Shown here: positions 1 through 64,000 of the stretch, in pieces | Layout: the number at the start of each line of letters is the position of its first letter | Position numbering within the stretch: the stretch's first letter is position 1 | Assembly: GCA_964597895.1 (NCBI GenBank) | Contig: CAZQZS010000001.1 | Span: 183,178-247,177, forward strand | Source of the DNA: an uncultured Candidatus Saccharibacteria bacterium | Lineage (GTDB): Bacteria > Patescibacteriota > Doudnabacteria > UBA920 | Length of the DNA stretch: 64,000 nt | Direction of reading: 5' to 3' | The notes under the pieces: generated by a model | The model's input: only the letters and a program-made list of their open reading frames with translations | What the model was told of the DNA's origin: nothing | Databases searched by the model: none | Program-made: the position numbers and the translations under genes

Positions 1-131
1 CCAGCGGCGAGGATACCTCCGGAAAGGGGAGGCAGACCGCGAAGCGGTCGTTGGAAAGGGTCCGGGTTAAGTCCAAACTTGGTTTGGACTGCTAACCGGT
101 GAAAACCCTTTCCGGGTTTCCCCCTCCAAGA
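1..131 (+). repeat. Family-A structured intergenic repeat, long variant, 5' end truncated by window edge; ends 6 nt before rplP ATG
   Basis: Near-identical to 4607-4756 (shares ggaaaggggaggcagaccgcgaagcggtcgttggaa plus 48-nt insert with gtccaaacttggtttggac hairpin and gaaaaccc/gggttt 3' hairpin ending cccctccaag). Confidence 0.8.
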
Positions 132-136
132 ACATT

Positions 137-541
137 ATGTTAATTCCAAAAAAGGTCAAACACCGCAAGCATCACCGCGGTCATAACAAGGGTAAAGCTA
201 CTTCCGGTAACACAATTGCTTTCGGCTCCTACGCTTTGAAGGCAATGGAAGGCCGCTTTGTTACTGCCCGCCAGATTGAAGCTGCTCGTCGCGCCATGAC
301 TCGTTCTGTACAGCGCGGTGGCAAAATCTGGATTCGTATTTTCCCAGACAAGCCGATTACCGATCACGGTAACGAATCTGTGATGGGTAGCGGTAAGGGT
401 GCGGTATCCCATTTCGTGGCTGTCGTAAAGAAAGGCCGTATTCTGTTTGAGATGGACGGTGTGAGCGAAGAAGCTGCTCGCGAAGCTATGCGCCTCGCAG
501 CGCACAAGTTGCCAGTAAAGTCCAAATTCCTAATTAAGTAA
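137..541 (+). CDS. rplP: 50S ribosomal protein L16
   Basis: 134 aa, [15 protein letters not shown]...; classic L16 N-terminus and operon position. Confidence 0.95.
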
Positions 542-542
542 T

Positions 543-725
543 ATGAAGTATTCATCATTATCCAAAAAGAAAGCCGAAGACATTCGTAAAGAATTGATTC
601 AGCTGCAAGAAAAGCGCGAGAACCTCAGAATGAAAGTGAAGCTGGGCCAGGTTAAGAATGCCCACGAACTTTCTGCGGTGCGCAAGGATATTGCTCGAAT
701 TCTAACTTACTTAAGAGCTAACTAA
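543..725 (+). CDS. rpmC: 50S ribosomal protein L29
   Basis: 60 aa, operon position between L16 and S17, K/E/R-rich helical protein. Confidence 0.85.
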   Translation: MKYSSLSKKKAEDIRKELIQLQEKRENLRMKVKLGQVKNAHELSAVRKDIARILTYLRAN

Positions 726-729
726 ACAT

Positions 730-972
730 ATGACTACAGCAACTAAGCAACAAATGACCGGCACTGTTATTTCCAACAAGATGGATAAAACAGTTGTGGT
801 AAAAGTAGATTTGGTAAAGCGTCACCCAAAGTATCACAAGAGCTATACCAAGTCCTACCGCTACAAAGCGCATGACGCAGACAACAGCTGTGAAATCGGA
901 GACAAAGTGGTAATTGAATCCATTCGTCCGATGAGCCGCGACAAGCGTTTCGCTGTTATTAAGAAAGTTTAA
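730..972 (+). CDS. rpsQ: 30S ribosomal protein S17
   Basis: 80 aa; GTVISNKMDKTVVVKV motif typical of S17. Confidence 0.9.
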   Translation: MTTATKQQMTGTVISNKMDKTVVVKVDLVKRHPKYHKSYTKSYRYKAHDADNSCEIGDKVVIESIRPMSRDKRFAVIKKV

Positions 973-984
973 TTAATTTATTCT

Positions 985-1093
985 CCGAGTCGTCTGGTCT
1001 TGCCAGCGACGAGGAAACCTCCGGAAAGGGGAGGCAGACCGCGAAGCGGTCGTTGGAAGGGGAAAACCCCTTCTGGGTTGTCCCCTCCAAAGA
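985..1093 (+). repeat. Family-A structured intergenic repeat, short variant, ends 8 nt before rplN ATG
   Basis: ccgagtcgtctggtcttgccagcgacgaggaaacctccggaaaggggaggcagaccgcgaagcggtcgttggaaggggaaaaccccttctgggttgtcccctccaaaga; three conserved hairpins. Confidence 0.8.
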
Positions 1094-1101
1094 ATACACC
1101 T

Positions 1102-1473
1102 ATGTTACAAATTCGTTCTTACATTAAAATTGCAGACAATACCGGCGCCAAGGTCGTCAACGTGTTTAGCGTGAACGGAAAGAATAACCGTCGCTTTGCT
1201 CGCGTTGGGGATGTTGTCGCGGGGTCTGTTCGCCAGGCTGCACCAAACGGTTCAGTTAAGAAAGGCGATAAGATTTACGCTGTGATTGTTCGGACCCGCA
1301 AGGAAATCCGCCGCAAGGACGGATCTTACATCCGCTTTGATGAGAACGCAGGTGTATTAGTAGATAAAGAAAAGGGCGAGCCAAAAGGCACCCGTATCTT
1401 TGGTCCAATCCCTCGCGAAGTTCGCGACGCAGGATTTACCAAGATTGCCTCTCTGGCGCCGGAAGTAATATAA
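1102..1473 (+). CDS. rplN: 50S ribosomal protein L14 (track ORF starts at 1000 inside the repeat; true start ATG at 1102)
   Basis: MLQIRSYIKIADNTGAK... canonical L14 N-terminus. Confidence 0.93.
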   Translation: MLQIRSYIKIADNTGAKVVNVFSVNGKNNRRFARVGDVVAGSVRQAAPNGSVKKGDKIYAVIVRTRKEIRRKDGSYIRFDENAGVLVDKEKGEPKGTRIFGPIPREVRDAGFTKIASLAPEVI

Positions 1474-1477
1474 ATCT

Positions 1478-1804
1478 ATGACTCAAGTAAAGCTCAAAAT
1501 TAAGAAAGGCGACACCGTAAAGGTATTGTCTGGCAAGGACAAAGGCAAGACTGGCAAAGTATTGCGCGTGCTTCCTAGTGTCCACAAGGTAGTCGTAGAG
1601 AACGTAAATGTTCACACTAAGTATGAACGTCCTCGTGGCACCCGCCAGCGCACTCCGCAGCAAATTTCCTTTGCAAGCCCAATGCCTGTTTCTAAAGTTA
1701 TGCTGGTTGATTCAAATTCCGGCAAGCCGACCCGCGTTGGATATCAGATTTTAGAAAACGGAACCAAGCAGCGCATCGCCAAGAAGAGCGGAAAAGCAGT
1801 CTAA
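1478..1804 (+). CDS. rplX: 50S ribosomal protein L24
   Basis: KIKKGDTVKVLSGKDKGKTGKV KOW motif. Confidence 0.92.
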   Translation: MTQVKLKIKKGDTVKVLSGKDKGKTGKVLRVLPSVHKVVVENVNVHTKYERPRGTRQRTPQQISFASPMPVSKVMLVDSNSGKPTRVGYQILENGTKQRIAKKSGKAV

Positions 1805-1816
1805 TAATATTTATTT

Positions 1817-2356
1817 ATGAATCGTTTACAAGAACAATATAATAAAGAGATTGCTCCAGCCTTGAAGGAAAAGTTCGGCTATACCAATGTAATGGCTGTG
1901 CCGAAAATCAAGCAGATCAATATCAATATCGGCGTTGGTAAGTACCTCAAAGACAATCGCTTTATGGAATCAATCCGCAAAGACCTGACAGCTTTGTCTG
2001 GTCAGAAGCCGGTTGAAACCAAAGCGCGCAAGTCTATCGCTGGATTCAAGATTCGTGATGGGCAGGTTGTCGGAATGACAGTCACCCTCCGCGGTCAGCG
2101 CATGTATGATTTTCTGGACAAGCTGATCAGTATCGGTCTTCCACGCGTGAAGGACTTCCGTGGTGTATCTAAGAAAGGCTTTGACCGCCGTGGTAATTAC
2201 AACCTCGGACTCAAGGAACATCTTGTTTTCCCGGAAATTTCCCAAGACGCGCTAGAACACATCTTTGGTCTGCAAATCACTATTGTTACTGACGCAGGCA
2301 AAGACGAGCCAGCTTACGAGCTGCTCAAAGCAATGAAGTTTCCATTTAAAGACTAA
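1817..2356 (+). CDS. rplE: 50S ribosomal protein L5
   Basis: 179 aa, NVMAVPKIKQININIGVG, L5 family. Confidence 0.93.
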   Translation: MNRLQEQYNKEIAPALKEKFGYTNVMAVPKIKQININIGVGKYLKDNRFMESIRKDLTALSGQKPVETKARKSIAGFKIRDGQVVGMTVTLRGQRMYDFLDKLISIGLPRVKDFRGVSKKGFDRRGNYNLGLKEHLVFPEISQDALEHIFGLQITIVTDAGKDEPAYELLKAMKFPFKD

Positions 2357-2378
2357 TCATTAAGTAACTAAATTTTCG

Positions 2379-2478
2379 CTTGGGCTAAGCCTGAGCCGAC
2401 CCGACGTAGTGTAACGAGGTGGGTCGCAGCGAAGGCGCCAGTTAAGCGAAAATTTAAGAGGAGTACTTGGCGGAGGGC
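2379..2478 (+). other. Structured element inside an unusually long (175 nt) rplE-rpsZ spacer; closed by perfect 12-bp stem aaattttcgctt/aagcgaaaattt
   Basis: Inverted repeat at 2379-2390 and 2467-2478 enclosing GC-rich inner hairpins (cgaccc...gggtcg). Confidence 0.5.
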
Positions 2479-2531
2479 GATAGGAATTAGCATTAGCTGA
2501 TACCGATAGCCCGGCAGACAAGTACGACGAT

Positions 2532-2726
2532 ATGGCTAAAAAGAGTTTAATCGCAAAAGCAAATCGCAGTTTGAAGAAACCGAAGTTCTCTTCTCGAGTA
2601 ATTCGGCGCTGTTTGAAGTGCGGCCGTAAAGCTGCTTTCATGAGAGATTTCTCTTTGTGCCGTATTTGTTTTAGAGAATTAGCTAGCCGCGGCGAAATCC
2701 CTGGCGTAGTAAAGGCCTCCTGGTAA
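2532..2726 (+). CDS. rpsZ: 30S ribosomal protein S14 type Z (zinc-binding, 4 Cys)
   Basis: 64 aa with CLKCGRK...CRICFRE. Confidence 0.9.
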
Positions 2727-2730
2727 AACT

Positions 2731-3123
2731 ATGTATACAGATCCAATTTCCGACATGTTAACAAGAATCCGCAATGGGCTTGCAGCAGGCAAGCAGGATT
2801 TGGTAATGCCTTACTCTAAGTACAAGCACAGCTTGGCTAAAGTATTGTTAGAAGAAGGCTTTCTCTCTGGCGTCAATGAGTTGCCTGGCCGCATCAAAAT
2901 GCTCCAGATCAATTTGAAGTATGATAACGGCGGTAGCCCGGTAATTTCTGGCATCAAGCGCGTTAGCACTCCAGGACAGCGCATTTACATGCCTGTCGGC
3001 AAGATTCCTCGCACTAACGGCGGCTACGGCGTGACAGTTGTTTCCACATCCAAAGGTCTAGTTACAGATAAGCGCGCCCGCAAGGATCGCATCGGCGGAG
3101 AAGTAATTTGCCAAATTTGGTAA
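2731..3123 (+). CDS. rpsH: 30S ribosomal protein S8
   Basis: DPISDMLTRIRNG N-terminus. Confidence 0.93.
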   Translation: MYTDPISDMLTRIRNGLAAGKQDLVMPYSKYKHSLAKVLLEEGFLSGVNELPGRIKMLQINLKYDNGGSPVISGIKRVSTPGQRIYMPVGKIPRTNGGYGVTVVSTSKGLVTDKRARKDRIGGEVICQIW

Positions 3124-3138
3124 AGGTTAATCAAATAT

Positions 3139-3720
3139 ATGAGTAGAGTAGGTAAAAAACCAGTCATTCTTCCAAACGGCATTACCGCCGAATTGAAAGA
3201 CAACACCCTGACCATCAAAGGTGGTAAAGGCAGTTTAACTATGACCGTTCATCCAAAAGTTACAGTTGAAATTAAGGATAACGAAGTCTCTGTTGATGTA
3301 GCAAAGAAAGAAGACAAGCGCGAAAAAGCTCTATGGGGCTTGTCCCGCGCTTTGGTTCAAAATATGGTTGATGGTCTGGAAAAAGGTTACAGCAAGCAGC
3401 TTGATGTAGTCGGTGTTGGTTTTAAAGCTGAAGTCCGCGGCAAAGATCTGGTTCTCAACTTAGGTTTCTCTCACCCAATTGAATTCCCAATTCCAGAAGG
3501 CATTGAAGTGAAGGCCGAAAAGGATCCAGCTAAAGTTACTATTCAGCAATATCAGACTACTATTACATTGACCGGTATTGATAAGCAGTTGGTTGGCCAG
3601 GTCGCAGCCAACATTCGCGAATTAAAGAAGCCAGAACCTTATAAGGGCAAGGGTATTCGTTATAGCGACGAAAACATCCTGCGCAAGGCTGGTAAAGTCG
3701 TTAAGGCGGTAGGTAAATAA
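3139..3720 (+). CDS. rplF: 50S ribosomal protein L6
   Basis: [15 protein letters not shown]... two-domain L6. Confidence 0.93.
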
Positions 3721-3721
3721 T

Positions 3722-4075
3722 ATGAACAAGATTCAGCATAAACAACTCAAGCATCAGCTCCGCAAGGGACGCGTGCGCAGCGTAGTTTCTGGGACCACTA
3801 GCCGGCCACGCCTGTCAGTGTTCCGCTCTAATGCTCACATCTCAGCCCAGATTATTGATGACGAAACCGGCAAGACCTTAGCATCCTCTTCTACTTCTAT
3901 TTTGAAAGCTTCTGGTAATAAAGTAGAGCAAGCAGTAGCAGTTGGTAAGGATATCGCTGCTAAAGCACAAGCTGCTGGCGTAAAGGCTGTCGTATTTGAC
4001 CGCGGCGGCTATAAGTATCATGGCCGCGTTAAAGCAATCGCTGATGGCGCTCGCGAAGCTGGCCTGCAATTTTAA
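3722..4075 (+). CDS. rplR: 50S ribosomal protein L18
   Basis: [20 protein letters not shown] motif. Confidence 0.92.
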
Positions 4076-4093
4076 TTCTAATTCTCAATAACT

Positions 4094-4594
4094 ATGGAAA
4101 AGAGATCTCGCAAACCGAATAATCGCACTCCGCAGCAGCCTCGTGAATTTGATCAGAAGGTTGTGGAAGTTAAGCGCGTCACCCGCGTAGTTGCTGGTGG
4201 TAAGCGCATGCGTTTCCGCGCTTTGGTGGTAATTGGTGACCACAAAGGCAAAGTTGGTATTGGTTTGAAAAAGGGGATGGACGTTACTGAGAGCGTCAAC
4301 AAAGCCGTGAATGCTGCAAAGAAGAACATGATTACTGTACCGATTGTTAACGATACGATTCCTCACGAAGTTAAAGTAAAGTACAAGTCCAGCAAACTCT
4401 TGATGATGCCTGCTCGTCCTGGTACTGGTGTAATTGCCGGTGGCGCTGTCCGTAGCGTTTTGGACATGGCTGGTATTAAGAACGTAATCAGCAAAATGGT
4501 TGGGTCTAACAATAAGACTAACAACGTTCGCGCTGCTTACGAAGCGTTCAAGATGATGCGCAGTAAAGAAGATATCTTGGCAGCCCGCAAATAA
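4094..4594 (+). CDS. rpsE: 30S ribosomal protein S5
   Basis: VTRVVAGGKRMRFRALVVIGD...; S5 dsRBD and C-terminal domain. Confidence 0.93.
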   Translation: MEKRSRKPNNRTPQQPREFDQKVVEVKRVTRVVAGGKRMRFRALVVIGDHKGKVGIGLKKGMDVTESVNKAVNAAKKNMITVPIVNDTIPHEVKVKYKSSKLLMMPARPGTGVIAGGAVRSVLDMAGIKNVISKMVGSNNKTNNVRAAYEAFKMMRSKEDILAARK

Positions 4595-4606
4595 CTAATT
4601 TAAACC

Positions 4607-4756
4607 CCGAGTCGTCTGGGTCTCCCAGCGACGAGGAAACTTAAGGAAAGGGGAGGCAGACCGCGAAGCGGTCGTTGGAAAGGGTCCGGGTTAAGTCCAA
4701 ACTTGATTTGGACTGCTAACCGGTGAAAACCCCTTCTGGGTTTTCCCCTCCAAAGA
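4607..4756 (+). repeat. Family-A structured intergenic repeat, long variant, occupying the position where rpmD (L30) normally sits; ends 5 nt before rplO ATG
   Basis: Near-identical to 1-131 over ~130 nt. Confidence 0.8.
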
Positions 4757-4761
4757 GATAT

Positions 4762-5196
4762 ATGATCAAGCTACACGATTTAAAACGTCATCCAAAATCA
4801 ACCAAGCGCCGCAAAGTTGTCGGTCGCGGTGTTGGTAGTGGACACGGTACCTATTCCACCCGCGGTGCCAAAGGTCAAAAGTCCCGCACCGGGCACTCCA
4901 AAACCCCAGCTCGCTTTGAAGGTGGCCGTCAACCGTTGATTCGCCAAGTGCCAAAGAGCCGCGGTTTTAAGAGCTTGCATGAAAGCGCGATGGCAGTGAG
5001 CGTTACTGCTCTCAATAAATTCGCCGACGGCGATGTTGTAACCATCGCAACCCTAAAGAAGGCAGGACTTATCCCAAGCACGGTTAATAGAGTCAAATTG
5101 CTCAAGGGTGATCTTAAGCGCAAGCTTACAGTCGGCGTCCCTGCGTCTGCGACAGCAAAAGAAGCTATCGAAAAAGCAGGCGGCAGCATTAAATAA
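4762..5196 (+). CDS. rplO: 50S ribosomal protein L15 (track ORF 4723 starts inside the repeat; true start 4762)
   Basis: MIKLHDLKRHPKSTKRRKVVGRGVGSGHG. Confidence 0.92.
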   Translation: MIKLHDLKRHPKSTKRRKVVGRGVGSGHGTYSTRGAKGQKSRTGHSKTPARFEGGRQPLIRQVPKSRGFKSLHESAMAVSVTALNKFADGDVVTIATLKKAGLIPSTVNRVKLLKGDLKRKLTVGVPASATAKEAIEKAGGSIK

Positions 5197-5241
5197 TAAA
5201 TTTTAAGATGCCATCTTTGCCTGTGACTAAGATGGCATCTA

Positions 5242-6534
5242 TTGTATAATACCAATATGAATAAACTCAGTTTAATTTGGAAAACTAAGGATTTGCGCTG
5301 GAAAATCACCATGGTGCTGATTCTCTTGCTGATGACCCGCGTTTTGGCGCACATCCCAATCCCTGGGGTTAGCGTAGAAGGTTTGCGGACTTTCTTTGAA
5401 AGCAACCAATTCTTGAATTTGTTGAATATTTTCTCTGGTGGTGGGCTGAGCAATTTTTCTATTGCTTTACTTGGTGTCGGTCCTTACATTACCGCATCTA
5501 TCATCATGCAACTCTTGGCCATGATCGTACCTTCACTGCAGGAATTGCAAAAGGAAAGCGGAGAAGCTGGTCGTACAAAAATCAACCAGTACACAAGATT
5601 CCTAACTATCCCATTAGCGATTTTGTCCGGATTCGGTACTATTCGCTTGCTGCAAAGCCAGGGCGGAGCAGAACTGCTCGGCGTGTTCACTCCTTTCCAG
5701 TGGTTTTTGACTTTGCTCGCGGTTACAGCCGGAACCATGCTAGTCATGTGGATCGGTGAAATTATTTCTGAGTACGGCATTGGTAATGGTATCTCTTTGG
5801 TAATTTTCGCAGGTATCGTTGCGCAGCTGCCAGCCAGCGCAGGCTCTTTGATTGAACTGTATGATCCAACTCAATTGCCGACAATTTTAGGTTTTGCTGC
5901 TGTCTCACTGCTGGTTATTGCTGGAGTGGTCTATGTAACTGAAGCTCAGCGGAATATTCCTGTATCTTATGCTAAACGCATGCAGGGTGAACGCCAGGTC
6001 GGCGGAGTCAGTTCTCATCTGCCTTTGCGTTTAAACCAAGCCGGTGTAATTCCAATCATCTTTGCCATTTCCTTGTTGCTGTTCCCAGCGATTATCGCCC
6101 AGTTCTTTGTGAACGCCAAAACTCCTTTGGTTGCAGAATGGGCGCAGAAAGCTATTGACTTCACTAATAATCAAGGGCTGTGGTACGGCGTGGCTTACTT
6201 CGTATTAGTGGTATTGTTCACCTATTTCTACACCAATATCGTGGTTAATCCTGATGATGTTTCCAAGAATATGCAGCGCAGCGGGGGCTTTATTCCTGGT
6301 ATTCGCCCGGGAAATCAGACAGCTGATTATCTTTATAAAGTGCTAAACCGCATTACCTTGCCTGGTTCGTTATTCCTTGGCACGATTGCTATTCTGCCGT
6401 TCTTGATGCAGACTTGGACAGGCACTCAAGCCTTAACATTCGGCGGTACCGGATTGCTTATTGTTGTATCGGTTGTCATTGAAAGTATCAAACAGGTTGA
6501 GGCACAACTTACAATGCACGATTACCAGAAATAA
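5242..6534 (+). CDS. secY: Preprotein translocase subunit SecY (start may be 5257)
   Basis: 430 aa, 10 TM segments, conserved plug and gate regions, operon position after L15. Confidence 0.93.
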   Translation: MYNTNMNKLSLIWKTKDLRWKITMVLILLLMTRVLAHIPIPGVSVEGLRTFFESNQFLNLLNIFSGGGLSNFSIALLGVGPYITASIIMQLLAMIVPSLQELQKESGEAGRTKINQYTRFLTIPLAILSGFGTIRLLQSQGGAELLGVFTPFQWFLTLLAVTAGTMLVMWIGEIISEYGIGNGISLVIFAGIVAQLPASAGSLIELYDPTQLPTILGFAAVSLLVIAGVVYVTEAQRNIPVSYAKRMQGERQVGGVSSHLPLRLNQAGVIPIIFAISLLLFPAIIAQFFVNAKTPLVAEWAQKAIDFTNNQGLWYGVAYFVLVVLFTYFYTNIVVNPDDVSKNMQRSGGFIPGIRPGNQTADYLYKVLNRITLPGSLFLGTIAILPFLMQTWTGTQALTFGGTGLLIVVSVVIESIKQVEAQLTMHDYQK

Positions 6535-6556
6535 AATTATTTTTGATTGCAAATTT

Positions 6557-6582
6557 AAACCCCCGCTGCGCGGGGGTTTTTG
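6557..6582 (+). terminator. Rho-independent terminator after secY
   Basis: cccccgctgcgcggggg followed by tttttg. Confidence 0.8.
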
Positions 6583-6589
6583 TATGTTC

Positions 6590-6672
6590 GACCGAGCTTG
6601 CCGCTCAAGCCGATGGGCTACGTTTCGCTTTCCGAAACTGGGCCCAGAGCCTTTCGCTTAGCAAGCTCGGTC
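6590..6672 (+). other. 83-nt structured element closed by perfect 12-bp stem gaccgagcttgc/gcaagctcggtc with nested inner hairpins
   Basis: Inverted repeats seen directly; inner gtttcg-ctttc-cgaaac and gggc/gccc pairs. Confidence 0.5.
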
Positions 6673-6705
6673 TCTAAAAGGGAGTTAGTAGATTCATGTG
6701 TTTTA

Positions 6706-6714
6706 TGGTATAAT
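6706..6714 (+). promoter_or_regulatory. Extended -10 promoter TGgTATAAT; ATG 9 nt downstream (leaderless transcript predicted)
   Basis: tggtataat at 6706-6714, ATG at 6724. Confidence 0.55.
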
Positions 6715-6723
6715 TTGGTCACT

Positions 6724-7047
6724 ATGGAACAAGAAAATAAAGAATTTCCTCAACATTTGGAACAACCCAATCATGAGTTTGCCGCACCAGAAAACTCTCC
6801 CATGCAAGAAACCGAAGGGTTCATTGTTGAGCTGCAGGTCACTGAAGCGGAAAAGCAAGAAATAGCCGAACAGCTGGCAGAACAGCAGCCGGTTGCTCCT
6901 ACCATACAGGAAGTAAAGGCAGCTGCAGTAGAACGCGCCCAGCAACAGGAAGAAATTGATAAAGCTCACGAGCATTTGCAAAAAGATAATGACATAGAAA
7001 CCAGCGGCGATGCCTATGAAATGATCAACGACTTAATGAATAACTAA
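6724..7047 (+). CDS. Small acidic hypothetical protein (108 aa; track ORF 6580 is an upstream extension)
   Basis: Start placed after the promoter; E/Q-rich, low complexity. Confidence 0.5.
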   Translation: MEQENKEFPQHLEQPNHEFAAPENSPMQETEGFIVELQVTEAEKQEIAEQLAEQQPVAPTIQEVKAAAVERAQQQEEIDKAHEHLQKDNDIETSGDAYEMINDLMNN

Positions 7048-7091
7048 GCTTCAGTCCGCAAATTACTTAAAACAAAAAGCAAAATTACCAA

Positions 7092-9650
7092 ATGTTATTT
7101 GGATTTGATATCAGCACGATACTTATAGCCACACTACTACTAGCGGTTTTAGTAGTAGTCTTTGTATTGGCGGCAATGTATTACATTCACAGATTTTGGT
7201 ATTACAAGCATGTGATTTTGCCTCGCACCAAAAATTGGGTGTTCTTGGAAATTCAAATGCCCAAAGACAATAGCGACGACAAAGAACGAACCTTGCGCGA
7301 TGAGGAAAAGAAAAAACTGATTGCTGTTGCAGAGCAGCTCTACACAACTTTGTCTGGCATAAGCCATGAGAACTGGTTTTGGCAGCCCAAGGATTACATC
7401 AGTTTTGAGATTGCCTGTTCGGCAAAAAAGATTTCCTTTTATATTAACTGTCCGAAGCATCTCCAGGATTTAATCGAAAAGCAGATACAAGCGCAGTATC
7501 CGCACGCATTTATTGAAGAGATTAAAGGCTATAACCCTTTTCCTAAAGCCGGCGAGCTGGCAGCCGCAGAGCTGCAGCTTAACAAGCCGTATGTTTACCC
7601 TTTGCGAACTTACGAAGACATGGAGTCTGATCCGCTTAATGCGCTGACTAACGCCATGTCAAAGTTATCAGAACAAGATGGCGCAGCTATTCAGATGATT
7701 TTGTATCCAGCCGGAACTCACTGGCAGCTCAAACCTCGTCACATGGCCTTGGAAATTCAGCAAGGCAAAAATCCAAATACCGTAGCGCAAAGCGCTAGCG
7801 GCCGGTTTGCGCGTGAGGTCGGCACTGGACTTAAGACCAGCGTTATGGGCAGCAGCAAGCCCAGCGCCGATCAAGCTCAGATGCGCACTGATTTAAGTGG
7901 CACTTATTCCGCTATCAACTTAACCCCGATGCAGCAGGAAATGGTAAAGCGCTTTGAAGAGAAAGCCAGCCGCCCAGGGTTCTTTACGAATATTAGAATT
8001 GTGACAGCTTCAGAAGTGCCGGGTCAGGCGCGCTTGCATCTGCAAAACATTACGGCGTCATTTTTGGAATACAATATGGCTCCGTTTAATGGTTTTCGCA
8101 TTAAGTCGCGCAAGAAGAAACGGATCGTCAAAGATTATATTTTCCGCATTTACCGCCGCTACGGGCGTAAAATGATTCTGAATACCGAAGAGTTGGCCAG
8201 TATCTGGCATTTACCAACTCCATACCTGGAAACGCCAAATATCAAATGGCTGTTGTCTAAAAAGGCTCCGGCACCAGTGAATTTAGCCGAAGAAGGCTTA
8301 CTGCTCGGCCGCAACGTTTACCGCGGGGTGGAAACGAAGATTCATATCGCCAAAGAAGATCGCCGGCGCCACATGTATATTCTGGGCCGAACCGGTGTTG
8401 GTAAAACCGAAATCATGAAGTATATGGCCGTTCAAGATATCGCCAACGGAGAAGGACTTTGTATTATTGATCCGCACGGCGATTTTATAGAAGACGTTTT
8501 GCCTCATATTCCTAAGCACCGTGCCGAGGATGTAATTTTATTTGACCCTTCAGATACGGAGCGACCACTGGGACTGAACATGCTTGAGGTGAATAGGGAA
8601 GAGCAAAAGGATTTTGCGGTTCAGGAGATGATTTCTATTTTTTACAAGCTGGTAACCGACCCGGCCATGCTTGGTCCAATGTTTGAGCATAACATGCGTA
8701 ACGCAATGCTCACGCTCATGGCCGACAAGGAGCATCCGGGCACGATTGTAGAGATTCCTAGAATCTTTACAGACATGGAATTTCAAAAGTACAAAGTTTC
8801 CAAAGTTGCCGATCCAGTCGTTCGCGCGTTTTGGGAAAAAGAAATGGCTAAAACTTCTGACTTCCATAAATCAGAAATGCTCGGTTACTTGATTTCTAAA
8901 GTTGGCAGGTTCGTAGAGAATAGCATGATGCGCAATATTGTCGGGCAGGCGAAAAGTTCGTTCAACTTCCGCGACATCATGGATAGCCAAAAAATCTTGC
9001 TCGTGAATCTGGCTAAGGGCAAGATTGGGGAGATGAATGCCAAGCTGCTAGGTTTGATTATTGTCTCTAAGATTCAAATGGCGGCATTGAGCAGAGCTGA
9101 TCAGCCCGAAGATCAGCGCCGAGATTTTTACTTGTACGTTGATGAGTTTCAGAATTTCATCACTGATGCTTTTTCGTCAATCTTAAGCGAAGCGCGCAAA
9201 TACAAACTCAACTTAATTATTGCCCATCAATTTTTGGCGCAGCTTCAGCAAGCAGCAGGCGCGCAGGGCGCGGCCAGCCAAGACTTGCGCGATGCGGTAT
9301 TCGGCAATACTGGCTCCATGTTAAGTTTTCGCATCGGTGTTGAGGATGCCGAAGTAATGGCCAAAGAGTTTGCGCCAACTTTTAACGAGTTTGATTTGCT
9401 CAACATAGAACGCTATAACGCGTTTGTGAAGCTGATGGTGAATGGTTCTGCTTCTAAGCCGTTCAATATGTCGACTTATCCTTTACCCAAAGCCATAGCC
9501 GAACAAAAGCAGACGGCTGAGGCAATCAGACAGCTTTCTAGGCTAAAATATGGACGAGCTCAAGCCGAGGTAGAAGCGGGGATTTTACGGGCTAGTCAGA
9601 TTGCAGATATGATGGCAGCCGGGACAGCCACTACCGAAAAAACCTTATAA
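7092..9650 (+). CDS. Membrane-anchored P-loop ATPase, type IV coupling protein-like (VirD4/TraG family), with unusually long 400-aa pre-Walker-A region
   Basis: N-terminal TM helix; Walker A LGRTGVGKTE; DPHGDF; Walker B YLYVDEFQNF; SEARKYKLNLIIAHQFLAQL resembles T4CP RKYG/Q..QL C-terminal motif. Confidence 0.65.
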   Translation: MLFGFDISTILIATLLLAVLVVVFVLAAMYYIHRFWYYKHVILPRTKNWVFLEIQMPKDNSDDKERTLRDEEKKKLIAVAEQLYTTLSGISHENWFWQPKDYISFEIACSAKKISFYINCPKHLQDLIEKQIQAQYPHAFIEEIKGYNPFPKAGELAAAELQLNKPYVYPLRTYEDMESDPLNALTNAMSKLSEQDGAAIQMILYPAGTHWQLKPRHMALEIQQGKNPNTVAQSASGRFAREVGTGLKTSVMGSSKPSADQAQMRTDLSGTYSAINLTPMQQEMVKRFEEKASRPGFFTNIRIVTASEVPGQARLHLQNITASFLEYNMAPFNGFRIKSRKKKRIVKDYIFRIYRRYGRKMILNTEELASIWHLPTPYLETPNIKWLLSKKAPAPVNLAEEGLLLGRNVYRGVETKIHIAKEDRRRHMYILGRTGVGKTEIMKYMAVQDIANGEGLCIIDPHGDFIEDVLPHIPKHRAEDVILFDPSDTERPLGLNMLEVNREEQKDFAVQEMISIFYKLVTDPAMLGPMFEHNMRNAMLTLMADKEHPGTIVEIPRIFTDMEFQKYKVSKVADPVVRAFWEKEMAKTSDFHKSEMLGYLISKVGRFVENSMMRNIVGQAKSSFNFRDIMDSQKILLVNLAKGKIGEMNAKLLGLIIVSKIQMAALSRADQPEDQRRDFYLYVDEFQNFITDAFSSILSEARKYKLNLIIAHQFLAQLQQAAGAQGAASQDLRDAVFGNTGSMLSFRIGVEDAEVMAKEFAPTFNEFDLLNIERYNAFVKLMVNGSASKPFNMSTYPLPKAIAEQKQTAEAIRQLSRLKYGRAQAEVEAGILRASQIADMMAAGTATTEKTL

Positions 9651-9662
9651 ATTCGCTTAATT

Positions 9663-9692
9663 AACCGGACTTTTTTAAAGCCCGGTTTTTTA
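9663..9692 (+). terminator. Putative terminator after the ATPase gene
   Basis: aaccgg...ccggtt stem with large loop then tttttt; moderate. Confidence 0.4.
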
Positions 9693-9698
9693 TTTGCA

Positions 9699-9727
9699 TT
9701 GACAAAAGCTTCAAAAAGTGCTATAAT
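9699..9727 (+). promoter_or_regulatory. Perfect sigma70 consensus promoter TTGACA-17-TATAAT followed by ~140-nt structured leader
   Basis: ttgaca 9699-9704, tataat 9722-9727. Confidence 0.7.
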
Positions 9728-9867
9728 TTGCTTTAATCTGCGCAAGTGGTATTCCTTGCGAAACTGTTATGTATTATGATGGTTTCGCTGGGAAGGCGAC
9801 TTCCCTGCAAGCTAAATGCTTGTATTAGTTCTTTTACAATACAATATCTATCTTATGGAGGTGAAAG

Positions 9868-11211
9868 ATGAAATGGTTGAAAGAGTGGTTGATTTGGCTG
9901 GGCGCGTTGTTTAAGCGTTTGTTTAGCCGAAGACAACCTGAACAGAGTTCGGTAGTGCCGCCGTACAATTCGACTGGCGACTTAACGGTGCCTAAGCAAT
10001 TAGGCGCGGGTAATCCGCCGGCATCGGAGCAACTACTTAGGGAAATGTCGGAAGATATTTCTTACAGGGAAGCTGCGCTAGATGCTAAATTGGTTGATGC
10101 AAAAATCGAGCAGATGTCCGCGGAACAAAAACTCCGCGAGCGCGAGCTTGATGCGAAGGCTGCCAATGAAAAAGCTCGTTTAGAGTTTGAACAAAAGCAG
10201 TTTGAGTTAGAAGCAGAAGAACGGCGAGCTAAGCAAGCTCGGATGGACCGAGAGCATGAGCAAAAGCTTGCTCTTGTTCAGTTCAAAACTGAACAAGAAG
10301 AATTTCGTAAGAACAACGAGCAAGCTGAAACTTCGAGGCAGAAACGCCGTGAAGAGAAGCAGCAGGATCAGGCTAAGCGAGCCGAGCGAAGAGCGCAAAG
10401 ATGGCAGGCATTCAAAACGAGTGCTAGTCATATTCTTTCCAAATTGGGGAGCGGGATTCAATTCTCGTTTCGCAAAGCTTGGGAACAGCTCAACAAGAAA
10501 TGGGTAAAACCGATTCTCGGTGCTTTGCTAATCGTCGGATTCGGCTTCTGGTTTTTCCAGACGGAAACCGGACAGCTTTGGCTGTTTGGCTTTCTGGGCT
10601 GGTTAGAACAAAATCAGCAGTATGTGATCACCACACTTGGCGTTGCCTTGCTGTTAGTGCTGGCTTACAGACTGGTTCGTTCTGATCACTGGCCTGCCGT
10701 GAAAGCCTCGCTGTCTGCTTTGGTTAAGCGCAAGTCCTTTTGGGTTAGCGTCTTAACCGTCGCTTTAATTGGCGGAGTTGTTTGGCTTTACCAATCCGGA
10801 TATTTATCAGTTTGGATTGCCAACCTATTGGTATTTTTATCAGAAGTGTGGGTCTACAAGTGGTATTTATTCGTCGCGATTGCCGTGGCTGCGGTTTTGG
10901 CTGTTAGTTTTCTGCCCAGATTTGTCGGCATCAGAAGCAGGCTTGGCGTAAGCAAAGACCATCTCGTGGAGAAGGCTAGCGCCATCGCTAGAGCTTTGTC
11001 CATTGCTACCGGTGTTACCGCGGCAGTGGTTTTGCTCTTTGTCGCGGTTATCGGCATTTTGAGCCATTCAGTGTTAATCACAGTTTCGGCTCTGGGTTTA
11101 TTGCCGCTTTGCGCAGGACTGAAACCGAGCTTCGGTTTTACCGTTCGGCTGCTGGTGGTGATTCTTTTCCAAGGTTTGGCTTTAACGCTGAGCCTGGTCA
11201 GACTGAACTGA
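9868..11211 (+). CDS. Membrane protein: N-terminal E/R/K-rich coiled-coil (single-alpha-helix-like) domain plus C-terminal polytopic TM domain; hypothetical, possibly VirB6-like
   Basis: Charge-periodic segment residues ~60-190; >=6 hydrophobic helices residues 210-447. Confidence 0.55.
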   Translation: MKWLKEWLIWLGALFKRLFSRRQPEQSSVVPPYNSTGDLTVPKQLGAGNPPASEQLLREMSEDISYREAALDAKLVDAKIEQMSAEQKLRERELDAKAANEKARLEFEQKQFELEAEERRAKQARMDREHEQKLALVQFKTEQEEFRKNNEQAETSRQKRREEKQQDQAKRAERRAQRWQAFKTSASHILSKLGSGIQFSFRKAWEQLNKKWVKPILGALLIVGFGFWFFQTETGQLWLFGFLGWLEQNQQYVITTLGVALLLVLAYRLVRSDHWPAVKASLSALVKRKSFWVSVLTVALIGGVVWLYQSGYLSVWIANLLVFLSEVWVYKWYLFVAIAVAAVLAVSFLPRFVGIRSRLGVSKDHLVEKASAIARALSIATGVTAAVVLLFVAVIGILSHSVLITVSALGLLPLCAGLKPSFGFTVRLLVVILFQGLALTLSLVRLN

Positions 11212-11222
11212 GGTGAAATAAT

Positions 11223-11873
11223 ATGGCAACACGCGTAGCAAAAAGCAAAGGGCCGTTGCCTTTTGCATTAGTTGAGCTTGCTGTAAATTCTTATGTTATT
11301 GCAGGTTCTGAGGGCACTTATGAGGTTACCGTTCAGGTAATCTCATTGGCTGATCCCGAAAAGGAATCGTTCACTGTTGTTCCGTTCGTAAATGGTGTTC
11401 AGCAGCCTGGTGCAGAAATGCTATCCGGAGACCGGCTGTATACCTTTCGAGCTGTAAAGCCGGAAGAAAACAAAGACGTGGTTCTAGGTTTGGCAGAGAT
11501 TGCAGACTTGAGCAATAGAATTGAGCTCACTATCAACGCGAGCAAATTTCAAAAGCCTGCTGTAGTAGCTGCCGTAACTGCTCTAAAAGAGCTGCTAGTT
11601 ACCGCATCTTACCGTGCTCCTGACGGCAATCATCAAGTGAGAATTCTGCTGTTAGATGAAAACGGCAAGTCCAGAAATGGGCAAGTTGAAATCCTTGCTG
11701 GGCAGAATTTTGAACTGAACGGAGCTATGTGCGACGGTTCTACTATCATTGAGGTCAACGATGACAAAGGCGTATCGGTAAAAATCAAGCCTTTGTCATT
11801 TGACGAAGGCTTCTTATTTACTGATCTGGACACAAGGCTTTTTGTAAAGAAAACCTTGTTGGCAAAAAAATAA
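11223..11873 (+). CDS. Hypothetical protein (216 aa)
   Basis: ORF with good context, follows previous gene by 11 nt. Confidence 0.5.
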   Translation: MATRVAKSKGPLPFALVELAVNSYVIAGSEGTYEVTVQVISLADPEKESFTVVPFVNGVQQPGAEMLSGDRLYTFRAVKPEENKDVVLGLAEIADLSNRIELTINASKFQKPAVVAAVTALKELLVTASYRAPDGNHQVRILLLDENGKSRNGQVEILAGQNFELNGAMCDGSTIIEVNDDKGVSVKIKPLSFDEGFLFTDLDTRLFVKKTLLAKK

Positions 11874-11888
11874 GGAGAAAAGAAAAAA

Positions 11889-13988
11889 ATGATCGTAAAA
11901 GGAACTTTGCTAAAATGGTTGATCGGAGATTTTTTGTTTGATCAGTTGATGGGGCCGGTGTTCGCCGGGCTGCGCCGAATCTTTTCGCCGCTAATCGAAG
12001 CTTTCAGTAAGAAGGCTGGCGGCAAGATTGCGGAGCGGGCAGCGCAAAAATTCGCCGACGAGTTCTTCACGTTGTTGGGTGAGACCGACATCGACGAAGA
12101 ACGGCTCGCCGATGCTTTTCTTGAGCGGGACGATTATAACGAGCTTGAAGCGTTTTCGAACAAGCTCGAGATGATTGGGAATTGGTTTGCACCACACGAT
12201 TCTAAGCGCGCCGATGAAATGCGGGAGTATTTTAGAAGGTTGGTCATTCAGAAAGATGTCGAGCAGACTGGCAGAATGATAAGTTTCTTTGCGGCTATGC
12301 CGGAAGACACTTTTAAGAAGTATCTCCGGTCGATTGACATTGAACACAAAGACTTGCGCAGCAAGTATAAGTTCTTGGTCGGTTTGCAGGAGAGCTTTAA
12401 GAAAGGCGGTAAGTATGGCTTCAAGTATTTCCGTCGAGCAACTCGTCGTTACTGGCATGGCTTGTTTATGCCGATTTGGACCATGCTCAAAGCTCGCGTC
12501 CAAAAAGTCGTAATCGCCGTGCTGGCAGTTTTCACTGTATTGATCATCATGGCAGTGGCAGCTTATGCAGCCAGATGGCCTGGCGCGTTGGTAGCCTTTT
12601 TGCTGGCGATGAGTGCGGCTTTGGCTTTTCTTGAGTCGGTTTGGCTGAAGGTTTACTGGTTTGTGATTTCACTGCCGGCGAGGCTGAGCACGCAAGAAAC
12701 TGTTGATGATCTGCCGGATTTGAACGAGCTGATGGCTCGGAACGAGTATCCGCCATTGGTGCGCGGATTTCGGTTGGTCTTTATGCTGATTGCCCATTTT
12801 TTGGTCATAGTATTACTCAGACCGGATTGGGCTTGGACGTATGTGTTCTGGGGATATCTCACACTATTTCTAGTATTAAGCTCGATGTGGATTAAGGCTT
12901 ACCCTTCTCCGCAGTTTATGGCTGCGAAGGTGATTTTTACCATGACATTTCTGTTCGTCGGTTTTGTTGGTTCGGTCAGGGTTTTCCCAGCTCAAGCTAA
13001 ATCCGCCGAGCTGAGCTATCAGCGCTACATGAGCACCTGGAACCAGCAAAATATTGTTGATGAACTCAATAATAATCCGGAGTTGGTTGCTACAGAGTCC
13101 GCTCTGGGTTGGCAGTTTGATCGCGATGAATTTGGCACCCCAGTTCTGGATGCAAGCGGTTTCGTTGCTGTTCAGCCATGCATGGTGAATATCAAGGGCG
13201 AGCAGGTGCAGTTTAGGTTGTCTAAAGGGGATCGGTTTAAGATTCTTGGCGACGGCGTTACTGTAAATGCTGGCGAGCCTTTAGTTCAGGTTTATGTTCC
13301 TAATCAGGACGGATCCTGGATCCAAGGTCCCTCTAGTCCTAAGTGCTGGGTTCCAGTAGCGAAGACTGGCCTGGCTATTCCGAAATCGCAATCGCAGAAT
13401 CCGTCGGCGCTAGTTTGGGTTAAACCAGATTCTGCGCCGCAGCCTGCTCCCACGCAAGAAACCGCGCCGACTCCCAAAACCGATGACATCAAAGCTATTC
13501 AGGCTTCGGTGGAATCTGTTACTGGCACGCAGCCGAGCGCTGCCAAGAAGCAATTCTTGGTCAACGCCACGGCTGTTTATGCCAGCGGCATTTGGGTAAC
13601 TAAAGGTCAAACCATTGTAGTCAAAGCTTCCGGGAAAGTGAACTCTTTGCCTGAAGCCAAGAACTACGACGCAACTTACCGCTGGGTCGGTCCGGATGGC
13701 TGGGGACAGAAAAGCCCTGGTTATATTACCGAGGGTGGAAAGTCCTTGGCCGGACCGCTTCCAGCTGGTTCTTCCTACTTGGCGCTTGCTGCTCGTGTTG
13801 CTACCAGTCAGCCGTCACTTGTTGATGGCAAATGGCTGATGGTGGGCAGCAGCAAGACCTTTACTGCGGAACAAGATGGGTATTTGTATTTTGTGCTCAA
13901 CGAGGTACTTCAGGAGAATGGCTATTCTCGGTTGGAATACCTCACTAACAATCAAGGAGGATTTCAGGTTGAGGTGAAAGTGCAATGA
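11889..13988 (+). CDS. Large membrane protein (699 aa): soluble N-domain, ~6 TM helices, PT-rich linker, C-terminal probable beta-sandwich extracytoplasmic domain
   Basis: Hydrophobic stretches residues ~200-370; linker PAPTQETAPTPKTDD; C-terminal GYLYFVLNE...NQGGFQVEVKV. Confidence 0.55.
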   Translation: MIVKGTLLKWLIGDFLFDQLMGPVFAGLRRIFSPLIEAFSKKAGGKIAERAAQKFADEFFTLLGETDIDEERLADAFLERDDYNELEAFSNKLEMIGNWFAPHDSKRADEMREYFRRLVIQKDVEQTGRMISFFAAMPEDTFKKYLRSIDIEHKDLRSKYKFLVGLQESFKKGGKYGFKYFRRATRRYWHGLFMPIWTMLKARVQKVVIAVLAVFTVLIIMAVAAYAARWPGALVAFLLAMSAALAFLESVWLKVYWFVISLPARLSTQETVDDLPDLNELMARNEYPPLVRGFRLVFMLIAHFLVIVLLRPDWAWTYVFWGYLTLFLVLSSMWIKAYPSPQFMAAKVIFTMTFLFVGFVGSVRVFPAQAKSAELSYQRYMSTWNQQNIVDELNNNPELVATESALGWQFDRDEFGTPVLDASGFVAVQPCMVNIKGEQVQFRLSKGDRFKILGDGVTVNAGEPLVQVYVPNQDGSWIQGPSSPKCWVPVAKTGLAIPKSQSQNPSALVWVKPDSAPQPAPTQETAPTPKTDDIKAIQASVESVTGTQPSAAKKQFLVNATAVYASGIWVTKGQTIVVKASGKVNSLPEAKNYDATYRWVGPDGWGQKSPGYITEGGKSLAGPLPAGSSYLALAARVATSQPSLVDGKWLMVGSSKTFTAEQDGYLYFVLNEVLQENGYSRLEYLTNNQGGFQVEVKVQ

Positions 13989-14023
13989 ATTATCAAAAAA
14001 TTCAGTGCAAATCACCTCCATAA

Positions 14024-14053
14024 AGAGACGTTGCAAAAACGTCTCTTTTAATT
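14024..14053 (+). terminator. Rho-independent terminator
   Basis: agagacgtt-gcaaa-aacgtctct then tttt. Confidence 0.8.
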
Positions 14054-14151
14054 TGCCAAAAAAAGGACTTGTGTTATAATAATTTAAAGTATTCTAGTTT
14101 GAAACCCAAACAAAAGTTCGCAAGAATACAAACAAAAATTCAACTAAAGTT

Positions 14152-14781
14152 ATGGATAAACACGCAAATTTGGCATTAATCGTGCAGATGATTGAAGCGG
14201 CTGAAAAAAACATTCAGTCTGCTAAGCATTTGTTGCGAGAAATGGCGGGCGGAGCACCAGTCAGAGGCAGCAGCAATATTGCCGAAAAAGTAACTGGTTT
14301 GGCGGTTTTAGATGGCGGCAAGATTATTGAAGGCGTGTTTGACGGCCAAAATATGATTGGTCCGGACAACAAGCAGTACCCAGTTCCAGCTAACTATGCT
14401 TCAAAATCTAAACTCGTAGAAGGAGACGTGCTTAAACTCACGATTGCTGATGATGGCTCCTTTATTTACAAACAAATTGGTCCGGTTGATCGCAAGAAGA
14501 TGATTGGTATGCTCCTGCAAGATGAAAACGGCGATTATAAAGTAATTGCTGATGGGAAAACTTTCCGAGTCCTTTTGGCTTCTTTAACTTATTTTAAAGC
14601 GTCAGCTGGCGATGAAGTCACGATTGTGGTTCCGCAAGAAGGCGATAGCCAATGGGCAGCCGTAGAGAATGTCATCAAGCACGGTGCAAATGCAGATTCA
14701 GAATTCAGTGCCGCTAGTGGGGAAGTTGATCCGGATGTAGAAGCGGATTCTTTAGCGCAACCAGAAACCGAAGAGTTTTAA
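14152..14781 (+). CDS. Hypothetical soluble protein (209 aa), acidic C-terminus
   Basis: ORF preceded by TTGCCA-16-TGTTATAAT promoter at 14053-14083. Confidence 0.55.
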   Translation: MDKHANLALIVQMIEAAEKNIQSAKHLLREMAGGAPVRGSSNIAEKVTGLAVLDGGKIIEGVFDGQNMIGPDNKQYPVPANYASKSKLVEGDVLKLTIADDGSFIYKQIGPVDRKKMIGMLLQDENGDYKVIADGKTFRVLLASLTYFKASAGDEVTIVVPQEGDSQWAAVENVIKHGANADSEFSAASGEVDPDVEADSLAQPETEEF

Positions 14782-14798
14782 ATTAAAATTTTTAATTC

Positions 14799-14934
14799 TT
14801 TGGCCAATTTCTTTGTCGTCAGCTCCGCTACTCGTTCACCGTAACTTTCATTACGACTCACTCGTTGCTCGCTGACTCCTGGCTCGCGATGGTCGGGCTT
14901 TGCCCGACCAAGCTCGTGTCGAACTTGACTCAAA
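14799..14934 (+). repeat. Family-C structured intergenic repeat, copy 1, with extra ggtcgggc-ttt-gcccgacc hairpin
   Basis: Shares ttggccaatttctttgtc...ctcgttcaccgtaacttNcattacgRctcactcgKtgctc...gaacttgRctcaaa with 17303-17400. Confidence 0.8.
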
Positions 14935-14975
14935 TAATTAAAAATTAAGAATTTAATTAGAAATTAAGAATTTCG

Positions 14976-15647
14976 ATGCAAAATACAGCCCAGCTCAGTT
15001 TAAATCAGAAAGTTGCCAACTTTTTGGCAGCTAAGCCAGTAATCTTGCAAATCTTGCGCTTTGGTGCCATTGGCACCCTTAACACGGCGCTGGATTTTAT
15101 TATACTTAACTACGTAACCGAAACTTTCGGAGTAGTAAGTGGTGTGCCTTTAGGACTTTTGAACGTAATTAGTTTTAGCGCGGCAGTAATTCAGAGTTAT
15201 TTATGGAACCGGGCTTGGACTTTTGCCAGCTTCAACCTTTCGCCATTCGCAAATGCGTTTAGATTGGTCGTAGTAGGCACTTTGGGTTTCGTTGCGTTTT
15301 TGCTTGTAATTTTTGGTGGTTTGCAAAATGCGGCAGAAAATTATTACTTATTTATTTTAATTGTCTTTATCGTTGTAGAAATCGTGATTTGGTATGCCTT
15401 TGGGCTTAAGTTAACTAGCAAGGACGATCGCGGCGTTGGCCAGCAGTTTGCCGTATTTATGTCTATTAGCCTAATTGGCCTGCTGATCAATAGCGGTATT
15501 GTTGCTTTAGCTTCTATTGCCTTGGCACCTTCTCTTTCCAGCCTTATCAATGAAGCTAGTATCAAGAATGCAGCCAAGATTTTGGCAACTGGTGTATCGC
15601 TCATCTGGAACTTCCTGGGCTACAAGCTTGTAGTGTTTAAGAAGTAG
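14976..15647 (+). CDS. GtrA-family membrane protein
   Basis: RFGAIGTLNTALDF ... NRAWTF motifs typical of GtrA; multiple TM helices. Confidence 0.6.
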   Translation: MQNTAQLSLNQKVANFLAAKPVILQILRFGAIGTLNTALDFIILNYVTETFGVVSGVPLGLLNVISFSAAVIQSYLWNRAWTFASFNLSPFANAFRLVVVGTLGFVAFLLVIFGGLQNAAENYYLFILIVFIVVEIVIWYAFGLKLTSKDDRGVGQQFAVFMSISLIGLLINSGIVALASIALAPSLSSLINEASIKNAAKILATGVSLIWNFLGYKLVVFKK

Positions 15648-15706
15648 AAATCCACGGCTTTAGGCGTTATTCTTCTCGCTTATCCATACTTGACTTTTTT
15701 CACCCA

Positions 15707-15735
15707 AAACCGCTCAATTAAGAGCGGTTTTGTTA
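15707..15735 (+). terminator. Terminator hairpin abutting dnaX promoter
   Basis: aaaccgctc-aatta-gagcggttt then tgtt. Confidence 0.6.
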
Positions 15736-15744
15736 TGGTATAAT
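15736..15744 (+). promoter_or_regulatory. Extended -10 promoter TGgTATAAT; dnaX ATG 8 nt downstream (leaderless)
   Basis: tggtataat 15736-15744; ATG 15753. Confidence 0.55.
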
Positions 15745-15752
15745 GATTATAT

Positions 15753-17288
15753 ATGGCAGTTTACTACCAGACTTATAGACCCCAGAATTTTAGCGAGGTT
15801 GTTGGTCAAGAACCAATCGTCAAAGCGCTTCTTTCAGCTTCAAAACTTGGCAAAATTGGCCATGCTTATTTATTTTGCGGAAGCCGGGGAGTGGGCAAGA
15901 CAACTTTGGCCAGAATTCTTGCCAAAGCTGCGAACTGCCCAAATTTAAAAGATGGTGATCCTTGCGGTGTTTGCGAAGTTTGTACTGCGATAGCGCGCGG
16001 CGCTTTTTTGGATGTTGTAGAAATTGATGCCGCCTCTCATACGGGAGTAGATAACATCCGCGAGCTTATAGAGCGCATCAATTTTGGCCCGACTCAAGGC
16101 AAAACCAAAGTTTTTATTATTGATGAAGTCCACATGCTTTCTAAGGCAGCCTTTAACGCTTTGTTAAAGACTTTAGAGGAACCGCCTTCTCATGCCTTAT
16201 TTATTTTAGCGACTACCGATTTAGACAAAGTGCCAGATACGATAGTTTCGCGCACTCAGCGGTTTGATTTTAGAAAGATTACAGCACCACAGATTTTAGA
16301 AACTTTAAAACGTATTGTAAAAAAGGAAAAATTAAAGCTGGAAGAATCAGCTTTACAAATTATCGTAGATAACAGCGAAGGCGGTTTGCGCGATGCGCTC
16401 TCGCAGTTATCCATGATTGCTGTGTTGGATAAAACTTCCAGCGAAGCGGACATTCACTTGCTGCTCGGAACTACTTCTCGGGCTACGGTAGTTTCGCTTT
16501 TGGATTTCGTTGCATCTGGTACGACCTCAGCTATGCCGGAATTTTTTGCCAAACAAACGGAATTGAATTTTGACCCGAGTAGCTTTACCAGAAAAGTCTT
16601 GCAAGTTCTTCAGGAACTCTTGGAAGACAGCTTGGCGAAAACCGGCGGCGACCATGAACTAGCCGGCAAGTTTTTGTTACCACAGCTGCTTCACGTAATG
16701 CGCCTGTATTTGCGCGCCTATAAAGAAATAGAGCGGGCTTTAAGCCCAGAACTTCCTTTATTACTGGCTAGTATAGAGGCGGCCTTATACATGTCGGGAG
16801 GTCGCGGCGCTTCCCAGAACGGCAACCAGGCAACCAAGCCCGCTGCAGAGTCTGCTGCTTCTCCAGTTAATCAAGTTCAAATTCAGCAACCTGTTGAACC
16901 TGTTGTTATTGATGCAGTTGTCGCCAGCGAGGCAACTGGCAAACCACCGGTATTAGAAACAGCCCAGGTTAAGAGCTGGTGGCCTAGCTTAGTGGATGAG
17001 ATGCGCAAAGTAAATGGACCATTGGCAACGTTGCTCCGCAATTGTCCGATTGCTTCGGTGGAGGGCAATAAGGTTGTGGTGGCAGTAAAATATTTATTTC
17101 ATAAAGAACAGCTTGAAAGCACAAAAATCCGGTCGTTTATTAATGAGCACTTAAGCAGCCAGGCCGGTGGCCCAGTTATGTTTTCGGCTACTATTGATAA
17201 GCGTTTAACCGTGACCGAGCAAATCGGCGACACCGCAACTGCAGTGTCGGATGCATTGCGGATCTTTGGCGGGGAAGTCATAGAGTAG
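15753..17288 (+). CDS. dnaX: DNA polymerase III subunit gamma/tau
   Basis: AAA+ clamp-loader motifs GSRGVGKTT, DEVHML, SRTQRFDF; zinc module CGVCEVC. Confidence 0.93.
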   Translation: MAVYYQTYRPQNFSEVVGQEPIVKALLSASKLGKIGHAYLFCGSRGVGKTTLARILAKAANCPNLKDGDPCGVCEVCTAIARGAFLDVVEIDAASHTGVDNIRELIERINFGPTQGKTKVFIIDEVHMLSKAAFNALLKTLEEPPSHALFILATTDLDKVPDTIVSRTQRFDFRKITAPQILETLKRIVKKEKLKLEESALQIIVDNSEGGLRDALSQLSMIAVLDKTSSEADIHLLLGTTSRATVVSLLDFVASGTTSAMPEFFAKQTELNFDPSSFTRKVLQVLQELLEDSLAKTGGDHELAGKFLLPQLLHVMRLYLRAYKEIERALSPELPLLLASIEAALYMSGGRGASQNGNQATKPAAESAASPVNQVQIQQPVEPVVIDAVVASEATGKPPVLETAQVKSWWPSLVDEMRKVNGPLATLLRNCPIASVEGNKVVVAVKYLFHKEQLESTKIRSFINEHLSSQAGGPVMFSATIDKRLTVTEQIGDTATAVSDALRIFGGEVIE

Positions 17289-17302
17289 ACTATGTTGTAA
17301 AT

Positions 17303-17400
17303 TTTGGCCAATTTCTTTGTCACCAGTTCCGCTCCTCGTTCACCGTAACTTTTATTACGGCTCACTCGGTGCTCACTGGTTTCGCGAACTTGGCTCAAAA
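17303..17400 (+). repeat. Family-C structured intergenic repeat, copy 2
   Basis: See 14799-14934; conserved hairpin cgtaa-cttttat-ttacg at 17344-17359. Confidence 0.8.
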
Positions 17401-17450
17401 TTTCCAACATTAATTCCAATGAATTTTAAATAAAAAATTAATTAAAACTT

Positions 17451-19094
17451 ATGGAAGACAAAAATAAAAAAATCATGTCCGCAGTGATTGGAATAGCGGT
17501 CTTGGCTTTGGTCGTTGTGACAGTTTGGGAACCGGGCTCCCTGAGTTTCCGAGACCCGACCGATTATGACGAACAGGCACGCCTAGCTCAAGAAGAGTTA
17601 GAACAATACCGGGAATTACTTGCCTCAATTGAGCCGAACGTTGCCGCTAGTCAGCAGTTCCTGCAAAAAGTTGCCACAGAAGAGCTGGTGCGCGAAGAAG
17701 TGGAAGCTGCTTTGCAAACCAACCAGCGCGTAACCATTCCACAAGTCGCTAATTCAGAAATCAACTTGGCTAGCCGGAATGACCGAGACTTCGTGGTAAA
17801 TTATCTCAACGACACGCGCTCTATGATGGCTAATTATTCAGAGTCAATCAAGGGGAGTGTGGATGACCTGTTTTCACCGACTGGTAGTGCAGCTGAATTA
17901 GCCCGCGCCGAAGCGCTTACTAATGATTTTGTAAATAATTGGAAGACAGTCAGTGTGCCGCCTTCAGCGGCAGAACTGCACAAAGCAAGTATGACTGCTT
18001 TGGATCAGTACGGTGATGTGTTTGCCGTAGCTAAGGATTATTCCGGCATTCAAACCAATGAGCCGTGGCCGACAGTGTATAACAAGTATGCGGTGATAGA
18101 CAACCGCTTAGCGAGCGTCAAAACTGAGCTAGAAAAACTTAATGCCACATTTGCTTTCGCACCAGAGGAAGTAGAATTGCCAGATTTTAGCTTAGTAAAA
18201 ACAGCTCACGCCCAATTTGGATTTGGAACTATCGTTACTATAGACTGGCAAATGATTTTATACGAAGGGATTCGCACTGGATTAGCTCGGTCTTTTGCGC
18301 AGTTTAGCATTAACATGATTGATAAGCTGGTTGGCCATATTGAAAAGAACTTTGCCATTGCCAGTCAGCTCTACTATTCTAACGAGCTTGGGCGCTTCTA
18401 TTCGGTAGAGTACATGCAAAAATTCGTGTCTGATCCATTGGACCGTGACATTATTTCTAAATTTATTCCAGAGTATTTCTGTATCAATCCGGACGGCCGG
18501 CAATTGCGAGATATTTTTGTAGCCAAGGCCAGAGAAAATGTCGGCAACGATTTGGTGATTAATCCGGCCGACCCAGACTTCTTACAAAAATTAGCGCGCC
18601 TTGGCGCAGACGAAAAGAACTATCCGCTATGGTGGGAAGGTTATTACCAGTCATTGGCTGCCCAGACTAAAGCCGAGGCCGACAAGGCCGCTACAAAAGA
18701 AGTTGTTAGCCCTGGTGTTAAGAGCGGGCGCGACATTGTAAACAGTCAAATCCAGAAAACCGTTTCTTCTATTTTGGGCGTTCAGGAATCTGCTATTAAT
18801 GGCGCTATGGAGCTTGGTTCTAATAATGCCGAGAATATAGCCAGCCAGTTAGTTGCTGGTATCGTCCAGAATTTAGTTAATAAGTTTATTTTCACTCCGC
18901 TAGCTGGCGGCTCAACATCTGGCCCTGGTGGTATCGGCATCATCGCCGAGCGCAATGTTTGTTTGGCCAGTGCTCAGATAAAACCGCTTATTCCGCTTCC
19001 AGAAGGCGGATATCAGAGTCCGCAGCAGCCCACTGTGCCGCCTCAAACAGAAAACCCGGGCAATTATCCTGGCACGGGACTGCCACCCCGTTAA
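17451..19094 (+). CDS. Hypothetical secreted/membrane-anchored protein (547 aa) with Pro-rich C-terminus
   Basis: N-terminal TM/signal anchor; no recognisable catalytic motifs. Confidence 0.5.
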   Translation: MEDKNKKIMSAVIGIAVLALVVVTVWEPGSLSFRDPTDYDEQARLAQEELEQYRELLASIEPNVAASQQFLQKVATEELVREEVEAALQTNQRVTIPQVANSEINLASRNDRDFVVNYLNDTRSMMANYSESIKGSVDDLFSPTGSAAELARAEALTNDFVNNWKTVSVPPSAAELHKASMTALDQYGDVFAVAKDYSGIQTNEPWPTVYNKYAVIDNRLASVKTELEKLNATFAFAPEEVELPDFSLVKTAHAQFGFGTIVTIDWQMILYEGIRTGLARSFAQFSINMIDKLVGHIEKNFAIASQLYYSNELGRFYSVEYMQKFVSDPLDRDIISKFIPEYFCINPDGRQLRDIFVAKARENVGNDLVINPADPDFLQKLARLGADEKNYPLWWEGYYQSLAAQTKAEADKAATKEVVSPGVKSGRDIVNSQIQKTVSSILGVQESAINGAMELGSNNAENIASQLVAGIVQNLVNKFIFTPLAGGSTSGPGGIGIIAERNVCLASAQIKPLIPLPEGGYQSPQQPTVPPQTENPGNYPGTGLPPR

Positions 19095-19100
19095 AACCCT

Positions 19101-20342
19101 ATGACTGATTTAGATAAACCAACAATTGAATCCGGCAACCACATCCCGACAGCTCCAGCCGTAGAACCATCTCCACCCCAAGCGCCTTATTGGGTTGTGG
19201 TTTTGGCTTTACTGGCCGGCATAGTTGGCGGAATGTATGGGGCGCTAGATTTATCACAGCGGCCGTTCTTTCAAAACTTGTTTGGCCAGGGACCGCAAGA
19301 CTCCAGTCTTAGTCAGACAGTTCAGGTGACAGAGGATTCTGCGGTGACGAATGTTGTCAGCGAAGCTGGCCCTGCTGTGGTATCAATTGTGATTTCTCGC
19401 GATGTTAGTCAAGATTTTATATTTGATCCGTTCGGGTTTTTTGGCAGTCAACCACAGGCTCAAAGTGAGCCCAATGTGCAAGAGGTCGGAGCAGGTAGCG
19501 GGTTCTTTGTGAGTCCCGATGGCTGGATCATGACCAACAAGCATGTAGTCTTAGATGAGACTGCTACTTATACAGTAGTGACAAAGGATGGCGAGTCATA
19601 CGAGGCAAAGGTTATGGCGCGCGACCCGAGCAATGACTTAGCCTTAATGAAGATTGAAATTAGCAATGCGCCGTACTTGCGCTTTGCCGACTCTGATAAT
19701 CTACAGCTCGGGCAAAGTGTCGTGGCTATCGGTAATTCTCTTGGCCAGTATCAAAATACTGTTACCTTTGGAATTATTTCCGGAGTCGGCCGAAGCATTC
19801 GCGCTGGCGGCGGCGGAATCTCAGAACTGTTGGAGGGTGTGATTCAGACTGATGCGGCGATTAATCAGGGCAATTCTGGTGGTCCATTGCTCAATTTAGC
19901 TGGTTCTGTGGTAGGGATTAACACGGCAGTTGATTTTAGTGGTCAATCCATCGGTTTTGCCATTCCCGCTAACGATGCCAAAATCGCTTTTGAAAGCTAT
20001 CAGAGAAACGGAAAAATTTTGCGGCCTTATCTTGGCGTACGGTATACGATGATCACTCCGGCCATGGCTGAAGCCAACGATCTACCCAAGGATTACGGCG
20101 CTTTGATTGTCCGCGGCAGTGGTTTAACCGACTTTGGCGTGTTGCCTGGTAGCCCTGGTGATCGAGCTGGCCTGCGCGAGAATGATATAATTTTAGAGTT
20201 AGGTGGACAACGATTGGATGAAGATAATTCGTTGGCAAGAGCTTTGCGCAAGTTTTCTCCGGGAGAGCGCGTGGAAGCTAAGATTTACCGCGATGGCGGC
20301 GAACAAAATATTACTATAGAAATAGGAGAGCGGACGCAATGA
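19101..20342 (+). CDS. HtrA/DegP-family serine protease (trypsin-like + PDZ), membrane-anchored
   Basis: Catalytic triad contexts TNKHVV, DLALMKI, GNSGGPL; C-terminal PDZ-like region. Confidence 0.9.
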   Translation: MTDLDKPTIESGNHIPTAPAVEPSPPQAPYWVVVLALLAGIVGGMYGALDLSQRPFFQNLFGQGPQDSSLSQTVQVTEDSAVTNVVSEAGPAVVSIVISRDVSQDFIFDPFGFFGSQPQAQSEPNVQEVGAGSGFFVSPDGWIMTNKHVVLDETATYTVVTKDGESYEAKVMARDPSNDLALMKIEISNAPYLRFADSDNLQLGQSVVAIGNSLGQYQNTVTFGIISGVGRSIRAGGGGISELLEGVIQTDAAINQGNSGGPLLNLAGSVVGINTAVDFSGQSIGFAIPANDAKIAFESYQRNGKILRPYLGVRYTMITPAMAEANDLPKDYGALIVRGSGLTDFGVLPGSPGDRAGLRENDIILELGGQRLDEDNSLARALRKFSPGERVEAKIYRDGGEQNITIEIGERTQ

Positions 20343-20716
20343 AAATTTTAGGAATTGATTTTGGTGAAAAGCGCATCGGTCTTGCTATCAGCGATGAAAC
20401 TCAAACATTAGCCCGTGAGCTAGATATTTGGTCGCCGGCAAAATTTTGGTTAGAAATTGCGGATCTGGTTTCCAAGCAGGCTGTAGAAAAGGTAGTGGTT
20501 GGCTTGCCACTGAATATGTCCGGAGAACAAACCGAAAAATCAGTCGAAGTTCAAACATTTGTTGACCAGTTGAGTAAGCTCATCAGCCAGCCAATAGAAT
20601 TAACAGATGAACGATTGTCCAGCGTGATGGCTGCCCAGGTAGCAGGACAAGACAGAAATATTGATAGTCTCGCAGCCCAAATATTCTTGCAAGAGTACTT
20701 AAATAGTAAAAAGTAA
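20339..20716 (+). CDS. ruvX: Putative pre-16S rRNA nuclease / Holliday junction resolvase-like YqgF
   Basis: ILGIDFGEKRIGLAISD N-terminus. Confidence 0.88.
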   Translation: MKILGIDFGEKRIGLAISDETQTLARELDIWSPAKFWLEIADLVSKQAVEKVVVGLPLNMSGEQTEKSVEVQTFVDQLSKLISQPIELTDERLSSVMAAQVAGQDRNIDSLAAQIFLQEYLNSKK

Positions 20717-20729
20717 AGAGTAAAATGTA

Positions 20730-21086
20730 ATGAAAGATAGTAATTATCAACATTGGCCAGTATGGCAAAAGTCTATGGAATTAGTACTCAAAGTTTATAA
20801 GTTAACTAATAATTTTCCAAAGTCTGAAATGTTTGGCCTCACTTCACAAATGCGCAGATGTGTAACCTCTATTCCTGCTAATATTGCCGAAGGTAGTAGA
20901 AGGAATTCAAAAAAAGAATTGCACAGATTTTTATCTATAGCTTTTGGTTCTGGGGCAGAGCTAGAAACTTTTTTACAGATTGCTTTATCTCTAAAATTTA
21001 TCAAATCATCTGAATTTAATGATTCATATCCGCTTTTACAGGAAGTGATGAAGATGTTAAACGTAATGACCAAAAATACCAGGTAA
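20730..21086 (+). CDS. Four-helix-bundle protein (23S rRNA intervening-sequence protein family), AT-rich gene
   Basis: W..S..L...VYKLT..FPK.E.FGLTSQMRR...SIPANIAEG family signature. Confidence 0.8.
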   Translation: MKDSNYQHWPVWQKSMELVLKVYKLTNNFPKSEMFGLTSQMRRCVTSIPANIAEGSRRNSKKELHRFLSIAFGSGAELETFLQIALSLKFIKSSEFNDSYPLLQEVMKMLNVMTKNTR

Positions 21087-21122
21087 AGCAGATTACTTCT
21101 TACTATTTACTTTTTAATTTTT

Positions 21123-22127
21123 ATGTCCCAATTTCGCCAAAATCCAGTTAATAAACAATGGGTTCTGATTGCGCCAAGCCGCAGCAAGCGCCCCGAAGAC
21201 TTCCGTACTTATAGCGTTGGTTTTGGCTTGCCAGAACTTGATCCTGCGTGCGTTTTTTGCCCTGGTAATGAACACAAAAATCCGGATCTATGCGAAGACG
21301 TCTGCCGTTTGCCGAACGATAATAATTGGCAGCTACGAGTAATCTCTAATAAATATTCTGCCCTAGAAGAAGCTCGGATTTATCGCAACCGAGATTTTTA
21401 TCATTCCCAGGCAGGATATGGAGAGCATGAAGTGATTATCACGCGCAAGCACAACGAACCGCCGGCTTTGCAATCGGCTGTCTTGGTTCAGCAGACTTTA
21501 AAGATGTTCCAGGACCGCATTAAGTTCATCCATCAAGATCCAAAGATTAATTACGTACAAATCTTTCATAACCACGGCCGCGACGCTGGCGCTTCACTGA
21601 TTCATCCCCACTATCAGATTTTGGCAACGCCAATGGTGCCACCTCATGTTCACGACGAAATCCGCGGCTGCTATCACCATTACCAGCTTACTGGCCACTG
21701 CATATATTGCGATATTATCAAAGAAGAAACCAAGCTGCGCGATCGCATTGTCTACGAAGACGATTATTTTATTGTGATGTCTGCATACGCGTCCCGCAGT
21801 CCGTTTGAAACTTGGGTTTTACCAAAGCGACACCACGCGCGTTTTGAGGCGACCTCTGACGTTGAATTGCTGCATTTATCGCATGTGCTCAAAAAGGTGC
21901 TTGGCTCTTTGTATGTAAAGCTCTCGGACCCGCCACTGAATTTTTATTTCCACTCCATGCCGAAATCAACTGACAAACACATTATTCAGGAAGAAAAGAG
22001 CTATCATTGGCACCTTACAATATTCCCACGCTTGACCATTTGGGCCGGCTTTGAGTACGGTACTGGCATTCCAGTGAACCCAATGGCCCCAGAAATGACG
22101 GCGCAATTTTTAAGAGGGGAGTTATGA
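21123..22127 (+). CDS. galT: Galactose-1-phosphate uridylyltransferase family (HIT-like)
   Basis: CVFCPGNEH zinc motif and HPHYQ active-site motif. Confidence 0.8.
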   Translation: MSQFRQNPVNKQWVLIAPSRSKRPEDFRTYSVGFGLPELDPACVFCPGNEHKNPDLCEDVCRLPNDNNWQLRVISNKYSALEEARIYRNRDFYHSQAGYGEHEVIITRKHNEPPALQSAVLVQQTLKMFQDRIKFIHQDPKINYVQIFHNHGRDAGASLIHPHYQILATPMVPPHVHDEIRGCYHHYQLTGHCIYCDIIKEETKLRDRIVYEDDYFIVMSAYASRSPFETWVLPKRHHARFEATSDVELLHLSHVLKKVLGSLYVKLSDPPLNFYFHSMPKSTDKHIIQEEKSYHWHLTIFPRLTIWAGFEYGTGIPVNPMAPEMTAQFLRGEL

Positions 22128-22810
22128 TGGGCAAGTTAATCGTCGCTAACTGGAAACTTAATCCGCTCACCGAACGTGAAGCCATCTCTTTGTCTGAGCG
22201 CATCAAGCAGGTTAGCCCGTATGAAGTTGTTCTTTGTCCGCCATTGGCTTTTTTGAATTCGGTAAAGTATCTTCATCTGGGAGCACAGGATGTCTCCCCT
22301 CAAATTAAGGGACCATATACAGGACAGGTGTCAGCGAGCCATCTTGCCAGTTTGGACGTTAAGTATTGCATCGTAGGACACAGCGAGCGCAGAGCGATGG
22401 GTGAGAGGGACGATTTGATTAACCAAAAATTGCAGGCTTTAGTTCATTACAAAATTACTCCAATCCTTTGCGTAGGCTACGGTACTACGGTTAGTCAGGA
22501 TGAGTTAGAGGTCACTGATGTGCTAGGCTCTCAATTGAACCAGGATTTGGACGGCATAGATCCAAAAAAGATAATCGTTGCTTATGAGCCGGTCTGGGCG
22601 ATCGGCAGCGGCCGGGCAGCTACACCTGAACATGCCGAGCAAATAGCTTTGTACATTCAAACTAAGTTCGGAGTCAAGAAAGTTTTGTATGGAGGTAGCG
22701 TTAACAGTACCAACAGCGAAGCATTTTTGTCGCAGCATCATATTGATGGTTTGCTGGTCGGGGGAGCCTCTCTATTGCCAGATGACTTTAATAAGATAAT
22801 AAGAGCATGA
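22124..22810 (+). CDS. tpiA: Triose-phosphate isomerase
   Basis: ANWKLN, VGHSERR, AYEPVWAIG motifs. Confidence 0.9.
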   Translation: MMGKLIVANWKLNPLTEREAISLSERIKQVSPYEVVLCPPLAFLNSVKYLHLGAQDVSPQIKGPYTGQVSASHLASLDVKYCIVGHSERRAMGERDDLINQKLQALVHYKITPILCVGYGTTVSQDELEVTDVLGSQLNQDLDGIDPKKIIVAYEPVWAIGSGRAATPEHAEQIALYIQTKFGVKKVLYGGSVNSTNSEAFLSQHHIDGLLVGGASLLPDDFNKIIRA

Positions 22811-22817
22811 ATCAATT

Positions 22818-22978
22818 TCGCTCATTTGGCTTCAGTCGGAAGTAAATTCCAACCTTCAGCCAAATATCGCCCCTTTGGGGTTTAACCAATTGCTTCGTTA
22901 TTTTCCTCGGAACCCTGTCATCGTAGCTTTACTACGACTCCAGAGTTCCTCGGAAAATGCCTCGCACTTGGCTAAACG
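22818..22978 (+). repeat. Family-B structured intergenic repeat, copy 1 (contains terminator-like gcccctttggggttt and conserved hairpin cgtag-cttta-ctacg)
   Basis: Shares ~80 nt near-identity with 33974-34040 and a core related to family C. Confidence 0.8.
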
Positions 22979-23008
22979 AAAACGATTCATGTAAAAAGTA
23001 AGCATATA

Positions 23009-23458
23009 ATGATTTATATTGCAGCCGACCACGGCGGATTTAAACTTAAACAGCATCTAGTGAAGTTTTTGCAAAAGCAAAAGCTTGAGTTTAAAGATCT
23101 CGGTCCGGCAAAATTTAAAGACGGCGATGACTATCCTGAGTACGGCTCCAAGGTCGCGAGGCAGGTTTCCAAAAATCCTGTCAGCAATCTTGGCATATTG
23201 ATTTGCCGCAGTGGGCAAGGCATGTGCATCGTTGCCAACAAGTTTATTGGCGTGAGAGCAGCTTTGGCCTGGAATACAGCTTCCGCAAAACAGAGCCGCA
23301 ATGATGATATGGCTAATGTATTGTGTTTACCTAGTGATTTTCTTAACAGCCAGCAGGCCGAAGATATACTGAAAGCATGGCTGAATACACCTTATTCTAG
23401 CGACGCTCGCCATATGAGAAGAATTAAAAAAATAAGCAAATTAGAGGAGTCCTTGTGA
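23009..23458 (+). CDS. rpiB: Ribose-5-phosphate isomerase B
   Basis: MIYIAADHGG...ICRSGQGM RpiB/LacAB signature. Confidence 0.88.
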   Translation: MIYIAADHGGFKLKQHLVKFLQKQKLEFKDLGPAKFKDGDDYPEYGSKVARQVSKNPVSNLGILICRSGQGMCIVANKFIGVRAALAWNTASAKQSRNDDMANVLCLPSDFLNSQQAEDILKAWLNTPYSSDARHMRRIKKISKLEESL

Positions 23459-24102
23459 TTATACCGGCAATTTTAGAAACGAATGCAAAACAATTTCAGG
23501 CAAAATTAAAAGAAGTTTTAGTTTTAAAGAATGGCATTAAAACCATTCAGGTTGATTTTGCGGATGGTGAGTTTGTGGCAACCAAAACCGTTGAGGTTGG
23601 GGAAATCAAACTCCCAAAAAATAAAATTGAGTTTGAAGCTCACCTCATGGTTAGGCGTCCTGATAACTTTACAGATTACAAAAAGGCCGGCTTTGATAAG
23701 ATCATTCTTCACTATGAGTCATTTGATAATGAAACAGAATTGGAAGATGCTTTGGAGGAAATTCGCAAGCTAAAGATGAAACCAGCGTTGGCAATTTCGC
23801 CGACCACGGCTGTTTCAGTATTGCGTTATTTTTCTGATAACATTTTGAATTTTACATTATTAGCCGTAGTGCCAGGCAAGCAAGGTCAGAAAATGCTTCC
23901 TGATACGCTTGAGAGGTTGATGGAACTCCGTGACCATGCCAAGGCAGGCACGGTAATTGAGGTTGACGGTGGAGTCAACGAAGCAAATATTGCCGGCTTA
24001 ATCGACGCGGGTGCGACCGATTGCGTAGTCGGCTCGGCTTTGGTCTCGGGTGATATAAAAGAAAATTATCAAACATTATTAGCAGCGATTACCAATGGCT
24101 AA
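23455..24102 (+). CDS. rpe: Ribulose-phosphate 3-epimerase
   Basis: IIPAIL N-terminus, VDGGVN, TIM-barrel Rpe pattern. Confidence 0.85.
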   Translation: MIIPAILETNAKQFQAKLKEVLVLKNGIKTIQVDFADGEFVATKTVEVGEIKLPKNKIEFEAHLMVRRPDNFTDYKKAGFDKIILHYESFDNETELEDALEEIRKLKMKPALAISPTTAVSVLRYFSDNILNFTLLAVVPGKQGQKMLPDTLERLMELRDHAKAGTVIEVDGGVNEANIAGLIDAGATDCVVGSALVSGDIKENYQTLLAAITNG

Positions 24103-24946
24103 ACTTTCTTCAGTAGAATTACAACTCACAGCGAACAGCATTCGCCAAAATATTATTGAAATGTTAGTGGAAGCGGGAAGCGGGCATAGCGCAGGACCGT
24201 TAGGCATGTCTGACGTGTTTACGGCGCTGTATTTTGAGCTGATGAACATTGATCCAAAAAAGCCAGATTGGGATGAGCGCGATTGGCTAGTACTATCCTG
24301 CGGTCACATCTGCCCGGTACTTTACGCAACTTTATCGGAGCGCGGCTTTTTTCCAAAGTCAGAGTTAAAGACTTTGCGTAAACTTGGCACTCGCTTGCAA
24401 GGTCATCCGCATAACCTGTCTCTCCCTGGAATAGAAACTACCAGCGGTCCCTTAGCGCAGGGCTCATCACAGGCTGTCGGAATTGCGCTAGCTTTTCGCA
24501 TGAATAAGCAAAGAAATCGGGTTTATTTAGTTATGAGCGATGGTGAGCAGCAGGAGGGTCAGACTTGGGAAGCGGTAATGCTTGCCGGTAAAGAAAAGCT
24601 CCACAACCTTACTGCAGTTATTGACCGCAATAATATTCAAATTGATGGTTACACCGAAGACGTAATGCCCCTTGATGATTTAAAGGCTAAGTACGAAGCC
24701 TTTAATTGGCATGTCATTGAGGTTGATGGTCATAATATTCAGGCGGTGATTAACGCCTATCGTGAAGCCGAAGCCATTTACGAAAAACCCACAGTCATTA
24801 TTGCGCATACAATTCCCGGTAAAGGCGTTGATTTTATGGAAGGTAAGTATGAGTGGCACGGCAAACCACCAAAGCCAGAGGAAGCCAAAGTTGCGTTGCA
24901 AGAACTGCGAACTCTTCAAGGAAAAATCAAGAGCGAACATGAATAA
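24095..24946 (+). CDS. Transketolase, N-terminal (TPP-binding) subunit of a split transketolase
   Basis: GSGHSAGPLGMSDV, GHPH motif regions. Confidence 0.88.
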   Translation: MAKLSSVELQLTANSIRQNIIEMLVEAGSGHSAGPLGMSDVFTALYFELMNIDPKKPDWDERDWLVLSCGHICPVLYATLSERGFFPKSELKTLRKLGTRLQGHPHNLSLPGIETTSGPLAQGSSQAVGIALAFRMNKQRNRVYLVMSDGEQQEGQTWEAVMLAGKEKLHNLTAVIDRNNIQIDGYTEDVMPLDDLKAKYEAFNWHVIEVDGHNIQAVINAYREAEAIYEKPTVIIAHTIPGKGVDFMEGKYEWHGKPPKPEEAKVALQELRTLQGKIKSEHE

Positions 24947-25051
24947 AGGATATAATCGTGGTTATGCACTTGTCACTAGTCCTCGACCAGCAACTGGTCT
25001 GCGGAATAGTTCCAAGCGCATAACCACCATTTAGAAGGTTGTAATAAAAGT

Positions 25052-26041
25052 ATGTTAAATCCAAAACAAAAATTAAATCCTGATTTAGGAAAAAGTACCA
25101 TTGAGCAAAAGGCCACTCGCGACGGTTTTGGCGACGCTCTTTTGGAACTGGGTGAAAAAGATGACCGCATTGTGGCGCTCACGGGAGACTTGGCAGAATC
25201 CACGCGCGTGCTGCCTTTTGCAGAAAAATTTCCAGAGCGGTTTATTGAATGCGGTGTGGCTGAGCAAAACATGATGGGCGTGGCGGCGGGTTTGGCTCTG
25301 GCGGGTAAGATTCCTTTCGCGGCAAGTTATGCAACGTTCAGTCCAGGTCGGAATTGGGATCAGTTGCGCGTGTCGGTTTGTTATAGCCAAGCCAACGTAA
25401 AAATTATCGGAGCGCATACAGGTGTTTCGGTCGGTCCGGATGGCGCAACTCACCAAGCTTTAGAGGATATTGCGATTACCAGAGTCTTACCGAATCTTAC
25501 AGTGATTCAGCCATGTGATGCACATGAGGCGCTCAAGGCAACTTCTGCAATAGCTCATGCCACTGGTCCGCATTATCTTCGTCTTACTCGCGAAAAAACC
25601 CCGCTGATTACTACTGAGGATTCGCCGTTTCAAATCGGCAAAGCCAATATCATCAAAGAAGGAAAGGATGTTGCCTTAATCGGCTGTGGCCCTGTCCTGT
25701 ATAATGGTATTAAGGCCGCCCTAGAGCTAGAGCCGGGAAATATTAATGTTTTAGTGATGAATTTGCACACTATCAAACCGTTAGATGATTCAGCTTTAAT
25801 TTGGGCTGCGAAATTAACTGGTGCGGTAGTAACTTTAGAAGAACATCAGGTTAACGGCGGGATGGGAAGTGCAGTAGCAGAATTTTATGCAAAGAATTAT
25901 CCGATTCCAATTGAAATGGTTGGTATGCAAGATAGTTTTGGAGAAAGCGGCAGACCAGAAGAATTGTGGGAAAAGTATGGCATGGGGGTTGAAGCAATTA
26001 AACAAGCAATACACAAAGTCATTAAGAGAAAGGTTAAATAA
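25052..26041 (+). CDS. Transketolase, C-terminal (pyrimidine-binding) subunit
   Basis: Tkt central and C-terminal domain similarity. Confidence 0.88.
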   Translation: MLNPKQKLNPDLGKSTIEQKATRDGFGDALLELGEKDDRIVALTGDLAESTRVLPFAEKFPERFIECGVAEQNMMGVAAGLALAGKIPFAASYATFSPGRNWDQLRVSVCYSQANVKIIGAHTGVSVGPDGATHQALEDIAITRVLPNLTVIQPCDAHEALKATSAIAHATGPHYLRLTREKTPLITTEDSPFQIGKANIIKEGKDVALIGCGPVLYNGIKAALELEPGNINVLVMNLHTIKPLDDSALIWAAKLTGAVVTLEEHQVNGGMGSAVAEFYAKNYPIPIEMVGMQDSFGESGRPEELWEKYGMGVEAIKQAIHKVIKRKVK

Positions 26042-26048
26042 TTTAGTC

Positions 26049-27074
26049 ATGCCAAAACCAAAATACGACATGATTGCCATCGGTGATCCAACTATAGATA
26101 CGTTCTTGTTTGTTGACGACATAGAAGTAAAGAAAATTAACGGCCAGCTCAAAGCTATTATCAGCTGGGGCGACAAGCTTCCAGTCAAAAAATTTGCGCG
26201 CACAGTTGCCGGAAACGCTGCTAATGCCGCGGTTGGTTCACGCCGTCTCGGATTAAGGACAGCTTTCTACACCGTACTTGCGCATGATACTGGCGGCCGC
26301 GAAATCGTGCACAAGATGCGCAAAGAAAAAGTTGCTACTGATTACATTGTGATAGATGAGAAGCACCCGACCAATGCTTCAACCGTCTTGAGCCATGACG
26401 GCGAGCGGACGATTTTTGTTTACCACGAGCACCGGCAATATAAACTGCCAAAATTAGCGACTACTTCTTGGGTTTACTTAACGAGTATGGGAGTTGGCTT
26501 TGAAAGAATTTATAAAGATTTAGCCAAGTATTTAGACAAGACGGGAGCCAAACTAGCATTCAATCCAGGAACTTTCCAACTCCGCAAAGGACCAAAGTTT
26601 AACAAGCAGATTTTGGAGCGCACAACTGTACTGTCTATTAATAAAGAAGAAGCCCAGAGCTGGGTGGGGAACAGTGAAGACTTTGAAGTTCTGGCAAAGA
26701 AACTTCTTCAATTAGGTCCGGAAAATGTTGTAATTACCGATGGCCGCAAAGGAGCGTATAGCTACGGCCCAGAAGGCTACTATTATATTCCAGAATTCCC
26801 AGGGCCACGCATTGAAGCAACTGGTGCGGGTGATAGTTTCACTACGGCGTATGTCGGCGCTTTAGCTTCTGGACTCTCACATGCGGAAGCGTTGCGCTGG
26901 GGTCCGGTTAATGCCGGCAGTGTAGTTATGGCTATTGGCCCCCAAGAAGGTTTGCTGACCAAGAAGCAGATTCTATCCAAGCTCTCCCGCCGTAAGAGTT
27001 ATAAACCCGTGGCCATGAAGGACGAAAAAACCAAATCAAAAATTGCCGCGATGGTTGGCAAGATGAAAGATTAG
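26049..27074 (+). CDS. PfkB-family carbohydrate kinase (track ORF 25887 is an upstream extension overlapping tkt)
   Basis: GAGDSFTTAY PfkB signature 2; start chosen at MPKPKYDMIAIGD. Confidence 0.75.
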   Translation: MPKPKYDMIAIGDPTIDTFLFVDDIEVKKINGQLKAIISWGDKLPVKKFARTVAGNAANAAVGSRRLGLRTAFYTVLAHDTGGREIVHKMRKEKVATDYIVIDEKHPTNASTVLSHDGERTIFVYHEHRQYKLPKLATTSWVYLTSMGVGFERIYKDLAKYLDKTGAKLAFNPGTFQLRKGPKFNKQILERTTVLSINKEEAQSWVGNSEDFEVLAKKLLQLGPENVVITDGRKGAYSYGPEGYYYIPEFPGPRIEATGAGDSFTTAYVGALASGLSHAEALRWGPVNAGSVVMAIGPQEGLLTKKQILSKLSRRKSYKPVAMKDEKTKSKIAAMVGKMKD

Positions 27075-27075
27075 C

Positions 27076-27942
27076 ATGCTTGTTCACATCAAAGAACTAT
27101 TCGAAAAACCAGTCCGGGGTAAGTTCGCTTATCCGGCCTTTAATACTATCAACTTTGAGACCACTCGGGGCATTATTGATGCTGCCGAAGAAATGGGAAC
27201 TCCGGTAATAATTGAAACGACTGAATCCACTGTGAAGTATGCAGGCTTAGAAACCATTTTTGAAACTGTGGCTAGTTTGGCTATCAAGTCAACGGTGCCG
27301 ATTGTACTTCATTATGATCACGGTAAAGAGGCGGATCATCTAAAGAGGGCTATCCAATTAGGATACTCGTCAGTTATGATTGACCATTCTGCCCTGGATC
27401 TCGATCAGAATATCAAAGATACTAAAGAAATGGTTGAGTTCGCTCATAAGGAGGGTGCTTGGGTTCAAGGCGAGGTTGGTAAGATTCGAGGTAATGAAGA
27501 TTGGGTTTCCGTGTCCGAAACGGAAGCGTTACTGACCGAACCAGAGGAGGCGGAGAAGTTTTGGCAAGCTACTGGAGTCGACACCTTGGCTAGTGCAGTC
27601 GGGACTATTCACGGTATAATAAAAATGACCGGAAACGCTAAAGCCCATGTTGATATTGAAAGGATAGAGCAGATTGCAAGCCGGGTTCCTGTACCTTTGG
27701 TCCTTCATGGAGCAAGTGGGGTTCCAGATGATATAATATTGAAAGCGATAAGTGCTGGTATATCGATAATCAATATTGATACGGAAATTAGAATCGGATT
27801 TTCTTCTGAACTTCGCAAAGCTTTAGCAGACCATCCCGATGAGATTGATCCGCGCAAATATCTCACCCCAGCGATTGAAGGCGTGAAAAACGCCGCTATA
27901 AGGAAGTTAAAAGCTTTTAAAACTATTAATCAAGTATTTTAA
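27076..27942 (+). CDS. fba: Class II fructose-bisphosphate aldolase
   Basis: Class II aldolase fold motifs (HYDHG, GEVG). Confidence 0.85.
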   Translation: MLVHIKELFEKPVRGKFAYPAFNTINFETTRGIIDAAEEMGTPVIIETTESTVKYAGLETIFETVASLAIKSTVPIVLHYDHGKEADHLKRAIQLGYSSVMIDHSALDLDQNIKDTKEMVEFAHKEGAWVQGEVGKIRGNEDWVSVSETEALLTEPEEAEKFWQATGVDTLASAVGTIHGIIKMTGNAKAHVDIERIEQIASRVPVPLVLHGASGVPDDIILKAISAGISIINIDTEIRIGFSSELRKALADHPDEIDPRKYLTPAIEGVKNAAIRKLKAFKTINQVF

Positions 27943-27946
27943 ATTT

Positions 27947-28183
27947 ATGATTCAAGGAAGTGGCTTGCAGGATAAAAATGTGAGATTGCGCTTTTTGATG
28001 TATATTTTCTTGGGCGTGATCGCATTTGGCTCTTTACTCTATTGGAGGACAGCTGCCTTAGATTCAGCTGAGTATGTTGAATTTGCGACTCCCCAAAAAA
28101 GCAAAGCTGATAGATTAGAGAATAATTTGCGCTCTAACCGCTACCAGATTGAAACCTTCGATAGTTCGCCGACTATCAATTAA
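27947..28183 (+). CDS. Small hypothetical membrane protein (78 aa)
   Basis: One TM helix; tight spacing in operon. Confidence 0.4.
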   Translation: MIQGSGLQDKNVRLRFLMYIFLGVIAFGSLLYWRTAALDSAEYVEFATPQKSKADRLENNLRSNRYQIETFDSSPTIN

Positions 28184-28198
28184 TTTGTAGGAAACAAA

Positions 28199-29230
28199 AT
28201 GTTAAAAACCAAACTCGCGATAAATGGCTTCGGCCGCATTGGTCGCCAAGCTTTTAAAATCGCCTTAGAAAAACCAGAATTGGAAATTGTCGCGATAAAT
28301 GATTTAACCAGCCCCGAAGCTTTGGCTGGTTTATTGAAATATGATTCCAATTACGGCAAGTATGCAGAAAGCGTGGATTTTGACGAGAAACATGTCATTG
28401 TCGGAGGTAAAAAATTCCCAGTGTATGCCGAAAAGGATCCTAGTCTTTTGCCTTGGAAAGATTTGGAAGTTGATGTGGTGATAGAGAGCACAGGCCGCTT
28501 TACGGATAGCGAAAAAGCCGGTGCGCATCTGACTGCTGGTGCAAAACGGGTAATTATTTCTGCTCCAGCCAAAGACGAAGGTATGACCAAGACTTTTGTG
28601 CTGGGCGTAAACGATGACAAGTATTCTGACGAGGCGATTATCAGCAATGCCTCATGCACCACCAACTGTATTGCGCCAGTGGCGCATGTTTTGCACACCA
28701 AGTTCGGGATTCAAAAGGCAATGATGACAACCATTCATAGCTACACTGCAGAGCAGAATTTGGTGGATGGACCGCCTCCTGGCGGGCATGCTAATGATAT
28801 GCGCCGCGCCCGCGCTGCCGCCGTGAATATTGTACCGACTACCACAGGGGCTGCTATTTCGGCCACCGAAACCATCCCTGCTCTTAAAGGTTTGTTTGAC
28901 GGCATGGCTATCCGCGTACCGACCCCTGTCGGCAGCTTGTCTGACTTTACAGTGCTTCTGTCTAAAGATGTGACAGCCGAAGAAGTGAATAAAGCTTTCG
29001 AAGAAGCTGCGAACCATCCATTATATAAAGATCGCATTTCGGTAACTTATGATCCTATCGTATCTACCGATATCGTCGGCAACCCTTCTTCCGCTATTGT
29101 TGATTTGGCTCTGACTAAAGTTGTAGGCGGCAACATGGTTAAAGTTATTGCTTGGTATGACAATGAATTTGGTTACTCTAATCGTTTAGTAGAGCAGTGT
29201 GTGTTGGTTGGCCAGACTTTGCACAAATAG
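28199..29230 (+). CDS. gap: Glyceraldehyde-3-phosphate dehydrogenase
   Basis: INGFGRIGR, SNASCTTNC active site. Confidence 0.95.
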   Translation: MLKTKLAINGFGRIGRQAFKIALEKPELEIVAINDLTSPEALAGLLKYDSNYGKYAESVDFDEKHVIVGGKKFPVYAEKDPSLLPWKDLEVDVVIESTGRFTDSEKAGAHLTAGAKRVIISAPAKDEGMTKTFVLGVNDDKYSDEAIISNASCTTNCIAPVAHVLHTKFGIQKAMMTTIHSYTAEQNLVDGPPPGGHANDMRRARAAAVNIVPTTTGAAISATETIPALKGLFDGMAIRVPTPVGSLSDFTVLLSKDVTAEEVNKAFEEAANHPLYKDRISVTYDPIVSTDIVGNPSSAIVDLALTKVVGGNMVKVIAWYDNEFGYSNRLVEQCVLVGQTLHK

Positions 29231-29349
29231 AAAACCGACCTCTTTACAAGGCCGGTTGGTTGGTTACATCAACACGTAGAAGATGTAAACTATGATCAGC
29301 GCGCCAACAACATTGAAGGCGACTAAAAATCTGAGAGGAGATATGCGTG

Positions 29350-29469
29350 CTAACCGTTCCATATCAACACAATACCTCCTATGATGAGCATCACAATGAT
29401 GATAGTCACCGTTACGCTGTCGGGAATTTGCAGCTTATCTTCGTCCGCGATTTTAGGATTCAGATTCAT
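29350..29469 (-). CDS. Candidate small membrane protein (39 aa) antisense to the gap-pgk spacer
   Basis: GAGGAGG 11 nt upstream of ATG; one TM helix; followed on minus strand by hairpin aaccggcct/aggtcggtt plus tttt at 29231-29262. Confidence 0.35.
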   Translation of the reverse strand: MNLNPKIADEDKLQIPDSVTVTIIIVMLIIGGIVLIWNG

Positions 29470-29532
29470 TTCATGTTAGTCCTCCTCAGGCATGGGAATT
29501 CAGCATCAATATTAAACCATAATTTAATATAA

Positions 29533-30765
29533 TTGTCAATTAAGCAAATTTCAGCCGAAAAAAACCTCAGAGATAAGCGTATAATATTACGTTTAGATTT
29601 AAACGAGCCTATTGATGATGCAGGTAAACTCCTGGATGATTTTAGGATTTTAGCCGCTCTACCAACCATCAAAGAGTTCTGGAAGAATGGCAATAAGCTG
29701 ATTTTAGTTTCTCATTTGGGCAGGCCTGAAGGCCGAGCTGTCGGTAAGCTTTCGCTTCGTCCAGTTGCTATGCGTTTAGCAGAATTACTACAAGCTAAAT
29801 TTGTGGAAACCAGTAACCAACTGCCGGATTACGCTGTGCGGCACTTGATATTTTATACGGGTAATGTGGCTGATAATCAGACTCGAGATATTTTATCTAA
29901 GCAGTTACCTAAAGATATTGTTTTACTAGAAAATATTCGCTTTGATTACGGTGAGGAGTCTTCTGATGAGAGTTTTGCAAAACACTTGGCCGCGTTAGGG
30001 GACGTGTTCGTTAATGAGGCGTTTAGCGTATCCCATCGCAATGCAGCTTCAATTACGGCTTTACCAGAATTGTTGCCTGGCTACGCCGGTCCATTGCTTG
30101 CCAAAGAAACCTCAGCACTAGATGTTTTATTGTCAGGCCGATATAAAAAACCGTTTATCTTGATGATGGGCGGTATCAAAATCACCGATAAGTCCCAAAC
30201 TTTGATGAATTTAGGAAAGTTCGCGGATAAAATTTTGATCGGCGGGGGGTTGGCCAATTTATTTTTGGCGGCGCAGGGTTACGATGTGGATGTGCAGGAT
30301 GACAAAGCCAGCATCTCCATTGCCAAACAAATTCTGTTGAACTACAAGTCTAAAATTGTATTACCGGTTGATGCGACTTGTTATTCTGCCAACAAGCGAA
30401 CTGGCAGCAAGGTGGTTGTAAAGAAGATTCCTGATATTACCAAATTAGATAAAGTTTATGATATTGGTCCAGCCACGATACTGGAATTTACCAAAATCTT
30501 GCAAACTGCCGGGACGATTTGCTGGAACGGACCAATGGGCTACTTTGAAGAAAAGCCTTATCGGGCCGGGACTTTAAGCATGGCTAAAGTGGTCGGCGGA
30601 CTTGGCAAGCGCAAAGCTTATGTTGTTGCTGGCGGCGGCGAAACTGTGGCGGCGATTAGGCAATCTGGACAACTTGATCATCTGGACCATGTTTCTACTG
30701 GCGGCGGCGCCATGCTAGAATATTTAGCCGGCAGTAAACTTCCAGGCATAGAAGTATTAAAATAA
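29533..30765 (+). CDS. pgk: Phosphoglycerate kinase (TTG start per track)
   Basis: RLDLNEP, GGGA...; PGK fold. Confidence 0.9.
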   Translation: MSIKQISAEKNLRDKRIILRLDLNEPIDDAGKLLDDFRILAALPTIKEFWKNGNKLILVSHLGRPEGRAVGKLSLRPVAMRLAELLQAKFVETSNQLPDYAVRHLIFYTGNVADNQTRDILSKQLPKDIVLLENIRFDYGEESSDESFAKHLAALGDVFVNEAFSVSHRNAASITALPELLPGYAGPLLAKETSALDVLLSGRYKKPFILMMGGIKITDKSQTLMNLGKFADKILIGGGLANLFLAAQGYDVDVQDDKASISIAKQILLNYKSKIVLPVDATCYSANKRTGSKVVVKKIPDITKLDKVYDIGPATILEFTKILQTAGTICWNGPMGYFEEKPYRAGTLSMAKVVGGLGKRKAYVVAGGGETVAAIRQSGQLDHLDHVSTGGGAMLEYLAGSKLPGIEVLK

Positions 30766-30787
30766 CGCCTCGGGCGTTTTTTTATTT
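30764..30787 (+). terminator. Rho-independent terminator after pgk
   Basis: aacgcc-tcg-ggcgtt then ttttttattt. Confidence 0.75.
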
Positions 30788-30797
30788 CGCGCAAAAA

Positions 30798-30806
30798 TGG
30801 TATAAT
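30798..30806 (+). promoter_or_regulatory. Extended -10 promoter TGgTATAAT upstream of eno
   Basis: tggtataat motif. Confidence 0.5.
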
Positions 30807-30853
30807 TAATTTGAAACCCGACTTAAGAAATAAAAACTGCAAAAAGAAAATTC

Positions 30854-32101
30854 ATGCCTAAGCTCACAAAATTAACAGCTCGACAGATTTTGGATAGCCG
30901 TGGAAATCCTACCGTTGAGGTAAGGGCTTTTTCTGGGAAGGATTTTGCAGTCGCCAGCGTGCCGAGCGGTGCTTCTACTGGCAGTCATGAGGCTATTGAG
31001 CTGCGCGATCACGGTAAAACTTTTTCTGGAGCCAGCGTGGCAAAGGCAGTCCGAAACATTGAGACTAAAATTGCCAGGAAGCTAAAAGGTTTGGATGTTT
31101 ATGATCAGGAAGTTATTGATTTAGCTATGGTTGAACTAGACGGCTCCGAGCAAAAAGGGCGCTTGGGCGGCAATAGTATTTTGGGAGTTTCATTGGCCAT
31201 TGCCAGACTGAGCAGTCAATTAAGCGGTCAGCCGCTGTATTTATATTTGGCTAAAACTTACGGATATCGCAAACCCAGTAAATTGCCAACTCCATTGTTT
31301 AATGTGATTAACGGTGGGCTACATGCAGACAGTGGTACTGATGTGCAGGAGTTTTTTCTAATTCCCAAAAAGGGCAATTATTGGAACCGGCTTGATGCTG
31401 CGCACAAAGTTATCTCTGCTCTTAAGCTGGAGCTTGCCAAAAAGAAACTGTCTGTTGGAGTCGGCGATGAGGGTGGCTTTGCGCCCAAATTAAATTCTAA
31501 TGAAAAGGCTTTGCGCTTGCTTCATTCGGCTGTACATCATGCAGGATTAAGACTCGGCCGTGACATAGCTTTAGGAATAGACGCAGCGGCTACGGTATTC
31601 TTTGATTCTGACAAAGAAATTTATCGTTTCAAAGCCGATAAGCGAAATTTTAAGCCCGCTAGCGTTTATCAGTTATACGCGCGGTGGATTAAAAAGTATC
31701 ATTTGGAAGTAATAGAGGATGGCTGTAGCGAGGATGACCTTTTAGGTTGGCAAAAGCTTACTGTTCAGCTTGGAAAAAAGATTTGCCTAGTTGGCGATGA
31801 TTTGTTCGTCACGAATCCTTATCGTCTGCAAGCAGGGATTATCGCGGGCGTTGCCAACGCGGTTCTGATTAAACCTAATCAAATAGGCACTCTGACCGAA
31901 ACCATGGCCACAATCTCTTTGGCCCAGCGGTACGGTTATAAGGTCGTAGTTTCTCATCGGAGCGGTGAAACCGTTGATGATTTTATTGCTGACTTGGCTG
32001 TGGCAGTCGGCGCCGATTACATCAAGGCTGGCAGCTTGGCTCGCGGTGAGCGCGTCGCCAAGTATAATCGGCTGTTAGCGATAGAAGAGGAGCTTTCTTA
32101 G
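30854..32101 (+). CDS. eno: Enolase
   Basis: ARQILDSRGNPTVEV N-terminus. Confidence 0.95.
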   Translation: MPKLTKLTARQILDSRGNPTVEVRAFSGKDFAVASVPSGASTGSHEAIELRDHGKTFSGASVAKAVRNIETKIARKLKGLDVYDQEVIDLAMVELDGSEQKGRLGGNSILGVSLAIARLSSQLSGQPLYLYLAKTYGYRKPSKLPTPLFNVINGGLHADSGTDVQEFFLIPKKGNYWNRLDAAHKVISALKLELAKKKLSVGVGDEGGFAPKLNSNEKALRLLHSAVHHAGLRLGRDIALGIDAAATVFFDSDKEIYRFKADKRNFKPASVYQLYARWIKKYHLEVIEDGCSEDDLLGWQKLTVQLGKKICLVGDDLFVTNPYRLQAGIIAGVANAVLIKPNQIGTLTETMATISLAQRYGYKVVVSHRSGETVDDFIADLAVAVGADYIKAGSLARGERVAKYNRLLAIEEELS

Positions 32102-32102
32102 C

Positions 32103-32333
32103 ATGGTCCAACCCGGTATTTGGGAGCATTATAAAGGTGGTCGCTACGAAGTTGTTTTGAATGCGCTACTGGAAAATGATGAACGGCCTGCTGTAGTATA
32201 CCGAGCTTTGTATAGCAACGATAAATCGGAATATTGGATACGCACCGAACAGGATTTTTTGGCAGAGGTTGAAGTAAATGGACAGAGTATGCCTAGATTT
32301 AAATTAGTGGAGGCGCATGATCAAGACTTATAA
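32103..32333 (+). CDS. DUF1653-like small protein
   Basis: G.WEHYKGGRYEV...VVYRALY pattern. Confidence 0.6.
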   Translation: MVQPGIWEHYKGGRYEVVLNALLENDERPAVVYRALYSNDKSEYWIRTEQDFLAEVEVNGQSMPRFKLVEAHDQDL

Positions 32334-33933
32334 AAAAATTGTACTAATAGTATTGGATGGTTTTGGGGTCGCAACTTACAGTCATGGGAATGCGATTGCT
32401 ATGGCAAATCCGGAAGCTTTGAACGACATGATCGCTAACTATCCATCCCTCACATTACTAGCTTCAGGTCCAGTGGTTGGTTTGCCTTGGGGGGAAATGG
32501 GCAACTCCGAAGTTGGTCACTTAAACATGGGAGCGGGCCGTATAGTGGGCCAGGATTTACCTCGTATAAACACGGCGATTTCTAACCGCTCATTTTTTAG
32601 CAACCAGATTTTGCTGGACTCTATTGAGCATGTTAAAAAGAATAGCTCTAAGCTGCATTTGATCGGTCTTGTTAGCGAGGGTGGCGTGCACGGCAGCAGC
32701 GAGCATCTATATGCGTTACTGGCATTGGCTGCTGAGCAGGGTATTAAAGATGTCTTTATTCATATGATTACTGATGGGCGCGACACTGGTCCGAAAGTTG
32801 CCTTAGATGCTTTGCGCAAATTGCGAACTAAAATTGAAGAAATTGGCGTAGGGAAAGTCGCAACCATAACTGGAAGATTTTATGCCATGGACCGTGGTGG
32901 CCATTGGGAACAAACTATGGCAGCTTACCGGGCAATGGTTTTTGGAAGTGGTTCAGCTGCGGAGACTGCCGAAGATGCTGTGCTTAACAATTACAATCAG
33001 AATGTTTTTGATGAAATGATCCCTCCAACCGTTATCGTAGACCGGTCTGATAGTAGCCAAATAAAGCCAACAGCAGTAATCGGTTCAAATGACTCAGTTA
33101 TTTTTTATAATTTTCGCTCTGACCGAGCCTTACAGTTAACTGAAGCATTTATGAAGCCAGAAGCGGTGCCAGCAGAACCTGGTCCGGCGCATCTGGATAA
33201 TTTGTTTTTCGTGACCATGACCGAGTATTTTGAAGATTTGCCCGTACACGTAGCCTTTCCGCCAACGAATTTGCAGAACAATCTGGCAGAAGTTTTGGCT
33301 GCTAACGGTCTTAAACAGTATCATATTGCAGAAACAGAAAAGTACGCCCATGTTACTTCATTCTTTAACGGCGGCGCCAGCGAGTCTTTGATTGGAGAAC
33401 AGCGGACAATTGTGCAAAGCCCGGTGAATGATAAGAATTACGTTGACCGTCCGGAGATGTCTGGGTTGGAAATCACCACTAAGCTGATAGAAAAGATTAC
33501 TAACGAAGACTTTTCCTTTTATTTAGCCAACTTTGCCAACGCCGATATGGTTGGCCATACAGGTAGTATTGATTCTGCCACCAAGGCTATTCAGTATTTG
33601 GACAGATTTTTGGAGCAAATTCGCCGAGCTGCTTTGGATGCCGGTGCTTTACTCCTGATCACTGCTGATCATGGCAACGCAGAGTATATGATTGAATCTA
33701 AAACCGGTGATATCAATAAAGAGCACACTACCAGCCCAGTGCCATTTGTAGTTGTGGCTAAAGAGCTGGCCTTTCACAAGCCCAAGCAGCGCAATTATTT
33801 ATCCCTTTCCGGGATGGTTCCTTCGGGGGTAATTTCGGATATTGCGCCTACTATTTTAGAATTTTTTGGCATAGACAAGCCAAAAGAAATGACTGCCGTG
33901 AGTTTGGTGGAGCAGATTGAATCGCAATTGTGA
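32317..33933 (+). CDS. gpmI: 2,3-bisphosphoglycerate-independent phosphoglycerate mutase
   Basis: LIVLDGFG, SEVGHLNMGAGR metal-site motifs. Confidence 0.93.
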   Translation: MIKTYKKIVLIVLDGFGVATYSHGNAIAMANPEALNDMIANYPSLTLLASGPVVGLPWGEMGNSEVGHLNMGAGRIVGQDLPRINTAISNRSFFSNQILLDSIEHVKKNSSKLHLIGLVSEGGVHGSSEHLYALLALAAEQGIKDVFIHMITDGRDTGPKVALDALRKLRTKIEEIGVGKVATITGRFYAMDRGGHWEQTMAAYRAMVFGSGSAAETAEDAVLNNYNQNVFDEMIPPTVIVDRSDSSQIKPTAVIGSNDSVIFYNFRSDRALQLTEAFMKPEAVPAEPGPAHLDNLFFVTMTEYFEDLPVHVAFPPTNLQNNLAEVLAANGLKQYHIAETEKYAHVTSFFNGGASESLIGEQRTIVQSPVNDKNYVDRPEMSGLEITTKLIEKITNEDFSFYLANFANADMVGHTGSIDSATKAIQYLDRFLEQIRRAALDAGALLLITADHGNAEYMIESKTGDINKEHTTSPVPFVVVAKELAFHKPKQRNYLSLSGMVPSGVISDIAPTILEFFGIDKPKEMTAVSLVEQIESQL

Positions 33934-33973
33934 TCAGATTTGGTTATGCTATGATGGAAAGGTTAGAACTCTG

Positions 33974-34136
33974 TCGCTCATTTGGCTTAAGTTGTAAGTA
34001 AATTCCAACTTTCAGCCAAATATCGCCCCTTCGGGGTTTAGTCAATTTCATTGTCATCGGCTTCCGTTACTCATTCATCGTACTATTAAGTACGACTCAT
34101 TCGTTACTCAGCCGATTCCTCGAGCTTGACTAAACG
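33974..34136 (+). repeat. Family-B structured intergenic repeat, copy 2 (gccccttcggggttt; hairpin cgtac-tattaa-gtacg)
   Basis: See 22818-22978. Confidence 0.8.
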
Positions 34137-34163
34137 CCAGTGTTCTAGGTATTTAAGTAGATT

Positions 34164-35966
34164 ATGGCGAAACACTGGCAGCTCAAAAATTCAGTTCCTG
34201 CAAATATTGTGGAGCAATTCCCCGAATTATCTAGTTTGCAGGTCCAATTACTCTATAATTTAGGTTTGTCCGATCCTGATCGGGTAGACTGGTTTTTAAA
34301 TCCGGATTACCACAATTTGTATGATCCGTTTTTATTTAGCCAAATGCAGGCAGCCGTTGACCGCACCTGGGAAGCAATCGCTAAAAACCAAAAAATTCTT
34401 ATTTATGGCGACTATGATGCTGATGCTGTGACTGCGAATGCTCTCTTGACGCAAACATTCCGGTATTTAGGCGTTCAGGTGGAAAGCTATATTCCAGACC
34501 GATTTAGTGAAGGATACGGACTCAATTTAGAGGCCTTTCAAAAAATCAAAGACCAGGGCGTTGAGGTGGTAATTACGGTTGATTGCGGTACTAACTCGGT
34601 TGCCGAAGCTGAATTCTGCAAGCAGAACGGCATTGATTTGATTATTACGGACCACCATGAAATAACCGGTAGTATCCCCGATGCATTTGCTTTGGTTAAT
34701 CCAAAAAATCCCGAGGAGCTTTATCCGGACAAGCAGATTACGGGAGTCGGGGTAGCTTACAAGTTTGCCAAAGCTTTACTGAGCGATCATGATAAGGTTA
34801 TCACCCAGCGCGGCATAGACCCTGCTGAGCATATCCCAGAATGGGATAAGTGGCTACTAGATTTAGTTGCCATTGGTACCGTAGCTGACTGCCATTCCTT
34901 ACTGGGCGAAAACCGTATCTTAGTAAAATTTGGTTTAAAAGTATTACAGAAAACTAAGTGGCTTGGTTTGCGGTTGCTTATGGAAAACGCAGGTATTGAT
35001 GTGAATAAGAAAGTTCCCGATACAGTTACTCTTGGGTTCACTATTGCGCCTCGGATTAATGCTGCCGGACGCTTGGAGCATGCCAATGTCGCCTTGGATT
35101 TATTGACTACATCCGATTATGCCCAGGCAATTGATTTGGCAAATCGTATTGAGGAAATCAATCGTCGCCGGCAAGATATCACGGCGCGCATGGTTTCGGA
35201 AGCCAAAGAAAAAGCCGAGAACATTGCCGACCGAAAGATTTTAGTCTTGTCGGACTCTGCTTGGCCAAAGGGCGTGGTTGGTATAGTTGCTGGAAAGCTG
35301 GCTGATTTTTATCAAAAACCGGTGATTGTTTTGGAGCGAGGCGAAACCGAGAGTACCGGCAGCGCCCGCAGCGCCCGCGGTTTTGATATCGTGGCAGCGC
35401 TTAAAGCTGTCAGTGAACACTTATCCCGTTTTGGCGGTCATAAGGAAGCTGCTGGCTTAACTTTGGCCAATGAGAAGTTTGATGAATTTTACCTTAGCTT
35501 ATTGAAGTATGCCGAGACGCATTGGCCCGAAGAATTGCCCGAAGCGGTGTTGGAGGTTGACGCTGAGCTGGGGGAGGCCGATTTATCCTTTGACCGCTAC
35601 GAGGAGATTGAATCGCTTGAACCTCACGGCGCGGGCAACCCTAAGCCCAAGTTTTTGATTTCCGAATTAACCTTAGCCGGTTTTCGCACTGTTGGCGCCA
35701 CGCAAAGCCATTTGCAGATGCAGCTGATGTGCGGCGAAAAATTGGTGGAGACCATAGGGTTTGGCCTGGGCTTTTGGGCTGGTCAGCTAGAAGTTGGGCA
35801 AAATTTAAACTTAGTGGCCGAACTGATAGTGGATTCATGGAATGGCACCAAAAAATTGAAATTAAGAATTATTGATTTAAAAATCCTCCCCGTAGTAGCG
35901 GCGAGCGAAGAAAGTACGATAGAAGATGAATCAACCAAACAAGTCGAGCAGACGCCTGTTTCTTAG
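34164..35966 (+). CDS. recJ: Single-stranded-DNA-specific exonuclease RecJ
   Basis: DHH motifs (GDYDADAV, DHH) and DHHA1. Confidence 0.9.
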   Translation: MAKHWQLKNSVPANIVEQFPELSSLQVQLLYNLGLSDPDRVDWFLNPDYHNLYDPFLFSQMQAAVDRTWEAIAKNQKILIYGDYDADAVTANALLTQTFRYLGVQVESYIPDRFSEGYGLNLEAFQKIKDQGVEVVITVDCGTNSVAEAEFCKQNGIDLIITDHHEITGSIPDAFALVNPKNPEELYPDKQITGVGVAYKFAKALLSDHDKVITQRGIDPAEHIPEWDKWLLDLVAIGTVADCHSLLGENRILVKFGLKVLQKTKWLGLRLLMENAGIDVNKKVPDTVTLGFTIAPRINAAGRLEHANVALDLLTTSDYAQAIDLANRIEEINRRRQDITARMVSEAKEKAENIADRKILVLSDSAWPKGVVGIVAGKLADFYQKPVIVLERGETESTGSARSARGFDIVAALKAVSEHLSRFGGHKEAAGLTLANEKFDEFYLSLLKYAETHWPEELPEAVLEVDAELGEADLSFDRYEEIESLEPHGAGNPKPKFLISELTLAGFRTVGATQSHLQMQLMCGEKLVETIGFGLGFWAGQLEVGQNLNLVAELIVDSWNGTKKLKLRIIDLKILPVVAASEESTIEDESTKQVEQTPVS

Positions 35967-36360
35967 CACCGACGGCGGCGCGCGTGGAAATCCCGGACCA
36001 TCAGCAGCAGGTTATGTGCTGTATAACGAAGCTGGTGAGATTCAGTTTGCCGCAGGAAAGTACCTAGGCGAAAACACGAATAATTTTGCAGAGTATTCAG
36101 CCTTAATTTTGGGTTTAGAAAAAGCGCTTGAGTTAGGGGCAGATGAAGTGGTTATTAAGATGGATTCGGAATTAATTGTTAAGCAAATGAGCGGGGAGTA
36201 TAAAATTAAACAGCCGCACTTGCAGGAGCTGGCGGCTGAAGTTCAAGCTTTACTGGCAAAGTTCAGTCATTATGAATTCAATCATGTCCTAAGGCATTTA
36301 AACAAAGCTGCAGACGAGCAGGTAAACAAAGCCATAGACCAAGCGCTGGGCTTCAAATAA
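35926..36360 (+). CDS. rnhA: Ribonuclease HI (overlaps recJ 3' end by 41 nt)
   Basis: TDGGARGNPGPSAAG and NNFAEYSAL RNase H motifs. Confidence 0.85.
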   Translation: MNQPNKSSRRLFLSTDGGARGNPGPSAAGYVLYNEAGEIQFAAGKYLGENTNNFAEYSALILGLEKALELGADEVVIKMDSELIVKQMSGEYKIKQPHLQELAAEVQALLAKFSHYEFNHVLRHLNKAADEQVNKAIDQALGFK

Positions 36361-36380
36361 ATCACGCTAAGCGTGATTTA

Positions 36381-37721
36381 TTATTTTTGAATCAGAACTG
36401 AGTAGAGATTGTTTTCTGATCTAATCACCACTGCTTTTTGATTTGCAGTGATGAATATTTGCTGGCTGGGATTAGAAAATAAGTTGTAGCGATTTTGATT
36501 ACCACGGGAGTCAATTTCTACAGCTTCGGTTCCGCTTGGTCCGGCGAGAAAGCCATAACCAAATGACGGGATAACACTGGCGGAGCTGAGGCCTTCAGTG
36601 CTGCGTGCCAACAGTTCGCTGCGGTTTGAACTAAAGTTGTAAAAGTAAATTTCTGTTGGTGTGACATAGCTTAAGCGCTGATTAGCAGGGTCAAAGTCAA
36701 CATACCTGGTAAAGCTATTAAGCAGCTCTAAATTTTGATTGACCCGATAGAAATTTTCTCCAGCCAGCATGAATAACTCTTTTTGGTTAGTGAGATAGAA
36801 TTTGACTGACTGGTTTAATGGTATCCCCTCAGAGATGATGACAAGTTGTTGATTGAGCGCTGTACCAGTCCAATTGTATGTGGCAATTTGTGATACTGTT
36901 TGGTTTTGCGATGCGATATAGAAAAGACCATCCTTGATTGTGTAACCCAAAACTCCAGTGAGTAAAGTTTCTGTTTGAGTATTGCCAAATTTGCCAATAA
37001 TCAGGTTATTGTTCACCAACCCAGACACGGTATTGTTATCTACCAAGGAGAGTTCGGTAGCATCATTAAAAGCACTTGGCAGTAGGGAAGTTTCCCAATT
37101 GGAGGAGTTTAGCAAGTAGCGCTGGTTTGTGTCAGTGTTGACAAACCATAAATTTTTATTGTTTGTCTCTTCAAGTCGGGTGATTGTGAAGGGTAGTGTA
37201 GTCTGCCTGGAAGTTGTATTATCAATTACGTCGTAGAGTAAGATTTGACGACCTTTAGTGTATAGAATCTGATTGTCTACAATGGTGAAAGTTTCGACTC
37301 CGGAGTCTATGGCCATCGGCTCCGTTTCTGGCAGTAACCTAATCGCATCGTTAATGTTGCCTGCATATGTAACTTCACCTGCTTCAATAAACAGCTGTTT
37401 TTGCCAAGGCCGAAAGCCTTCCAGACGAACTTGCACCTGATGCCAACCTTGTTTTACAAATCTGACTGTGGCTGGAGTAGAGCCAATTTCTTCGCCATCT
37501 AACAGCACAGTGGCTCCGTTTGGTTCCGACTGGACGTCAATAATCCCGGTATTAGTTGGTAGGGGATCAAAAAAAGGCAGTGTTCGGCCGGTGACGTACA
37601 TCAAAATCAGGGGTGATAAAATCACAAACACGGCGACTAATAACGCAATGATTAAATATCTGGTAGTTGAATCCAAGTTGAAAAGGGTTAATAGTTGAAA
37701 TGAAGCTCCACAGAGCTCCAA
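36381..37721 (-). CDS. Membrane-anchored PEGA-domain protein with beta-rich C-terminal region (TTG start)
   Basis: TM helix then IDVQSEPNGATVLLDGEEIGSTP (PEGA). Confidence 0.65.
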   Translation of the reverse strand: MELCGASFQLLTLFNLDSTTRYLIIALLVAVFVILSPLILMYVTGRTLPFFDPLPTNTGIIDVQSEPNGATVLLDGEEIGSTPATVRFVKQGWHQVQVRLEGFRPWQKQLFIEAGEVTYAGNINDAIRLLPETEPMAIDSGVETFTIVDNQILYTKGRQILLYDVIDNTTSRQTTLPFTITRLEETNNKNLWFVNTDTNQRYLLNSSNWETSLLPSAFNDATELSLVDNNTVSGLVNNNLIIGKFGNTQTETLLTGVLGYTIKDGLFYIASQNQTVSQIATYNWTGTALNQQLVIISEGIPLNQSVKFYLTNQKELFMLAGENFYRVNQNLELLNSFTRYVDFDPANQRLSYVTPTEIYFYNFSSNRSELLARSTEGLSSASVIPSFGYGFLAGPSGTEAVEIDSRGNQNRYNLFSNPSQQIFITANQKAVVIRSENNLYSVLIQK

Positions 37722-37800
37722 ACATATACATTATATCAGAATTTGTCGAGTGTCGAGACCTAGACTGCAGTCTTAAGAATGGCTACAATTGGGAGGTCAT

Positions 37801-39078
37801 ATGCACTCCAAAGAAGATAAATTTTTAATAACTGGCAACCAGCCTCTGGGTGGTGAAATCAAGGTGGTGGGGGCAAAAAATGCGAGCCTTAAAGCTTTGG
37901 CTGCCAGCTTGATATTGGACGGCCCAAGCGTCATTAAAAATGTTCCTCACATTGAAGACATCCAAAGGCTTTTGGATATTATTGTTGATCTGGGTGTGCA
38001 AATTCGGCAAGAAGGTCATCAGATTACTATCACCAATCCAATTATTGCCAAATCCACGCTAGATCCGACTTTGCACCAGCGAACACGTTCTTCCATTCTT
38101 CTGGCTGTGCCAACCTTGCTCCAGCATGGCGAAGTAGAGTTTGCCTATCCAGGCGGCTGTGTGATTGGTAAGCGCCCGATTGATTTTTTTCTAAATGGCT
38201 ACAGGCAATTTGGGATCAACATAGAAGAACGGGGTGATGGCTTTTTGCTGCGAGCCAACAAACTCAATCCTGCCCGAGTGGTGTTTACACGCGTAAGCGT
38301 TACTGGTACCGAAGCCATGATGATGCTGGCTGCCAGAGTGCCAGGCCAGAGCGTAATTGTTAACGCAGCAATGGAGCCCGAAGTAGTGGCGTTAGGGGAA
38401 TTTCTAAATAACTGCGGCGCCAACATTTCTGGCCTCGGTACACCCCGTATCATTATTGAAGGAGTAGACCGGCTTGAGGGCGGAATTTTTATCACCCCGC
38501 CGGATAGAATCGAGGCTGGCACGTTTAGCATTCTCGCTGCTGCGGCCAATGCGGAACTGCTGGTAAGTAATATTGAACCCAATCATTTAGAAGTGTTTTG
38601 GCAGCTGCTGCGGCAGGCTGGTGTTGAGTTTGAACTAGGCGCTAATAATGTTAAGATAAGTCCATCGCGCCATCGGCTTAAAGCCATTCCTAAAGACATA
38701 ATCACGCATGAATATCCAGGTTTTCCTACAGATTTACAGGCGCCGATGGCGGTATTGATGACTCAGGCGAAAGGTCAGTCTTTAATTTTTGAGACGATTT
38801 ATGAAGGTCGGTTGTTTTATGTTGATTTGCTTAATAGTATGGGCGCAAACATCTTTATGGCCGACCCCCATCGAGTGATGATTAATGGTCCAAGTCAATT
38901 GACTGGCGCAAAACTTACTTCGCCAGACATACGCGCTGGTATTGCGATGGTTATCGCCGGACTTATTGCCGAAGGTCAGACTGAGATTGATAATATCTAC
39001 CAAATCGATCGTGGTTATGAAAACATTGAAAATCGCTTGAAAGCTATTGGCGCCCAGATAGAACGCATAAAAAATTAA
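37801..39078 (+). CDS. murA: UDP-N-acetylglucosamine 1-carboxyvinyltransferase (alt. TTG start 37789)
   Basis: EPT fold; GGGAGG SD before ATG at 37801. Confidence 0.9.
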   Translation: MHSKEDKFLITGNQPLGGEIKVVGAKNASLKALAASLILDGPSVIKNVPHIEDIQRLLDIIVDLGVQIRQEGHQITITNPIIAKSTLDPTLHQRTRSSILLAVPTLLQHGEVEFAYPGGCVIGKRPIDFFLNGYRQFGINIEERGDGFLLRANKLNPARVVFTRVSVTGTEAMMMLAARVPGQSVIVNAAMEPEVVALGEFLNNCGANISGLGTPRIIIEGVDRLEGGIFITPPDRIEAGTFSILAAAANAELLVSNIEPNHLEVFWQLLRQAGVEFELGANNVKISPSRHRLKAIPKDIITHEYPGFPTDLQAPMAVLMTQAKGQSLIFETIYEGRLFYVDLLNSMGANIFMADPHRVMINGPSQLTGAKLTSPDIRAGIAMVIAGLIAEGQTEIDNIYQIDRGYENIENRLKAIGAQIERIKN

Positions 39079-39099
39079 ATGATCGTATTCCATTTACCA

Positions 39100-39200
39100 C
39101 TACCCACTTCGGAGGTAGTAAGCTAGCGCCAGACCGCCAAAGCCTAACGTGAGTTAGGCGAAAGGCGGGCGAGAGCGCTGCCGAAGAAGTGGGTGGCTAA
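39100..39200 (+). other. ~100-nt rod-like structured leader ending ~8 nt before the mreB ATG
   Basis: cccacttcgg/ccgaag(aag)tggg outer stem; gcgc/gcgc, ccgcc/ggcgg inner stems; apical gcctaac-GTGA-gttaggc. Confidence 0.5.
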
Positions 39201-39207
39201 AAGAATT

Positions 39208-40215
39208 ATGTTACAGAACAAAATTGGAATTGATTTAGGAACAGCTAATGTATTAGTGCACGTGCCCAAGCGCGGCATTATTATCAACGAACCAACAGTG
39301 GTGGCCATCTCGGTAGATGACAACCGCGTTTTGGCCGTTGGTCAGGAAGCCAAAGAAATGCTGGGGCGCACCCCCGAAACTATTGTGGCGCACCGGCCTA
39401 TGAAGGACGGGGTGATCGCTGATTACAGGGTCACCGAAGCTATGATTCGCTACTTTATTAATAAAGCCTTGGGGAAAGTCCGCTTTTTTCGTCCGGAAGT
39501 CATGATTAGCGTGCCGGGAGGAATTACTTCTACCGAGCGTCGCGCTGTGATTGACGCCGCGCAAAGTGCTGGTGCTAAAACCGCTTTTGTTATTAAAGAA
39601 ACCGTTGCGGCTGCTATTGGTGCTGGGATTCCGATTTCTTCGGCCAGCGGGAATTTGATTATAGACATGGGCGGGGGCACTACTGATGTAGCCGTGCTGT
39701 CGCTCGGTGGCATAGTAAATTCAACTTCTGTGCGCGTGGCTGGTAACCGTATCGACCAAGCCATCATTGAATATGTTCGCAAAAAGCACGGTCTGGCAAT
39801 CGGAGATCGCACGGCAGAAGAAATTAAAATTTCCATTGGTAGCGCTATGGCTTTACCGGAAGAAGAAGTCGCGGAAATCAAAGGACGCGACAATATTACT
39901 GGTCTTCCTAAAACCGTGACGATTTCTACTAACGAAGTTGTAGAAGCCATTCAGGAAGAATTAAAAGCTATTGTTCGTGCTGTGAAAACTGTACTTCAGG
40001 AAACGCCGCCGGAACTCGCCAGCGATATTATCGATAAAGGTATGATTATGACCGGTGGTACTGCCCAGCTTCGCAACTTGGATCAGTACATTGCAAAAGC
40101 CATTGGCGTGCCATGTTACGTGGCCGAAGAGCCGCTGCTTTGCGTAGCTAAAGGTACAGCGATTGCGCTGGATCACTTGGACAGTTATAAGAAGAGCATA
40201 CTTAGTATCAAATAA
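39208..40215 (+). CDS. mreB: Rod-shape-determining protein MreB (track GTG 39193 start lies inside the structured leader)
   Basis: IGIDLGTANVLV actin-fold phosphate-1 motif. Confidence 0.9.
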   Translation: MLQNKIGIDLGTANVLVHVPKRGIIINEPTVVAISVDDNRVLAVGQEAKEMLGRTPETIVAHRPMKDGVIADYRVTEAMIRYFINKALGKVRFFRPEVMISVPGGITSTERRAVIDAAQSAGAKTAFVIKETVAAAIGAGIPISSASGNLIIDMGGGTTDVAVLSLGGIVNSTSVRVAGNRIDQAIIEYVRKKHGLAIGDRTAEEIKISIGSAMALPEEEVAEIKGRDNITGLPKTVTISTNEVVEAIQEELKAIVRAVKTVLQETPPELASDIIDKGMIMTGGTAQLRNLDQYIAKAIGVPCYVAEEPLLCVAKGTAIALDHLDSYKKSILSIK

Positions 40216-40218
40216 AAA

Positions 40219-40245
40219 CAGACGACCCGAGGGTCGTCTTTTGAT
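40219..40245 (+). terminator. Bidirectional rho-independent terminator between convergent mreB and minus-strand gene
   Basis: agacgaccc-ga-gggtcgtct then tttt. Confidence 0.8.
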
Positions 40246-40716
40246 TCAGAAACAGCCTTGTCGCTGGGACAGCAGTTCTGTGGCTAGTGTGTCGTAGATT
40301 TTGCTGAACAACTGTTCTGGCTCACTGAGTAAAGTCTCGTCGATTGCGCCTAGACCCCGATCGCTGGAATGAACAAATTGCTGTTTAGCTTTTTTGATTT
40401 GGGCGTGGTACGCGCCGATACGATCAGAGAATCCTTTCTGGTAGATTTCGAATGGTTTGAACCAGTCAAGTTCGACCATCGCTTTCTGACAAAGCTCAAG
40501 CTGTGATCGGGTATCTCGGTCGGAAACCAAGTACTGCTTGGTCGCTTGGTGAACTTTACCGAGAAAGTCTAGGGCATTATCCAACGCGTCTAGATTGCGC
40601 TGGAACCGTTCTTTGTCGTCCCAGGCTTTTCGGGAGAAGGCAAAGTTAACACTAGCGATCAGGGCTTGTTGCGCGGAATTGCGCAAGTTATCAACTCCAC
40701 CACTGCAACTAATCAT
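40246..40716 (-). CDS. Hypothetical protein (156 aa)
   Basis: ORF ending at terminator. Confidence 0.5.
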   Translation of the reverse strand: MISCSGGVDNLRNSAQQALIASVNFAFSRKAWDDKERFQRNLDALDNALDFLGKVHQATKQYLVSDRDTRSQLELCQKAMVELDWFKPFEIYQKGFSDRIGAYHAQIKKAKQQFVHSSDRGLGAIDETLLSEPEQLFSKIYDTLATELLSQRQGCF

Positions 40717-40841
40717 TGAATTGTTCCTCCTATATTAGGCTCAGTTTAACACTTAGCTTTCTGGTGTACAAATTTGGTGGTTTGGCCGAAATAGGGTATA
40801 ATGTATTTAATATAAGTCAGTTAGAAATAAACACCAAATCA

Positions 40842-41408
40842 ATGGAGATTACGCGCAGAAAAGCGCTTTACTTATTCTTGAGTTCATTGCTCGGAATGAT
40901 CCTGGTGCTGATGTTTCATCGCTCGGTTTTTGTGATTTACGAGATTCTTGGCGACTTCTTTCCACGGCAGCAATGGCTCAATTTGCCCTATTACCACATT
41001 GCTGTTGCAGATTTTTTGACTATGCTGTTAGCCATGTTTATCGGTGGCTGGTATGGAATTTGGTTGGGACTTCACTGGTATAAGTTGGTGTACGAAGATC
41101 GGCGGGTTCGGTCTTGGTTTCATGGTTTTGTGCCTCATACTTGGCGTTCTCATAAAGTAAAGGATAATCCTAGCCAAACCGCTGCGACTGGCATGCCACG
41201 CAAGATTGTGGCCACTTCTAATTCTGATTCAGATGATGTGTTTCAAACTATGCGCGCGACTGGCATTAAACCTGTGTGGAGTTTTGAAGATTTCAAAAAG
41301 GTTGAAACAAACGAGACTCCCAAAAAGCGCGTAGCGAGAAAGCGTACTGTCAAAAAGCGTGTAGTTAAAAAGACTGCTAAGAAAACCGCTGAGCCAGAAG
41401 CTGAGTAA
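40842..41408 (+). CDS. Membrane protein with K/R-rich DNA-binding-like tail (KKRVARKRTVKKRVVKKTAKK)
   Basis: Start after TATAAT at 40799; track ORF 40716 is an extension. Confidence 0.5.
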   Translation: MEITRRKALYLFLSSLLGMILVLMFHRSVFVIYEILGDFFPRQQWLNLPYYHIAVADFLTMLLAMFIGGWYGIWLGLHWYKLVYEDRRVRSWFHGFVPHTWRSHKVKDNPSQTAATGMPRKIVATSNSDSDDVFQTMRATGIKPVWSFEDFKKVETNETPKKRVARKRTVKKRVVKKTAKKTAEPEAE

Positions 41409-41511
41409 TTATGATCTATTCGCGGATCTGGTTTTCCCAGGCCGAGAATCTCCAAGGAAGGGTGAGCTGTTGAGAGAAACACTTTTCAGGTCTCTTTCTT
41501 AATATTTTTTT

Positions 41512-41883
41512 ATGACTCCTGGTCAACTCATTTCCAAAACAGTACTCATGCAGCTATTTTTGGTGATCATCAAGATCATCTTTTTTGGTTTCTTAAACAT
41601 TGAGTTGTTATCAATTCTTATAGTCTATTATCTGCTTTTGGCAGCTTGTGCCATCGCTTTGGTTCGTCGCTTCGGCCCGCTTAATTACTTTGAGGCATTT
41701 CTGGCCATGGGGTTATGGTTAATACTCAGTTTAGTAATGGATTACTTAATTACAGCTTCCATTATCGGCAGGGAAGTGTTCAGTGATTATCATTTTTGGA
41801 TTTCATACGCCGTAGTACTCTTGGCTATACTGATCTTTCACAAAAAACAGCATGTGGAAATGCGCAAAGCTTTAAAGAAGTGA
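41512..41883 (+). CDS. Hypothetical polytopic membrane protein (123 aa)
   Basis: 4 hydrophobic helices. Confidence 0.5.
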   Translation: MTPGQLISKTVLMQLFLVIIKIIFFGFLNIELLSILIVYYLLLAACAIALVRRFGPLNYFEAFLAMGLWLILSLVMDYLITASIIGREVFSDYHFWISYAVVLLAILIFHKKQHVEMRKALKK

Positions 41884-41890
41884 TTAGATA

Positions 41891-41917
41891 AAACCGCTGA
41901 CTAAAGCGGTTTTTTTA
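41891..41917 (+). terminator. Rho-independent terminator
   Basis: aaaccgct-gactaa-agcggttt then ttttt. Confidence 0.85.
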
Positions 41918-41957
41918 AATAATTGCATTTAGGTGAACAATCGTATACCATAATGGT

Positions 41958-43292
41958 ATGCAACCTATAATTGCGCATATAGATATGAATTCGTATTTTG
42001 CCACGTGCGAACAGCAGGATAATCCGTCGTGGCGTGGCAAGCCGATCGGGGTGTGTGAACATCTTGGCGGGATTATTATTGCAGCCAGTATAGAGGCAAA
42101 ACGTTGGGGAATTAAGACCGGCACGCCGGTTTGGGAAGCGCGCAAGTTGTATCCGCAGGTTATTCTGACTAAAACTAATCCAGACCGTTATCGGTTCTAT
42201 ACTGCGCGGTTTTTAAAAGTGTTCGCAGATTATACCGACCGTATAGAAAAGTACAGCATAGACGAGGCGTTTTTGGATTTAAGCAAGGCTTGCAATATTC
42301 GTGTACCTGTTTATAGAAATTCCTCCCCCTCAAGAGGGGGAGGAGTCACTTATGAATATGTAGATCCGTGGGAAGAAGCACGGCGCATAATTTTAGAGAT
42401 CAAGCAGCGCATGATTACCGAGGTCGGGGATTGGATTACCTGCAGTGCCGGTATATCTTACAGCAAGCTGGTGGCTAAGATTGCTTCAGATTTGCAAAAA
42501 CCAAACGGGCTGGTGATTGTCAGGCCCGAAGACAAAGATGTGTTATATGGTCGGCTGTCGTTAATAGACATTCCTGGAATCGGCAAGCGTCAAGAACGCA
42601 ATTTAAACAAGCTCGGTATCTTTACTCTAAAGGAGCTGCGCGATTATCCGCTCAGCAAGTTAGTGACGCATTTCGGCATTGGCGGTTATCATTTGTATAG
42701 CATGGGCCAGTTGGAAGGAAGCTGGAAGGAAAGTTTTGACGAAGAGGTGGTGGCGTCGCCCGTGAAGTCTATGGGACACATGTACACAGTGCCAATTGAG
42801 TATCGCAAAAAGAATGTGATGCGGCCTGTGCTGTATAAGCTGTCGGAGATGGTGGCTGCGCGTTTGCGCGTGAATGGTTTGATGGGTAATCAAATTTATG
42901 CGCATGCTTACAATGGTAATGAGGTTCATGTTGGTCGTGGTGCTAAGATTGGCTATTATGTACAGGACGGCCGTGATATTTATCTGGAAGCGCTGACTTT
43001 ACTACGTAGTACCGCGAGTTTGCAAGAGTTAGAGACCAATACTTATTTTGTTGGGGTAACAGTGGGCGGGTTGATGCCGTACTCCCCGCAAGCCAGCTTG
43101 TTTGAAGATAAGCCTCGGCGTGAACGCTTGGCGGCAGCTTTGGACAAGATTAATCAAAAGTATACTGACTTTACCATCGCACGGGTCCCGGCGTTTTTGG
43201 CTCGCGATATTATTCGCGATAGCGTGGGCTTTGGTCGGATGAAGGAATTCAAAACAACTTTCATGCGTGGTGGTCGGGGGCGGTTTCAGTAA
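41958..43292 (+). CDS. dinB: DNA polymerase IV (Y-family)
   Basis: IAHIDMNSYFATCEQ, SIDEAFLD motifs. Confidence 0.88.
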   Translation: MQPIIAHIDMNSYFATCEQQDNPSWRGKPIGVCEHLGGIIIAASIEAKRWGIKTGTPVWEARKLYPQVILTKTNPDRYRFYTARFLKVFADYTDRIEKYSIDEAFLDLSKACNIRVPVYRNSSPSRGGGVTYEYVDPWEEARRIILEIKQRMITEVGDWITCSAGISYSKLVAKIASDLQKPNGLVIVRPEDKDVLYGRLSLIDIPGIGKRQERNLNKLGIFTLKELRDYPLSKLVTHFGIGGYHLYSMGQLEGSWKESFDEEVVASPVKSMGHMYTVPIEYRKKNVMRPVLYKLSEMVAARLRVNGLMGNQIYAHAYNGNEVHVGRGAKIGYYVQDGRDIYLEALTLLRSTASLQELETNTYFVGVTVGGLMPYSPQASLFEDKPRRERLAAALDKINQKYTDFTIARVPAFLARDIIRDSVGFGRMKEFKTTFMRGGRGRFQ

Positions 43293-43326
43293 ATATGGTA
43301 TGATTAAGCCAAAGGGGGAAAATAAT

Positions 43327-43524
43327 ATGGAGGTCAGACCAAAATTTAGTTTAGAAGAGTTGGATGGAATGATGCACGATGCTCAGAAGATGAGCATAGA
43401 CGAATTCAGAGAAAAGTATCAGGATAAGATAGAGTTAATTCCAGACGACACATTGGCAACTATTGATCTAAAAGTAAAGAAAGGGTCTAAAAAGGTTGCA
43501 TTGAATTTAGTGGGTCAAAGCTAA
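43327..43524 (+). CDS. Small protein, paralogue 1 of cassette (65 aa)
   Basis: SD aaggggg; LEELDGMMHDAQKMSIDEFREKY paralogous to next ORF. Confidence 0.6.
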   Translation: MEVRPKFSLEELDGMMHDAQKMSIDEFREKYQDKIELIPDDTLATIDLKVKKGSKKVALNLVGQS

Positions 43525-43536
43525 AAGGAGGCTATT

Positions 43537-43854
43537 ATGTTGTTTAAAGAAGATGGTTCTACAGTGAATCTTTCAAGTCTCAAATCGAAAGTGACTCGTG
43601 AAGAGCTAAAGCAATTGTTTGCTGACGCTGATGTTATGAGCAGGGAAGAGTTTGCGGCAAAGTATAACTCGTGGATTGAATCGGGTAAGTTGGATCTGGG
43701 AGAAGCAGTTCGAATAATGATGGGTGAATTAAGTGATAATTACTTATTTTCAACCCCCGATAGTGAATTAACACCTTTTCAACAGCGAATCAAGCAAATC
43801 AGGTCAACCGAAAGACTGACTAGCAAAGATTTAAATTTGACTATCAATTGTTAG
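43537..43854 (+). CDS. Small protein, paralogue 2 of cassette (105 aa)
   Basis: SD aaaggagg; REELKQLFADADVMSREEFAAKY. Confidence 0.6.
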   Translation: MLFKEDGSTVNLSSLKSKVTREELKQLFADADVMSREEFAAKYNSWIESGKLDLGEAVRIMMGELSDNYLFSTPDSELTPFQQRIKQIRSTERLTSKDLNLTINC

Positions 43855-43934
43855 TTTAGGCAATTTAGAGTTCATTGGAGGTTTTCTAAAAAGTCTATCG
43901 TGCTTTTGCGAAGTGGTGAACAAAGGAGGATGTA

Positions 43935-44129
43935 ATGAGAGAAGAACAGAAGTCCGAACGCAAGTCTATTCAAGTTAATGGCGACTTAACACCAGAAGCG
44001 GCAGCAATCGCCAATCCGCAATTCGCGGCCGCTCAAAAAGCAGCACAACCGATGTATAAACGCATCGAAGAATCTCGTCGTCTCAGCGGAGAAGACATGG
44101 CTTGGACCGCGAATACTTTGCCGGATTAG
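43935..44129 (+). CDS. Small hypothetical protein (64 aa)
   Basis: SD aaaggagg. Confidence 0.5.
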   Translation: MREEQKSERKSIQVNGDLTPEAAAIANPQFAAAQKAAQPMYKRIEESRRLSGEDMAWTANTLPD

Positions 44130-44146
44130 AAAATTAGGGGGGTAGC

Positions 44147-44389
44147 ATGCAAGAAAAAGAACCTGCAGAAATCATTTGCGAAATGATTCGCAAAGGAGAA
44201 TTGTCTTGTACAATCAATCCTGACGGAACATTTACAAAAGCTGCTGAAGAACGAATAAGCCGGAAAATTGATGCATCTGAAAATGTTTTTAGTAGTAATA
44301 TAAAAACATTAAAAGATATGCGGACATTCTCAGCAGAAGATTTGAATTCTTACATCGGTCCTACGAAAGAAAATTCCTATGACCGATAG
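44147..44389 (+). CDS. Small hypothetical protein (80 aa)
   Basis: SD gggggg. Confidence 0.5.
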   Translation: MQEKEPAEIICEMIRKGELSCTINPDGTFTKAAEERISRKIDASENVFSSNIKTLKDMRTFSAEDLNSYIGPTKENSYDR

Positions 44390-44395
44390 TCACAA

Positions 44396-44431
44396 AAGAC
44401 GCATCACCCATGGCGCGTCTTTTTTATTTTT
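44396..44431 (+). terminator. Rho-independent terminator after small-protein cassette
   Basis: aagacgc...gcgtctt then ttttttatttt. Confidence 0.8.
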
Positions 44432-44476
44432 GTGGTATAATTAATGTAAGTTTTTAGCAGTACGAAACCAAAACCA

Positions 44477-44809
44477 ATGGCGAATTTGCCAAAATACAAA
44501 CAATTTATCAGCGAGTTTGTTCGCCAACAGATTAACGTGCTTGGGCCGCAAATTGCTGTCAGTACCGCCAATCGCACAGCGGGCCTGCAGGTAGATTATA
44601 AAGGGTCCGTAATTGTGATTGAAGGGGATGCAACTTTGGTTCTGAAAGGGTTACTCTCAGAATTTAGCAAACTGATCCCGCAATTGACTTCATATTTTGT
44701 TGAAGGCTTTTTTGCTAAATACCCTGATATTGCAGAGGAGTACGGTGAGTCACCGGCAAAAAGCAATTTTCATTGTGCCTTGAAGCAATCCAAAAATTCT
44801 GCCAAATAA
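44477..44809 (+). CDS. Hypothetical protein (110 aa)
   Basis: Follows TGTGGTATAAT promoter at 44431-44441. Confidence 0.5.
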   Translation: MANLPKYKQFISEFVRQQINVLGPQIAVSTANRTAGLQVDYKGSVIVIEGDATLVLKGLLSEFSKLIPQLTSYFVEGFFAKYPDIAEEYGESPAKSNFHCALKQSKNSAK

Positions 44810-46476
44810 TGACCGTTGTAGTTTTATTACTCATAGATTTTTTCCTGCTTTCTCTTGTGTTGGCGTTTTATTTGCGCAAGATTTATAAAGAGCGCCAAGA
44901 GTTGCTTGGGCACGCGAACGAATCTTACCAGCTACAGCAGCAGATGTATCAAGTGGAAGTGCTGCAAGAAATTAGTGAGCGCTTGGGGTATTCGCTAGAG
45001 GGAAGTAAGGTTATTGAAATCATTACGAATAGTATCGGTAACTTATTAGAGTATGAGACCGTATCATTCATGCTTTATAACCAGCCAGAAAAAGTCGTCT
45101 TTAAGTGTCACGTTCACCAAAGCGTTAACCATAGATTTATCACTGAAGTTAAAGAGCATATGATTACTGCTACAGAGTTGCTCTGCGGTGGTTTGGATAA
45201 AAATATTAAATTTGATGATACAATTGGCGGCTCTTTGCTTCAAGACCACTTGGACGTTGATGTAAAATCTTATGTTAATATCCCTGTTATCATTGGTAAC
45301 GAGCTGTTAGGATTAATTAATATTTCTTCCTCAAAGCCTAATCTGTTTAAGTACGATCAGGCGGCTATTTTGTTTAACATTACTAATCAGGCTGCCAAGG
45401 CTGTGAGTCAGCTACAGACTTTACTAGAAAGCGAAAAGGGTAAGTTGATCGGCATTATCGCTGCTATGACCGATGGTGTAATGATGGTTGATTTGGATAA
45501 TAAATTGGAAATTTATAATCCTGCAGTGGTTGATTTGCTGGAGTTACCAGTAGGCCGCGAAATTACTATGTTTGATATTGTTGACTCCCTTGCCGGTAAA
45601 GTGGATTTGCGAACGAAGATTGACGAAGCCTTGGCCAAGAGCGCACCGGTGACGATTAATGATTTGGTGTTGCGTGATAAAGCTTTTGAAATCACTATTA
45701 CGCCAGTGCGCGACCATGCCGGTAATCAGCGAGGTGCGGCAGTGATTTTGCATGATGTCACTTCAGAAAAATCTTTAGAGAAGCTGCGTCAAGAATTTAC
45801 CGCTATGATGGTGCACGAGCTGCGCGCGCCGCTTACAGCAGTGCGTTGGAGCGCGGAAAGCTTGCTCAAAAATTTAACAGACGCCAAAGCGCAACTAGAA
45901 GCTGCCAAACTTAAAGAAAGCATTTCTAATATTGATATCTCTGCCACTAACATGCTTGATTTGGTTAATGATTTGCTGGATGTAGCTAAAATTGAAGCTG
46001 GTAAGTTTGATTTGAATATCCAAGAGTACGATTTGTCTGGAATTATCAGCGATGAAGTTTCTACATTCAAGGCTTTGGCCGAGAGCAAGCATTTAACTTT
46101 GAACTTTATAACGCCTGGAGTGATCAAGGTTAAGTGTGACAAGATTCGTATTGGCCAGGTCATCAGTAATTTATTGAGCAATGCCATCAAGTATACCGAT
46201 AGCGGTCAAGTAGACATTCACTTATCTACAGATCCCGCCAAGCAGCAAGTTGTGGTGGCAGTTAAAGATAGCGGCCTAGGGGTAAGCCGGGAAGATTTGG
46301 CTGTACTGTTCTCCAAGTTTAAGCAGCTGAAGAGTTTTGATCGCACTAAAAAAGGCACTGGTTTGGGTTTGGTGGTTAGCAGAGGGATTATAGAGGCCCA
46401 CCAAGGTAAAATCTGGGCGGAAAGCGCTGGGGAAAACCTGGGTTCTACTTTCTCTTTCAGTTTGCCCCTAAATTAA
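44808..46476 (+). CDS. Sensor histidine kinase (TM, GAF/PAS-like sensor, HisKA, HATPase_c)
   Basis: H-box MMVHELRAPLTAV; G2 box GTGLGLVVSRGIIEAHQGKIWAES. Confidence 0.85.
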
Positions 46477-46517
46477 CAGAATAGTATAATTAAGTCACTT
46501 AATTAAGGAGTTAAAAA

Positions 46518-46898
46518 ATGCCCAAAATTGTGTGTGCTGAAGATGACCAGATGATTGCCGCCTCGTTAGTAGAGGGTTTTAAAGGTGCTGGTTTTGAGGT
46601 TATTTCTGCATATGATGGCGAGGAGGCTTTGACCAAAATCAAAGACACTAAGCCGGATGTGGTTTTATTGGATATCATGATGCCTAAACTAGATGGCATT
46701 GGTGTTGTGTGGGAGCTAAAAGCCGATGCTGATCTGGCTAAGACCCCGGTCGTAATGTTAACTAATCTGAGCGACCCAGCTACTGTTAGCAAGATTTTGG
46801 AAGCAGGTGTTACTGATTATCTGCTTAAAAGCGAACAGACGATTGATGAAATCGTCCACAAAGTAACCGAAGTAATGAACCGTGGTAAAGGCGCCTAA
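46518..46898 (+). CDS. Stand-alone response-regulator receiver domain (CheY-like)
   Basis: DD...D(LLDIMMP)...K pattern, no output domain. Confidence 0.85.
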   Translation: MPKIVCAEDDQMIAASLVEGFKGAGFEVISAYDGEEALTKIKDTKPDVVLLDIMMPKLDGIGVVWELKADADLAKTPVVMLTNLSDPATVSKILEAGVTDYLLKSEQTIDEIVHKVTEVMNRGKGA

Positions 46899-47364
46899 TT
46901 CTCAGCAACTTTACTTAATAGCACACAATATTCGCTCCTTACATAACGTGGGAGCGATTTTTCGCACTGCTGATAGTTTTGGCGTAGACAAGATTTATCT
47001 GACTGGTTATACTGGCACGCCAATTGGTAAGAACGCTGATAAAATTTCTAAAGTTGCTTTAGGCGCGGAACAGTTTGTTCCTTGGGAGAAAGTAAAAAAC
47101 TTGGGACCGCTCTTAAAAAAGTTGAAAGCCAGTGGTGTTCGCATTGCGGTTTTGGAGAATAATGTGAAATATAAAACCACGCCTTTGCCAAAGTTTAAGG
47201 CGAAGTTTCCCATTGCTTTGGTGCTTGGCGAAGAAACTAAAGGCAATACCAAGAAAATTCTGGACCTAGCTGATGATATTTTAGAAATTCCTATGCATGG
47301 CCAAAAAGAAAGCTTGAACGTTTCCGTGGCTTGCGGCGTTGCCCTGTATCAGATTGCAAAATAA
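46882..47364 (+). CDS. SpoU/TrmH-family RNA 2'-O-methyltransferase
   Basis: HNVGAIFRTA, LGEETKG, IPMHGQKESLNVSVACGVALY SPOUT motifs. Confidence 0.8.
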   Translation: MVKAPNSQQLYLIAHNIRSLHNVGAIFRTADSFGVDKIYLTGYTGTPIGKNADKISKVALGAEQFVPWEKVKNLGPLLKKLKASGVRIAVLENNVKYKTTPLPKFKAKFPIALVLGEETKGNTKKILDLADDILEIPMHGQKESLNVSVACGVALYQIAK

Positions 47365-47365
47365 A

Positions 47366-47388
47366 AAGGAACCCGAAGGTTCCATAAG
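47366..47388 (+). terminator. Bidirectional terminator hairpin between convergent genes
   Basis: ggaacc-cgaa-ggttcc. Confidence 0.55.
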
Positions 47389-47389
47389 T

Positions 47390-48169
47390 TTAGGCCATGG
47401 CCGGAGCAAGATGTCTCTTGTAGGCCGTAATTAAATTGCGGGATTTTTCCGAGTCCAGCTGGTCTCGTTCATCCCGAATATTAGTTTCCGCATCAACGCA
47501 GAGCGGATAGTATTTGCGAAGCAGCGGTGCTACATATGGGACTGCTTCTGCATATAGCCCGCCGGCTATGCCGAATCTCAGAGAATTTTGTAGTCCTCTG
47601 GCGTAGAGTTCAGTCAAGTAGCCATCCATCACATCAACTTTGATGCCTTTGCCTGTTCCGCCCGAAGGATCGAGCAGTACATAGTCCACCAAGTCAGCGT
47701 ATTCTTTCTGGACTTTATCGGCAAGAATTTTTGGGTTCTTGTCGATTCTCTCGTAGGCGCCTGGCCCGATTTGCAGGACAATCAGGTGAGGGTAGTACAG
47801 ATTGCGAAATCTTTCGATTTCTTTCGGGTTAGGCCAAACCATGTTTAGCTGAAAACCGTGAAGGTTATGCCAGCCTTTGTCTCCAAGTCGCTGCAGTTCT
47901 GTGGTGAAATTATCGCTGCTGCTGTTATAGTGAATCATATTCAGCAGCCGTGGTGCTTCTAGCAGCAGAGAGGGGACTTCGCTGAGTTTAGGGTAGCGAT
48001 TGGGGTTACTAGCTGGCTCGCCGTTCAAAGTTTTGCGGCTGACCAGAATTCCTAACATCAGATAATAATCGGGGTTAGGGAGAATGGATGTATCGAACAT
48101 ATCCGAGCCAATCACATCGTATGCTTGTTCAGCGGTCGTTATTCCCGTAATTCCATAATAGGGATACAT
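47390..48169 (-). CDS. TIM-barrel protein with phosphoribosylanthranilate-isomerase-like (TrpF-family) motifs
   Basis: VLLDPSGGTGKGIKVD and GIAGGL resemble PRAI phosphate-binding motifs; low-confidence family assignment. Confidence 0.4.
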   Translation of the reverse strand: MYPYYGITGITTAEQAYDVIGSDMFDTSILPNPDYYLMLGILVSRKTLNGEPASNPNRYPKLSEVPSLLLEAPRLLNMIHYNSSSDNFTTELQRLGDKGWHNLHGFQLNMVWPNPKEIERFRNLYYPHLIVLQIGPGAYERIDKNPKILADKVQKEYADLVDYVLLDPSGGTGKGIKVDVMDGYLTELYARGLQNSLRFGIAGGLYAEAVPYVAPLLRKYYPLCVDAETNIRDERDQLDSEKSRNLITAYKRHLAPAMA

Positions 48170-48191
48170 AATCAGCCTCCTGTGGCAGTGT

Positions 48192-48437
48192 TTATTCGGC
48201 AGTTGCGTATTCGAATTTGAATTCGCTGGGGTAGCCTTCGCTCATCCATTTGTTAAGTGATTCTTCGGTTGGCGTACGTTGGCATTCACATGAACACTTG
48301 GCTGTTGGTCGGCCTGGGATTTCGATGTCCCTAAAACATTTATGTTCATGAACGCCTAATGCGCGGCACTCTGGGCAAGTCAACTTGCCATCCTCCTCTA
48401 GGATGGGGTTTCCCGCCCTGTCTTCAATTAGTCCCAT
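48192..48437 (-). CDS. Small Cys-rich (putative Zn-binding) protein; start moved to internal ATG preceded by AAGGAGG
   Basis: CPEC...C..C.C pattern; strong SD 8 nt upstream of internal ATG. Confidence 0.5.
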   Translation of the reverse strand: MGLIEDRAGNPILEEDGKLTCPECRALGVHEHKCFRDIEIPGRPTAKCSCECQRTPTEESLNKWMSEGYPSEFKFEYATAE

Positions 48438-48579
48438 TATTAGTTCCTCCTTTGCGGTAAATTGTGCCATAAAGGGTTAAAAAAAGCTACCCCAGCGGTT
48501 AAGCCCGACTATTCCCTCACAGCAAGTAGGCGCGGGAAATCCTGTTGATAAACCCCTCACTGGAAAGGGGGTGGTTTAG

Positions 48580-49089
48580 ATGTATACTCACCAATCTAAA
48601 AGGAGTAAAATAAGAGATATGTGGAAAAGAAGAAGACTTTTACTTTTATTGAAACATCTTGAAGGGTATATTGGTTCTGTTGCTCACAATCAGGGTGTTG
48701 GAATTTGGACTGACGAGGTTGGGGTGGATTCTATTCGTTTCCAAATATTTTATGAGTATCACAATAAGTTGAGATATTTTATTCAATTTGCCTTTAGGGT
48801 AAATAGAGAGTTTTCTCAAGATGAGGAAATACCTAAACCCAAAAAGAAAAGGTTTAATTTAGCTGAGTTTAATGAACTACTTAATGTTTTAGAAAAAGAA
48901 GGGTTAGTTAAAATAACTAAACTAGCTGTCCACGAAAATATAAGAATTACCCTTGAGGGCGAAGAATATATCAAGCCGGCTTATTTTTACACAGCCATCT
49001 TGGAGAAGTTTAAAATTTGGTATGTATTCTTCGCAGGCTTGCCAATAGGGTTTGTTATAGGAGTAATATACGAATATATTGGTAAATAG
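48580..49089 (+). CDS. Hypothetical protein in AT-rich islet (169 aa), C-terminal TM helix
   Basis: Markedly lower GC than surroundings. Confidence 0.45.
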   Translation: MYTHQSKRSKIRDMWKRRRLLLLLKHLEGYIGSVAHNQGVGIWTDEVGVDSIRFQIFYEYHNKLRYFIQFAFRVNREFSQDEEIPKPKKKRFNLAEFNELLNVLEKEGLVKITKLAVHENIRITLEGEEYIKPAYFYTAILEKFKIWYVFFAGLPIGFVIGVIYEYIGK

Positions 49090-49326
49090 GTGTGGATAAG
49101 ATACATACCAAAATGTATTTAATTGATATACAATAGATATATCAGAACTGTTCTTTCAAAATGAAAGAAAAATATAAGGAAAACATATAAAAGAAAAACC
49201 CGCTTGTTTAGAACAAACAGGTTGACTTTTATTGATTTCTAGTTATAATAAGGTTTCTTCGACTTTATTGCCTAGACGCGGGGCATATACTTGGGAGCAA
49301 CTATATCTGAATTTCAGGTAGTGCTG

Positions 49327-49431
49327 TGGAGAGGGCGCCGGGATTTGAACCCGGACCTTGGCCTAAGTTGGCCTGCCTCTGGGGAGGTACAGTTTTCAAG
49401 ACTGTTGCTTTTTCCATTAAGCTACGCCCCC
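49327..49431 (-). tRNA. tRNA-Ser(UGA)-like, 105 nt, with abnormal 34-nt variable region
   Basis: Acceptor GGGGGCG/CGCCCTC, D arm GCTT-AATGGAAA-AAGC, anticodon arm ACAGT-CTTGAAA-ACTGT, T arm CCGGG-TTCAAAT-CCCGG, encoded CCA. Confidence 0.7.
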
Positions 49432-49534
49432 AAGAGTATACACCCCGCGTCTGAGCAATAATAAAAACGCTCAGTAAATTATTCTCTCAGAAATATTTTC
49501 GAAGGGGATGATTAAGAACTAAGTTTCTAGAAAG

Positions 49535-49681
49535 CTACGTTTTCACTGACGTAGTTTTCTGCTTTTTAGGGCGAGCGGGAAACTTATACCACTTGCCTTT
49601 TGCAAGACGAAGCTTGCCTTTGATGTAGATTCCGTTGCAGAATATATAACCATCTTTTTCAAAGCATTGTTGACTAACCAT
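49535..49681 (-). CDS. Candidate small Lys-rich protein (48 aa, CxxxxxxxC)
   Basis: AGGAGG 11 nt upstream of ATG; not in track (short). Confidence 0.3.
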   Translation of the reverse strand: MVSQQCFEKDGYIFCNGIYIKGKLRLAKGKWYKFPARPKKQKTTSVKT

Positions 49682-49743
49682 AGATAGAAGAGCCTCCTTT
49701 CTCTTCAAAAGCACATCTGAAAGAACAATAGGTAGGTATCAAA

Positions 49744-49854
49744 AAAACTTGTACCCGATTCATAATGCAAGGCGCAGAACCCTTTCGGGAATACGCTTTG
49801 TAGCGCATGGACTTTTTAGTTTCCTTGCACTATGAATCCGACACAAGTTTAGTG
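49744..49854. repeat. Palindromic element: ~28-nt near-perfect inverted repeat (aaacttgtacccgattcataatgcaagg / ccttgcactatgaatccgacacaagttt) flanking 50-nt core with two small hairpins
   Basis: Seen directly; adjacent to IS1595 transposase 3' side. Confidence 0.55.
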
Positions 49855-50012
49855 TCATGGCTCTGCCTATCTTGAGGGGGTCCAACCCTGTTTGTAAAAG
49901 TACTGAAATAAATATAGCATATTCAAAAAGCCAAGCAAATAGCTTGGCTGTGGAAAACTGATTATGAATCAAGAACCAGAAAAACAAGACTTCTTTGACC
50001 TCCTCGACGAAG

Positions 50013-50855
50013 CTATTGGTGAACCAGCCGATTTAAAAGCACCAAGAAAATCGGAACAGGAGAGCGAGAGTGAGTCAGACGAAAGCTAAACTCGTTTAAG
50101 TAGTCCTGCAAATATTTGGGCGAGACTCTATGATACGTGCCATCGATAGACCGCTTGATTTGGCTAAAGAAGCCCTCAACGCTGTTGGTGTGAGTCCAGC
50201 CATTAACATACTGCTTACTAGAGTGGTTCACAGAGCTATGACCATAACCCTTTAGGCTCTTGCGGTTATACACCGAAGCACCGTCAGTCATAATCGCACT
50301 GCCGGCCTCAACCTCGTTATGGATTAACGGAATGGTATTGAACTGCTTTATTTTCTGCATTACCACAGCTTTAGCACTACCGCCACGCTGAACCAAACCT
50401 AAAACCTTTGGAACACCCGCCCTAGAGCGTGGTGTTTTCATTTTCTCCAAGTAGGCTTCATCCACCTCAACCACTCCGCTTAGTTTTAAGTCGCTCAAAT
50501 CCATAAGGGAGCGGATTTGTTTAGCGATACGCCAAGCAGTTTTGTAGGTTACACCCAAGTCTCTTTCCAACTCTTTGCCGGAAACTCCATTACGAGAGTT
50601 GGCGAACTTGTAAATGGCGAAGAACCACAAGACTAAATCTGTTTCTGATTTATGGAAGATAGTCCCAGCAGTGGGGTGAATTTGATAAGCACAGCTAGCG
50701 CAAGCCCACGCTTTGCGTTTCTTAATCCTGTGCCAACTAGACTTCCCACAGTTAGGGCAAGGGAACTGATAGCCATAACGATACTTAAAGATATACTCCA
50801 AGCAAGCGTCATTATCTGGGAAGTCTTTTTTGAAGTCTTTTATTGTGTATTTCAT
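50013..50855 (-). mobile_element. IS1595-family (ISXO2-like) transposase gene; IS boundaries not determined
   Basis: N-terminal Zn-ribbon CPNCG...CASC; DDE region with DEAY, TDGASVY, HSSVNHS..YVNG.HTNSVEGFFSQIKR. Confidence 0.85.
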
Positions 50856-51148
50856 ACATTAAAGTTAATTATATTTTGAGAGTAACTCCATACTTACTTG
50901 TTGTCAAGGGATAGTCGGGCGGTTAAGTGTGCATAACTAGGGAGCTATTTCGGAGAATCATCAAAACCTTTTTAATTAAGAGGGTTTTTTTAGTTTTGAG
51001 GTGAGGTATATAAATTGAAAAATGGGTCAGAGTGGGGTATACTGACTTCAAGTGGAATGGAGTGGGGAAAAGTGGGGATAAGTGGGTGGATAAGTGGACA
51101 ACTCAAATCATTCAGATTTCTGAAACTAACAGTAATAGACGCGAAGAC

Positions 51149-51246
51149 ATCTGGCTTTGCCAGGGTCTGAGCACCCAAGGAAAGGGGAGGCAGGAGCGAA
51201 GCGACGTTGGAAGGAGAAAACCCTTCCCGGGTTTTCTCCTCCAAAC
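51149..51246 (+). repeat. Family-A structured repeat, divergent copy, ending at the mraZ ATG
   Basis: tctggctttgccag...ggaaaggggaggcag...ttggaaggagaaaaccc...gggttttctcctccaaa; compensatory changes in hairpins. Confidence 0.7.
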
Positions 51247-51684
51247 TGTCTTATGTTTATCGGTGAATTTCAAGCATCAATTGATGATAAGGCCCGCGTG
51301 GCAATCCCAGCCAAGTTCCGCAGTTCTTTGAAATCAAAGGTCGTAGTAACCAGAGGGTTGGATAACTCCTTGGTTCTGTACACATTAGACGAATGGAAGA
51401 AGCTTGCCGAGAAGGTGGCTAGTCTCCCAATTTCTACTGCCAACACGCGCGCTTTTTCTCGTCTGATGCTTGCAGGAGCAATGGATTGCGATATTGATAA
51501 GCAGGGTCGCATTGTCATTCCAGGCTACCTCAAGGAATTTGCCAAGATTTCCAAAAAGCTTGTTTTCGCCGGTCTTTATAACCGCGTGGAAATTTGGAGC
51601 GACGAAGCTTGGCAAAAATACAAAACACAAACAGAAAAACAAAGCAATCAAATTGCCGAACAATTGGGTGATCTAGGAGTATAA
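51247..51684 (+). CDS. mraZ: Transcriptional regulator MraZ (track ORF 51157 starts inside repeat)
   Basis: MFIGEFQASIDDKARVAIPAKFR and second SpoVT/AbrB-like repeat. Confidence 0.9.
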   Translation, partial: CLMFIGEFQASIDDKARVAIPAKFRSSLKSKVVVTRGLDNSLVLYTLDEWKKLAEKVASLPISTANTRAFSRLMLAGAMDCDIDKQGRIVIPGYLKEFAKISKKLVFAGLYNRVEIWSDEAWQKYKTQTEKQSNQIAEQLGDLGV

Positions 51685-51685
51685 A

Positions 51686-52615
51686 ATGTTTGCTCATACT
51701 CCCGTATTACTCAAGGAAGTTTTGGAACTGCTGGGGCCCGAGGCGAACACGAATTTTGTGGATGCAACCTTGGGCGGCGGTGGTTACACCAAAGCATTAC
51801 TCTCGCGCACTGCACCGAACGGAAAAGTCTTGGCTATTGATTTGGACCACAAAGCGCTAGACAATGCCCGTCAGAATTTGCCAAAAGACCGACTCATTTT
51901 GGTCCATGGCAACTTTCGAGAGATCGGCCATCATGTCACTGCTCACGACTTTACCGATATTGCCGGAATTGTTGCCGACATCGGCCTATCCAGTTTCCAG
52001 CTGGATCAATCCGGCAGGGGAATCAGCTTTCAGAAAGATGAGCCTCTGGATATGCGCTTTGATGAAAGTTCGGATCAGCCTGACGCTCGATTCATTCTCA
52101 ATCATCATGACACTGCTCAGATTGCCGCCATCTTCCAGGATTACGGCGAAGAGAAGTACAGCCATAAGATTGCTGACCGGATTACAAAGAGTCGTGAACA
52201 GCAGCCAATCAAGACTACTTTCCAGCTTAACGAGTTGATTAAGGACGCCCTGCCAAAGCCTGTGCAGCATAAATGGCAGGATACTGCGCGCCGGATATAC
52301 CAAGCGCTGCGCATCGCGGTCAATCATGAACTGGCAAATCTAGAACGTTTTCTTCCTGAAGCTTTTAACATCCTGGCGCCGGGCGGCACGTTGGTGCTGG
52401 TAACCTTTCACTCTCTTGAAGACCGCATCGTAAAAAACTATTTTAAGTCGCTGGCTGCTGGCTGTATCTGTCCTCCAGAATTCCCGGTCTGCCGCTGCGG
52501 CCGCAGTCCGCAAGCAGAAATCCTCACCAAAAAAGCAGTCATGGCCTCCGAAGAAGAACTAGAGCAAAATTCGCGCGCCAAACCAGCCAAACTGCGCGCC
52601 GTAAAAAAATTATAA
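51686..52615 (+). CDS. rsmH: 16S rRNA (cytosine1402-N4)-methyltransferase RsmH
   Basis: HTPVLLKEVLELL, DATLGGGGY SAM motif. Confidence 0.92.
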   Translation: MFAHTPVLLKEVLELLGPEANTNFVDATLGGGGYTKALLSRTAPNGKVLAIDLDHKALDNARQNLPKDRLILVHGNFREIGHHVTAHDFTDIAGIVADIGLSSFQLDQSGRGISFQKDEPLDMRFDESSDQPDARFILNHHDTAQIAAIFQDYGEEKYSHKIADRITKSREQQPIKTTFQLNELIKDALPKPVQHKWQDTARRIYQALRIAVNHELANLERFLPEAFNILAPGGTLVLVTFHSLEDRIVKNYFKSLAAGCICPPEFPVCRCGRSPQAEILTKKAVMASEEELEQNSRAKPAKLRAVKKL

Positions 52616-52621
52616 ATCTCA

Positions 52622-53023
52622 ATGACAAAAACCAATTCACTCAAATTTTTATCACCTTTTGTAAGTTCCCAGACTAATGGCCGTGGCCAGTCCGCGGTTT
52701 CATGGAGCGGGCGCAATGAATCTCCTGCGCGCGTGGCAATGAACAGTAATTTTGTTGCCAAAGCGTCTTTGCTTGGCGTGGTTGCTATCGCAGCCATGCT
52801 GGCACTGCATTTATACTGGGTCAACACGTATTCCGATAAAGGCTTTGCTTTGAGTGAGGTTCAAGATTCCATCAAAGAACAAACAGAACTTCAGAAAAAA
52901 CTCTTAGTTCAACAGTCGCTATTAAATGCAACCACTGGTTTAACTGAGTCTGCCCAAACTGGGTTAGTAGCCATTACCGACCAGGAGTACTTAGTCAACA
53001 ATAATTTTGCAGCTGCAGAATAA
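52622..53023 (+). CDS. ftsL: FtsL-like cell-division protein (single TM + coiled coil)
   Basis: Position between rsmH and ftsI; TM helix VVAIAAMLALHLYWV. Confidence 0.55.
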   Translation: MTKTNSLKFLSPFVSSQTNGRGQSAVSWSGRNESPARVAMNSNFVAKASLLGVVAIAAMLALHLYWVNTYSDKGFALSEVQDSIKEQTELQKKLLVQQSLLNATTGLTESAQTGLVAITDQEYLVNNNFAAAE

Positions 53024-53032
53024 TCTCTCGTT

Positions 53033-54763
53033 ATGGTGAGTCGTCCTTCATTTGAACACACCTTCAAGCAAAGAATAGTCGTTTTGACTGTTCTTTTCGT
53101 ATTGTGCATGTTAATAATCATACTGCGCTTGGCCAGTATGCAGATTTGGAATAGCGATAAATATAAAGTCTTGGCCGAAAACCAGCGTACAGGCCAGCAG
53201 CAGTTGGAACCTGAGCGTGGCGAGATTCAGATTTGGGACAGTTTTAATAATTTGCCCTACACAGTGGCGACTTCAAACGAAAAAGTGATGGTTTATGTTA
53301 ATCCTAGCCAAGTTCAAAATATCGAAGAGGTTGCTGCTAAGTTGTCCGAAATTACCAGTGTGGATCCGAAAGAGATTATAGCCAAGATTTCCGATAACAC
53401 CAAAAAATATGTAGTGATCAAAAAGGACCTTTCGGAAGATGAGCAGAGCAGAATCAAGGAAGCGGCCATTACTGGGGTTAGTTTTGATCGCGAGACATCT
53501 AGACTTTATCCAGAAAAATCCATGCTGGCGCAGCTGCTCGGTTTTGTGGGCTATGTCGGCGACGTTAAGCAGGGCGCTTATGGCTTAGAATTAGCATATA
53601 ATAACGAGTTGTCCGGTACTCCGGGATTACTACTGGAAGAAACTGATAACGCCGGACGGTGGATTTTTGGCGGGAAGCGCGACCGTGTTCCGGCGAAAGA
53701 CGGCGATTCAATCATGCTGACGATAGATAAAACCGTGCAGCTTAAAGTGGAAGCAGTGCTTAAGGAAACAGTTGAGAAGCACAGCGCTGATAGCGGCAGC
53801 GTAGTCGTGATGGATCCGAAGACTGGAGCTATCATTGCTATGGCAACGTATCCGACTTTTGACTTAAACAACTATTCTAAAGTAGAAGACCCGGAGATTT
53901 ATCTCAACCAGGTGACTGTCGGCGCTTATGAGCCAGGATCAATTTTTAAACCGCTCACTATGGCAGCGGCAATTAATGAGGGGAAGATTACACCCACTAC
54001 ACCTTTCAATGACATTGGTGAAGTCAAGGTGGACGAATACACGATTAAAAATTCTGATGACAAGGCCTATGGGATGCAGTCTATGACGCAAGTTCTGGAA
54101 CAGTCGCTCAATACCGGAACTATCTTCGCCAAGGATTCCATTGGCAACGCAAAATTTTTGGAGTATGTGAACCGATTTGGCTTTGGTCAAAAAACCGGCT
54201 TTGAAGTGGTGGAGAGCGCCGGCAATCTAGCAAACTTAAAAGGCAATATTAAAGTCAATTATCATACGGCTAGTTTCGGTCAGGGGATTAGCGTTACGCC
54301 ATTACAGATGGTGCAGGCGTTTTCGGCAATTGCTAACGAAGGCAAAATGCGCGCCCCGTATGTAGTCAATAAAATCATCCGCTCGTCAGGGGAGTTAGAA
54401 GAAATCGCTCCACCTGAGGCGAGGCAAGTGATCTCCAGTAAAACAGCTACCGAGGTCGCGGCGATGATGGTGAATGTGGTAGAGAACGGTCACGGCACCA
54501 AAGCTGCTGTACCAGGTTATTACATTGCAGGCAAAACCGGAACTGCGCAGGTGCCGCGCAAGGACGGCCGCGGCTATGAAGAAAACAACAATATAGGTTC
54601 GTTCATTGGCTTTGGACCGGTGGAAGATCCTAAGTTTGTGATGCTGGTGAGGGTTAACCATCCTCGCACCGTCAAATTTGCCGAAAGCACAGCAGCCCCA
54701 GCCTTTGGAGAAATAGCTCGTTTTTTGGTTCAGCACTATAATATTCCTCCTAGCCGCAAGTGA
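53033..54763 (+). CDS. ftsI: Penicillin-binding protein 2/3 class (FtsI-like transpeptidase)
   Basis: SxxK-containing transpeptidase (KTGTAQ) and dimerisation domain. Confidence 0.88.
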   Translation: MVSRPSFEHTFKQRIVVLTVLFVLCMLIIILRLASMQIWNSDKYKVLAENQRTGQQQLEPERGEIQIWDSFNNLPYTVATSNEKVMVYVNPSQVQNIEEVAAKLSEITSVDPKEIIAKISDNTKKYVVIKKDLSEDEQSRIKEAAITGVSFDRETSRLYPEKSMLAQLLGFVGYVGDVKQGAYGLELAYNNELSGTPGLLLEETDNAGRWIFGGKRDRVPAKDGDSIMLTIDKTVQLKVEAVLKETVEKHSADSGSVVVMDPKTGAIIAMATYPTFDLNNYSKVEDPEIYLNQVTVGAYEPGSIFKPLTMAAAINEGKITPTTPFNDIGEVKVDEYTIKNSDDKAYGMQSMTQVLEQSLNTGTIFAKDSIGNAKFLEYVNRFGFGQKTGFEVVESAGNLANLKGNIKVNYHTASFGQGISVTPLQMVQAFSAIANEGKMRAPYVVNKIIRSSGELEEIAPPEARQVISSKTATEVAAMMVNVVENGHGTKAAVPGYYIAGKTGTAQVPRKDGRGYEENNNIGSFIGFGPVEDPKFVMLVRVNHPRTVKFAESTAAPAFGEIARFLVQHYNIPPSRK

Positions 54764-54846
54764 TTTTCCAGCTTGACATTTTGGAATGATAGGCTATGCT
54801 TAGCTCACATAGCCAGTTTAAATTTGGCTTAACTAAGGAGGTAATT

Positions 54847-55185
54847 ATGGGTAGTAGCCATAAACGCAGATCAGGCCGCGAGATCAGGCGAGCTCGTCCA
54901 TTATTTGGGGAGTCGCTAATTCGCCACCGTCCGCTCATGATGGAAGTTAAAGAGAATCTACCCATGGCAAGAGAAATTACAGCTAAGGGGTTAGAGATCT
55001 CGGTCCTTCCAAAGGGGCATTACGAAGTGAGAATTCAATCTCACCCCAGGCCCGAGATGAGAGGCCGTCAAACCAAATGGGTTGTTGCAGATTGCAACGG
55101 CCATCAGGTAGGATTGGCTAAAAACTTCATTCGGAAAAATTTGGAGCCACATGGCTTAGTAAGATTTTATCTCTTGGGTTCATAG
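54847..55185 (+). CDS. Basic hypothetical protein (113 aa; start after AAGGAGG)
   Basis: TTGACA-16-TATGCT promoter 54770-54797; SD ctaaggagg. Confidence 0.5.
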   Translation: MGSSHKRRSGREIRRARPLFGESLIRHRPLMMEVKENLPMAREITAKGLEISVLPKGHYEVRIQSHPRPEMRGRQTKWVVADCNGHQVGLAKNFIRKNLEPHGLVRFYLLGS

Positions 55186-55270
55186 CGCGAGCACGTCAAC
55201 GACATGCTCGCCATTTTATTTACAAAAAACTATTCCCACAGAAAATTATTTACTCTATAATGAAGACAAC

Positions 55271-57577
55271 ATGATCATCGTTCGCGCTATAAATTTTGTT
55301 GCCAAGTCACTTGGCTTGCTGATCGTCACTGCAGCAACAGGTTTCATGTTCGTGTTTTTTGTTCTCGGAGTAAGCTCGCTGGTTTATTTGTACATGGTTA
55401 ACCAGTCGTTGCCAAGCTATGAGGAGTTAGTGGATCGTGATGTGCCGGAATCCAGCAAGCTGTATGCCCGTGATGGCACTTTAATTTATGAATTCTACGG
55501 TGAATATAAGCGTTCGCGAATTCCTCTTGAGCGGGTTTCTCCTTATCTAGTCAATGCCACCCTGGCTATTGAAGATAAAGACTTTTATAACCATGGCGCG
55601 ATTTCATTGCCCGCAATTGCGCGTGCTGTAATTGCCAACTATGAAACTGGCGCGCCGGTACAGGGGGGCAGCACTATTACGCAGCAGTTCGTTAAAAATG
55701 CTCTACTGGACCGTAAAAAACTGTACAGCCGCAAGGTGCGCGAAATTTTGCTGGCCTATAAGGTTGAGTCGCACTTCACCAAACAAGAAATTTTAGAACT
55801 CTACTTAAACGAAATTCCTTACGGCCGCAACAGTTACGGAGCCGAAGCCGCGGCAAAAATTTATTTTGGCAAGTCTGCCTCAGAGCTTAACTTGGCTGAA
55901 AGCGCTTATTTGGCAGCTTTGCCTCAAGCCCCAAGCTATTACAGTCCGACTGGCAAAAATCGCCAAGCTTTAGATGCACGCAAGGATTTAGTGTTGCAGA
56001 ACATGCTAGAGCAGGGGTATATCACCGAGAATGAGATGTATCAGGCACGTACCGTGCCTGTGGCATTCTTAAACAATACCAATAAGTTAGTGGCGCCATA
56101 TTTTGTGGCTTATGTTCAGACTTATCTCACCGAAAAATACGGCGAAGCTTTTCTTAAGGAAGGCGGTTTAAAAGTTTACAGCGCGCTGGATATGAACTTG
56201 CAAACTTTAGCAGAACAAGTTGTTAAAGAGGGTGCGGAAGAAAATCGCATCAAGAATCGCGCTCATAACGCCGCTTTAGTCGCAGTTGACCCATCTAATA
56301 ATAAAGTTGTCGCTATGGCCGGAGGTAAGGATTTTTGGGCCGAGCCTGAACCGGCAGGGTGTATCGTAGGCAAGAACTGCAAGTTTGAGCCAAACGTGAA
56401 TGTTGCTACTAGCTTGCGCCAGCCTGGCAGCAGCTTTAAACCATATGCTTATTTGACGGCGTTTAAGCCTGAACATGGCTATACACCGCTATCGCGCGTG
56501 CTGGATGCGCCGATCACTTTCGGTGTTGTCGGTAGTAGACCATACTCCCCACAAAATTATGACGGCAGTTTCCGGGGTTCAATGACGATCCGCAAAGCCT
56601 TGGCTGGCAGCTTGAATGTGCCTGCTGTGCGCACCCTAAATGCTGTAGGCGTAGAAAACGTGGTTCAAACCGCTAAGGATTTAGGGATAACTTCTCCGAT
56701 GAAGAACTGCGGTTTGTCTTTGGTGCTCGGTGGCTGCGAAGTTAGGCTAATGGATCACACTATTGCCATGTCGGTAATCGCTAATGGCGGCAAGGCCAAT
56801 TTGAGCAGTCCGTTTATTCGTATAGAAGATAAGCATGGAGAAATTTTAGAAGATTCTACGGCGCCACCCGAGCAAGTCGTTAACCCCGAAGCTATCTATT
56901 CTCTTATCAGCATTATGAGCGACGACCAATCGCGGCAATATATTTTTGGTCCCAAGAATCCGCTGACTTTGCCGGATGGCCGGCCGGTAGCAGCCAAGAC
57001 TGGCACCACTCAAAACTGGAAGGACGGATGGACTATGGGCTTTACACCACAGTTGGCCGTGGGCGTTTGGACCGGCAACAACGACAGCACTGTCATGCGT
57101 GCCGGTGCTGACGGCGTGTTTACGGCCGCGCCGATTTGGCAAAAGTTTATGATTGAAGCGCACAAGAATTTGCCGGCCAAAGATTTTGAGGTTCCCGAAG
57201 GCATTATTCAAGTTGCTTACGACATTTACTCAAACAGGCCGGTAACCCGTGATTCCAAAAACGTACGCATGGAGCCAATCGCTTGGTATGCATTGCCGAA
57301 AGACATTCAAGTGAGCGCCGCGCCGCGCAATATGCCAAAGTCGCTGATTGGTCCGATTGATAACCAACCAATTTCCACGGACGGGCAGGGAACAGTGGGT
57401 GGGATTTCTACCGAAATTCCTTCTACCGAGCCTGAGCCTGTTCCAGTCGTTCCTTACGAACAAGCTTTCCCGCAGGGTTTTAGTCCGTATTTTGACTCGG
57501 GAGGAGTACCCGATACTGAGCAAGAATCTTTGACGGATATTCCTGCTTTGCGCCGACCCGGTTTATGGGCAAATTAA
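55271..57577 (+). CDS. Class A penicillin-binding protein (glycosyltransferase GT51 + transpeptidase)
   Basis: GT51 motifs EDKDFYNHGAIS, GGSTITQQ; TP SxxK/KTG. Confidence 0.9.
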   Translation: MIIVRAINFVAKSLGLLIVTAATGFMFVFFVLGVSSLVYLYMVNQSLPSYEELVDRDVPESSKLYARDGTLIYEFYGEYKRSRIPLERVSPYLVNATLAIEDKDFYNHGAISLPAIARAVIANYETGAPVQGGSTITQQFVKNALLDRKKLYSRKVREILLAYKVESHFTKQEILELYLNEIPYGRNSYGAEAAAKIYFGKSASELNLAESAYLAALPQAPSYYSPTGKNRQALDARKDLVLQNMLEQGYITENEMYQARTVPVAFLNNTNKLVAPYFVAYVQTYLTEKYGEAFLKEGGLKVYSALDMNLQTLAEQVVKEGAEENRIKNRAHNAALVAVDPSNNKVVAMAGGKDFWAEPEPAGCIVGKNCKFEPNVNVATSLRQPGSSFKPYAYLTAFKPEHGYTPLSRVLDAPITFGVVGSRPYSPQNYDGSFRGSMTIRKALAGSLNVPAVRTLNAVGVENVVQTAKDLGITSPMKNCGLSLVLGGCEVRLMDHTIAMSVIANGGKANLSSPFIRIEDKHGEILEDSTAPPEQVVNPEAIYSLISIMSDDQSRQYIFGPKNPLTLPDGRPVAAKTGTTQNWKDGWTMGFTPQLAVGVWTGNNDSTVMRAGADGVFTAAPIWQKFMIEAHKNLPAKDFEVPEGIIQVAYDIYSNRPVTRDSKNVRMEPIAWYALPKDIQVSAAPRNMPKSLIGPIDNQPISTDGQGTVGGISTEIPSTEPEPVPVVPYEQAFPQGFSPYFDSGGVPDTEQESLTDIPALRRPGLWAN

Positions 57578-57602
57578 AACAGCACTGTCCGTGCTGTTTT
57601 TT
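57578..57602 (+). terminator. Bidirectional rho-independent terminator
   Basis: aacagcac-tgtcc-gtgctgtt then tttt. Confidence 0.8.
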
Positions 57603-57825
57603 AGTTGGTGATGATCTCAAAAACCTTCTGTTTGCTTTTCTGTCCAGAGATGAATTGAATTTTGCTTTTGGCTACACTGAAATGTTCAGCCAAAGCTTTG
57701 ATTACAGCTAGATTCGCTTTGCTTTCTAAAGGTGGCTCAGATACATAAATATGTAAGCCGCCAAACAAATCAGTTTCGATTCTCGGTTTGCGAGAGTTGG
57801 GGTGAGCTGTGACAGTTATTCTCAC
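57601..57825 (-). CDS. DUF167 (YggU-like) protein
   Basis: 74 aa; pattern ...VSEPPLESKANLAVIKALAEHF.V.KS...SGQKSKQKV. Confidence 0.6.
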   Translation of the reverse strand: MRITVTAHPNSRKPRIETDLFGGLHIYVSEPPLESKANLAVIKALAEHFSVAKSKIQFISGQKSKQKVFEIITN

Positions 57826-57835
57826 AAAATTAAAC

Positions 57836-58483
57836 CTATTGTTTAATACTGCTCAAGCACTGACTTTTGGCAGGTTCAGAAAGTGAGTTACAAATTGCGG
57901 CTGGATCAAGCTGCATTTGGGTTTGCCCGCTGGTGCTGGAGGAAGCAGCTGGTAAAGCTGGGATATTAAATTCCTGGAAGTCGATGTTGCTTGGCGGTTC
58001 AAAGAATGAACTGTCTGCGTCCCATGATTTGCAGGAGTAATCATAGTTCTCATTTGGATCCATGCCTTGCGAGCTGCTGGTCTCGGCTTCGGTGGTGTTC
58101 TCAAATGACATTTTGAAACCTTTGTCTTCACCGTCCATCCAGACATAACTGGTGTTGATGCTACCAGCCATAAAGATCATATGACCAGTGCGGGTTTGAC
58201 CTTCGTCTGTGGAGGTAAAGTTAGCGCGGCCTTTATCTTTGGTTACGTAGATCGTGCCAGAGCTTTGGTTGTTGGCGTCGGTGCTGTTCCAGGAGCACTC
58301 AATGTCTCGGCCCCGAGTCATCAACTCTTTTAGGGAAGTGCTCTCCATGGCGAGCTCTGATTCTGTCTCTGTGGTGGTAGAATCATTTTGCACTTCGCTA
58401 GGGTTTTGGTTTTGAGTGAAGTACCACACTCCAGCTCCAACCACGACGATAGCGGCAATTATGCCAATAATTTTCGCGTTCAT
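57836..58483 (-). CDS. Secreted/membrane-anchored S/T-rich hypothetical protein
   Basis: N-terminal signal anchor, low-complexity acidic S/T region. Confidence 0.5.
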   Translation of the reverse strand: MNAKIIGIIAAIVVVGAGVWYFTQNQNPSEVQNDSTTTETESELAMESTSLKELMTRGRDIECSWNSTDANNQSSGTIYVTKDKGRANFTSTDEGQTRTGHMIFMAGSINTSYVWMDGEDKGFKMSFENTTEAETSSSQGMDPNENYDYSCKSWDADSSFFEPPSNIDFQEFNIPALPAASSSTSGQTQMQLDPAAICNSLSEPAKSQCLSSIKQ

Positions 58484-58545
58484 ATTGTTTAGTTAATAAT
58501 CTTGGCTCCAGTATAACAAAAAATCGCCCCAAGGGCGATTTGTTT

Positions 58546-58620
58546 TGGCTGGGGTACCAGGATTCGAACCTGGGAATGAGCGGACCAAAACCGCTTGCCT
58601 TACCACTTGGCTATACCCCA
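58546..58620 (-). tRNA. tRNA-Gln(UUG)
   Basis: Cloverleaf: acceptor TGGGGTA/TACCCCA, anticodon arm AGCGG-TTTTGGT-CCGCT, T arm CCAGG-TTCGAAT-CCTGG, G73+CCA. Confidence 0.85.
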
Positions 58621-58696
58621 ATATATAATTTTCTGATTCGTTTGCCTGTGTCCGCTCTGAGCGGACCTCTATAATATAACGGCTACTGGCGTAAGC

Positions 58697-58731
58697 CTAT
58701 GGCGCTTGCCTTACCACTTGGCTATACCCCA
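58697..58731 (-). pseudogene. Duplicated 5' half of tRNA-Gln (~30 nt identical to 58593-58620)
   Basis: gcttgccttaccacttggctatacccca repeated 104 nt downstream. Confidence 0.6.
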
Positions 58732-58832
58732 ATAATTTTCAATTAGCCTTGATATGATACCGAAAATAGTGGTTTTTGGCAAGAATGCGCGCGTTTTTGT
58801 ATGGTATAATTTACCTATATTTAACAAGATTT

Positions 58833-59693
58833 ATGCCTATCTCAACCCCAAAACGGAGTAGTAACTGGAACTACGGCGGTAATAATTGGAAATTGTCGCG
58901 CTCAAAAATTGAATTATTCCAGCAGTGCCCGCGCTGTTTTTATTTAGACAATAAACTCGGTATTCGTCGGCCATCCATGCCTGCTTTTTTGCTTAACTCA
59001 GCGGTAGACTCACAGCTCAAAAAAGAATTTGATGTTCATCGTGCCCAAGGTACCAAGCATCCCTTTCAGGACGAGTACGGTATAGATGCTATCCCAGCGC
59101 AGCACGACAAAATTAATACCTGGCGAGAAAACTTTGAAGGCGTGCAGTATTTTCATGCGCCAACCGGTTTGCTCGTCAGTGGCGCTATAGATGACCTCTG
59201 GCTTAACAGCCAGGGCGAATATATAGTGGTGGATTACAAAGCCACTGCCAAAGATGCGCCTGTAAAAGAACTTAGTGGCGTCTGGCATGAAGGCTATAAG
59301 CGGCAGATGGAAATCTATCAATGGCTGCTCAGGCGAAACGATCTGAAAGTTTCCGATACAGGCTACTTTGTTTACTGTACTGGCAAGGCCGATCAAGAAG
59401 CTTTTGATAAAACCATTGAGTTTGATGTCGTGCTGATTCCTTACACCGGTAAAGACGACTGGGTTGAGGGCGTGCTGTATAAAATTAAAGATTGTTTGGA
59501 AGGTTCCAGCATCCCCGAAGCCGGAGAGGGCTGCGAGTACTGCGGCTGGTATTACGCACGTGCTTCAGAAGAGGGAGGCGTGCCAGCTTCATCGCCACCT
59601 GCTAAAAAAAAGCCTGAATTGCGCACCCACATCGCTCGCAGAACCTCAAAACCAAAACCGCTAGCCAAAGATGACTCGGCAACGCTATTTTGA
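58833..59693 (+). CDS. PD-(D/E)XK nuclease, Cas4/RecB-like with 4-Cys cluster (track ORF 58776 extension excluded)
   Basis: N-terminal CPRC, core D..IVVDYK, C-terminal CEYCGWY; TGGTATAAT promoter at 58802-58810. Confidence 0.6.
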   Translation: MPISTPKRSSNWNYGGNNWKLSRSKIELFQQCPRCFYLDNKLGIRRPSMPAFLLNSAVDSQLKKEFDVHRAQGTKHPFQDEYGIDAIPAQHDKINTWRENFEGVQYFHAPTGLLVSGAIDDLWLNSQGEYIVVDYKATAKDAPVKELSGVWHEGYKRQMEIYQWLLRRNDLKVSDTGYFVYCTGKADQEAFDKTIEFDVVLIPYTGKDDWVEGVLYKIKDCLEGSSIPEAGEGCEYCGWYYARASEEGGVPASSPPAKKKPELRTHIARRTSKPKPLAKDDSATLF

Positions 59694-59747
59694 TTGAGTT
59701 TGCCTAAAGATAGGAATATAATATAGAAGAGCATTAAGAAAGCAATT

Positions 59748-60944
59748 ATGAAAAAATATGCACGCATTTTAGGGGGCATTGGTGCGGGGATCGTGGCTTT
59801 GACCATGGTTTTGGCGCCAGGTGCGCAAGTTTCAGCGGCAGAGTTTTTGGTGCCAGACGAGAGTGGTAACATCACTATTTCTGCTGACAGCGTGCACCGA
59901 AATCTTTATACCGCTGGCGGCACGGTTCTGCTCAACAACGCCACTTTGGGTGATGCAGTAGTCGTGGGCGGCAATGTGACCATTGAGGGCAACGTTGAAA
60001 GCGACTTAACCGTAGCTGGCGGCAATGTTTATATTAACGGAACTGTCGGCGGTGACGTGCGCGTGGCAGGCGGTGACGTAACCATTAATAACGCGGTAAG
60101 CGGCGATGTGGTCGGTGTTGGCGGCAGCATCCGTTTGACCGATCGTGCGGCGGTTGCTGGCGATGTTATGATTGCCGGCGGACAGATTGAATTACTCGGG
60201 CCAGTAACAGGAAAGCTCACTGCTCACGCCGATCTGATAACTATTAACAGTGCCGTTACAGGGGCAGTAGTCATTACAGCTGGTCAAAAGTTGAGTCTTG
60301 GGGCAAAAACTAATTTTGCTGGCGAAGCAAAATACAAGTCGTGGCAGGAAGCCGAGATTGCAGACGGTGCCCAGACGGGTAATTTGCAGTACGAACAAAT
60401 TCCTCGTAAACAGAACGAAGGCGGTAAAGCATTGGCCGGTGTTTTGACTTTAGGGTTTGTATTCAAGCTCTTGGCCATGATTTTGGCAAGCTTGGTACTG
60501 CTCAAGCTGTTCCCAAAGACCAGCACCGAGCTGGTTACTCATCTTAAAGAAAACGTATGGGCTAATTTGGGTATCGGCTTCGTTGCATTTATTGCCATGC
60601 CAATTATGGCGCTACTGTTGCTGTTCACCTTTGTTGGGTTTTACGCGGCTTTGATTGTGTTCGTTCTCTGGCTGCTATGGTGCATGGTCGGCGCATTGGT
60701 GGGTATGGTCTTTGTCGGAGCTTGGATTAATCAGAAGTTTATCAAGAAGGAACAACTGACTATTGATTGGCAAGCAGTCGTGCTGGGTGTTGTTATTGTT
60801 TCTATCTTGGCGTTGATCCCAGCCATCGGCTGGCTAATCAGCTTATTGATTGTTTGGGTAGGTTTTGGTACAATCATTCGGCATATTACTGCGATCAGTC
60901 GCGGTCAACAAGCAACACCAACAATTAATAACGAAACTGTCTAA
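59748..60944 (+). CDS. Membrane protein with signal peptide, beta-helical G-x-V repeat domain (bactofilin/LiaF-like) and C-terminal polytopic TM domain
   Basis: Repeats VGGNVTIEGNV...VAGGNVYINGTVGGDVRVAGGDVTINNAVSGDV. Confidence 0.55.
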   Translation: MKKYARILGGIGAGIVALTMVLAPGAQVSAAEFLVPDESGNITISADSVHRNLYTAGGTVLLNNATLGDAVVVGGNVTIEGNVESDLTVAGGNVYINGTVGGDVRVAGGDVTINNAVSGDVVGVGGSIRLTDRAAVAGDVMIAGGQIELLGPVTGKLTAHADLITINSAVTGAVVITAGQKLSLGAKTNFAGEAKYKSWQEAEIADGAQTGNLQYEQIPRKQNEGGKALAGVLTLGFVFKLLAMILASLVLLKLFPKTSTELVTHLKENVWANLGIGFVAFIAMPIMALLLLFTFVGFYAALIVFVLWLLWCMVGALVGMVFVGAWINQKFIKKEQLTIDWQAVVLGVVIVSILALIPAIGWLISLLIVWVGFGTIIRHITAISRGQQATPTINNETV

Positions 60945-61222
60945 TGGGATTATTTGATAAGCTTAAAGATGTAAACGAAATGCGTAAGCAGGCTAAGCAG
61001 ATTGAAATGATGCTTGGCCAAGAAGAAGTTACCGGCAAATCTTCTGGCTCCAAAATTGAAATTACTATTGATGGCAATCAAACTGTAAAGAGTGTAAAAG
61101 TAGATGATTCAATAGTTGGGGATAGGGGAGATATTGCGCGCAACATTCGCGAGGCAATGGAAGACCTTAACAAGAAGCATAAAAAAATGCTGCAGCAAAA
61201 ATTTGGCAGCATGATGCAATAA
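60944..61222 (+). CDS. ybaB: Nucleoid-associated protein YbaB/EbfC family
   Basis: 92 aa; ...KIEITIDGNQTVKSVKVDDSIV... Confidence 0.7.
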   Translation: MGLFDKLKDVNEMRKQAKQIEMMLGQEEVTGKSSGSKIEITIDGNQTVKSVKVDDSIVGDRGDIARNIREAMEDLNKKHKKMLQQKFGSMMQ

Positions 61223-61320
61223 GTTTATATTCGAACATACTCACTCTTCACTAGGCTTCGCCGCTACGTGGCTGCAGAATTGTTCAGAGTAAGTATGTTC
61301 TCCTGAAGGGGAGTGGGAAA

Positions 61321-61364
61321 ATAAAAAAAGAAGCGGTGAGAGGAATAAATTCCTTCTCACCGCT
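61321..61364 (-). terminator. Rho-independent terminator for minus-strand membrane protein gene
   Basis: agcggtgagaagga...tcctctcaccgct 12-bp stem followed on minus strand by cttctttttttat. Confidence 0.75.
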
Positions 61365-61368
61365 TTCG

Positions 61369-61779
61369 CTAGTCTTCGTCTGTGATGATTCCCGGTCGTT
61401 TTCGGACCGGAGGTAAACACTCAGGAGCAAGCAGGCAGATGCTGATTAACAGCATCGTGGCATAAGTAGCCACGATGGCGGTCCATGTTTCACTAGGTTT
61501 CAACAACGCAGAGGCTATGATAAAGATAGCAAATGTGAAGTTGAAGCCGATAGTTGCCGCAATCCATCCCGCGTTGCGATCTTGTCGCAATTTTCGGACC
61601 GCCGCCGCAGCCAAACCTGGCGCCGCCACAGCCAAGACAAAGAGAAAGATGAACGCCTTGGCAGGGTCGGTGGGTGTGTGAGACTCTGCCGTGATCAGGA
61701 TGACTCCTACTGGGAGTATCACTCCCATGGCCATCCCAATGATCATCGTTAGTATGCTACTAATGATTTCGTTTACCAT
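61369..61779 (-). CDS. Hypothetical polytopic membrane protein (start at MVNEI..., 137 aa)
   Basis: Start placed after consensus promoter and GGGGGA SD. Confidence 0.55.
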   Translation of the reverse strand: MVNEIISSILTMIIGMAMGVILPVGVILITAESHTPTDPAKAFIFLFVLAVAAPGLAAAAVRKLRQDRNAGWIAATIGFNFTFAIFIIASALLKPSETWTAIVATYATMLLISICLLAPECLPPVRKRPGIITDED

Positions 61780-61819
61780 ACATAGATCCCCCAAAAAATT
61801 TTGTATTTCTAAATTACAT

Positions 61820-61848
61820 ATTATAGCATAAATTCGTATATTTGTCAA
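61820..61848 (-). promoter_or_regulatory. Perfect consensus promoter TTGACA-17-TATAAT on minus strand
   Basis: tgtcaa 61843-61848 and attata 61820-61825 on plus strand. Confidence 0.7.
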
Positions 61849-61851
61849 TAA

Positions 61852-62946
61852 ATGAAACAGGGAAGTAAGACAACTAAAAAGCGCGTACTTATGGCACTTT
61901 CTGGCGGAATTGATTCTGCTGTTTCGGCGTATTTGCTACAAAAAGCCGGTTACCAAGTTGAAGCCGCATTTATGAAAAACTGGTCTTCAACTGCTGGTTT
62001 AAAATATTCAGATTGTCCTTGGCTGATTGATCGCCAAGATGCGTTGCGCGTGGCTGCTCATTTGGGTATCCCTATGCACACAGTGAACTACGAAAAAGAA
62101 TATAAAAAGAACGTCATGGATTATTTCTTTAAGGAATATAAAGCTGGCCGCACCCCAAACCCTGATGTAATGTGTAACAAAGAAATCAAATTCAAAGTTT
62201 TATACAACTGGGCTATGAAGAATGGTTTTGATTATGTCGCTACCGGCCATTACGCACAAGTCAAAAAAATAAAAAATAAGGCAGGGGAGAACTACCAGCT
62301 TGTTCGCAGCAAGGATGAATTCAAGGACCAGACTTACTTCATTTACAATATTAAGCAATTACAACTCCCCCATTTGCTCTTCCCTATCGGCTCAAAGAAA
62401 AAATCCGAAGTTCGGGCTATGGCCAAGAAGCTTAAACTGCCGAATGCAGATAAAAAAGAAAGCATGGGGCTCTGTTTTGTAGGTCAGATTCGCTTAAAGG
62501 ATTTTTTGTCGCAAAAAATTAAACCAAAAATCGGGCCGGTTGTTACCCAAGATGGACAAAAAATTGGCGAGCACCAAGGTTTGCCGTATTACACTATTGG
62601 CCAGCGCCAGGGAATTAACATTGGCAAGGGTGGTCCATGGTATGTTGTCAGTAAGAATCTTAAGACCAACACTTTGGTTGTCACTAATGATGCAAATGAC
62701 AAGGCTTTACTAACCCAAGAAGTTGAAATTCACAGTGTGAATTGGATTACCAAACCAAAAAGTTTTCCAGCTAAGCTGGAGGGACGTTATCGTCATCAAG
62801 GAAAACTCGAAAAGCTCACAATTCAACTCAAAAGCCGCGATCATTATCTGGTTAAGTTCGCCAAGCCGCAATCAGCCGTCGCTAGCGGTCAAAGTTTGGT
62901 ACTATACGACAAAAAAGTCTGCGTGGGCGGCGGAGTAATTGCCTAA
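61852..62946 (+). CDS. mnmA: tRNA-specific 2-thiouridylase MnmA
   Basis: PP-loop ALSGGIDSAV. Confidence 0.92.
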   Translation: MKQGSKTTKKRVLMALSGGIDSAVSAYLLQKAGYQVEAAFMKNWSSTAGLKYSDCPWLIDRQDALRVAAHLGIPMHTVNYEKEYKKNVMDYFFKEYKAGRTPNPDVMCNKEIKFKVLYNWAMKNGFDYVATGHYAQVKKIKNKAGENYQLVRSKDEFKDQTYFIYNIKQLQLPHLLFPIGSKKKSEVRAMAKKLKLPNADKKESMGLCFVGQIRLKDFLSQKIKPKIGPVVTQDGQKIGEHQGLPYYTIGQRQGINIGKGGPWYVVSKNLKTNTLVVTNDANDKALLTQEVEIHSVNWITKPKSFPAKLEGRYRHQGKLEKLTIQLKSRDHYLVKFAKPQSAVASGQSLVLYDKKVCVGGGVIA

Positions 62947-62949
62947 ATA

Positions 62950-62976
62950 TAAACGCCAGCTTATAGGCTGGCGTTG
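62950..62976 (+). terminator. Bidirectional terminator hairpin
   Basis: aacgccagc-ttatag-gctggcgtt. Confidence 0.65.
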
Positions 62977-63094
62977 GTAGTACTATACTCGGGATCGTTC
63001 GCAGTTGGTTAAGCTTGCATATGTTATTCCTCCTCAATAGATTTGTTTGTAGGTATGGGATATTAATAGCCTAGATTTTTTTAGTAATTTTAGT

Positions 63095-63646
63095 TTAATC
63101 CAATCGCACAGAATTTACCAGTCCTGCGAGTTCTGGTAAATATTCGCCAGCATCGGTGCCATCAAAGACGTAATAATACTCACCCACTTTGGTTTGGTAG
63201 ATAAGGTTATTAAAATTTGTGGTTAGGTAACCGTTGGCAGTAGTATAATTGGCTTGGGATAATGTTTGCGGTGCAGCTGGGGCGATTTTGCTTAGATAGA
63301 TTTTGATTTGCGCTCTAGGATTGGAGCGGGTCACGGACACAACGTATAGATCAGGGACATCGTCGTTCCAGGTAACGTTCCATCCTTGAGGTCGCAAGAA
63401 AGTCAGTGGGTAGTCTTGGTCTTTAAATTCGTTCCATCTCGTAGTATCTGCAGCTTCTACCTGCCTAAAACTTGTTTGGGTTGGTTGATTGTCAGGTTGT
63501 GCTTGGATGGGTTGAGTGGCCGCCGGAGCTTCTACATATAAGCGGTTGATGCGGCTCAATACCAAAGCGGCATACACTGTGCAGAGTACGATAATGGTCA
63601 GAAGCACAAAGCTTCTACTGGGGGTTGAGTGATGAGTCAACTTCAT
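63095..63646 (-). CDS. Hypothetical membrane-anchored protein (183 aa)
   Basis: N-terminal TM anchor. Confidence 0.5.
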   Translation of the reverse strand: MKLTHHSTPSRSFVLLTIIVLCTVYAALVLSRINRLYVEAPAATQPIQAQPDNQPTQTSFRQVEAADTTRWNEFKDQDYPLTFLRPQGWNVTWNDDVPDLYVVSVTRSNPRAQIKIYLSKIAPAAPQTLSQANYTTANGYLTTNFNNLIYQTKVGEYYYVFDGTDAGEYLPELAGLVNSVRLD

Positions 63647-63878
63647 CGTAAGTTTGTTTGGCTTGTTCTAGTTTTTCTTTGGCATCTATGGTGTTGCCGT
63701 AAACATCTGCTATATTGCTTTCGTTGCCGCAGTAGTAAAGATTATTGGTTAAGGCAACGCAGTAGCCAGGATTCTTTTGGACGTAAGAGTATTTAGGTAA
63801 AAACCAAACCAAAAATATTACTAATGCAATTACAACTAGGTAAAATACGTATTTGGCAATATGGAACATGTGCGGCAT
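63615..63878 (-). CDS. Hypothetical membrane-anchored small protein (87 aa)
   Basis: N-terminal TM helix; overlaps downstream gene by 32 nt. Confidence 0.45.
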   Translation of the reverse strand: MPHMFHIAKYVFYLVVIALVIFLVWFLPKYSYVQKNPGYCVALTNNLYYCGNESNIADVYGNTIDAKEKLEQAKQTYDEVDSSLNPQ

Positions 63879-63983
63879 TGGTTTGGTTTCAGGTGTCGGA
63901 CTTTTATTTATTATAGCACAAACAAGGGCTAGGTTGAAAATTGTCAGGATTTGAATTATAATATTGTGGAATTTTGAAATCGA

Positions 63984-64000
63984 TGGGGTATAGCCAAGTG
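63984..64000 (+). tRNA. 5' start of a second tRNA-Gln-like gene, truncated by window end
   Basis: tggggtatagccaagtg identical to the 5' end of the 58546-58620 tRNA. Confidence 0.5.

What the first reader, a model, noticed from the sequence alone, without database searches (positions are those of the whole stretch)
985..1093. Family-A: a conserved structured RNA-like repeat placed 6-12 nt upstream of start codons (rplP, rplN, rplO, mraZ)
Four copies (1-131, 985-1093, 4607-4756, 51149-51246) share a ~95-nt core, ggaaaggggaggcagaccgcgaagcggtcgttggaa followed by gg(N)gaaaaccc-loop-gggtttt(N)cc, ending in cccctccaaaga. Three hairpins are conserved, and two carry compensatory substitutions. The 5' hairpin reads ctggg/cccag, ctggc/gccag or ctggt/gccag across copies. 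The 3' hairpin reads ggggaaaaccc/gggttgtcccc in the rplN copy versus ggagaaaaccc/gggttttctcc in the mraZ copy, an A-U for G-C swap. Every copy ends immediately before a start codon that has no Shine-Dalgarno. The 3' arm leaves a CCUCC exactly where an SD would sit. An internal GGAGG could pair either with that CCUCC or sit in the 5' region, so the element may switch between mutually exclusive folds. The ORF track mis-extends rplN, rplO and mraZ through the element.
Basis: seen in the sequence. Interest (0 to 1): 0.78.

Follow-up and report, generated by a model that had tools for sequence, protein, structure and literature searches.

The report
Mobile structured RNA cassette before start codons
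A real, previously uncatalogued family of about 110-165-base hairpin-rich repeats has spread through the gaps between essential genes in a small group of Patescibacteria, always ending just before the next gene's start codon; it behaves like a mobile cassette whose RNA fold is kept by selection, not like a dedicated ribosomal-protein regulator.

Summary
The window holds the four reported copies plus a fifth, decayed one (41418-41511). All are on the + strand and each ends 7-11 nt before an ATG. No Rfam family matches.

I found eleven more copies in six related lineages, before nusA, mraZ, secY, rpsH, rplP, rplB, rplE and rplO. Three of these do not sit before a gene.

A covariance-model alignment of 12 copies is 92% paired. 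Fifteen pairs carry compensatory changes, against 6.7±1.5 in shuffles. Orthologous copies (mraZ, rplO) differ only by compensatory changes or in loops, so the fold is selected in place.

It is not a conserved leader:
- A strain about 99.5-99.9% identical to the window has a different insert at the rpsQ-rplN site.
- Closer relatives lack the element where more distant ones have it.
- Each genome decorates a different set of genes.
- Copies cluster by genome, and mosaic and decayed variants exist.

The lack of a Shine-Dalgarno is the genome norm (41 of 53 genes). The proposed fold switch is unlikely, because the P3 hairpin wins by 14-24 kcal/mol.

Best reading: a duplicative, co-transcribed structured cassette that acts as a self-folding leader or insulator tolerated upstream of start codons. 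Its mobilisation mechanism and any host function remain unknown.

The parts
1..129 (+). Copy 1, long form, cut at its 5' end by the window edge. The tail is 130-136 and the rplP ATG is at 137.
   Evidence: 42.5 bits, 5'-truncated; L097 shows the same copy in a sister strain.
968..1094 (+). Copy 2, the given finding: the complete short-form cassette between rpsQ and rplN. It includes an AT-rich 5' lead that supplies the rpsQ stop codon.
   Evidence: Boundaries come from the alignment with strain L097, which has a different 67-nt insert here. Covariance-model hit 984-1104, 118 bits.
984..1015 (+). P1 hairpin: UCC | GA | GUCG | U | CUGGU-CUU-GCCAG | CGAC | GA | GGA, with a tandem G.A internal loop.
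   Evidence: MFE. 10 of 12 P1 pairs show compensatory changes. GA/GA is present in 9 of 9 copies.
1016..1036 (+). Linker AACCUCC plus the conserved purine tract GGAAAGGGGAGGCA. CCUCC/GGAGG form an optional mini-hairpin.
   Evidence: The tract is invariant in 9 canonical copies. The mini-hairpin appears in the MFE. The linker has decayed in several copies.
1037..1051 (+). P2 hairpin GACCGC-GAA-GCGGUC. Its sequence is free and its shape is kept.
   Evidence: Seven different P2 sequences all form hairpins, and 6 of 12 have tandem G.A pairs at the base.
1053..1090 (+). P3 long hairpin UUGGA-A-GGGGAAAACCC / loop of 5 / GGGUUGUCCCC-UCCAA.
   Evidence: MFE. 96% of cells are paired and 3 pairs are compensatory. 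RNAalifold predicts it independently.
1091..1104 (+). Unpaired A/U-rich tail (11 nt) and the rplN ATG.
   Evidence: Unpaired in every MFE. Homology with the element-free strain resumes at 1095.
4592..4753 (+). Copy 3, long form, between rpsE and rplO. A 40-nt extra branch (4685-4724) is inserted in the 5' strand of P3. The ATG is at 4762.
   Evidence: 78.8 bits. The orthologous short form is in L110. The same branch occurs in the L105 rpsH copy.
41418..41511 (+). Copy 4, degenerate: P1 is recognisable, P2 is lost and P3 has decayed. It lies before the ATG at 41512 of a 123-aa hypothetical gene.
   Evidence: Covariance-model hit of 29.5 bits, E = 1.5e-5. The fold is not better than shuffles (z = -1.0). 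No Pfam match for the gene.
51141..51244 (+). Copy 5, short form, in the mraZ 5' UTR. It lies downstream of a promoter-like site (51015-51043) and the GTGGG repeats. The ATG is at 51253.
   Evidence: 112.9 bits. The ortholog in species B (L092) differs only by compensatory changes and loop changes.

Best explanation
Family-A is a lineage-restricted, multi-copy non-coding cassette of about 105-165 nt. It has spread by duplication or insertion into intergenic spacers of a small group of related Patescibacteria (MAGs labelled Doudnabacteria or Saccharibacteria).

**Fold.** It is read through as part of the operon mRNA. In the sense strand it folds into a chain of hairpins:
- P1, with an invariant tandem G.A loop.
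- An optional CCUCC/GGAGG mini-hairpin.
- P2, of arbitrary sequence.
- A 16-bp P3, with an optional extra branch.

Its 3' end lies 7-11 nt from the next ATG.

**Most likely action.** I think it works as a self-contained, self-folding leader or 'insulator'. All of its G-rich (SD-like) and C-rich (anti-SD-like) tracts are locked into internal helices. The A/U-rich -1 to -11 segment and the start codon stay single-stranded. SD-independent initiation, which is the norm in this genome, would then still work after 100-170 nt have been dropped into an essential operon. A mis-folded copy would be harmful, which would explain why the fold is maintained locus by locus.

It is not a gene-specific ribosomal-protein regulator and probably not a two-state switch.

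**Shown:** copy number, fold, covariation, position and orientation, presence/absence polymorphism, mosaic and decayed variants.

**Inferred:** transcription through the element, the effect on translation, and that spread is by transposition rather than recombination. The mobilising activity is unknown.
For: **Reality and structure.**
- The core 15-mer occurs 4 times against 0.13 expected by chance.
- z-scores are -4.0 to -4.4 for three of the four copies folded, and -2.5 for the long rplO copy.
- On 12 copies, 92% of cells are paired against 79.8% in shuffles. Fifteen pairs have both-side changes against 6.7±1.5 (0 of 500 shuffles). Slid controls give 2-5.
- RNAalifold recovers P1 and P3.

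**Selection at the locus.**
- mraZ copy, window versus species B: 2 compensatory pair changes, none disruptive. Linker, loop and tail are free to vary.
- rplO copy, window versus L110: 2 compensatory pair changes in upper P1.

**Sense-strand asymmetry.**
- The tandem G.A loop in P1 is conserved in 9 of 9 copies.
- My tally over the pair tables gives about 9 G.U pairs against 2 A.C mismatches.

**Position.**
- 13 of 16 copies are sense and 7-11 nt from an ATG.
- This includes long spacers: mraZ, nusA (373 nt) and secY.
- Another repeat family in the same window (D1) sits just after stop codons instead.

**Spread and turnover.**
- L097 is 99.5-99.9% identical to the window but has another insert at the rplN site.
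- L101, L095, L096, L102-104 and L107-109 lack the element at sites filled elsewhere.
- P2 subtypes cluster by genome.
- Mosaic copies occur in L105.
- The window has a decayed copy.
- L105 has a CCGAGAT scar at its rplO site.

**Tail accessibility.** Tail and ATG are unpaired in 6 of the 7 short-form MFE folds that include the ATG, and in both long-form folds. In D_nusA the MFE pairs the tail through the A and U of the ATG. In w_mraZ it pairs the tail up to the base before the ATG.

**Clade restriction.** There are no hits in 1.2 Mb of ribosomal-protein loci from 73 other lineages.
Against: - No expression data exist. Transcription and any effect on translation are inferred.
- Three of 16 copies are not before a gene: L003 (antisense behind secY), L091 and L089.
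- In compact operons any insertion is bound to sit near a start codon. In longer spacers, promoters and terminators may leave only the -10 region free. The fixed distance could therefore be a survival filter rather than a function.
- The invariant unpaired AGGCAG, GGAAA and CG nucleotides are not explained by a passive insulator model.
- Within-genome gene conversion could mimic some of the structural conservation.
- Nearly all genes in these loci share one strand, so sense-to-gene cannot be separated from a replication-strand bias.
Confidence: 0.5

Rival explanations
1. It is a purely selfish, MITE- or REP-like DNA element. The hairpins are recognition structures for a trans-acting transposase or recombinase acting on single-stranded DNA. 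Orientation and start-codon proximity come from target preference and from purging of harmful insertions. The RNA has no role.
For: - Presence/absence and replacement between near-identical strains.
- Patchy site occupancy among relatives.
- Genome-specific subfamilies, mosaic and decayed copies.
- An antisense copy in L003 and a copy in a gene-poor non-coding region in L091.
- Logan contigs break inside the element, as expected for a repeat.
- Several other repeat families live in the same genomes.
- P2 often contains GCGAAGC, a motif I recall as an unusually stable DNA mini-hairpin (own knowledge).
- Few G.U pairs overall.
Against: - No terminal inverted repeats.
- No convincing target-site duplication; only 1-3 nt of microhomology at junctions.
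- No transposase among the 10 window proteins scanned.
- P1 and P3 are unlike each other, which does not fit IS200/IS605-type ends.
- Individual inserted copies of a selfish element should decay neutrally. Yet orthologous mraZ and rplO copies kept their pairing through compensatory changes, with a P2 subtype private to the mraZ locus, which argues against conversion.
- The GA/GA loops and the G.U over A.C excess are strand-asymmetric.
Confidence: 0.2
2. It is a regulated leader. A trans-acting factor, or a physical signal, binds the conserved unpaired nucleotides and the tandem G.A loops. Candidate factors are a ribosomal protein, a GGA-binding protein of the CsrA type, or a protein that reads G.A motifs. 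Binding would co-regulate translation of growth genes (r-proteins, secY, nusA, mraZ), possibly by shifting between the P3 fold and the GGAGG/CCUCC fold.
For: - Invariant unpaired GGAAA..AGGCAG and the CG junction across lineages.
- Invariant GA/GA loop.
- Three GGA motifs.
- The decorated genes are mostly growth or translation genes.
- The alternative pairing is real and becomes the MFE in variants that lack the P3 5' strand. In the L105 rplB copy it forms 9 contiguous pairs, GGAAGGGGA/UCCUCUUCC.
Against: - The gene set differs in every genome and even between strains, which is unlike a regulon.
- One copy precedes an unknown 123-aa gene.
- The P3 fold is favoured by 14-24 kcal/mol.
- No Rfam riboswitch or leader matches, even at E <= 10 over window 1-4800, which holds three of the five copies.
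- The GGAGG is already sequestered by an upstream CCUCC in about half the copies.
- No candidate factor was identified.
Confidence: 0.15
3. It is an intercistronic processing or stability element. The hairpins would be cut or bound so that the polycistronic mRNA is split (for example by RNase III or RNase Y). P1 would then become a protective 5'-terminal stem-loop of the downstream monocistron. Known analogues are REP stabilisers and the plastid intercistronic expression element.
For: - It sits between cistrons of very long operons.
- P1 lies at the extreme 5' end of the cassette, preceded by an AT-rich stretch.
- The 16-bp P3 is a plausible double-strand RNase substrate.
- Relatives encode RNase Y.
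- The plastid IEE precedent turned up in the literature search (PMC2230500, abstract only).
Against: - Nothing in the sequence shows cleavage.
- Copies in 5' UTRs with their own promoter (mraZ, secY) would not need processing.
- P3 is shorter than a typical RNase III substrate (own knowledge).
- This model does not explain the fixed distance to the ATG.
Confidence: 0.1
4. It is an independent small-RNA gene family that happens to lie upstream of genes.
For: - The L003 copy stands alone on the opposite strand.
- The L091 copy lies in a long non-coding region.
- The element is a compact, stable fold.
Against: - No promoter-like site was found upstream of the operon-internal copies, and no terminator-like site downstream of them. 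The one terminator-like match inside the mraZ copy is an alternative pairing that overlaps P3, not a feature that follows the element.
- 13 of 16 copies abut a start codon within operons.
- The cassette supplies the upstream gene's stop codon.
Confidence: 0.03

Closest known systems
BOX elements (and RUP/SPRITE) of Streptococcus pneumoniae (compared from my own knowledge of the family)
   Same: Short non-coding multi-copy intergenic repeats. They are modular (optional or variable internal modules, like the long and short forms and the mosaic copies here). They are predicted to form stable RNA structures, are often close to the 5' ends of genes, and are co-transcribed.
   Different: No sequence relation. 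BOX is built from boxA/B/C modules and occurs in both orientations. It shows no fixed 7-11-nt distance to the ATG. It belongs to Firmicutes, not Patescibacteria.
ERIC/IRU repeats of enterobacteria and Correia (CREE/NEMIS) elements of Neisseria (compared from my own knowledge of the families)
   Same: Elements of about 100-160 nt inside transcribed intergenic regions of operons. They fold as RNA hairpins and are polymorphic for presence between strains.
   Different: Those are single long imperfect palindromes with terminal inverted repeats (Correia also has a TA duplication). They are found in both orientations. Family-A has no terminal inverted repeats, is a chain of four unlike hairpins, and is almost always in sense.
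REP/BIME elements and their RAYT transposases (compared from my own knowledge of the family)
   Same: Structured, abundant, intergenic and co-transcribed, with hairpins under selection.
   Different: REPs are 20-40-nt palindromes placed after stop codons, where they stabilise the upstream mRNA. They are linked to a RAYT gene. Family-A is 3-5 times longer and sits before start codons. No RAYT was seen, though only a small part of the genome was available.
Autoregulatory ribosomal-protein leaders (e.g. the spc and S10 operon leaders)
   Same: Structured RNA directly upstream of r-protein cistrons, including rplN, the first gene of the spc operon.
   Different: Those are gene-specific, mimic an rRNA site and are conserved across large clades. 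Family-A is the same sequence before at least 10 unrelated genes, is absent in sister lineages, and matches no Rfam leader or rRNA model.
Split ribosome-binding sites bridged by a hairpin (phage T4 gene 38 type; from my own knowledge)
   Same: An SD-like GGAGG is separated from the ATG by stable hairpins that could bring the two closer together.
   Different: The single-stranded path here is about 13 nt plus two helix ends, which is longer than in the T4 case. The GGAGG has decayed in some copies (AGUGAGG, AGUCAGG) and is paired with an upstream CCUCC in others.

Membership tests
Any Rfam 15 family (riboswitches, leaders, ribozymes, sRNAs) | Match to a curated covariance model at or near its gathering score. 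| tested here: not met
   Only two tRNAs pass in the whole window. At E <= 10 over 1-4800, only chance snoRNA and fluoride hits far below threshold appear.
MITE (non-autonomous DNA transposon) | Terminal inverted repeats. | tested here: not met
   The first 30 nt against the reverse complement of the last 30 nt score at shuffle level in 2 of 3 cassettes and marginally in one.
MITE (non-autonomous DNA transposon) | Target-site duplication flanking the insert. | tested here: inconclusive
   Filled versus empty nusA site: aaatag|gata, with only an AG/G ambiguity. The rplO site in L105 keeps CCGAGAT, consistent with a GAG repeat or a deletion scar. There are too few clean pairs to decide.
MITE / REP-like repeats in general | Multi-copy, with presence/absence polymorphism between close strains and genome-specific subfamilies. 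| tested here: met
   5 copies in 64 kb; 5 copies in 20 kb of L105. L097 versus window; L101 versus L110; P2 subtypes.
REP/BIME | Short (20-40 nt) palindromic units downstream of genes, associated with a RAYT gene. | tested here: not met
   The unit is 105-165 nt, built of four unlike hairpins, and placed before start codons. RAYT association is not testable with the DNA available.
IS200/IS605-derived palindrome-associated elements | Similar subterminal hairpins at both ends, recognised by one Y1 transposase, with insertion 3' of a fixed tetra- or pentanucleotide. | tested here: not met
   P1 and P3 share no sequence. A TAG/ATAG just upstream of P1 occurs in 7 of 12 copies by eye, which is only a lead.
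Autoregulatory r-protein leader | Conserved upstream of the same r-protein gene across the clade. | tested here: not met
   Absent from the r-protein operons of L001, L002, L004-L007, L102-104 and L107-109. L003 has only an antisense copy behind secY. Occupied sites differ between the window and L105.
Riboswitch / two-state translational switch | Two mutually exclusive folds of comparable stability, with covariation for both. | tested here: not met
   The alternative fold is 14-24 kcal/mol worse in 8 canonical copies. Only anecdotal support for the alternative helix comes from variant copies.
Conserved structured RNA (generic) | Base pairs maintained by compensatory substitution beyond controls. 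| tested here: met
   15 versus 6.7±1.5 pairs, 0 of 500 shuffles, slid controls 2-5; 12 of 26 RNAalifold pairs are compensatory. Caveat: the alignment was fitted to the model.
Cis-acting 5' leader (generic) | Transcribed in sense as part of the downstream gene's mRNA. | not testable with these tools
   No transcriptome is available. Only position and orientation (13 of 16 copies in sense, 7-11 nt from an ATG) and a promoter-like site upstream of the mraZ copy bear on it.

The most novel reading that the evidence does not exclude
Family-A is a portable, SD-independent translation-initiation module. It would be a mobile RNA structure that docks on the small ribosomal subunit, for example through its intramolecular GGAGG:CCUCC-type helix placed where the SD:anti-SD helix normally sits, or through the invariant GGAAA..AGGCAG strand. 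In doing so it would confer efficient initiation on whatever gene it lands in front of. That would make it a bacterial analogue of a transposable IRES or translational enhancer, in organisms where most genes lack an SD.
Probability: 0.12. Interest if true: 0.85.

Novelty: new variant of a known kind. Interest (0 to 1): 0.55.

Why it matters
Patescibacteria have tiny, compact genomes. Finding their most essential operons (S10-spc, dcw, nusA) repeatedly invaded by 100-170-nt structured cassettes is unexpected, because ancestral spacers there are 4-20 nt.

Selection then maintains the RNA fold of these cassettes at individual loci. If the cassette only needs to be harmless, it shows what an insertion must look like to be tolerated inside an SD-poor operon. 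If it actively promotes initiation, it would be a natural, transferable leader part and a handle on how these organisms start translation.

Practically, the element causes gene callers to over-extend ORFs: rplN, rplO and mraZ in the window, and a 177-aa 'L15' and an rplB start placed 39 nt too early in public data. It also breaks short-read assemblies, so a covariance model for it would improve annotation of this clade.

Tried and rejected
- **Rfam.** Gathering thresholds on the whole window, and E <= 10 on 1-4800: no family.
- **3' half pattern in viral contigs.** Five hits, all an unrelated phage coding sequence. A more specific pattern gave one false positive in a microvirus-like contig. 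There is no viral copy.
- **Metagenome pattern scan.** Nine loci. L088 is a coding false positive and L086 is doubtful.
- **Coding hypothesis.** The reading frame through the element relative to the ATG differs between copies: in frame for rplN, mraZ, rplO and nusA; out of frame for rplP and the species B mraZ copy. It is therefore not a peptide (sequence inspection).
- **Promoter carried by the element.** The scan found no promoter-like site upstream of the operon-internal copies. AT-rich TAAT/TAAATAG boxes precede P1, but at the nusA site the box is also present in the empty allele.
- **Terminator.** No U-tract follows P3.
- **K-turn.** The G.A pairs lie in a symmetric 2x2 loop without the 3-nt bulge (inspection).
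- **tRNA or rRNA mimicry.** No tRNA or rRNA model hit on the element.
- **MAFFT alignments.** They mis-register P1 of the mraZ copies and P2. I used a hand parse checked against the sequences and a covariance-model alignment instead.
- **Extending the source genome.** Exact-protein look-up found only 2-kb contigs, so no whole-genome census was possible.
- **P3 loop to purine tract pseudoknot.** Looked at by eye only. Complementarity is 3-5 nt in most copies and none in two, so I did not pursue it.
Full report
**1. Checking the observation**

The four copies are present as described and align over a shared core. The 15-mer GGAAAGGGGAGGCAG occurs exactly four times, always on the + strand. Chance expectation is 0.13, and no shuffle of 100 reaches four.

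Three of the four copies folded fold far better than shuffles (z = -4.0 to -4.4); the long rplO copy is weaker (z = -2.5). The same helices recur:
- P1, with a symmetric GA/GA internal loop and a one-base bulge.
- A short CCUCC/GGAGG hairpin in some copies.
- P2.
- A 16-bp P3.

The two 'long' copies (before rplP and rplO) carry a 40-nt extra hairpin inserted into the 5' strand of P3.

So is the ORF mis-extension through the element.

It is decayed and again abuts an ATG, at 41512, of a 123-aa gene with no Pfam match.

'No Shine-Dalgarno' is true of these genes. But only 12 of 53 ATG-start genes in the window have an SD core, so this is the genome's norm.

**2. Is it a known RNA?**

No. Rfam 15 gives only two tRNAs in the window at gathering thresholds. 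Nothing meaningful appears on the element at E <= 10. Four literature searches found nothing about such an element in Patescibacteria.

**3. Relatives**

The organism is a patescibacterium. Its nearest L14 in the species-representative genome set is only 78-82% identical (MAGs labelled Saccharibacteria or Doudnabacteria). The closest NusA and L15 homologs carry Doudnabacteria labels.

In 80 rplN loci, only one further copy appeared. It is in L003, on the opposite strand just behind secY, and lacks P1.

A structured DNA pattern run against metagenomes, plus contig look-ups guided by NusA and L15 homologs, gave more copies:

| Lineage | Locus | Gene downstream |
|---|---|---|
| Species B | L087 = L098 | nusA |
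| Species B | L092 = L093 | mraZ (syntenic ortholog of the window's copy) |
| Species D | L090 | nusA |
| Species C | L105 = L106 | secY, rpsH, rplP, rplB, rplE |
| Species H | L110 | rplO (short form at the site where the window has the long form) |
| Unknown | L091 | none; 700-nt non-coding stretch of a gene-poor contig |
| Unknown | L089 | unclear; short contig of about 53% GC |

Phage contigs gave only false positives.

The covariance model found nothing in 1.2 Mb of r-protein loci from 73 other lineages. The family is therefore restricted to this clade.

**4. Structure and covariation**

I parsed 12 canonical copies by hand and checked the parse against the sequences.
- **P1.** The two lower stems change by double substitutions: a-stem CG/GC/UA; b-stem GC/AU, UA/GC/CG, CG/AU, GC/CG/AU. 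The GA/GA loop is invariant (9 of 9).
- **P2.** There are seven unrelated sequences, all hairpins. Six of 12 have tandem G.A pairs at the base.
- **P3.** The sequence is largely fixed, but GC<->AU and UA<->AU swaps occur.

On a covariance-model alignment of 12 copies, the pair counts were as follows:
- 92.0% of cells are paired, against 79.8±1.0 in shuffles.
- 15 pairs show both-side changes, against 6.7±1.5 (0 of 500 shuffles).
- Slid-partner controls give 2-5.

RNAalifold on the same alignment recovers P1 and P3, with 12 of 26 pairs compensatory. The caveat is that this alignment is fitted to the model.

The most telling comparisons are the orthologous ones.
- **mraZ copies, window versus species B.** The genomes are about 73% identical in DNA. 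The copies differ by two compensatory pair changes (AGAC/GUCU to GGAC/GUCC; GGAG/CUCC to GGGG/CCCC) and no disruptive change. Linker, P3 loop and tail have diverged freely.
- **rplO copies, window versus L110.** They differ by two compensatory pair changes in upper P1.

The mraZ copies share a P2 subtype not found in other copies of either genome. Gene conversion is therefore an unlikely explanation. This points to selection on pairing at the locus.

Strand asymmetry favours the sense strand, as RNA or as that DNA strand. The G.A loops are conserved, and my tally over searches gives about 9 G.U pairs against 2 A.C mismatches.

**5. It is not a conserved leader; it turns over like a mobile cassette**

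- A Logan contig (L097) is 99.9% and 99.5% identical to the window on either side of the rpsQ-rplN spacer. Yet it carries an unrelated 67-nt sequence in place of window 968-1094. The replaced segment includes the last rpsQ codon and the stop. L097 keeps the rplP copy.
- The closest relative by L15 (93%, L101) has a different three-hairpin insert before rplO, whereas an 82% relative (L110) has Family-A there.
- L105 has ...aataCCGAGATatg at that site. This reads like a deletion scar between GAG repeats.
- L108 and L109 have 4-20-nt spacers, which is the likely ancestral state.
- NusA relatives at 78-84% identity lack the element.
- Species B has none in its r-protein operon.
- Species C has five copies there, at mostly different genes from the window.
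- P2 subtypes cluster by genome: three window copies share one; in L105, two share another and two a third.
- Two L105 copies are mosaics in which the P3 5' strand is replaced by another hairpin.
- Short-read contigs break inside the element.
- No terminal inverted repeats are present, and no clear target duplication.
- No transposase is among the 10 window proteins I scanned.

**6. Position**

Thirteen of the 16 copies are in sense and end 7-11 nt before an annotated or corrected ATG. The rplB start in L105 was corrected to 1996.

In compact operons this proximity is forced. But it also holds in the 373-nt nusA spacer, the mraZ 5' UTR of about 400 nt, and the secY spacer. Another repeat family in the same window (D1: 14799, 17303, 34038) sits just after stop codons instead.

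At the nusA site the empty allele reads aaatag|gatatttATG. The filled one reads aaatag[...CCUCCAAG]gataaatATG. The insertion split an AGGA, and the element's terminal AAG rebuilt it.

**7. The switch idea**

The purine tract GGAAAGGGGA can pair with the tail UCCCCUCC. In variants lacking the P3 5' strand, this becomes the MFE closing helix (the L105 rplB copy with 9 contiguous pairs, and window 41418).

In eight canonical copies, however, blocking the P3 5' strand costs 14-24 kcal/mol. In about half the copies the GGAGG is already paired to an upstream CCUCC. A thermodynamic two-state switch is therefore unlikely without a strong effector.

**8. Interpretation**

The evidence establishes three things: a new, clade-restricted, duplicative intergenic cassette; selection on its sense-strand fold at individual loci; and a strong preference, or survival filter, for the -7 to -11 position of start codons.

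I commit, at about 0.5, to the following reading. The cassette is co-transcribed and acts as a self-folding leader or insulator. It hides its own SD-like and anti-SD-like tracts in helices and leaves the start region open. This lets it live inside essential, SD-poor operons and makes mis-folding costly.

The rivals are:
- A purely selfish DNA-level element (0.2).
- A factor-regulated leader (0.15).
- A processing or stability element (0.1).
- An independent sRNA (0.03).

None can be excluded without expression data and a whole-genome census. The invariant unpaired GGAAA..AGGCAG..CG nucleotides remain unexplained. They are the best hint that something (ribosome, protein or transposase) reads the element.

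**9. Novelty and score**

The closest known kinds are modular intergenic repeats such as pneumococcal BOX, ERIC, Correia and REP elements. Family-A differs in four ways: it has no terminal inverted repeats, it is a chain of four unlike hairpins, it is almost strictly in sense, and it keeps a fixed distance to the ATG. I rate it a new variant of a known kind, with interest 0.55.

Noticed in passing
window 14799-14874, 17303-17378, 34038-34113 (also L098 9717-9797, L105 about 400-480): A second repeat family (about 76+ nt, 61-89% identical within the window). It sits 15-20 nt after stop codons on the + strand. It is conserved in species B, just upstream of the nusA Family-A copy, and a look-alike lies in the L3-L4 spacer of L105.
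   Followed up: partly
window 14882-14921; L098 8371-8410 (opposite strand); L105 8170-8430: A third short conserved motif (...GGTCGGGCTTTGCCCGACC...). It is shared between the window, species B and an S8-L6 spacer in species C.
   Followed up: no
window 22818-22901 and 33974-34057: Another two-copy direct repeat of 84 nt, 87% identical, containing a GCCCCTTYGGGGT hairpin. The second copy abuts the third copy of the 14799 family.
   Followed up: no
window 2357-2531: A 175-nt spacer between rplE and rpsN, where relatives have 10-140 nt. Long-range complementarity (AAATTTTCGCTT ... AAGCGAAAATTT) suggests yet another structured insert inside the spc operon.
   Followed up: no
L102-L104 (species B r-protein operon), L105: In relatives, most spacers of the S10-spc operon are 70-250 nt long and filled with different hairpin-rich inserts. 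L109 has 4-25-nt spacers. Invasion of intergenic spacers by structured repeats seems to be a general trait of this clade, not just of Family-A.
   Followed up: partly
L097 890-956; L105 9380-9480; L101 1860-1960: Alternative inserts occupy sites that hold Family-A elsewhere. One type contains GUCCUGAG...CCGAAGGAU. L101 has a neat three-hairpin junction closed by GUGUCAUC/GAUGACAAC.
   Followed up: no
window 49330-49431 (- strand): Rfam calls a tRNA here (62 bits; the anticodon loop reads UGA, so Ser-like) with a 31-nt insertion at the variable-arm position. The insertion contains AGGCAG followed by a hairpin. ARAGORN does not call this tRNA at all.
   Followed up: partly
window 58592-58623 and 58703-58734: An exact 32-nt duplication overlaps the 5' part of tRNA-Gln (58546-58620, - strand). 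It suggests a partial tRNA duplicate or a former integration site. Species B has similar tandem copies (L092 12199-12594).
   Followed up: no
window 51015-51110: Upstream of the mraZ copy there is a promoter-like site (TTGAAA-17-TATACT) followed by a run of GTGGG/GTGGGG repeats. This resembles the MraZ operator arrangement, so the element lies between the operator and the mraZ ATG.
   Followed up: partly
L105 1957 versus 1996; P0123 (L110 241-774): Public gene calls are distorted by the element. The rplB start in L105 is called 39 nt too early, inside the element. One L15 entry is 177 aa instead of 144 because the ORF is extended through the element.
   Followed up: yes
window 5197-5260 (also L101 2395-2465, L105 10430-10500): A conserved hairpin (GATGGCATC...GATGGCATC) followed by TGTATAAT lies just before secY. 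It suggests an internal extended -10 promoter with a very short leader. In L105 the Family-A copy was inserted right after this box.
   Followed up: no

Follow-up and report, generated by a model that had tools for sequence, protein, structure and literature searches.

A probable palindromic insertion between rplE and rpsZ in a Patescibacteria ribosomal protein operon

The rplE-rpsZ spacer and its operon

The ribosomal protein genes rplE and rpsZ are separated by 175 nt in the 64,000-nt stretch of uncultured Candidatus Saccharibacteria DNA analysed here (hereafter the window), and the question raised by this locus is what so long and so structured a spacer represents. A first-pass annotation, made from the sequence itself, had offered two answers: an autoregulatory leader bound by S14 or S8, or an inserted element. 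The length that it gave for the gap is correct, as rplE ends at 2356 and rpsZ starts at 2532. The surrounding cluster, with which the window begins, has the order rplP (137-541), rpmC, rpsQ (730-972), rplN (approximately 1102-1473), rplX, rplE, rpsZ, rpsH, rplF, rplR, rpsE (4094-4594), rplO (4762-5196) and secY (5242-6534), and no rpmD was found in it. The upstream flank of the spacer is the plus-strand ORF of rplE (1817-2356; L5, 179 aa), the same product being encoded, with PF00281/PF00673, in related contigs; the downstream flank is rpsZ (2532-2726, plus strand), which encodes a 64 aa zinc-ribbon S14 (PF00253 Ribosomal_S14, 5.7e-21). The statement that all other gaps in the operon measure 1-20 nt does not hold, since the rpsQ-rplN, rpsE-rplO and rplO-secY spacers are 129, 167 and 45 nt long and at least 136 structured nt lie upstream of rplP. 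The remark that rpsZ has no Shine-Dalgarno sequence (SD) is accurate, with none found within 20 nt of its ATG, but ribosomal protein genes here ordinarily have none: SDs are present in 13 of the 59 genes of the window and in none of the ribosomal protein genes. The nearest public genomes are metagenome-assembled genomes of Candidatus Saccharibacteria, Doudnabacteria and Patescibacteria, with L5 identities of at most 80%, which marks the organism as a member of the CPR/Patescibacteria, and a scan of metagenome contigs for closer relatives gave a best L5 identity of 74%. Look-ups of relatives that started from rplR or the gene at 61852 retrieved nothing, and the one that started from the gene at 63098 retrieved DNA from inside the window only.

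The entire spacer (2357-2531), which we call element X, stands in place of an ancestral 9-nt TTAATTATT. All of its parts are given on the plus strand. A 5' linker, TCATTAAGTAACT, runs from the rplE stop codon to the first hairpin (2357-2369; read from the sequence, and identical in the conspecific contigs L166 and L168 described below). It is followed by hp1 (2370-2455), an 86-nt imperfect palindrome with 12-bp perfect terminal inverted repeats, AAATTTTCGCTT / AAGCGAAAATTT. Between hp1 and a second hairpin lies an SD-like purine tract, AAGAGGAG (2456-2463; identical in contig L182), and the second hairpin, hp2 (2463-2525), is 63 nt long with a base formed by GTACTTG and CAAGTAC (2463-2469 with 2519-2525). 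Six nucleotides, GACGAT (2526-2531), separate the base of hp2 from the rpsZ start codon. The first-pass annotation had described a perfect 12-bp stem at 2379-2390 with 2467-2478, closing a domain of roughly 100 nt. Such a stem exists, but at other coordinates and around a smaller domain: 2369-2381 pairs with 2444-2456 over 13 bp (12 bp when counted as 2370-2381/2444-2455) and closes an 88-nt hairpin. The motif cgaccc-N18-gggtcg was recovered at 2397-2402 and 2421-2426, where this inverted repeat forms an apical stem-loop of hp1 (2397-2426) that is part of the minimum free energy structure, and the aagaggag reported after it is found at 2456-2463. The second hairpin, hp2 (2463-2525), was missing from that description.

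The fold of X is far stronger than its composition would predict. The plus strand yields -69.9 kcal/mol (z -5.85, with 0 of 200 shuffles as good) and the minus strand -58.5 kcal/mol (z -4.78); hp1 alone gives -39.5 kcal/mol (z -4.45) and hp2 alone -28.0 kcal/mol (z -5.98), and for X, hp1 and hp2 alike the sense fold is better than the antisense fold. A 13-bp perfect inverted repeat arose in 0 of 1000 shuffles of X, where the longest was 10 bp. The G+C content of X is 50%, compared with 45% for the window. Within hp2 there are internal repeats, namely a tandem ATTAGC ATTAGC and a 17-nt degenerate direct repeat.

Searches for known families, signals and coding sequences returned nothing for X. 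No Rfam 15 family matched at the gathering threshold, nor at E<=10 when 900-7100 was searched, and ARAGORN detected no tRNA in X. No promoter-like or terminator-like site was found within 2357-2531, with hp1 being followed by AAGAGG and hp2 by GACGAT rather than by a T run. The minus-strand ORFs that cross X (2360-2641 and 2368-2493) had no Pfam match.

Presence and absence among strains and relatives

Conspecific contigs from other samples were recovered by exact-protein look-ups. We take the samples of L165 to L168 and L182 to hold conspecific strains because the non-ribosomal contigs that they yielded match the window at 97-99.7% identity. L165 (SRR21707664) matches the window at 99.8% across the 1058 nt that precede the junction and at 99.0% across the 2030 nt that follow it, and L167 (SRR12451724) at 99.5% before and 98.4% after. 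Both carry only TTAATTATT (9 nt) from the rplE stop codon to the rpsZ ATG, with the 3' end of rplE and rpsH being 99.3-100% identical to the window. L166 (SRR35430748) and L168 (SRR28758106), at 99.5-99.9% identity, contain the first 43 nt of X, at which point the contig ends, and L182 (SRR15237806) begins within hp1 at 2426 and continues via hp2 into rpsZ. X is thus a presence/absence polymorphism inside one species. It is carried by four of the six alleles sampled at the junction (the window and three of the five contigs, L166, L168 and L182), and therefore it is not obviously deleterious; as conspecific strains exist without it, it is also dispensable.

The empty site appears to be the ancestral one, because the more distant outgroup L161, which does not have X, has the identical 9-nt TTAATTATT and because the spacer measures 6-9 nt in the five closest lineages (L001 to L005, one genome per species; S14 87-95% identical). 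No homologous sequence was found at the rplE-rpsZ junction in approximately 45 Patescibacteria relatives outside the species. The insertion is not a clean one, in that 7 nt of the ancestral spacer were replaced and not duplicated.

These comparisons bear directly on the proposal of an S14-bound or S8-bound autoregulatory leader controlling rpsZ-rpsH translation, for which the first-pass annotation had itself named absence from close relatives with the same flanking genes as the refuting outcome. That is the outcome obtained, with X missing in L165, L167, L161 and L001 to L005. A highly structured RNA just upstream of rpsZ and rpsH does invite such a reading, and ribosomal protein operons often bear leaders of this kind. 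The E. coli spc operon, for example, has an S8 autoregulatory site at the start of rplE. X resembles that site as a structured RNA in the spc cluster near rpsH; it differs in being dispensable and not conserved, in matching no model and in preceding the S14 gene. More decisively, X is missing where S8 is identical and S14 near-identical, and every one of the nearest lineages lacks it as well; in the approximately 45 Patescibacteria relatives the junction showed nothing homologous to X in sequence or structure, and no Rfam ribosomal leader matched. A leader of this type would mimic the rRNA site bound by S8 or S14, and the window contains no 16S rRNA for comparison. A paper on 20 new ribosomal leader candidates contains no rpsN or rpsZ term, and S14 figures there only as a contact of L31. 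We therefore consider an S14 or S8 leader very improbable. For annotation, a long stable structure in a ribosomal protein operon should not be equated with a regulatory leader until close relatives have been checked.

The other answer offered by the first-pass annotation, an inserted element, is supported by the strain comparison and by the reuse of this junction discussed in the next section. On balance, we read X as a composite, dispensable palindromic insertion in an ancestral 9-nt junction, and not as a ribosomal protein leader. Palindromes are places where misassembly may occur, but a chimera or assembly artefact is scarcely credible here, with the 5' part of X (L166 and L168) and the 3' part (L182) appearing in three independent assemblies with identical rplE and rpsZ junctions.

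The rpsZ gene of the window differs from those of L165 and L167 by 15 SNPs at 2575-2717, a tract private to the window. Linkage of X to this divergent tract was considered and rejected, as L182 carries X together with the common rpsZ haplotype. X is seen with both rpsZ haplotypes and segregates independently of the SNP tract.

Copy number of hp1 and other elements of this class

Whether hp1 occurs elsewhere in these genomes can be approached through the contig ends. The Logan assemblies were built as de Bruijn graphs with k=31, and no 31-mer occurs in them more than once, so a contig abutting a repeat node overlaps that node by exactly 30 nt. This rule was checked at a known repeat of the operon, A: the segment common to its copies has its first base at 4645, and L182 breaks off at 4674. 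The opening 30 nt of L166 and of L168 likewise correspond exactly to stretches found in other A copies. The end of L183 at 4612 has another cause and is an exception to the rule. Applied to X, the ends of L166 and L168 at 2399 (2370+29) place a junction at 2370, and the start of L182 at 2426 (2455-29) places one at 2455. In three independent assemblies, then, the deduced graph junctions coincide with the outer ends of the 12-bp inverted repeat of hp1, and because they do so we consider it likely, from assembly-graph evidence, that hp1 (86 nt) is multi-copy. The contig ends could alternatively stem from a variant bubble that covers exactly 2400-2425 in each of the three samples, which is less parsimonious. 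An inverted hp1 apex was rejected as an explanation of the breaks, as the inner repeat (2397-2402/2421-2426) predicts ends at 2402 and 2421 and not at 2399 and 2426.

Direct searches for a second copy were negative within their respective scopes. blastn-short found no other copy of hp1 or X in the 64-kb window, and blastn found none of X in 192 fetched loci (1.04 Mb), where the sole matches were to this locus in L166, L168 and L182. Three exact-pattern scans of viral contigs gave no second X. Two open minus-strand frames across hp1, used as bait against a collection of 5.8 billion proteins, retrieved no relatives and no spurious ORFs over other hp1 copies. No target-site duplication was found around hp1, its flanks (AAGTAACT / hp1 / AAGAGGAG) sharing no directly repeated sequence; the T2369/A2456 pair could belong to a duplication or to the inverted repeat itself. 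An IS1595-family transposase is encoded at 50013-50855; its terminal repeats could not be delimited, with no candidate resembling hp1, and no transposase with ends matching hp1 was identified.

X may alternatively never have been mobile, having been built locally by replication slippage or template switching, or having evolved in another lineage and been imported as an allele by homologous recombination via the conserved flanks. The lack of any other copy, the replacement of ancestral bases with no target-site duplication, and the tandem ATTAGC ATTAGC and 17-nt degenerate direct repeat of hp2 would all suit such an origin, and local recombination is evidently active, as indicated by the private 15-SNP rpsZ tract at 2575-2717 and the occurrence of X with both haplotypes. 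Against it, the graph junctions at the ends of the hp1 inverted repeat in three samples point to a repeat with other contexts, a genuine multi-copy family (D1) has a member at this very position in a sister lineage, and no segment of X resembles adjacent sequence. We regard a non-mobile origin as improbable.

The palindromic repeat family D1 has four copies in the window (14798-14939, 17301-17403, 22878-22982 and 34034-34138), and five conspecific contigs all carry the copy at 22811-23008. In a lineage that is 80-87% identical in nucleotide sequence (L162, L163 and L164), the rplE-rpsZ spacer is 137 nt long and includes a 106-nt D1 member, with an ancestral-type TTAAATTATT kept beside the ATG. 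More distant relatives have unrelated spacers of 62-112 nt at rplE-rpsZ, most of them hairpin-forming. The rplE-rpsZ junction has thus been occupied independently by different elements. X resembles the repeat families A and D1 in being structured and intergenic, in lying in the same operon or genome and in varying between strains or species. It is distinct from them in sequence: an nhmmer profile of five D1 copies retrieved all D1 at E<=1e-20 and left X unmatched even at E<=10, and the covariance model R1 of element A (cmsearch, E<=1) retrieved A copies only and again left X unmatched. D1 copies also fold better on the antisense strand, X on the sense strand. Smith-Waterman comparisons of X with 12 structured spacers, assessed with shuffles, yielded no significant similarity, the lowest p over 24 tests being approximately 0.035.

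Turnover of such elements is visible elsewhere in the operon. At rpsQ-rplN, the element seen in L166 and L168 is another one, of 66 nt, and the element that precedes rplP contains a 43-nt nested hairpin in some strains and not in others, at an identity of approximately 99.8%. In many relatives (for example L012, L014, L016, L018 and L090), most or all operon spacers are 75-130 nt long; among the folded spacers of L012, L090 and L016 the majority form long hairpins, and those of L012 have an approximately 7-nt periodicity and belong to a few families per genome. Palindromic elements thus turn over among strains 97-99.9% identical, and a highly conserved operon of a streamlined Patescibacteria genome (approximately 1 Mb class) tolerates, and repeatedly gains, palindromes between essential and normally coupled genes. 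Across 145 intercistronic spacers of relatives, the antisense strand folds better in 105, and G.U pairs number 492 antisense and 251 sense. Because the relatives' hairpins fold better in antisense, mRNA-level selection on this class of hairpins is disfavoured. A broader proposal would make X, element A and the hairpins of approximately 90-100 nt local cases of a lineage-wide Patescibacteria system, in which obligatory intercistronic modules for processing or insulation, with dedicated propagation and in some cases a ribosome-binding cassette, take the place of selfish junk; we think this unlikely. The presence of a hairpin in nearly every spacer of these relatives, together with the antisense folding bias, may merit a study of its own. 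The literature searched contained no account of this pattern, nor any description of intergenic hairpin-forming or palindromic repeats in CPR/Patescibacteria. The nearest analogues that it offered are the intergenic heptamer repeats of Beggiatoaceae (PMC4679880) and the hairpin-forming repeats of organelle genomes.

Among known systems, X is most like the long imperfect-palindrome repeats (ERIC, Correia and MITE-like elements), and no named family could be assigned to it. The ERIC/IRU elements of enterobacteria and the Correia/NEMIS elements of Neisseria are non-coding imperfect palindromes of approximately 70-150 nt in transcribed intergenic regions, variable between strains and able to form long RNA hairpins; RNase III cleavage and promoter activity are known for Correia elements. 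X shares with them the imperfect palindrome, the lack of coding capacity, the position inside an operon, the strain variability and the predicted long hairpins. It differs in having no sequence relationship to them, in its Patescibacteria host, in its composite make-up of two hairpins and a linker, and in showing no evident TA or other target duplication. The likeness to MITEs lies in hp1, which is small, non-coding and intergenic with 12-13-bp perfect terminal inverted repeats, and in the insertion polymorphism of X at an orthologous site. For hp1, neither a target-site duplication nor a parent IS whose termini match was found, and its putative multi-copy status derives from the assembly graph. 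REP/BIME sequences, which RAYT transposases mobilise, are described in a published account as palindromes of 20-40 bp with a GTAG/CGTC tag and high copy number (PMC3733652). X is comparable in being palindromic and extragenic, REP sequences often lying just after stop codons in operons, with mRNA-stabilising roles proposed for them. It departs from them in that hp1 is 86 nt long, starts with AAATTTTCGC (AAATTTT) and is single-copy in the window, and no RAYT gene was seen. We would place X, tentatively for its mobility, among the intergenic hairpin-forming elements that, as a broad class, are gained and lost rapidly in this lineage and land repeatedly at this junction. In this composite insertion hp1 would act as a multi-copy, MITE/ERIC-like palindromic repeat, and the short purine linker followed by the locus-specific 63-nt hp2 would complete the composite.

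The second hairpin, the purine tract and rpsZ translation

X is presumably co-transcribed with the operon, since it holds no promoter or terminator, and it would then form two stable stem-loops in the mRNA. Termination-reinitiation coupling requires overlaps or very short distances according to one published account (PMC10666635), and for that reason rplE-rpsZ coupling should be lost in strains with X, where the 175-nt gap would abolish it. Initiation at rpsZ would then occur de novo, possibly aided by an exposed AGAGGAG that hp2 would bring to approximately 6 nt from the AUG. In the predicted ensemble AGAGGA is mostly single-stranded, with unpaired probabilities of 0.43-0.82 for 2457-2462, and in the predicted fold hp2 leaves 6 nt between the AGAGGAG side and the rpsZ AUG. 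In T4 genes 38 and 25, the SD is split from the AUG by a stable hairpin much shorter than hp2, whose folding restores a near-optimal spacing. The similarity is one of modelled geometry: X has an exposed SD-like tract, a hairpin predicted at -28 kcal/mol and an effective spacing of 6 nt, within the range of about 5-9 nt expected of such sites. A difference is that most genes in the operon of X need no SD.

The sequence of hp2 can be compared between the window and L182, where seven sites differ (2485, 2486, 2493, 2499, 2502, 2513 and 2515) against a divergence of approximately 1% elsewhere. The central helix holds four of the seven changes, and no base pair is lost through any of them (A.A to G.U, A-U to G.U and U.G to U-A). 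The hairpin of L182 folds at -30.3 kcal/mol in sense and -23.1 kcal/mol in antisense, that of the window at -28.0 and -21.0 kcal/mol. The pair-keeping changes and the better sense fold are a hint of some selection on the RNA, although the covariation carries no statistical weight because it involves only two sequences.

Such observations could be taken further, to the effect that an insertion-derived X now serves as an intercistronic mRNA module, its long stems being double-strand-specific (RNase III-type) processing or stabilising sites that divide the transcript of the operon, and the purine tract with hp2 a ribosome-binding cassette for rpsZ. The better sense folding of X, hp1 and hp2 would fit, as would the fact that every stem substitution in hp2 between the window and L182 keeps or creates a pair, and the exposure of AGAGGA with 6 nt from hp2 to the AUG. 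Canonical SDs do occur in 13 of the 59 window genes, most of the sampled alleles contain X, and the ribosomal protein spacers of relatives are nearly all hairpins of approximately 90 nt in a regular pattern. These points have to be set against the absence of X from conspecific strains and from the nearest lineages, the comparison of just two hp2 sequences, and the antisense preference of the relatives' hairpins in both folding and G.U pairs (105/145; 492 vs 251). In addition, ribosomal protein genes here usually have no SD, so AAGAGGAG may be incidental. We consider an mRNA module unlikely. Under the reading of X as a dispensable insertion, only insertions that keep the essential S14 expressed would survive, and this could account for the arrangement of tract and hairpin with no regulation involved. 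The strains with and without X in public metagenomes constitute a natural experiment on intercistronic hairpins and ribosomal protein stoichiometry. We would also like to note a seven-codon TTG mini-ORF (2467-2490, MAEGDRN*) located 3' of the SD-like tract, too short to count as evidence, which is likewise open in L182.

Element A, a structured repeat before start codons

A structured repeat of this genome, element A, is distinct from the insertion at the rplE-rpsZ junction and is found directly before genes. Its copies are 105-155 nt long, are 87-93% identical, and in the window precede rplP (1-136), rplN (985-1098), rplO (4607-4761), and mraZ (51145-51252), while a further copy precedes secY in relative L001 (L001 6281-6438). 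In all five, the start codon lies 10-14 nt past the end of the element. The sequence GGAAAGGGGAGG is invariant in element A, which also carries a mini-hairpin of sequence GCGAAGC. It could adopt either of two folds, each excluding the other, one with a long-range GGGGAGG:CCCCUCC pairing and the other with a terminal hairpin, GGNGAAAACCC/GGGUUUUCNCC, in which the mraZ copy shows a compensatory change. Element A varies from strain to strain and had no match in Rfam; it may represent a 5' leader of an undescribed kind, or a switch.

A gene for an IS1595-family DDE transposase (50013-50855, minus strand; PF12762 at 1e-33, plus a Zn-ribbon) directly adjoins the mraZ copy on its upstream side; terminal repeats belonging to the transposase were sought and could not be defined. 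We also observed, upstream of the mraZ leader at 51040-51100, a tandem run of (A/G)AGTGGGG-type units, each of approximately 8 nt, which resembles the short tandem intergenic repeats of relatives such as the CCAACTA-type arrays in L008.

D1 palindromes and single long hairpins

A second repeat family, D1, consists of imperfect palindromes of approximately 105 nt whose copies differ arm-to-arm in compensatory fashion. Copies lie at 14798-14939, 17301-17403, 22878-22982, and 34034-34138 (with D5, listed with D1, at 22818-22901 and 33974-34057), and a sister lineage has one as an insertion between rplE and rpsZ (L162 931-1036). Every copy is on the plus strand, and for every copy it is the antisense strand that folds better, by 10-18 kcal/mol. 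The D1 copy within 22811-23008 is fixed in five conspecific contigs.

Unique long hairpins are also present in intergenic regions at 24955-25032 (-38 kcal/mol) and 39100-39192 (-50 kcal/mol). The latter has GNRA-type loops and a high GC content; as with the strain-variable rplE-rpsZ insertion, its better fold is on the sense strand. A long hairpin of 87 nt (6588-6674), with a perfect 12-bp base (GACCGAGCTTGC/GCAAGCTCGGTC), stands immediately past a clear intrinsic terminator following secY (6557-6579). Where adk-map-infA would usually lie, there is instead an acidic ORF of 155 aa together with a coupling ATPase resembling VirD4/TrwB (7092-9650).

Hairpin spacers in the operons of relatives

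The ribosomal-protein operons of many Patescibacteria relatives (L010-L014, L016-L019, L084, L086, L087, L090, and L100) have intercistronic spacers of 75-130 nt at most or all of their junctions. Most of these spacers are long hairpins in the genomes that were folded (L012, L090, and L016); those of L012 are built of approximately 7-nt periodic units, e.g., CTAGAAG and CTTAGTG, and belong to a small number of families in each genome. Of 145 spacers of relatives, 105 folded better on the antisense strand, with 492 G.U pairs on that strand versus 251 on the sense strand. Our literature search found no description of these Patescibacteria intercistronic hairpin spacers or of their antisense-strand folding bias.

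A recombination tract in rpsZ and observations on tRNAs

Within rpsZ, the window differs from all other conspecific contigs at 15 positions between 2575 and 2717 (7.7%), with three amino-acid changes. On either side, identity to those contigs is 99.3-100% in the rplE 3' end and in rpsH. The divergent stretch is a short tract of recombination found in the window strain alone. The S14 protein of the window is identical to that of the more distant lineages L161 (the outgroup) and L162.

One end of the tRNA-Gln gene (58546-58620, minus strand) is duplicated exactly over 32 nt (58592-58623 and 58703-58734, 111 nt apart), a possible scar of integration at this tRNA. Separately, a full-length Rfam tRNA match of 62 bits spans 102 nt at 49330-49431 on the minus strand, where ARAGORN made no tRNA call; a tRNA that carries an insertion, or whose extra arm is long, may account for the match.

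Follow-up and report, generated by a model that had tools for sequence, protein, structure and literature searches.

What occupies the spacer between rpsE and rplO, at the vacant position of the gene for ribosomal protein L30 (rpmD), and does this position say anything about the sequence found there? We examined this spacer in the window, which is the whole stretch of 64,000 nt that was analysed, and in the corresponding loci of related genomes. The start of the window corresponds to the S10/spc ribosomal-protein cluster, which is read on the + strand according to its open reading frames (ORFs). The rpsE stop codon (TAA, 4592–4594) and the rplO start codon (ATG, 4762) leave a spacer of 167 nt, and a 150-nt structured repeat, which the first-pass annotation had read directly from the sequence as the long variant of its family, lies within it at 4607–4756. 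We refer to this family as family A and to its three hairpins as P1, P3 and P4; CM denotes the covariance model of the family and SD the Shine-Dalgarno motif. The features of the region are the following:

137–541, + strand: rplP, ORF
between rplP and rpsQ, + strand: rpmC, ORF
730–972, + strand: rpsQ, ORF
1102–1473, + strand: rplN, ORF
between rplN and rpsE, + strand: rplX, rplE, rpsN, rpsH, rplF and rplR, in this order, ORFs
4094–4594, + strand: rpsE (S5), upstream neighbour of the element, ORF; homologues 66–95% identical in 80 loci
4607–4756, + strand: family-A element, long variant, 150 nt, from sequence and repeat family; CM 69.1 bits, E 4e-13; fold z -3.1
4607–4636, + strand: P1 hairpin, CC-GA-GUCG-U-CUGGG / CCCAG-CGAC-GA-GG, with a tandem G.A internal loop, from the fold
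4645–4659, + strand: conserved purine tract GGAAAGGGGAGGCAG, single-stranded, with an SD-like GGAGG inside, from the alignment
4659–4673, + strand: P3 hairpin, GACCGC-GAA-GCGGUC, from folds and double-sided changes
4675–4753, + strand: P4 long hairpin, UUGGA-AA-GGG[insert]GAAAACCCC ... GGGUUUUCCCCUCCAA, from folds and covariation
4685–4724, + strand: optional 40-nt module, CCGG-GUUAA-GUCCAAAC-UUGA-UUUGGAC-UGCUAA-CCGG, from the alignment of long and short copies
4762–5196, + strand: rplO (L15), downstream gene, ORF and tblastn mapping
from 5257, + strand: secY, ORF

The base of the P4 hairpin reaches to 8 nt upstream of the rplO ATG, and the pyrimidine strand of P4, which bears CCUCC, occupies the usual SD position. 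The 40-nt module turns P4 into a three-way junction and defines the long variant. The insertion had been given as 48 nt in the first-pass annotation, but it measures about 40 nt (4685–4724) relative to the short variant. Its nested hairpin is real; the perfect form that had been described, GTCCAAAC-TTG-GTTTGGAC, is present only in the second long copy at 1–131, and the inner hairpin of the copy at 4607–4756 reads GTCCAAAC-TTGA-TTTGGAC, with one G>A change and 7 bp left.

The vacant L30 position and the same spacer in relatives

We searched for L30 with tblastn, using E. coli, B. subtilis and T. thermophilus sequences as queries, and detected none, either in the 64-kb window or in the 1.6 Mb covered by 106 related loci (best E 0.21). 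The positive controls L29, S17 and S14 were recovered at E 1e-9 to 7e-15. The absence of L30 from the spc cluster, as initially annotated, was thus upheld, and rpsE was directly followed by rplO in all 79 related loci having both genes. The spacer itself showed no similarity to rpmD in a tblastn search with the three L30 sequences, so a decayed L30 gene can be dismissed. L30 is often lacking in bacteria of the Candidate Phyla Radiation (CPR), as is already stated in a preprint (bioRxiv 10.1101/2022.01.07.475337); the L30 aspect of the locus therefore adds nothing new, the loss of L30 being an established CPR trait.

The related rpsE loci were retrieved with an S5 search against one genome per species, which returned 80 loci at 66–95% identity, from metagenome-assembled genomes labelled Patescibacteria, 'Candidatus Doudnabacteria' or 'uncultured Candidatus Saccharibacteria'. 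In the 79 related loci the rpsE–rplO spacer was 3–260 nt long (median 79), with 40 nt or less in 30 of them, and its sequences were unrelated between lineages and often contained inverted repeats. The comparison of this spacer among relatives, which had been fixed beforehand as the test of a meaningful location, went against the initial reading: neither nhmmer nor the covariance model found family A in the spacer of any of the 79 loci. The closest relatives (L001 and L002), with S5 95% identical, SecY 96–98% identical and the DNA upstream of secY 92–98% identical, carry unrelated palindromes of the GTCATCC...GGATGAC type in the same spacer.

Length variation is general in this part of the operon, since all 12 spacers between rplP and secY reach 60 nt or more, each of them in 3 to 55 loci. 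In one further relative (L003) the expanded spacers are filled by repeat families of its own, two of which recur at other places of the window. The ribosomal-protein operon spacers of this clade are hotspots where several repeat families turn over. By comparison of the loci, the element at the L30 position is a lineage-specific gain in a rapidly turning-over spacer region. No relative has copies at these sites and copies are quickly gained or lost, so the overlap with the L30 position is incidental. Location exactly at that position, to which the first-pass annotation had attached a meaning, thus loses it, because family A is missing there in the 79 relatives and present at many other loci. 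The position is a coincidence, L30 being missing clade-wide whether the spacer is filled or empty.

Distribution, architecture and covariation of family A

Three other copies were recognised in the window, together with a doubtful one:

1–131, + strand: long variant before rplP (ATG 137), P1 cut by the window edge; CM 41.8 bits, 5'-truncated
~985–1090, + strand: short variant in the rpsQ–rplN spacer (rplN ATG 1102); CM 107.4 bits
~51140–51247, + strand: short variant, divergent, at the 3' end of the mraZ 5' UTR (ATG 51253); CM 106.9 bits
41413–41514, + strand: possible degenerate fifth copy with a P1-like hairpin and a tract-like GGAAGGGUGAG, without P3, ending at ATG 41512; not significant

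The copy at 1–131, before rplP, had been listed as a second long variant; it was confirmed as such and is 93% identical to that at 4607–4756. All four copies lie on the + strand, with nhmmer E values of 1e-29 to 1e-43, far outside chance, and their folds are more stable than those of shuffled sequence (z -3.1 to -5.2). The candidate at 41413–41514 reached only 18.9 bits (E 0.87) and a fold z of +0.2. P1 and P3 of the rplN copy are identical to those of the rplO copy, and the same identity holds among all three copies of the ribosomal-protein operon, which makes them recent intragenomic duplicates. The mraZ copy of the window is orthologous to that of another genome (L098).

A pattern scan of metagenome contigs, demanding only the tract and the start of P4, returned 26 stretches, of which about 22 had the full architecture, and the covariance model then yielded 24 copies at E <= 6e-6. 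Family A thus comprises dispersed structured elements of 105–210 nt in uncultivated Patescibacteria (CPR). A pattern scan of viral contigs gave three chance matches only. One copy lies on an 867-kb contig (L088) whose dCTP deaminase is 57–59% identical to its closest proteins, which are named Doudnabacteria, Kerfeldbacteria, Colwellbacteria and Gottesmanbacteria; the family therefore reaches past the immediate clade of the window.

In 18 of the 24 copies the element is in sense orientation, with the ATG of a real ORF 4–11 nt past the terminal ...CCAA (median 8). The genes that follow are rplP, rplN, rplO, rpsH, rplJ, rpsB, secY (three copies), mraZ (three copies), nusA (two copies), dcd, and genes for an MBOAT protein, a ligase-like product and a membrane protein, which represent at least 12 unrelated gene families. 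The three secY copies come from L005, L012 and L033, and in L005 rpsH is also preceded by the long variant with the same module. Since these copies lie on the coding strand of the gene they precede, they would be transcribed with the leader or the intercistronic RNA. The remaining six comprise two antisense intergenic copies, in the rplN–rplX spacer of L022 and downstream of secY in L062, one with no ORF after it (L096), one ambiguous (L092), one at a contig end (L093) and one in frame within ksgA. Among eight MraZ homologues with N-terminal extensions, P0068 alone hints at the element.

The architecture from 5' to 3' consists of the P1 hairpin, a linker of 7–10 nt, the tract GGAAAGGGGAGGCAG, P3, one or a few unpaired nucleotides, and P4. 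P1 is a variable hairpin, often with a tandem G.A internal loop, and P3 varies in length and sequence, being closed by a G-C pair followed by tandem G.A or Watson-Crick pairs. The family form of P4 is UUGGA-A-GGGGAAAACCC ... GGGUUUUCCCC-UCCAA with a variable apex, in short GUUGGAAGGGGAAAACCC...GGGUUUUCCCCUCCAA, and its 3' strand ...UUUUCCCCUCCAA stops 4–11 nt ahead of the start codon. The tract is invariant in 19 of 24 aligned copies, a conservation that, like that of the P4 5' strand, was partly imposed by the pattern that collected the metagenome copies. In the long variant, a GGUUAA-stem-GCUAACC hairpin is inserted in the P4 5' strand. The GGTTAA...GCTAACC module was found in two copies of the window, in L005 and twice in L097, and its inner stem differs in L097 and L012. 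It never occurred outside family A, and it is therefore an optional sub-domain, not the independent element that had been considered.

On the model-derived alignment 88.7% of cells were paired, and double-sided changes were present at 15 of 25 pairs, against 7.9 +/- 1.2 in shuffles (none of 500 reached 15), the counts for P1 and P4 leaning to the model because the alignment was fitted to these two hairpins. The covariation score was 0.253 vs 0.080, and registers slid by 1–3 columns gave 0.084 at most. All four inner pairs of P1 showed double-sided changes across the family; P4 had 96.6% of its cells paired and five pairs with double changes; and all six pairs of P3, which lies outside the search model, covaried. 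A long-range GGGGAGG:CCCCUCC helix was also considered and rejected, because the two sequences are not antiparallel complements and the covarying helix is the P4 hairpin.

The sense strand folds more stably than its complement, for P3 in 15 copies vs 0 and for P1 in 16 vs 7, and the tandem G.A motifs become U.C on the opposite strand. Two compensatory double substitutions, in P1 and in P4 respectively, separate the orthologous mraZ copies of the window and of L098; no alignment is possible for the flanks upstream of these copies, and the MraZ N-termini are nearly identical. Taken together, the compensatory changes and the pairs specific to the sense strand (G.U and tandem G.A) indicate that selection acts on the sense-strand fold.

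Candidate roles at translation starts

The genes secY and mraZ offer comparisons between starts with and without the element. A TATAAT box lies 6–8 nt upstream of the secY ATG in the window and in seven relatives (L001–L004, L006, L008, L019), which suggests a leaderless mRNA. The element lies precisely in the interval from the secY -10 box to the ATG in L005, L012 and L033; it would make up about the whole 5' UTR of this essential gene and must then permit its translation. At mraZ, four relatives (L110–L113) keep the promoter and five AAGTGG boxes ahead of a plain AU-rich leader without family A. In the window the element forms the last 110 nt of the mraZ leader, within an upstream non-coding region of more than 250 nt, and about 100 nt separate P1 from the conserved promoter and the MraZ boxes upstream. 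A purely 5'-terminal stabiliser was rejected for mraZ, as the element begins about 100 nt past the likely transcription start and P1 is not 5'-terminal.

An SD-like motif was found at about 13 of 65 genes of the window (about 20%). Some of these are perfect GGAGG, so the anti-SD of the host is probably functional. The element-bearing genes have no other SD, and at the SD position CCUCC is sequestered in P4; the strongest SD-like sequence near their starts is the exposed tract GAAAGGGGAGG. A terminator scan found no intrinsic terminator at the copies, where P4 is followed by CCAAAGAGAUAU.

We tentatively propose, from sequence comparison, that family A is a duplicating 5'-leader RNA module that may act on translation initiation or mRNA stability. 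Acting in cis as a portable leader, it would bind the 3' end of 16S rRNA through the tract GAAAGGGGAGG, an exposed and extended SD-like sequence that would serve as a standby site or in the manner of STAB-SD, and the hairpins flanking the tract would protect the 30S-binding site. P4 would set this complex beside the AU-rich, SD-less start region. Initiation would be higher or altered, the downstream mRNA would be guarded from 5'-end-dependent decay, or both, and this effect would favour the retention of new sense copies that land directly ahead of an ATG. Several observations weigh against the proposal. The tract lies 60–110 nt from the ATG and, even with P3 and P4 folded, the distance through space still exceeds normal SD spacing; at mraZ, P1 is not a 5'-terminal hairpin; and a sigma-70 scan gave no convincing promoter upstream of the rplN and rplO copies. 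Moreover, at all loci examined close relatives manage without the element, whose benefit, if any, must therefore be dispensable. Finally, the antisense copies (L022, L062), the copy without a gene (L096) and the in-frame ksgA copy (L082/L090) resemble the scatter of a selfish element.

This scatter leads to the possible but rather unlikely alternative that family A is a selfish, non-autonomous mobile repeat of the REP, MITE or Rickettsia palindromic kind, with no host function, whose fold is the target of a mobilising enzyme, possibly as single-stranded DNA, and whose proximity to start codons simply reflects which copies are tolerated in compact genomes. Such a repeat would account for the patchy occurrence among close relatives, for the recent duplicates with identical stems in one genome, for the antisense copies and the copy without a downstream gene, and for the colonisation of the same operon spacers by unrelated repeat families in relatives. 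A 123-nt copy in frame within an intact ksgA/rsmA ORF, recovered in two independent contigs and with an RrnaAD domain spanning the insertion, is likewise reminiscent of the Rickettsia palindromic elements, and an IS1595-family transposase (50013–50855) adjoins the mraZ copy. However, neither terminal inverted repeats nor target-site duplications are visible in the sequence, and the sense bias of 18:2 comes with a tight spacing of 4–11 nt to the ATG, even at mraZ where more than 250 nt of non-coding sequence lie upstream. The core is kept across hosts with S5 only about 70% identical, and also in a CPR lineage for which no Dcd match exceeds 64% identity, and the compensatory changes in orthologous copies indicate selection after insertion. 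'Mobile' and 'functional' are not mutually exclusive categories.

A combination of both features, which we consider doubtful, is a self-propagating class of leaders in which the tract would recruit the 30S subunit while held against P4, possibly as a triplex, thereby giving a leader to CPR genes that are leaderless or SD-less, such as secY. In reverse order the tract (GG-A-GGGG-AAA) matches the P4 purine strand (GG-A(A)-GGGG-AAAA), with a mirror match of 10 contiguous positions in the standard sequence, and the order of third strand, loop (P3), purine strand, loop and pyrimidine strand is that of a fold-back triplex. In L033, three to four G-to-A/U changes of the tract mirror G-C to A-U changes in P4, and the L022 tract has a single G-to-U change with a single G-C to A-U counterpart; the window mraZ copy (one change) violates the mirror rule and L062 is mixed, and independent events are too few for statistics.

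A further alternative is quite unlikely: that of a regulated leader (riboswitch, protein-binding leader or thermosensor) tuning growth genes together. The pyrimidine strand would then be contested between the tract and the P4 5' strand, or else the tract would be the binding site of a factor. An extremely conserved single-stranded tract between covarying helices is aptamer-like, most of the genes that follow the element serve growth or housekeeping (r-proteins, nusA, secY, mraZ, dcd), and an alternative helix of 8 bp between the tract and the P4 3' strand is possible in 92% of cells and fits the mraZ copy of the window. Nonetheless, covariation does not support this pairing, which is matched by 69 of 500 shuffles and is broken at 2–3 positions in L022 and L033. 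The gene set, being heterogeneous, has no common metabolite; there is no SD or terminator to be sequestered as an expression platform, which together with the gene set and the pairing result led us to reject a riboswitch; Rfam gives no match; and close relatives can dispense with the element at each of its loci, unlike a conserved regulon. An autoregulatory r-protein leader was also discarded, as the element precedes many different genes and is absent at the orthologous sites of relatives.

Still more improbable is processing directly ahead of the following cistron, in which RNase III, RNase P or a comparable enzyme would cut P4 or the whole fold. Phage T7 RNase III sites are a precedent for processing signals that split a transcript. 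The intercistronic position in the r-protein operon and a helix of at least 16 bp ending 8 nt ahead of the ATG would suit such a signal, and, given the leaderless or near-leaderless starts of this genome, a short leader left by processing could function; yet such a signal would explain neither the copies that make up the entire 5' UTR at monocistronic or first genes (secY) nor the conserved single-stranded tract, P1 and P3. Lastly, a link to the vacant rpmD position, as an rpmD remnant or an RNA compensating for the loss of L30, is barely credible, having on its side the co-location in this one genome only, and against it the lack of L30 similarity, the absence of the element from the spacer of 79 relatives that also lack L30 and its presence at many other loci.

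Comparison with known motifs and repeats

We compared the element with described RNA families and repeats. At the gathering score, Rfam 15 recovered two tRNAs only in the window, and a relaxed search of positions 1–7000 (E <= 10) returned noise only, none of it on the sense-orientation element. A literature search found no described CPR leader or repeat of this kind; a preprint on intergenic features was considered as a prior description and set aside because its element belongs to Bacteroidota. The statement of the first-pass annotation that the element is undocumented thus agrees with the lack of an Rfam match, and family A is apparently an undescribed structured RNA-type motif outside any named family, although it belongs to the broad kind of dispersed structured repeats or leader RNA motifs. 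A conserved upstream ORF was rejected, since three window copies are in differing frames relative to their ATGs, and a protein search with the conceptual translation of the element gave no match. A MITE was rejected as well: the ends (5' CCGAGUCG..., 3' ...CCCCUCCAAAG) are not complementary, and filled and empty sites at secY, rplN and rplO show no duplicated flank.

The motif is worth recording because it is backed by covariation, occurs across divergent Patescibacteria, spreads in genomes and lies before the starts of core genes. How translation begins at the many SD-less and apparently leaderless genes of the uncultivated CPR bacteria is poorly understood, and a modular leader between the secY -10 box and the ATG represents a testable handle on this question. 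The family also bears on the domestication of small structured repeats.

With r-protein leaders and riboswitches, family A shares covarying helices, conserved junction nucleotides and a position abutting start codons, but it has neither locus fidelity nor a recognisable expression platform. The mirror symmetry and strand order are like those of fold-back triplexes (H-DNA mirror repeats, ENE-type RNA), whereas a triplex on the sense strand of family A would be of the purine motif (R.R-Y), and the mraZ copy breaks the rule. The purine-motif triplex is poorly documented for RNA.

The STAB-SD of Bacillus thuringiensis cry3A, which Agaisse and Lereclus are said to have described in 1996, is an SD-like GAAAGGAGG that reportedly lies far upstream of the start and binds the 16S 3' end. 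Like it, family A has a GGAGG-containing tract, GAAAGGGGAGG, tens of nucleotides before the ATG, predicted to be single-stranded and flanked by hairpins; unlike it, family A places a CCUCC-bearing P4 beside the ATG, is multi-copy and in some cases lies away from the transcript 5' end.

Finally, REP/BIME sequences, MITEs (Correia/NEMIS) and Rickettsia palindromic elements are small dispersed structured repeats, and family A resembles them in its length of about 100–200 nt, its multiple copies and strong folding, its colonisation of intergenic regions and operon spacers, its co-transcription and its varying presence between close relatives; with the Rickettsia elements it also shares occasional in-frame copies in ORFs. 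It comprises three hairpins over 105–210 nt, compared with the single REP palindrome, and it lacks the terminal inverted repeats, the target duplication and the REP-like GTAG head of such repeats. What further sets family A apart from them is its sense bias, its fixed distance of 4–11 nt to the start codon and a conserved core with compensatory changes.

Repeats in operon spacers and inside ksgA/rsmA

Besides family A, the structured element often placed just before an ATG, two further dispersed repeat families were detected in the window:

14799-14874, 17303-17378 and 34038-34113: copies of the first family
22818-22901 and 33974-34057: copies of the second family

Copies of both families were also located in the ribosomal protein operon spacers of related Patescibacteria loci (L003, 8431-8530 and 9815-9915; L005, 2245-2344; L086, 2199-2279), which shows that several repeat families move through the spacers of the window's clade. 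The rplE-rpsN spacer of the window (2357-2531, 175 nt) contained long inverted repeats (AAATTTTCGCTT...AAGCGAAAATTT); sequence similar to this spacer was found in none of the related loci compared, and the spacer was about 138 nt long in L003, L005 and L002, the last being one of the window's two closest relatives.

Two independent contigs carried an in-frame family-A copy of 123 nt within ksgA/rsmA:

L082, 2757-2879: family-A copy
L090, 354-476: family-A copy

In both contigs the insert comprised 41 codons without a stop and was located 5' of the ...FKVVANIPYY motif, the gene was otherwise intact, and the Pfam RrnaAD match extended across the insert.

tRNA genes and a tRNA-linked repeat

49330-49431, minus strand: tRNA, 102 nt (Rfam, 62 bits)
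58592-58623 and 58703-58734: perfect direct repeat, 32 nt

The 102-nt tRNA, which was not reported by ARAGORN, had a variable region of unusual length (31 nt), and its anticodon loop was CUUGAAA (UGA, Ser-type). The first copy of the direct repeat overlapped the 5' part of tRNA-Gln (58546-58620, minus strand), and the repeat may represent a partial tRNA duplication from an integration event.

Start regions of secY and mraZ

Upstream of secY (5197-5259), a conserved hairpin and (T)GTATAAT, the latter just 6-8 nt 5' of the ATG, were common to the window and seven relatives (L001-L004, L006, L008 and L019); this short distance implies a predicted secY mRNA that is leaderless or nearly so. TATAAT was also found 8-9 nt 5' of the ATG at several other window genes (e.g. 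starts 15753 and 55271). Shortly past secY, the window encodes an 852-aa protein (7092-9650) with TrwB/TraG/VirD4-type coupling-protein and HerA-like domains; the usual genes after secY, adk-map-infA-rpmJ, do not come next.

The region before mraZ (51030-51100) contained a -10-like TATACT (51038-51043), followed 3' by five AAGTGG boxes that look like an MraZ operator array:

51050, 51060, 51070, 51080 and 51092: starts of the AAGTGG boxes (spacing 10, 10, 10 and 12 nt)

Conservation of this promoter and the boxes extended to L110-L113, relatives that lack family A at mraZ. An IS1595-family transposase gene (DDE_Tnp_IS1595 and zinc ribbon; 50013-50855, minus strand) lies divergently upstream of the promoter region. 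In L098, which carries the orthologous mraZ family-A copy, another repeat of about 47 nt was found in two tandem copies (GGATTATCCGG(G)ATCCACATGTAG.GTAGCAGTTATCCATCCCGGAAA; about 1810-1960) upstream of that copy, at the site occupied by the MraZ boxes in the window.
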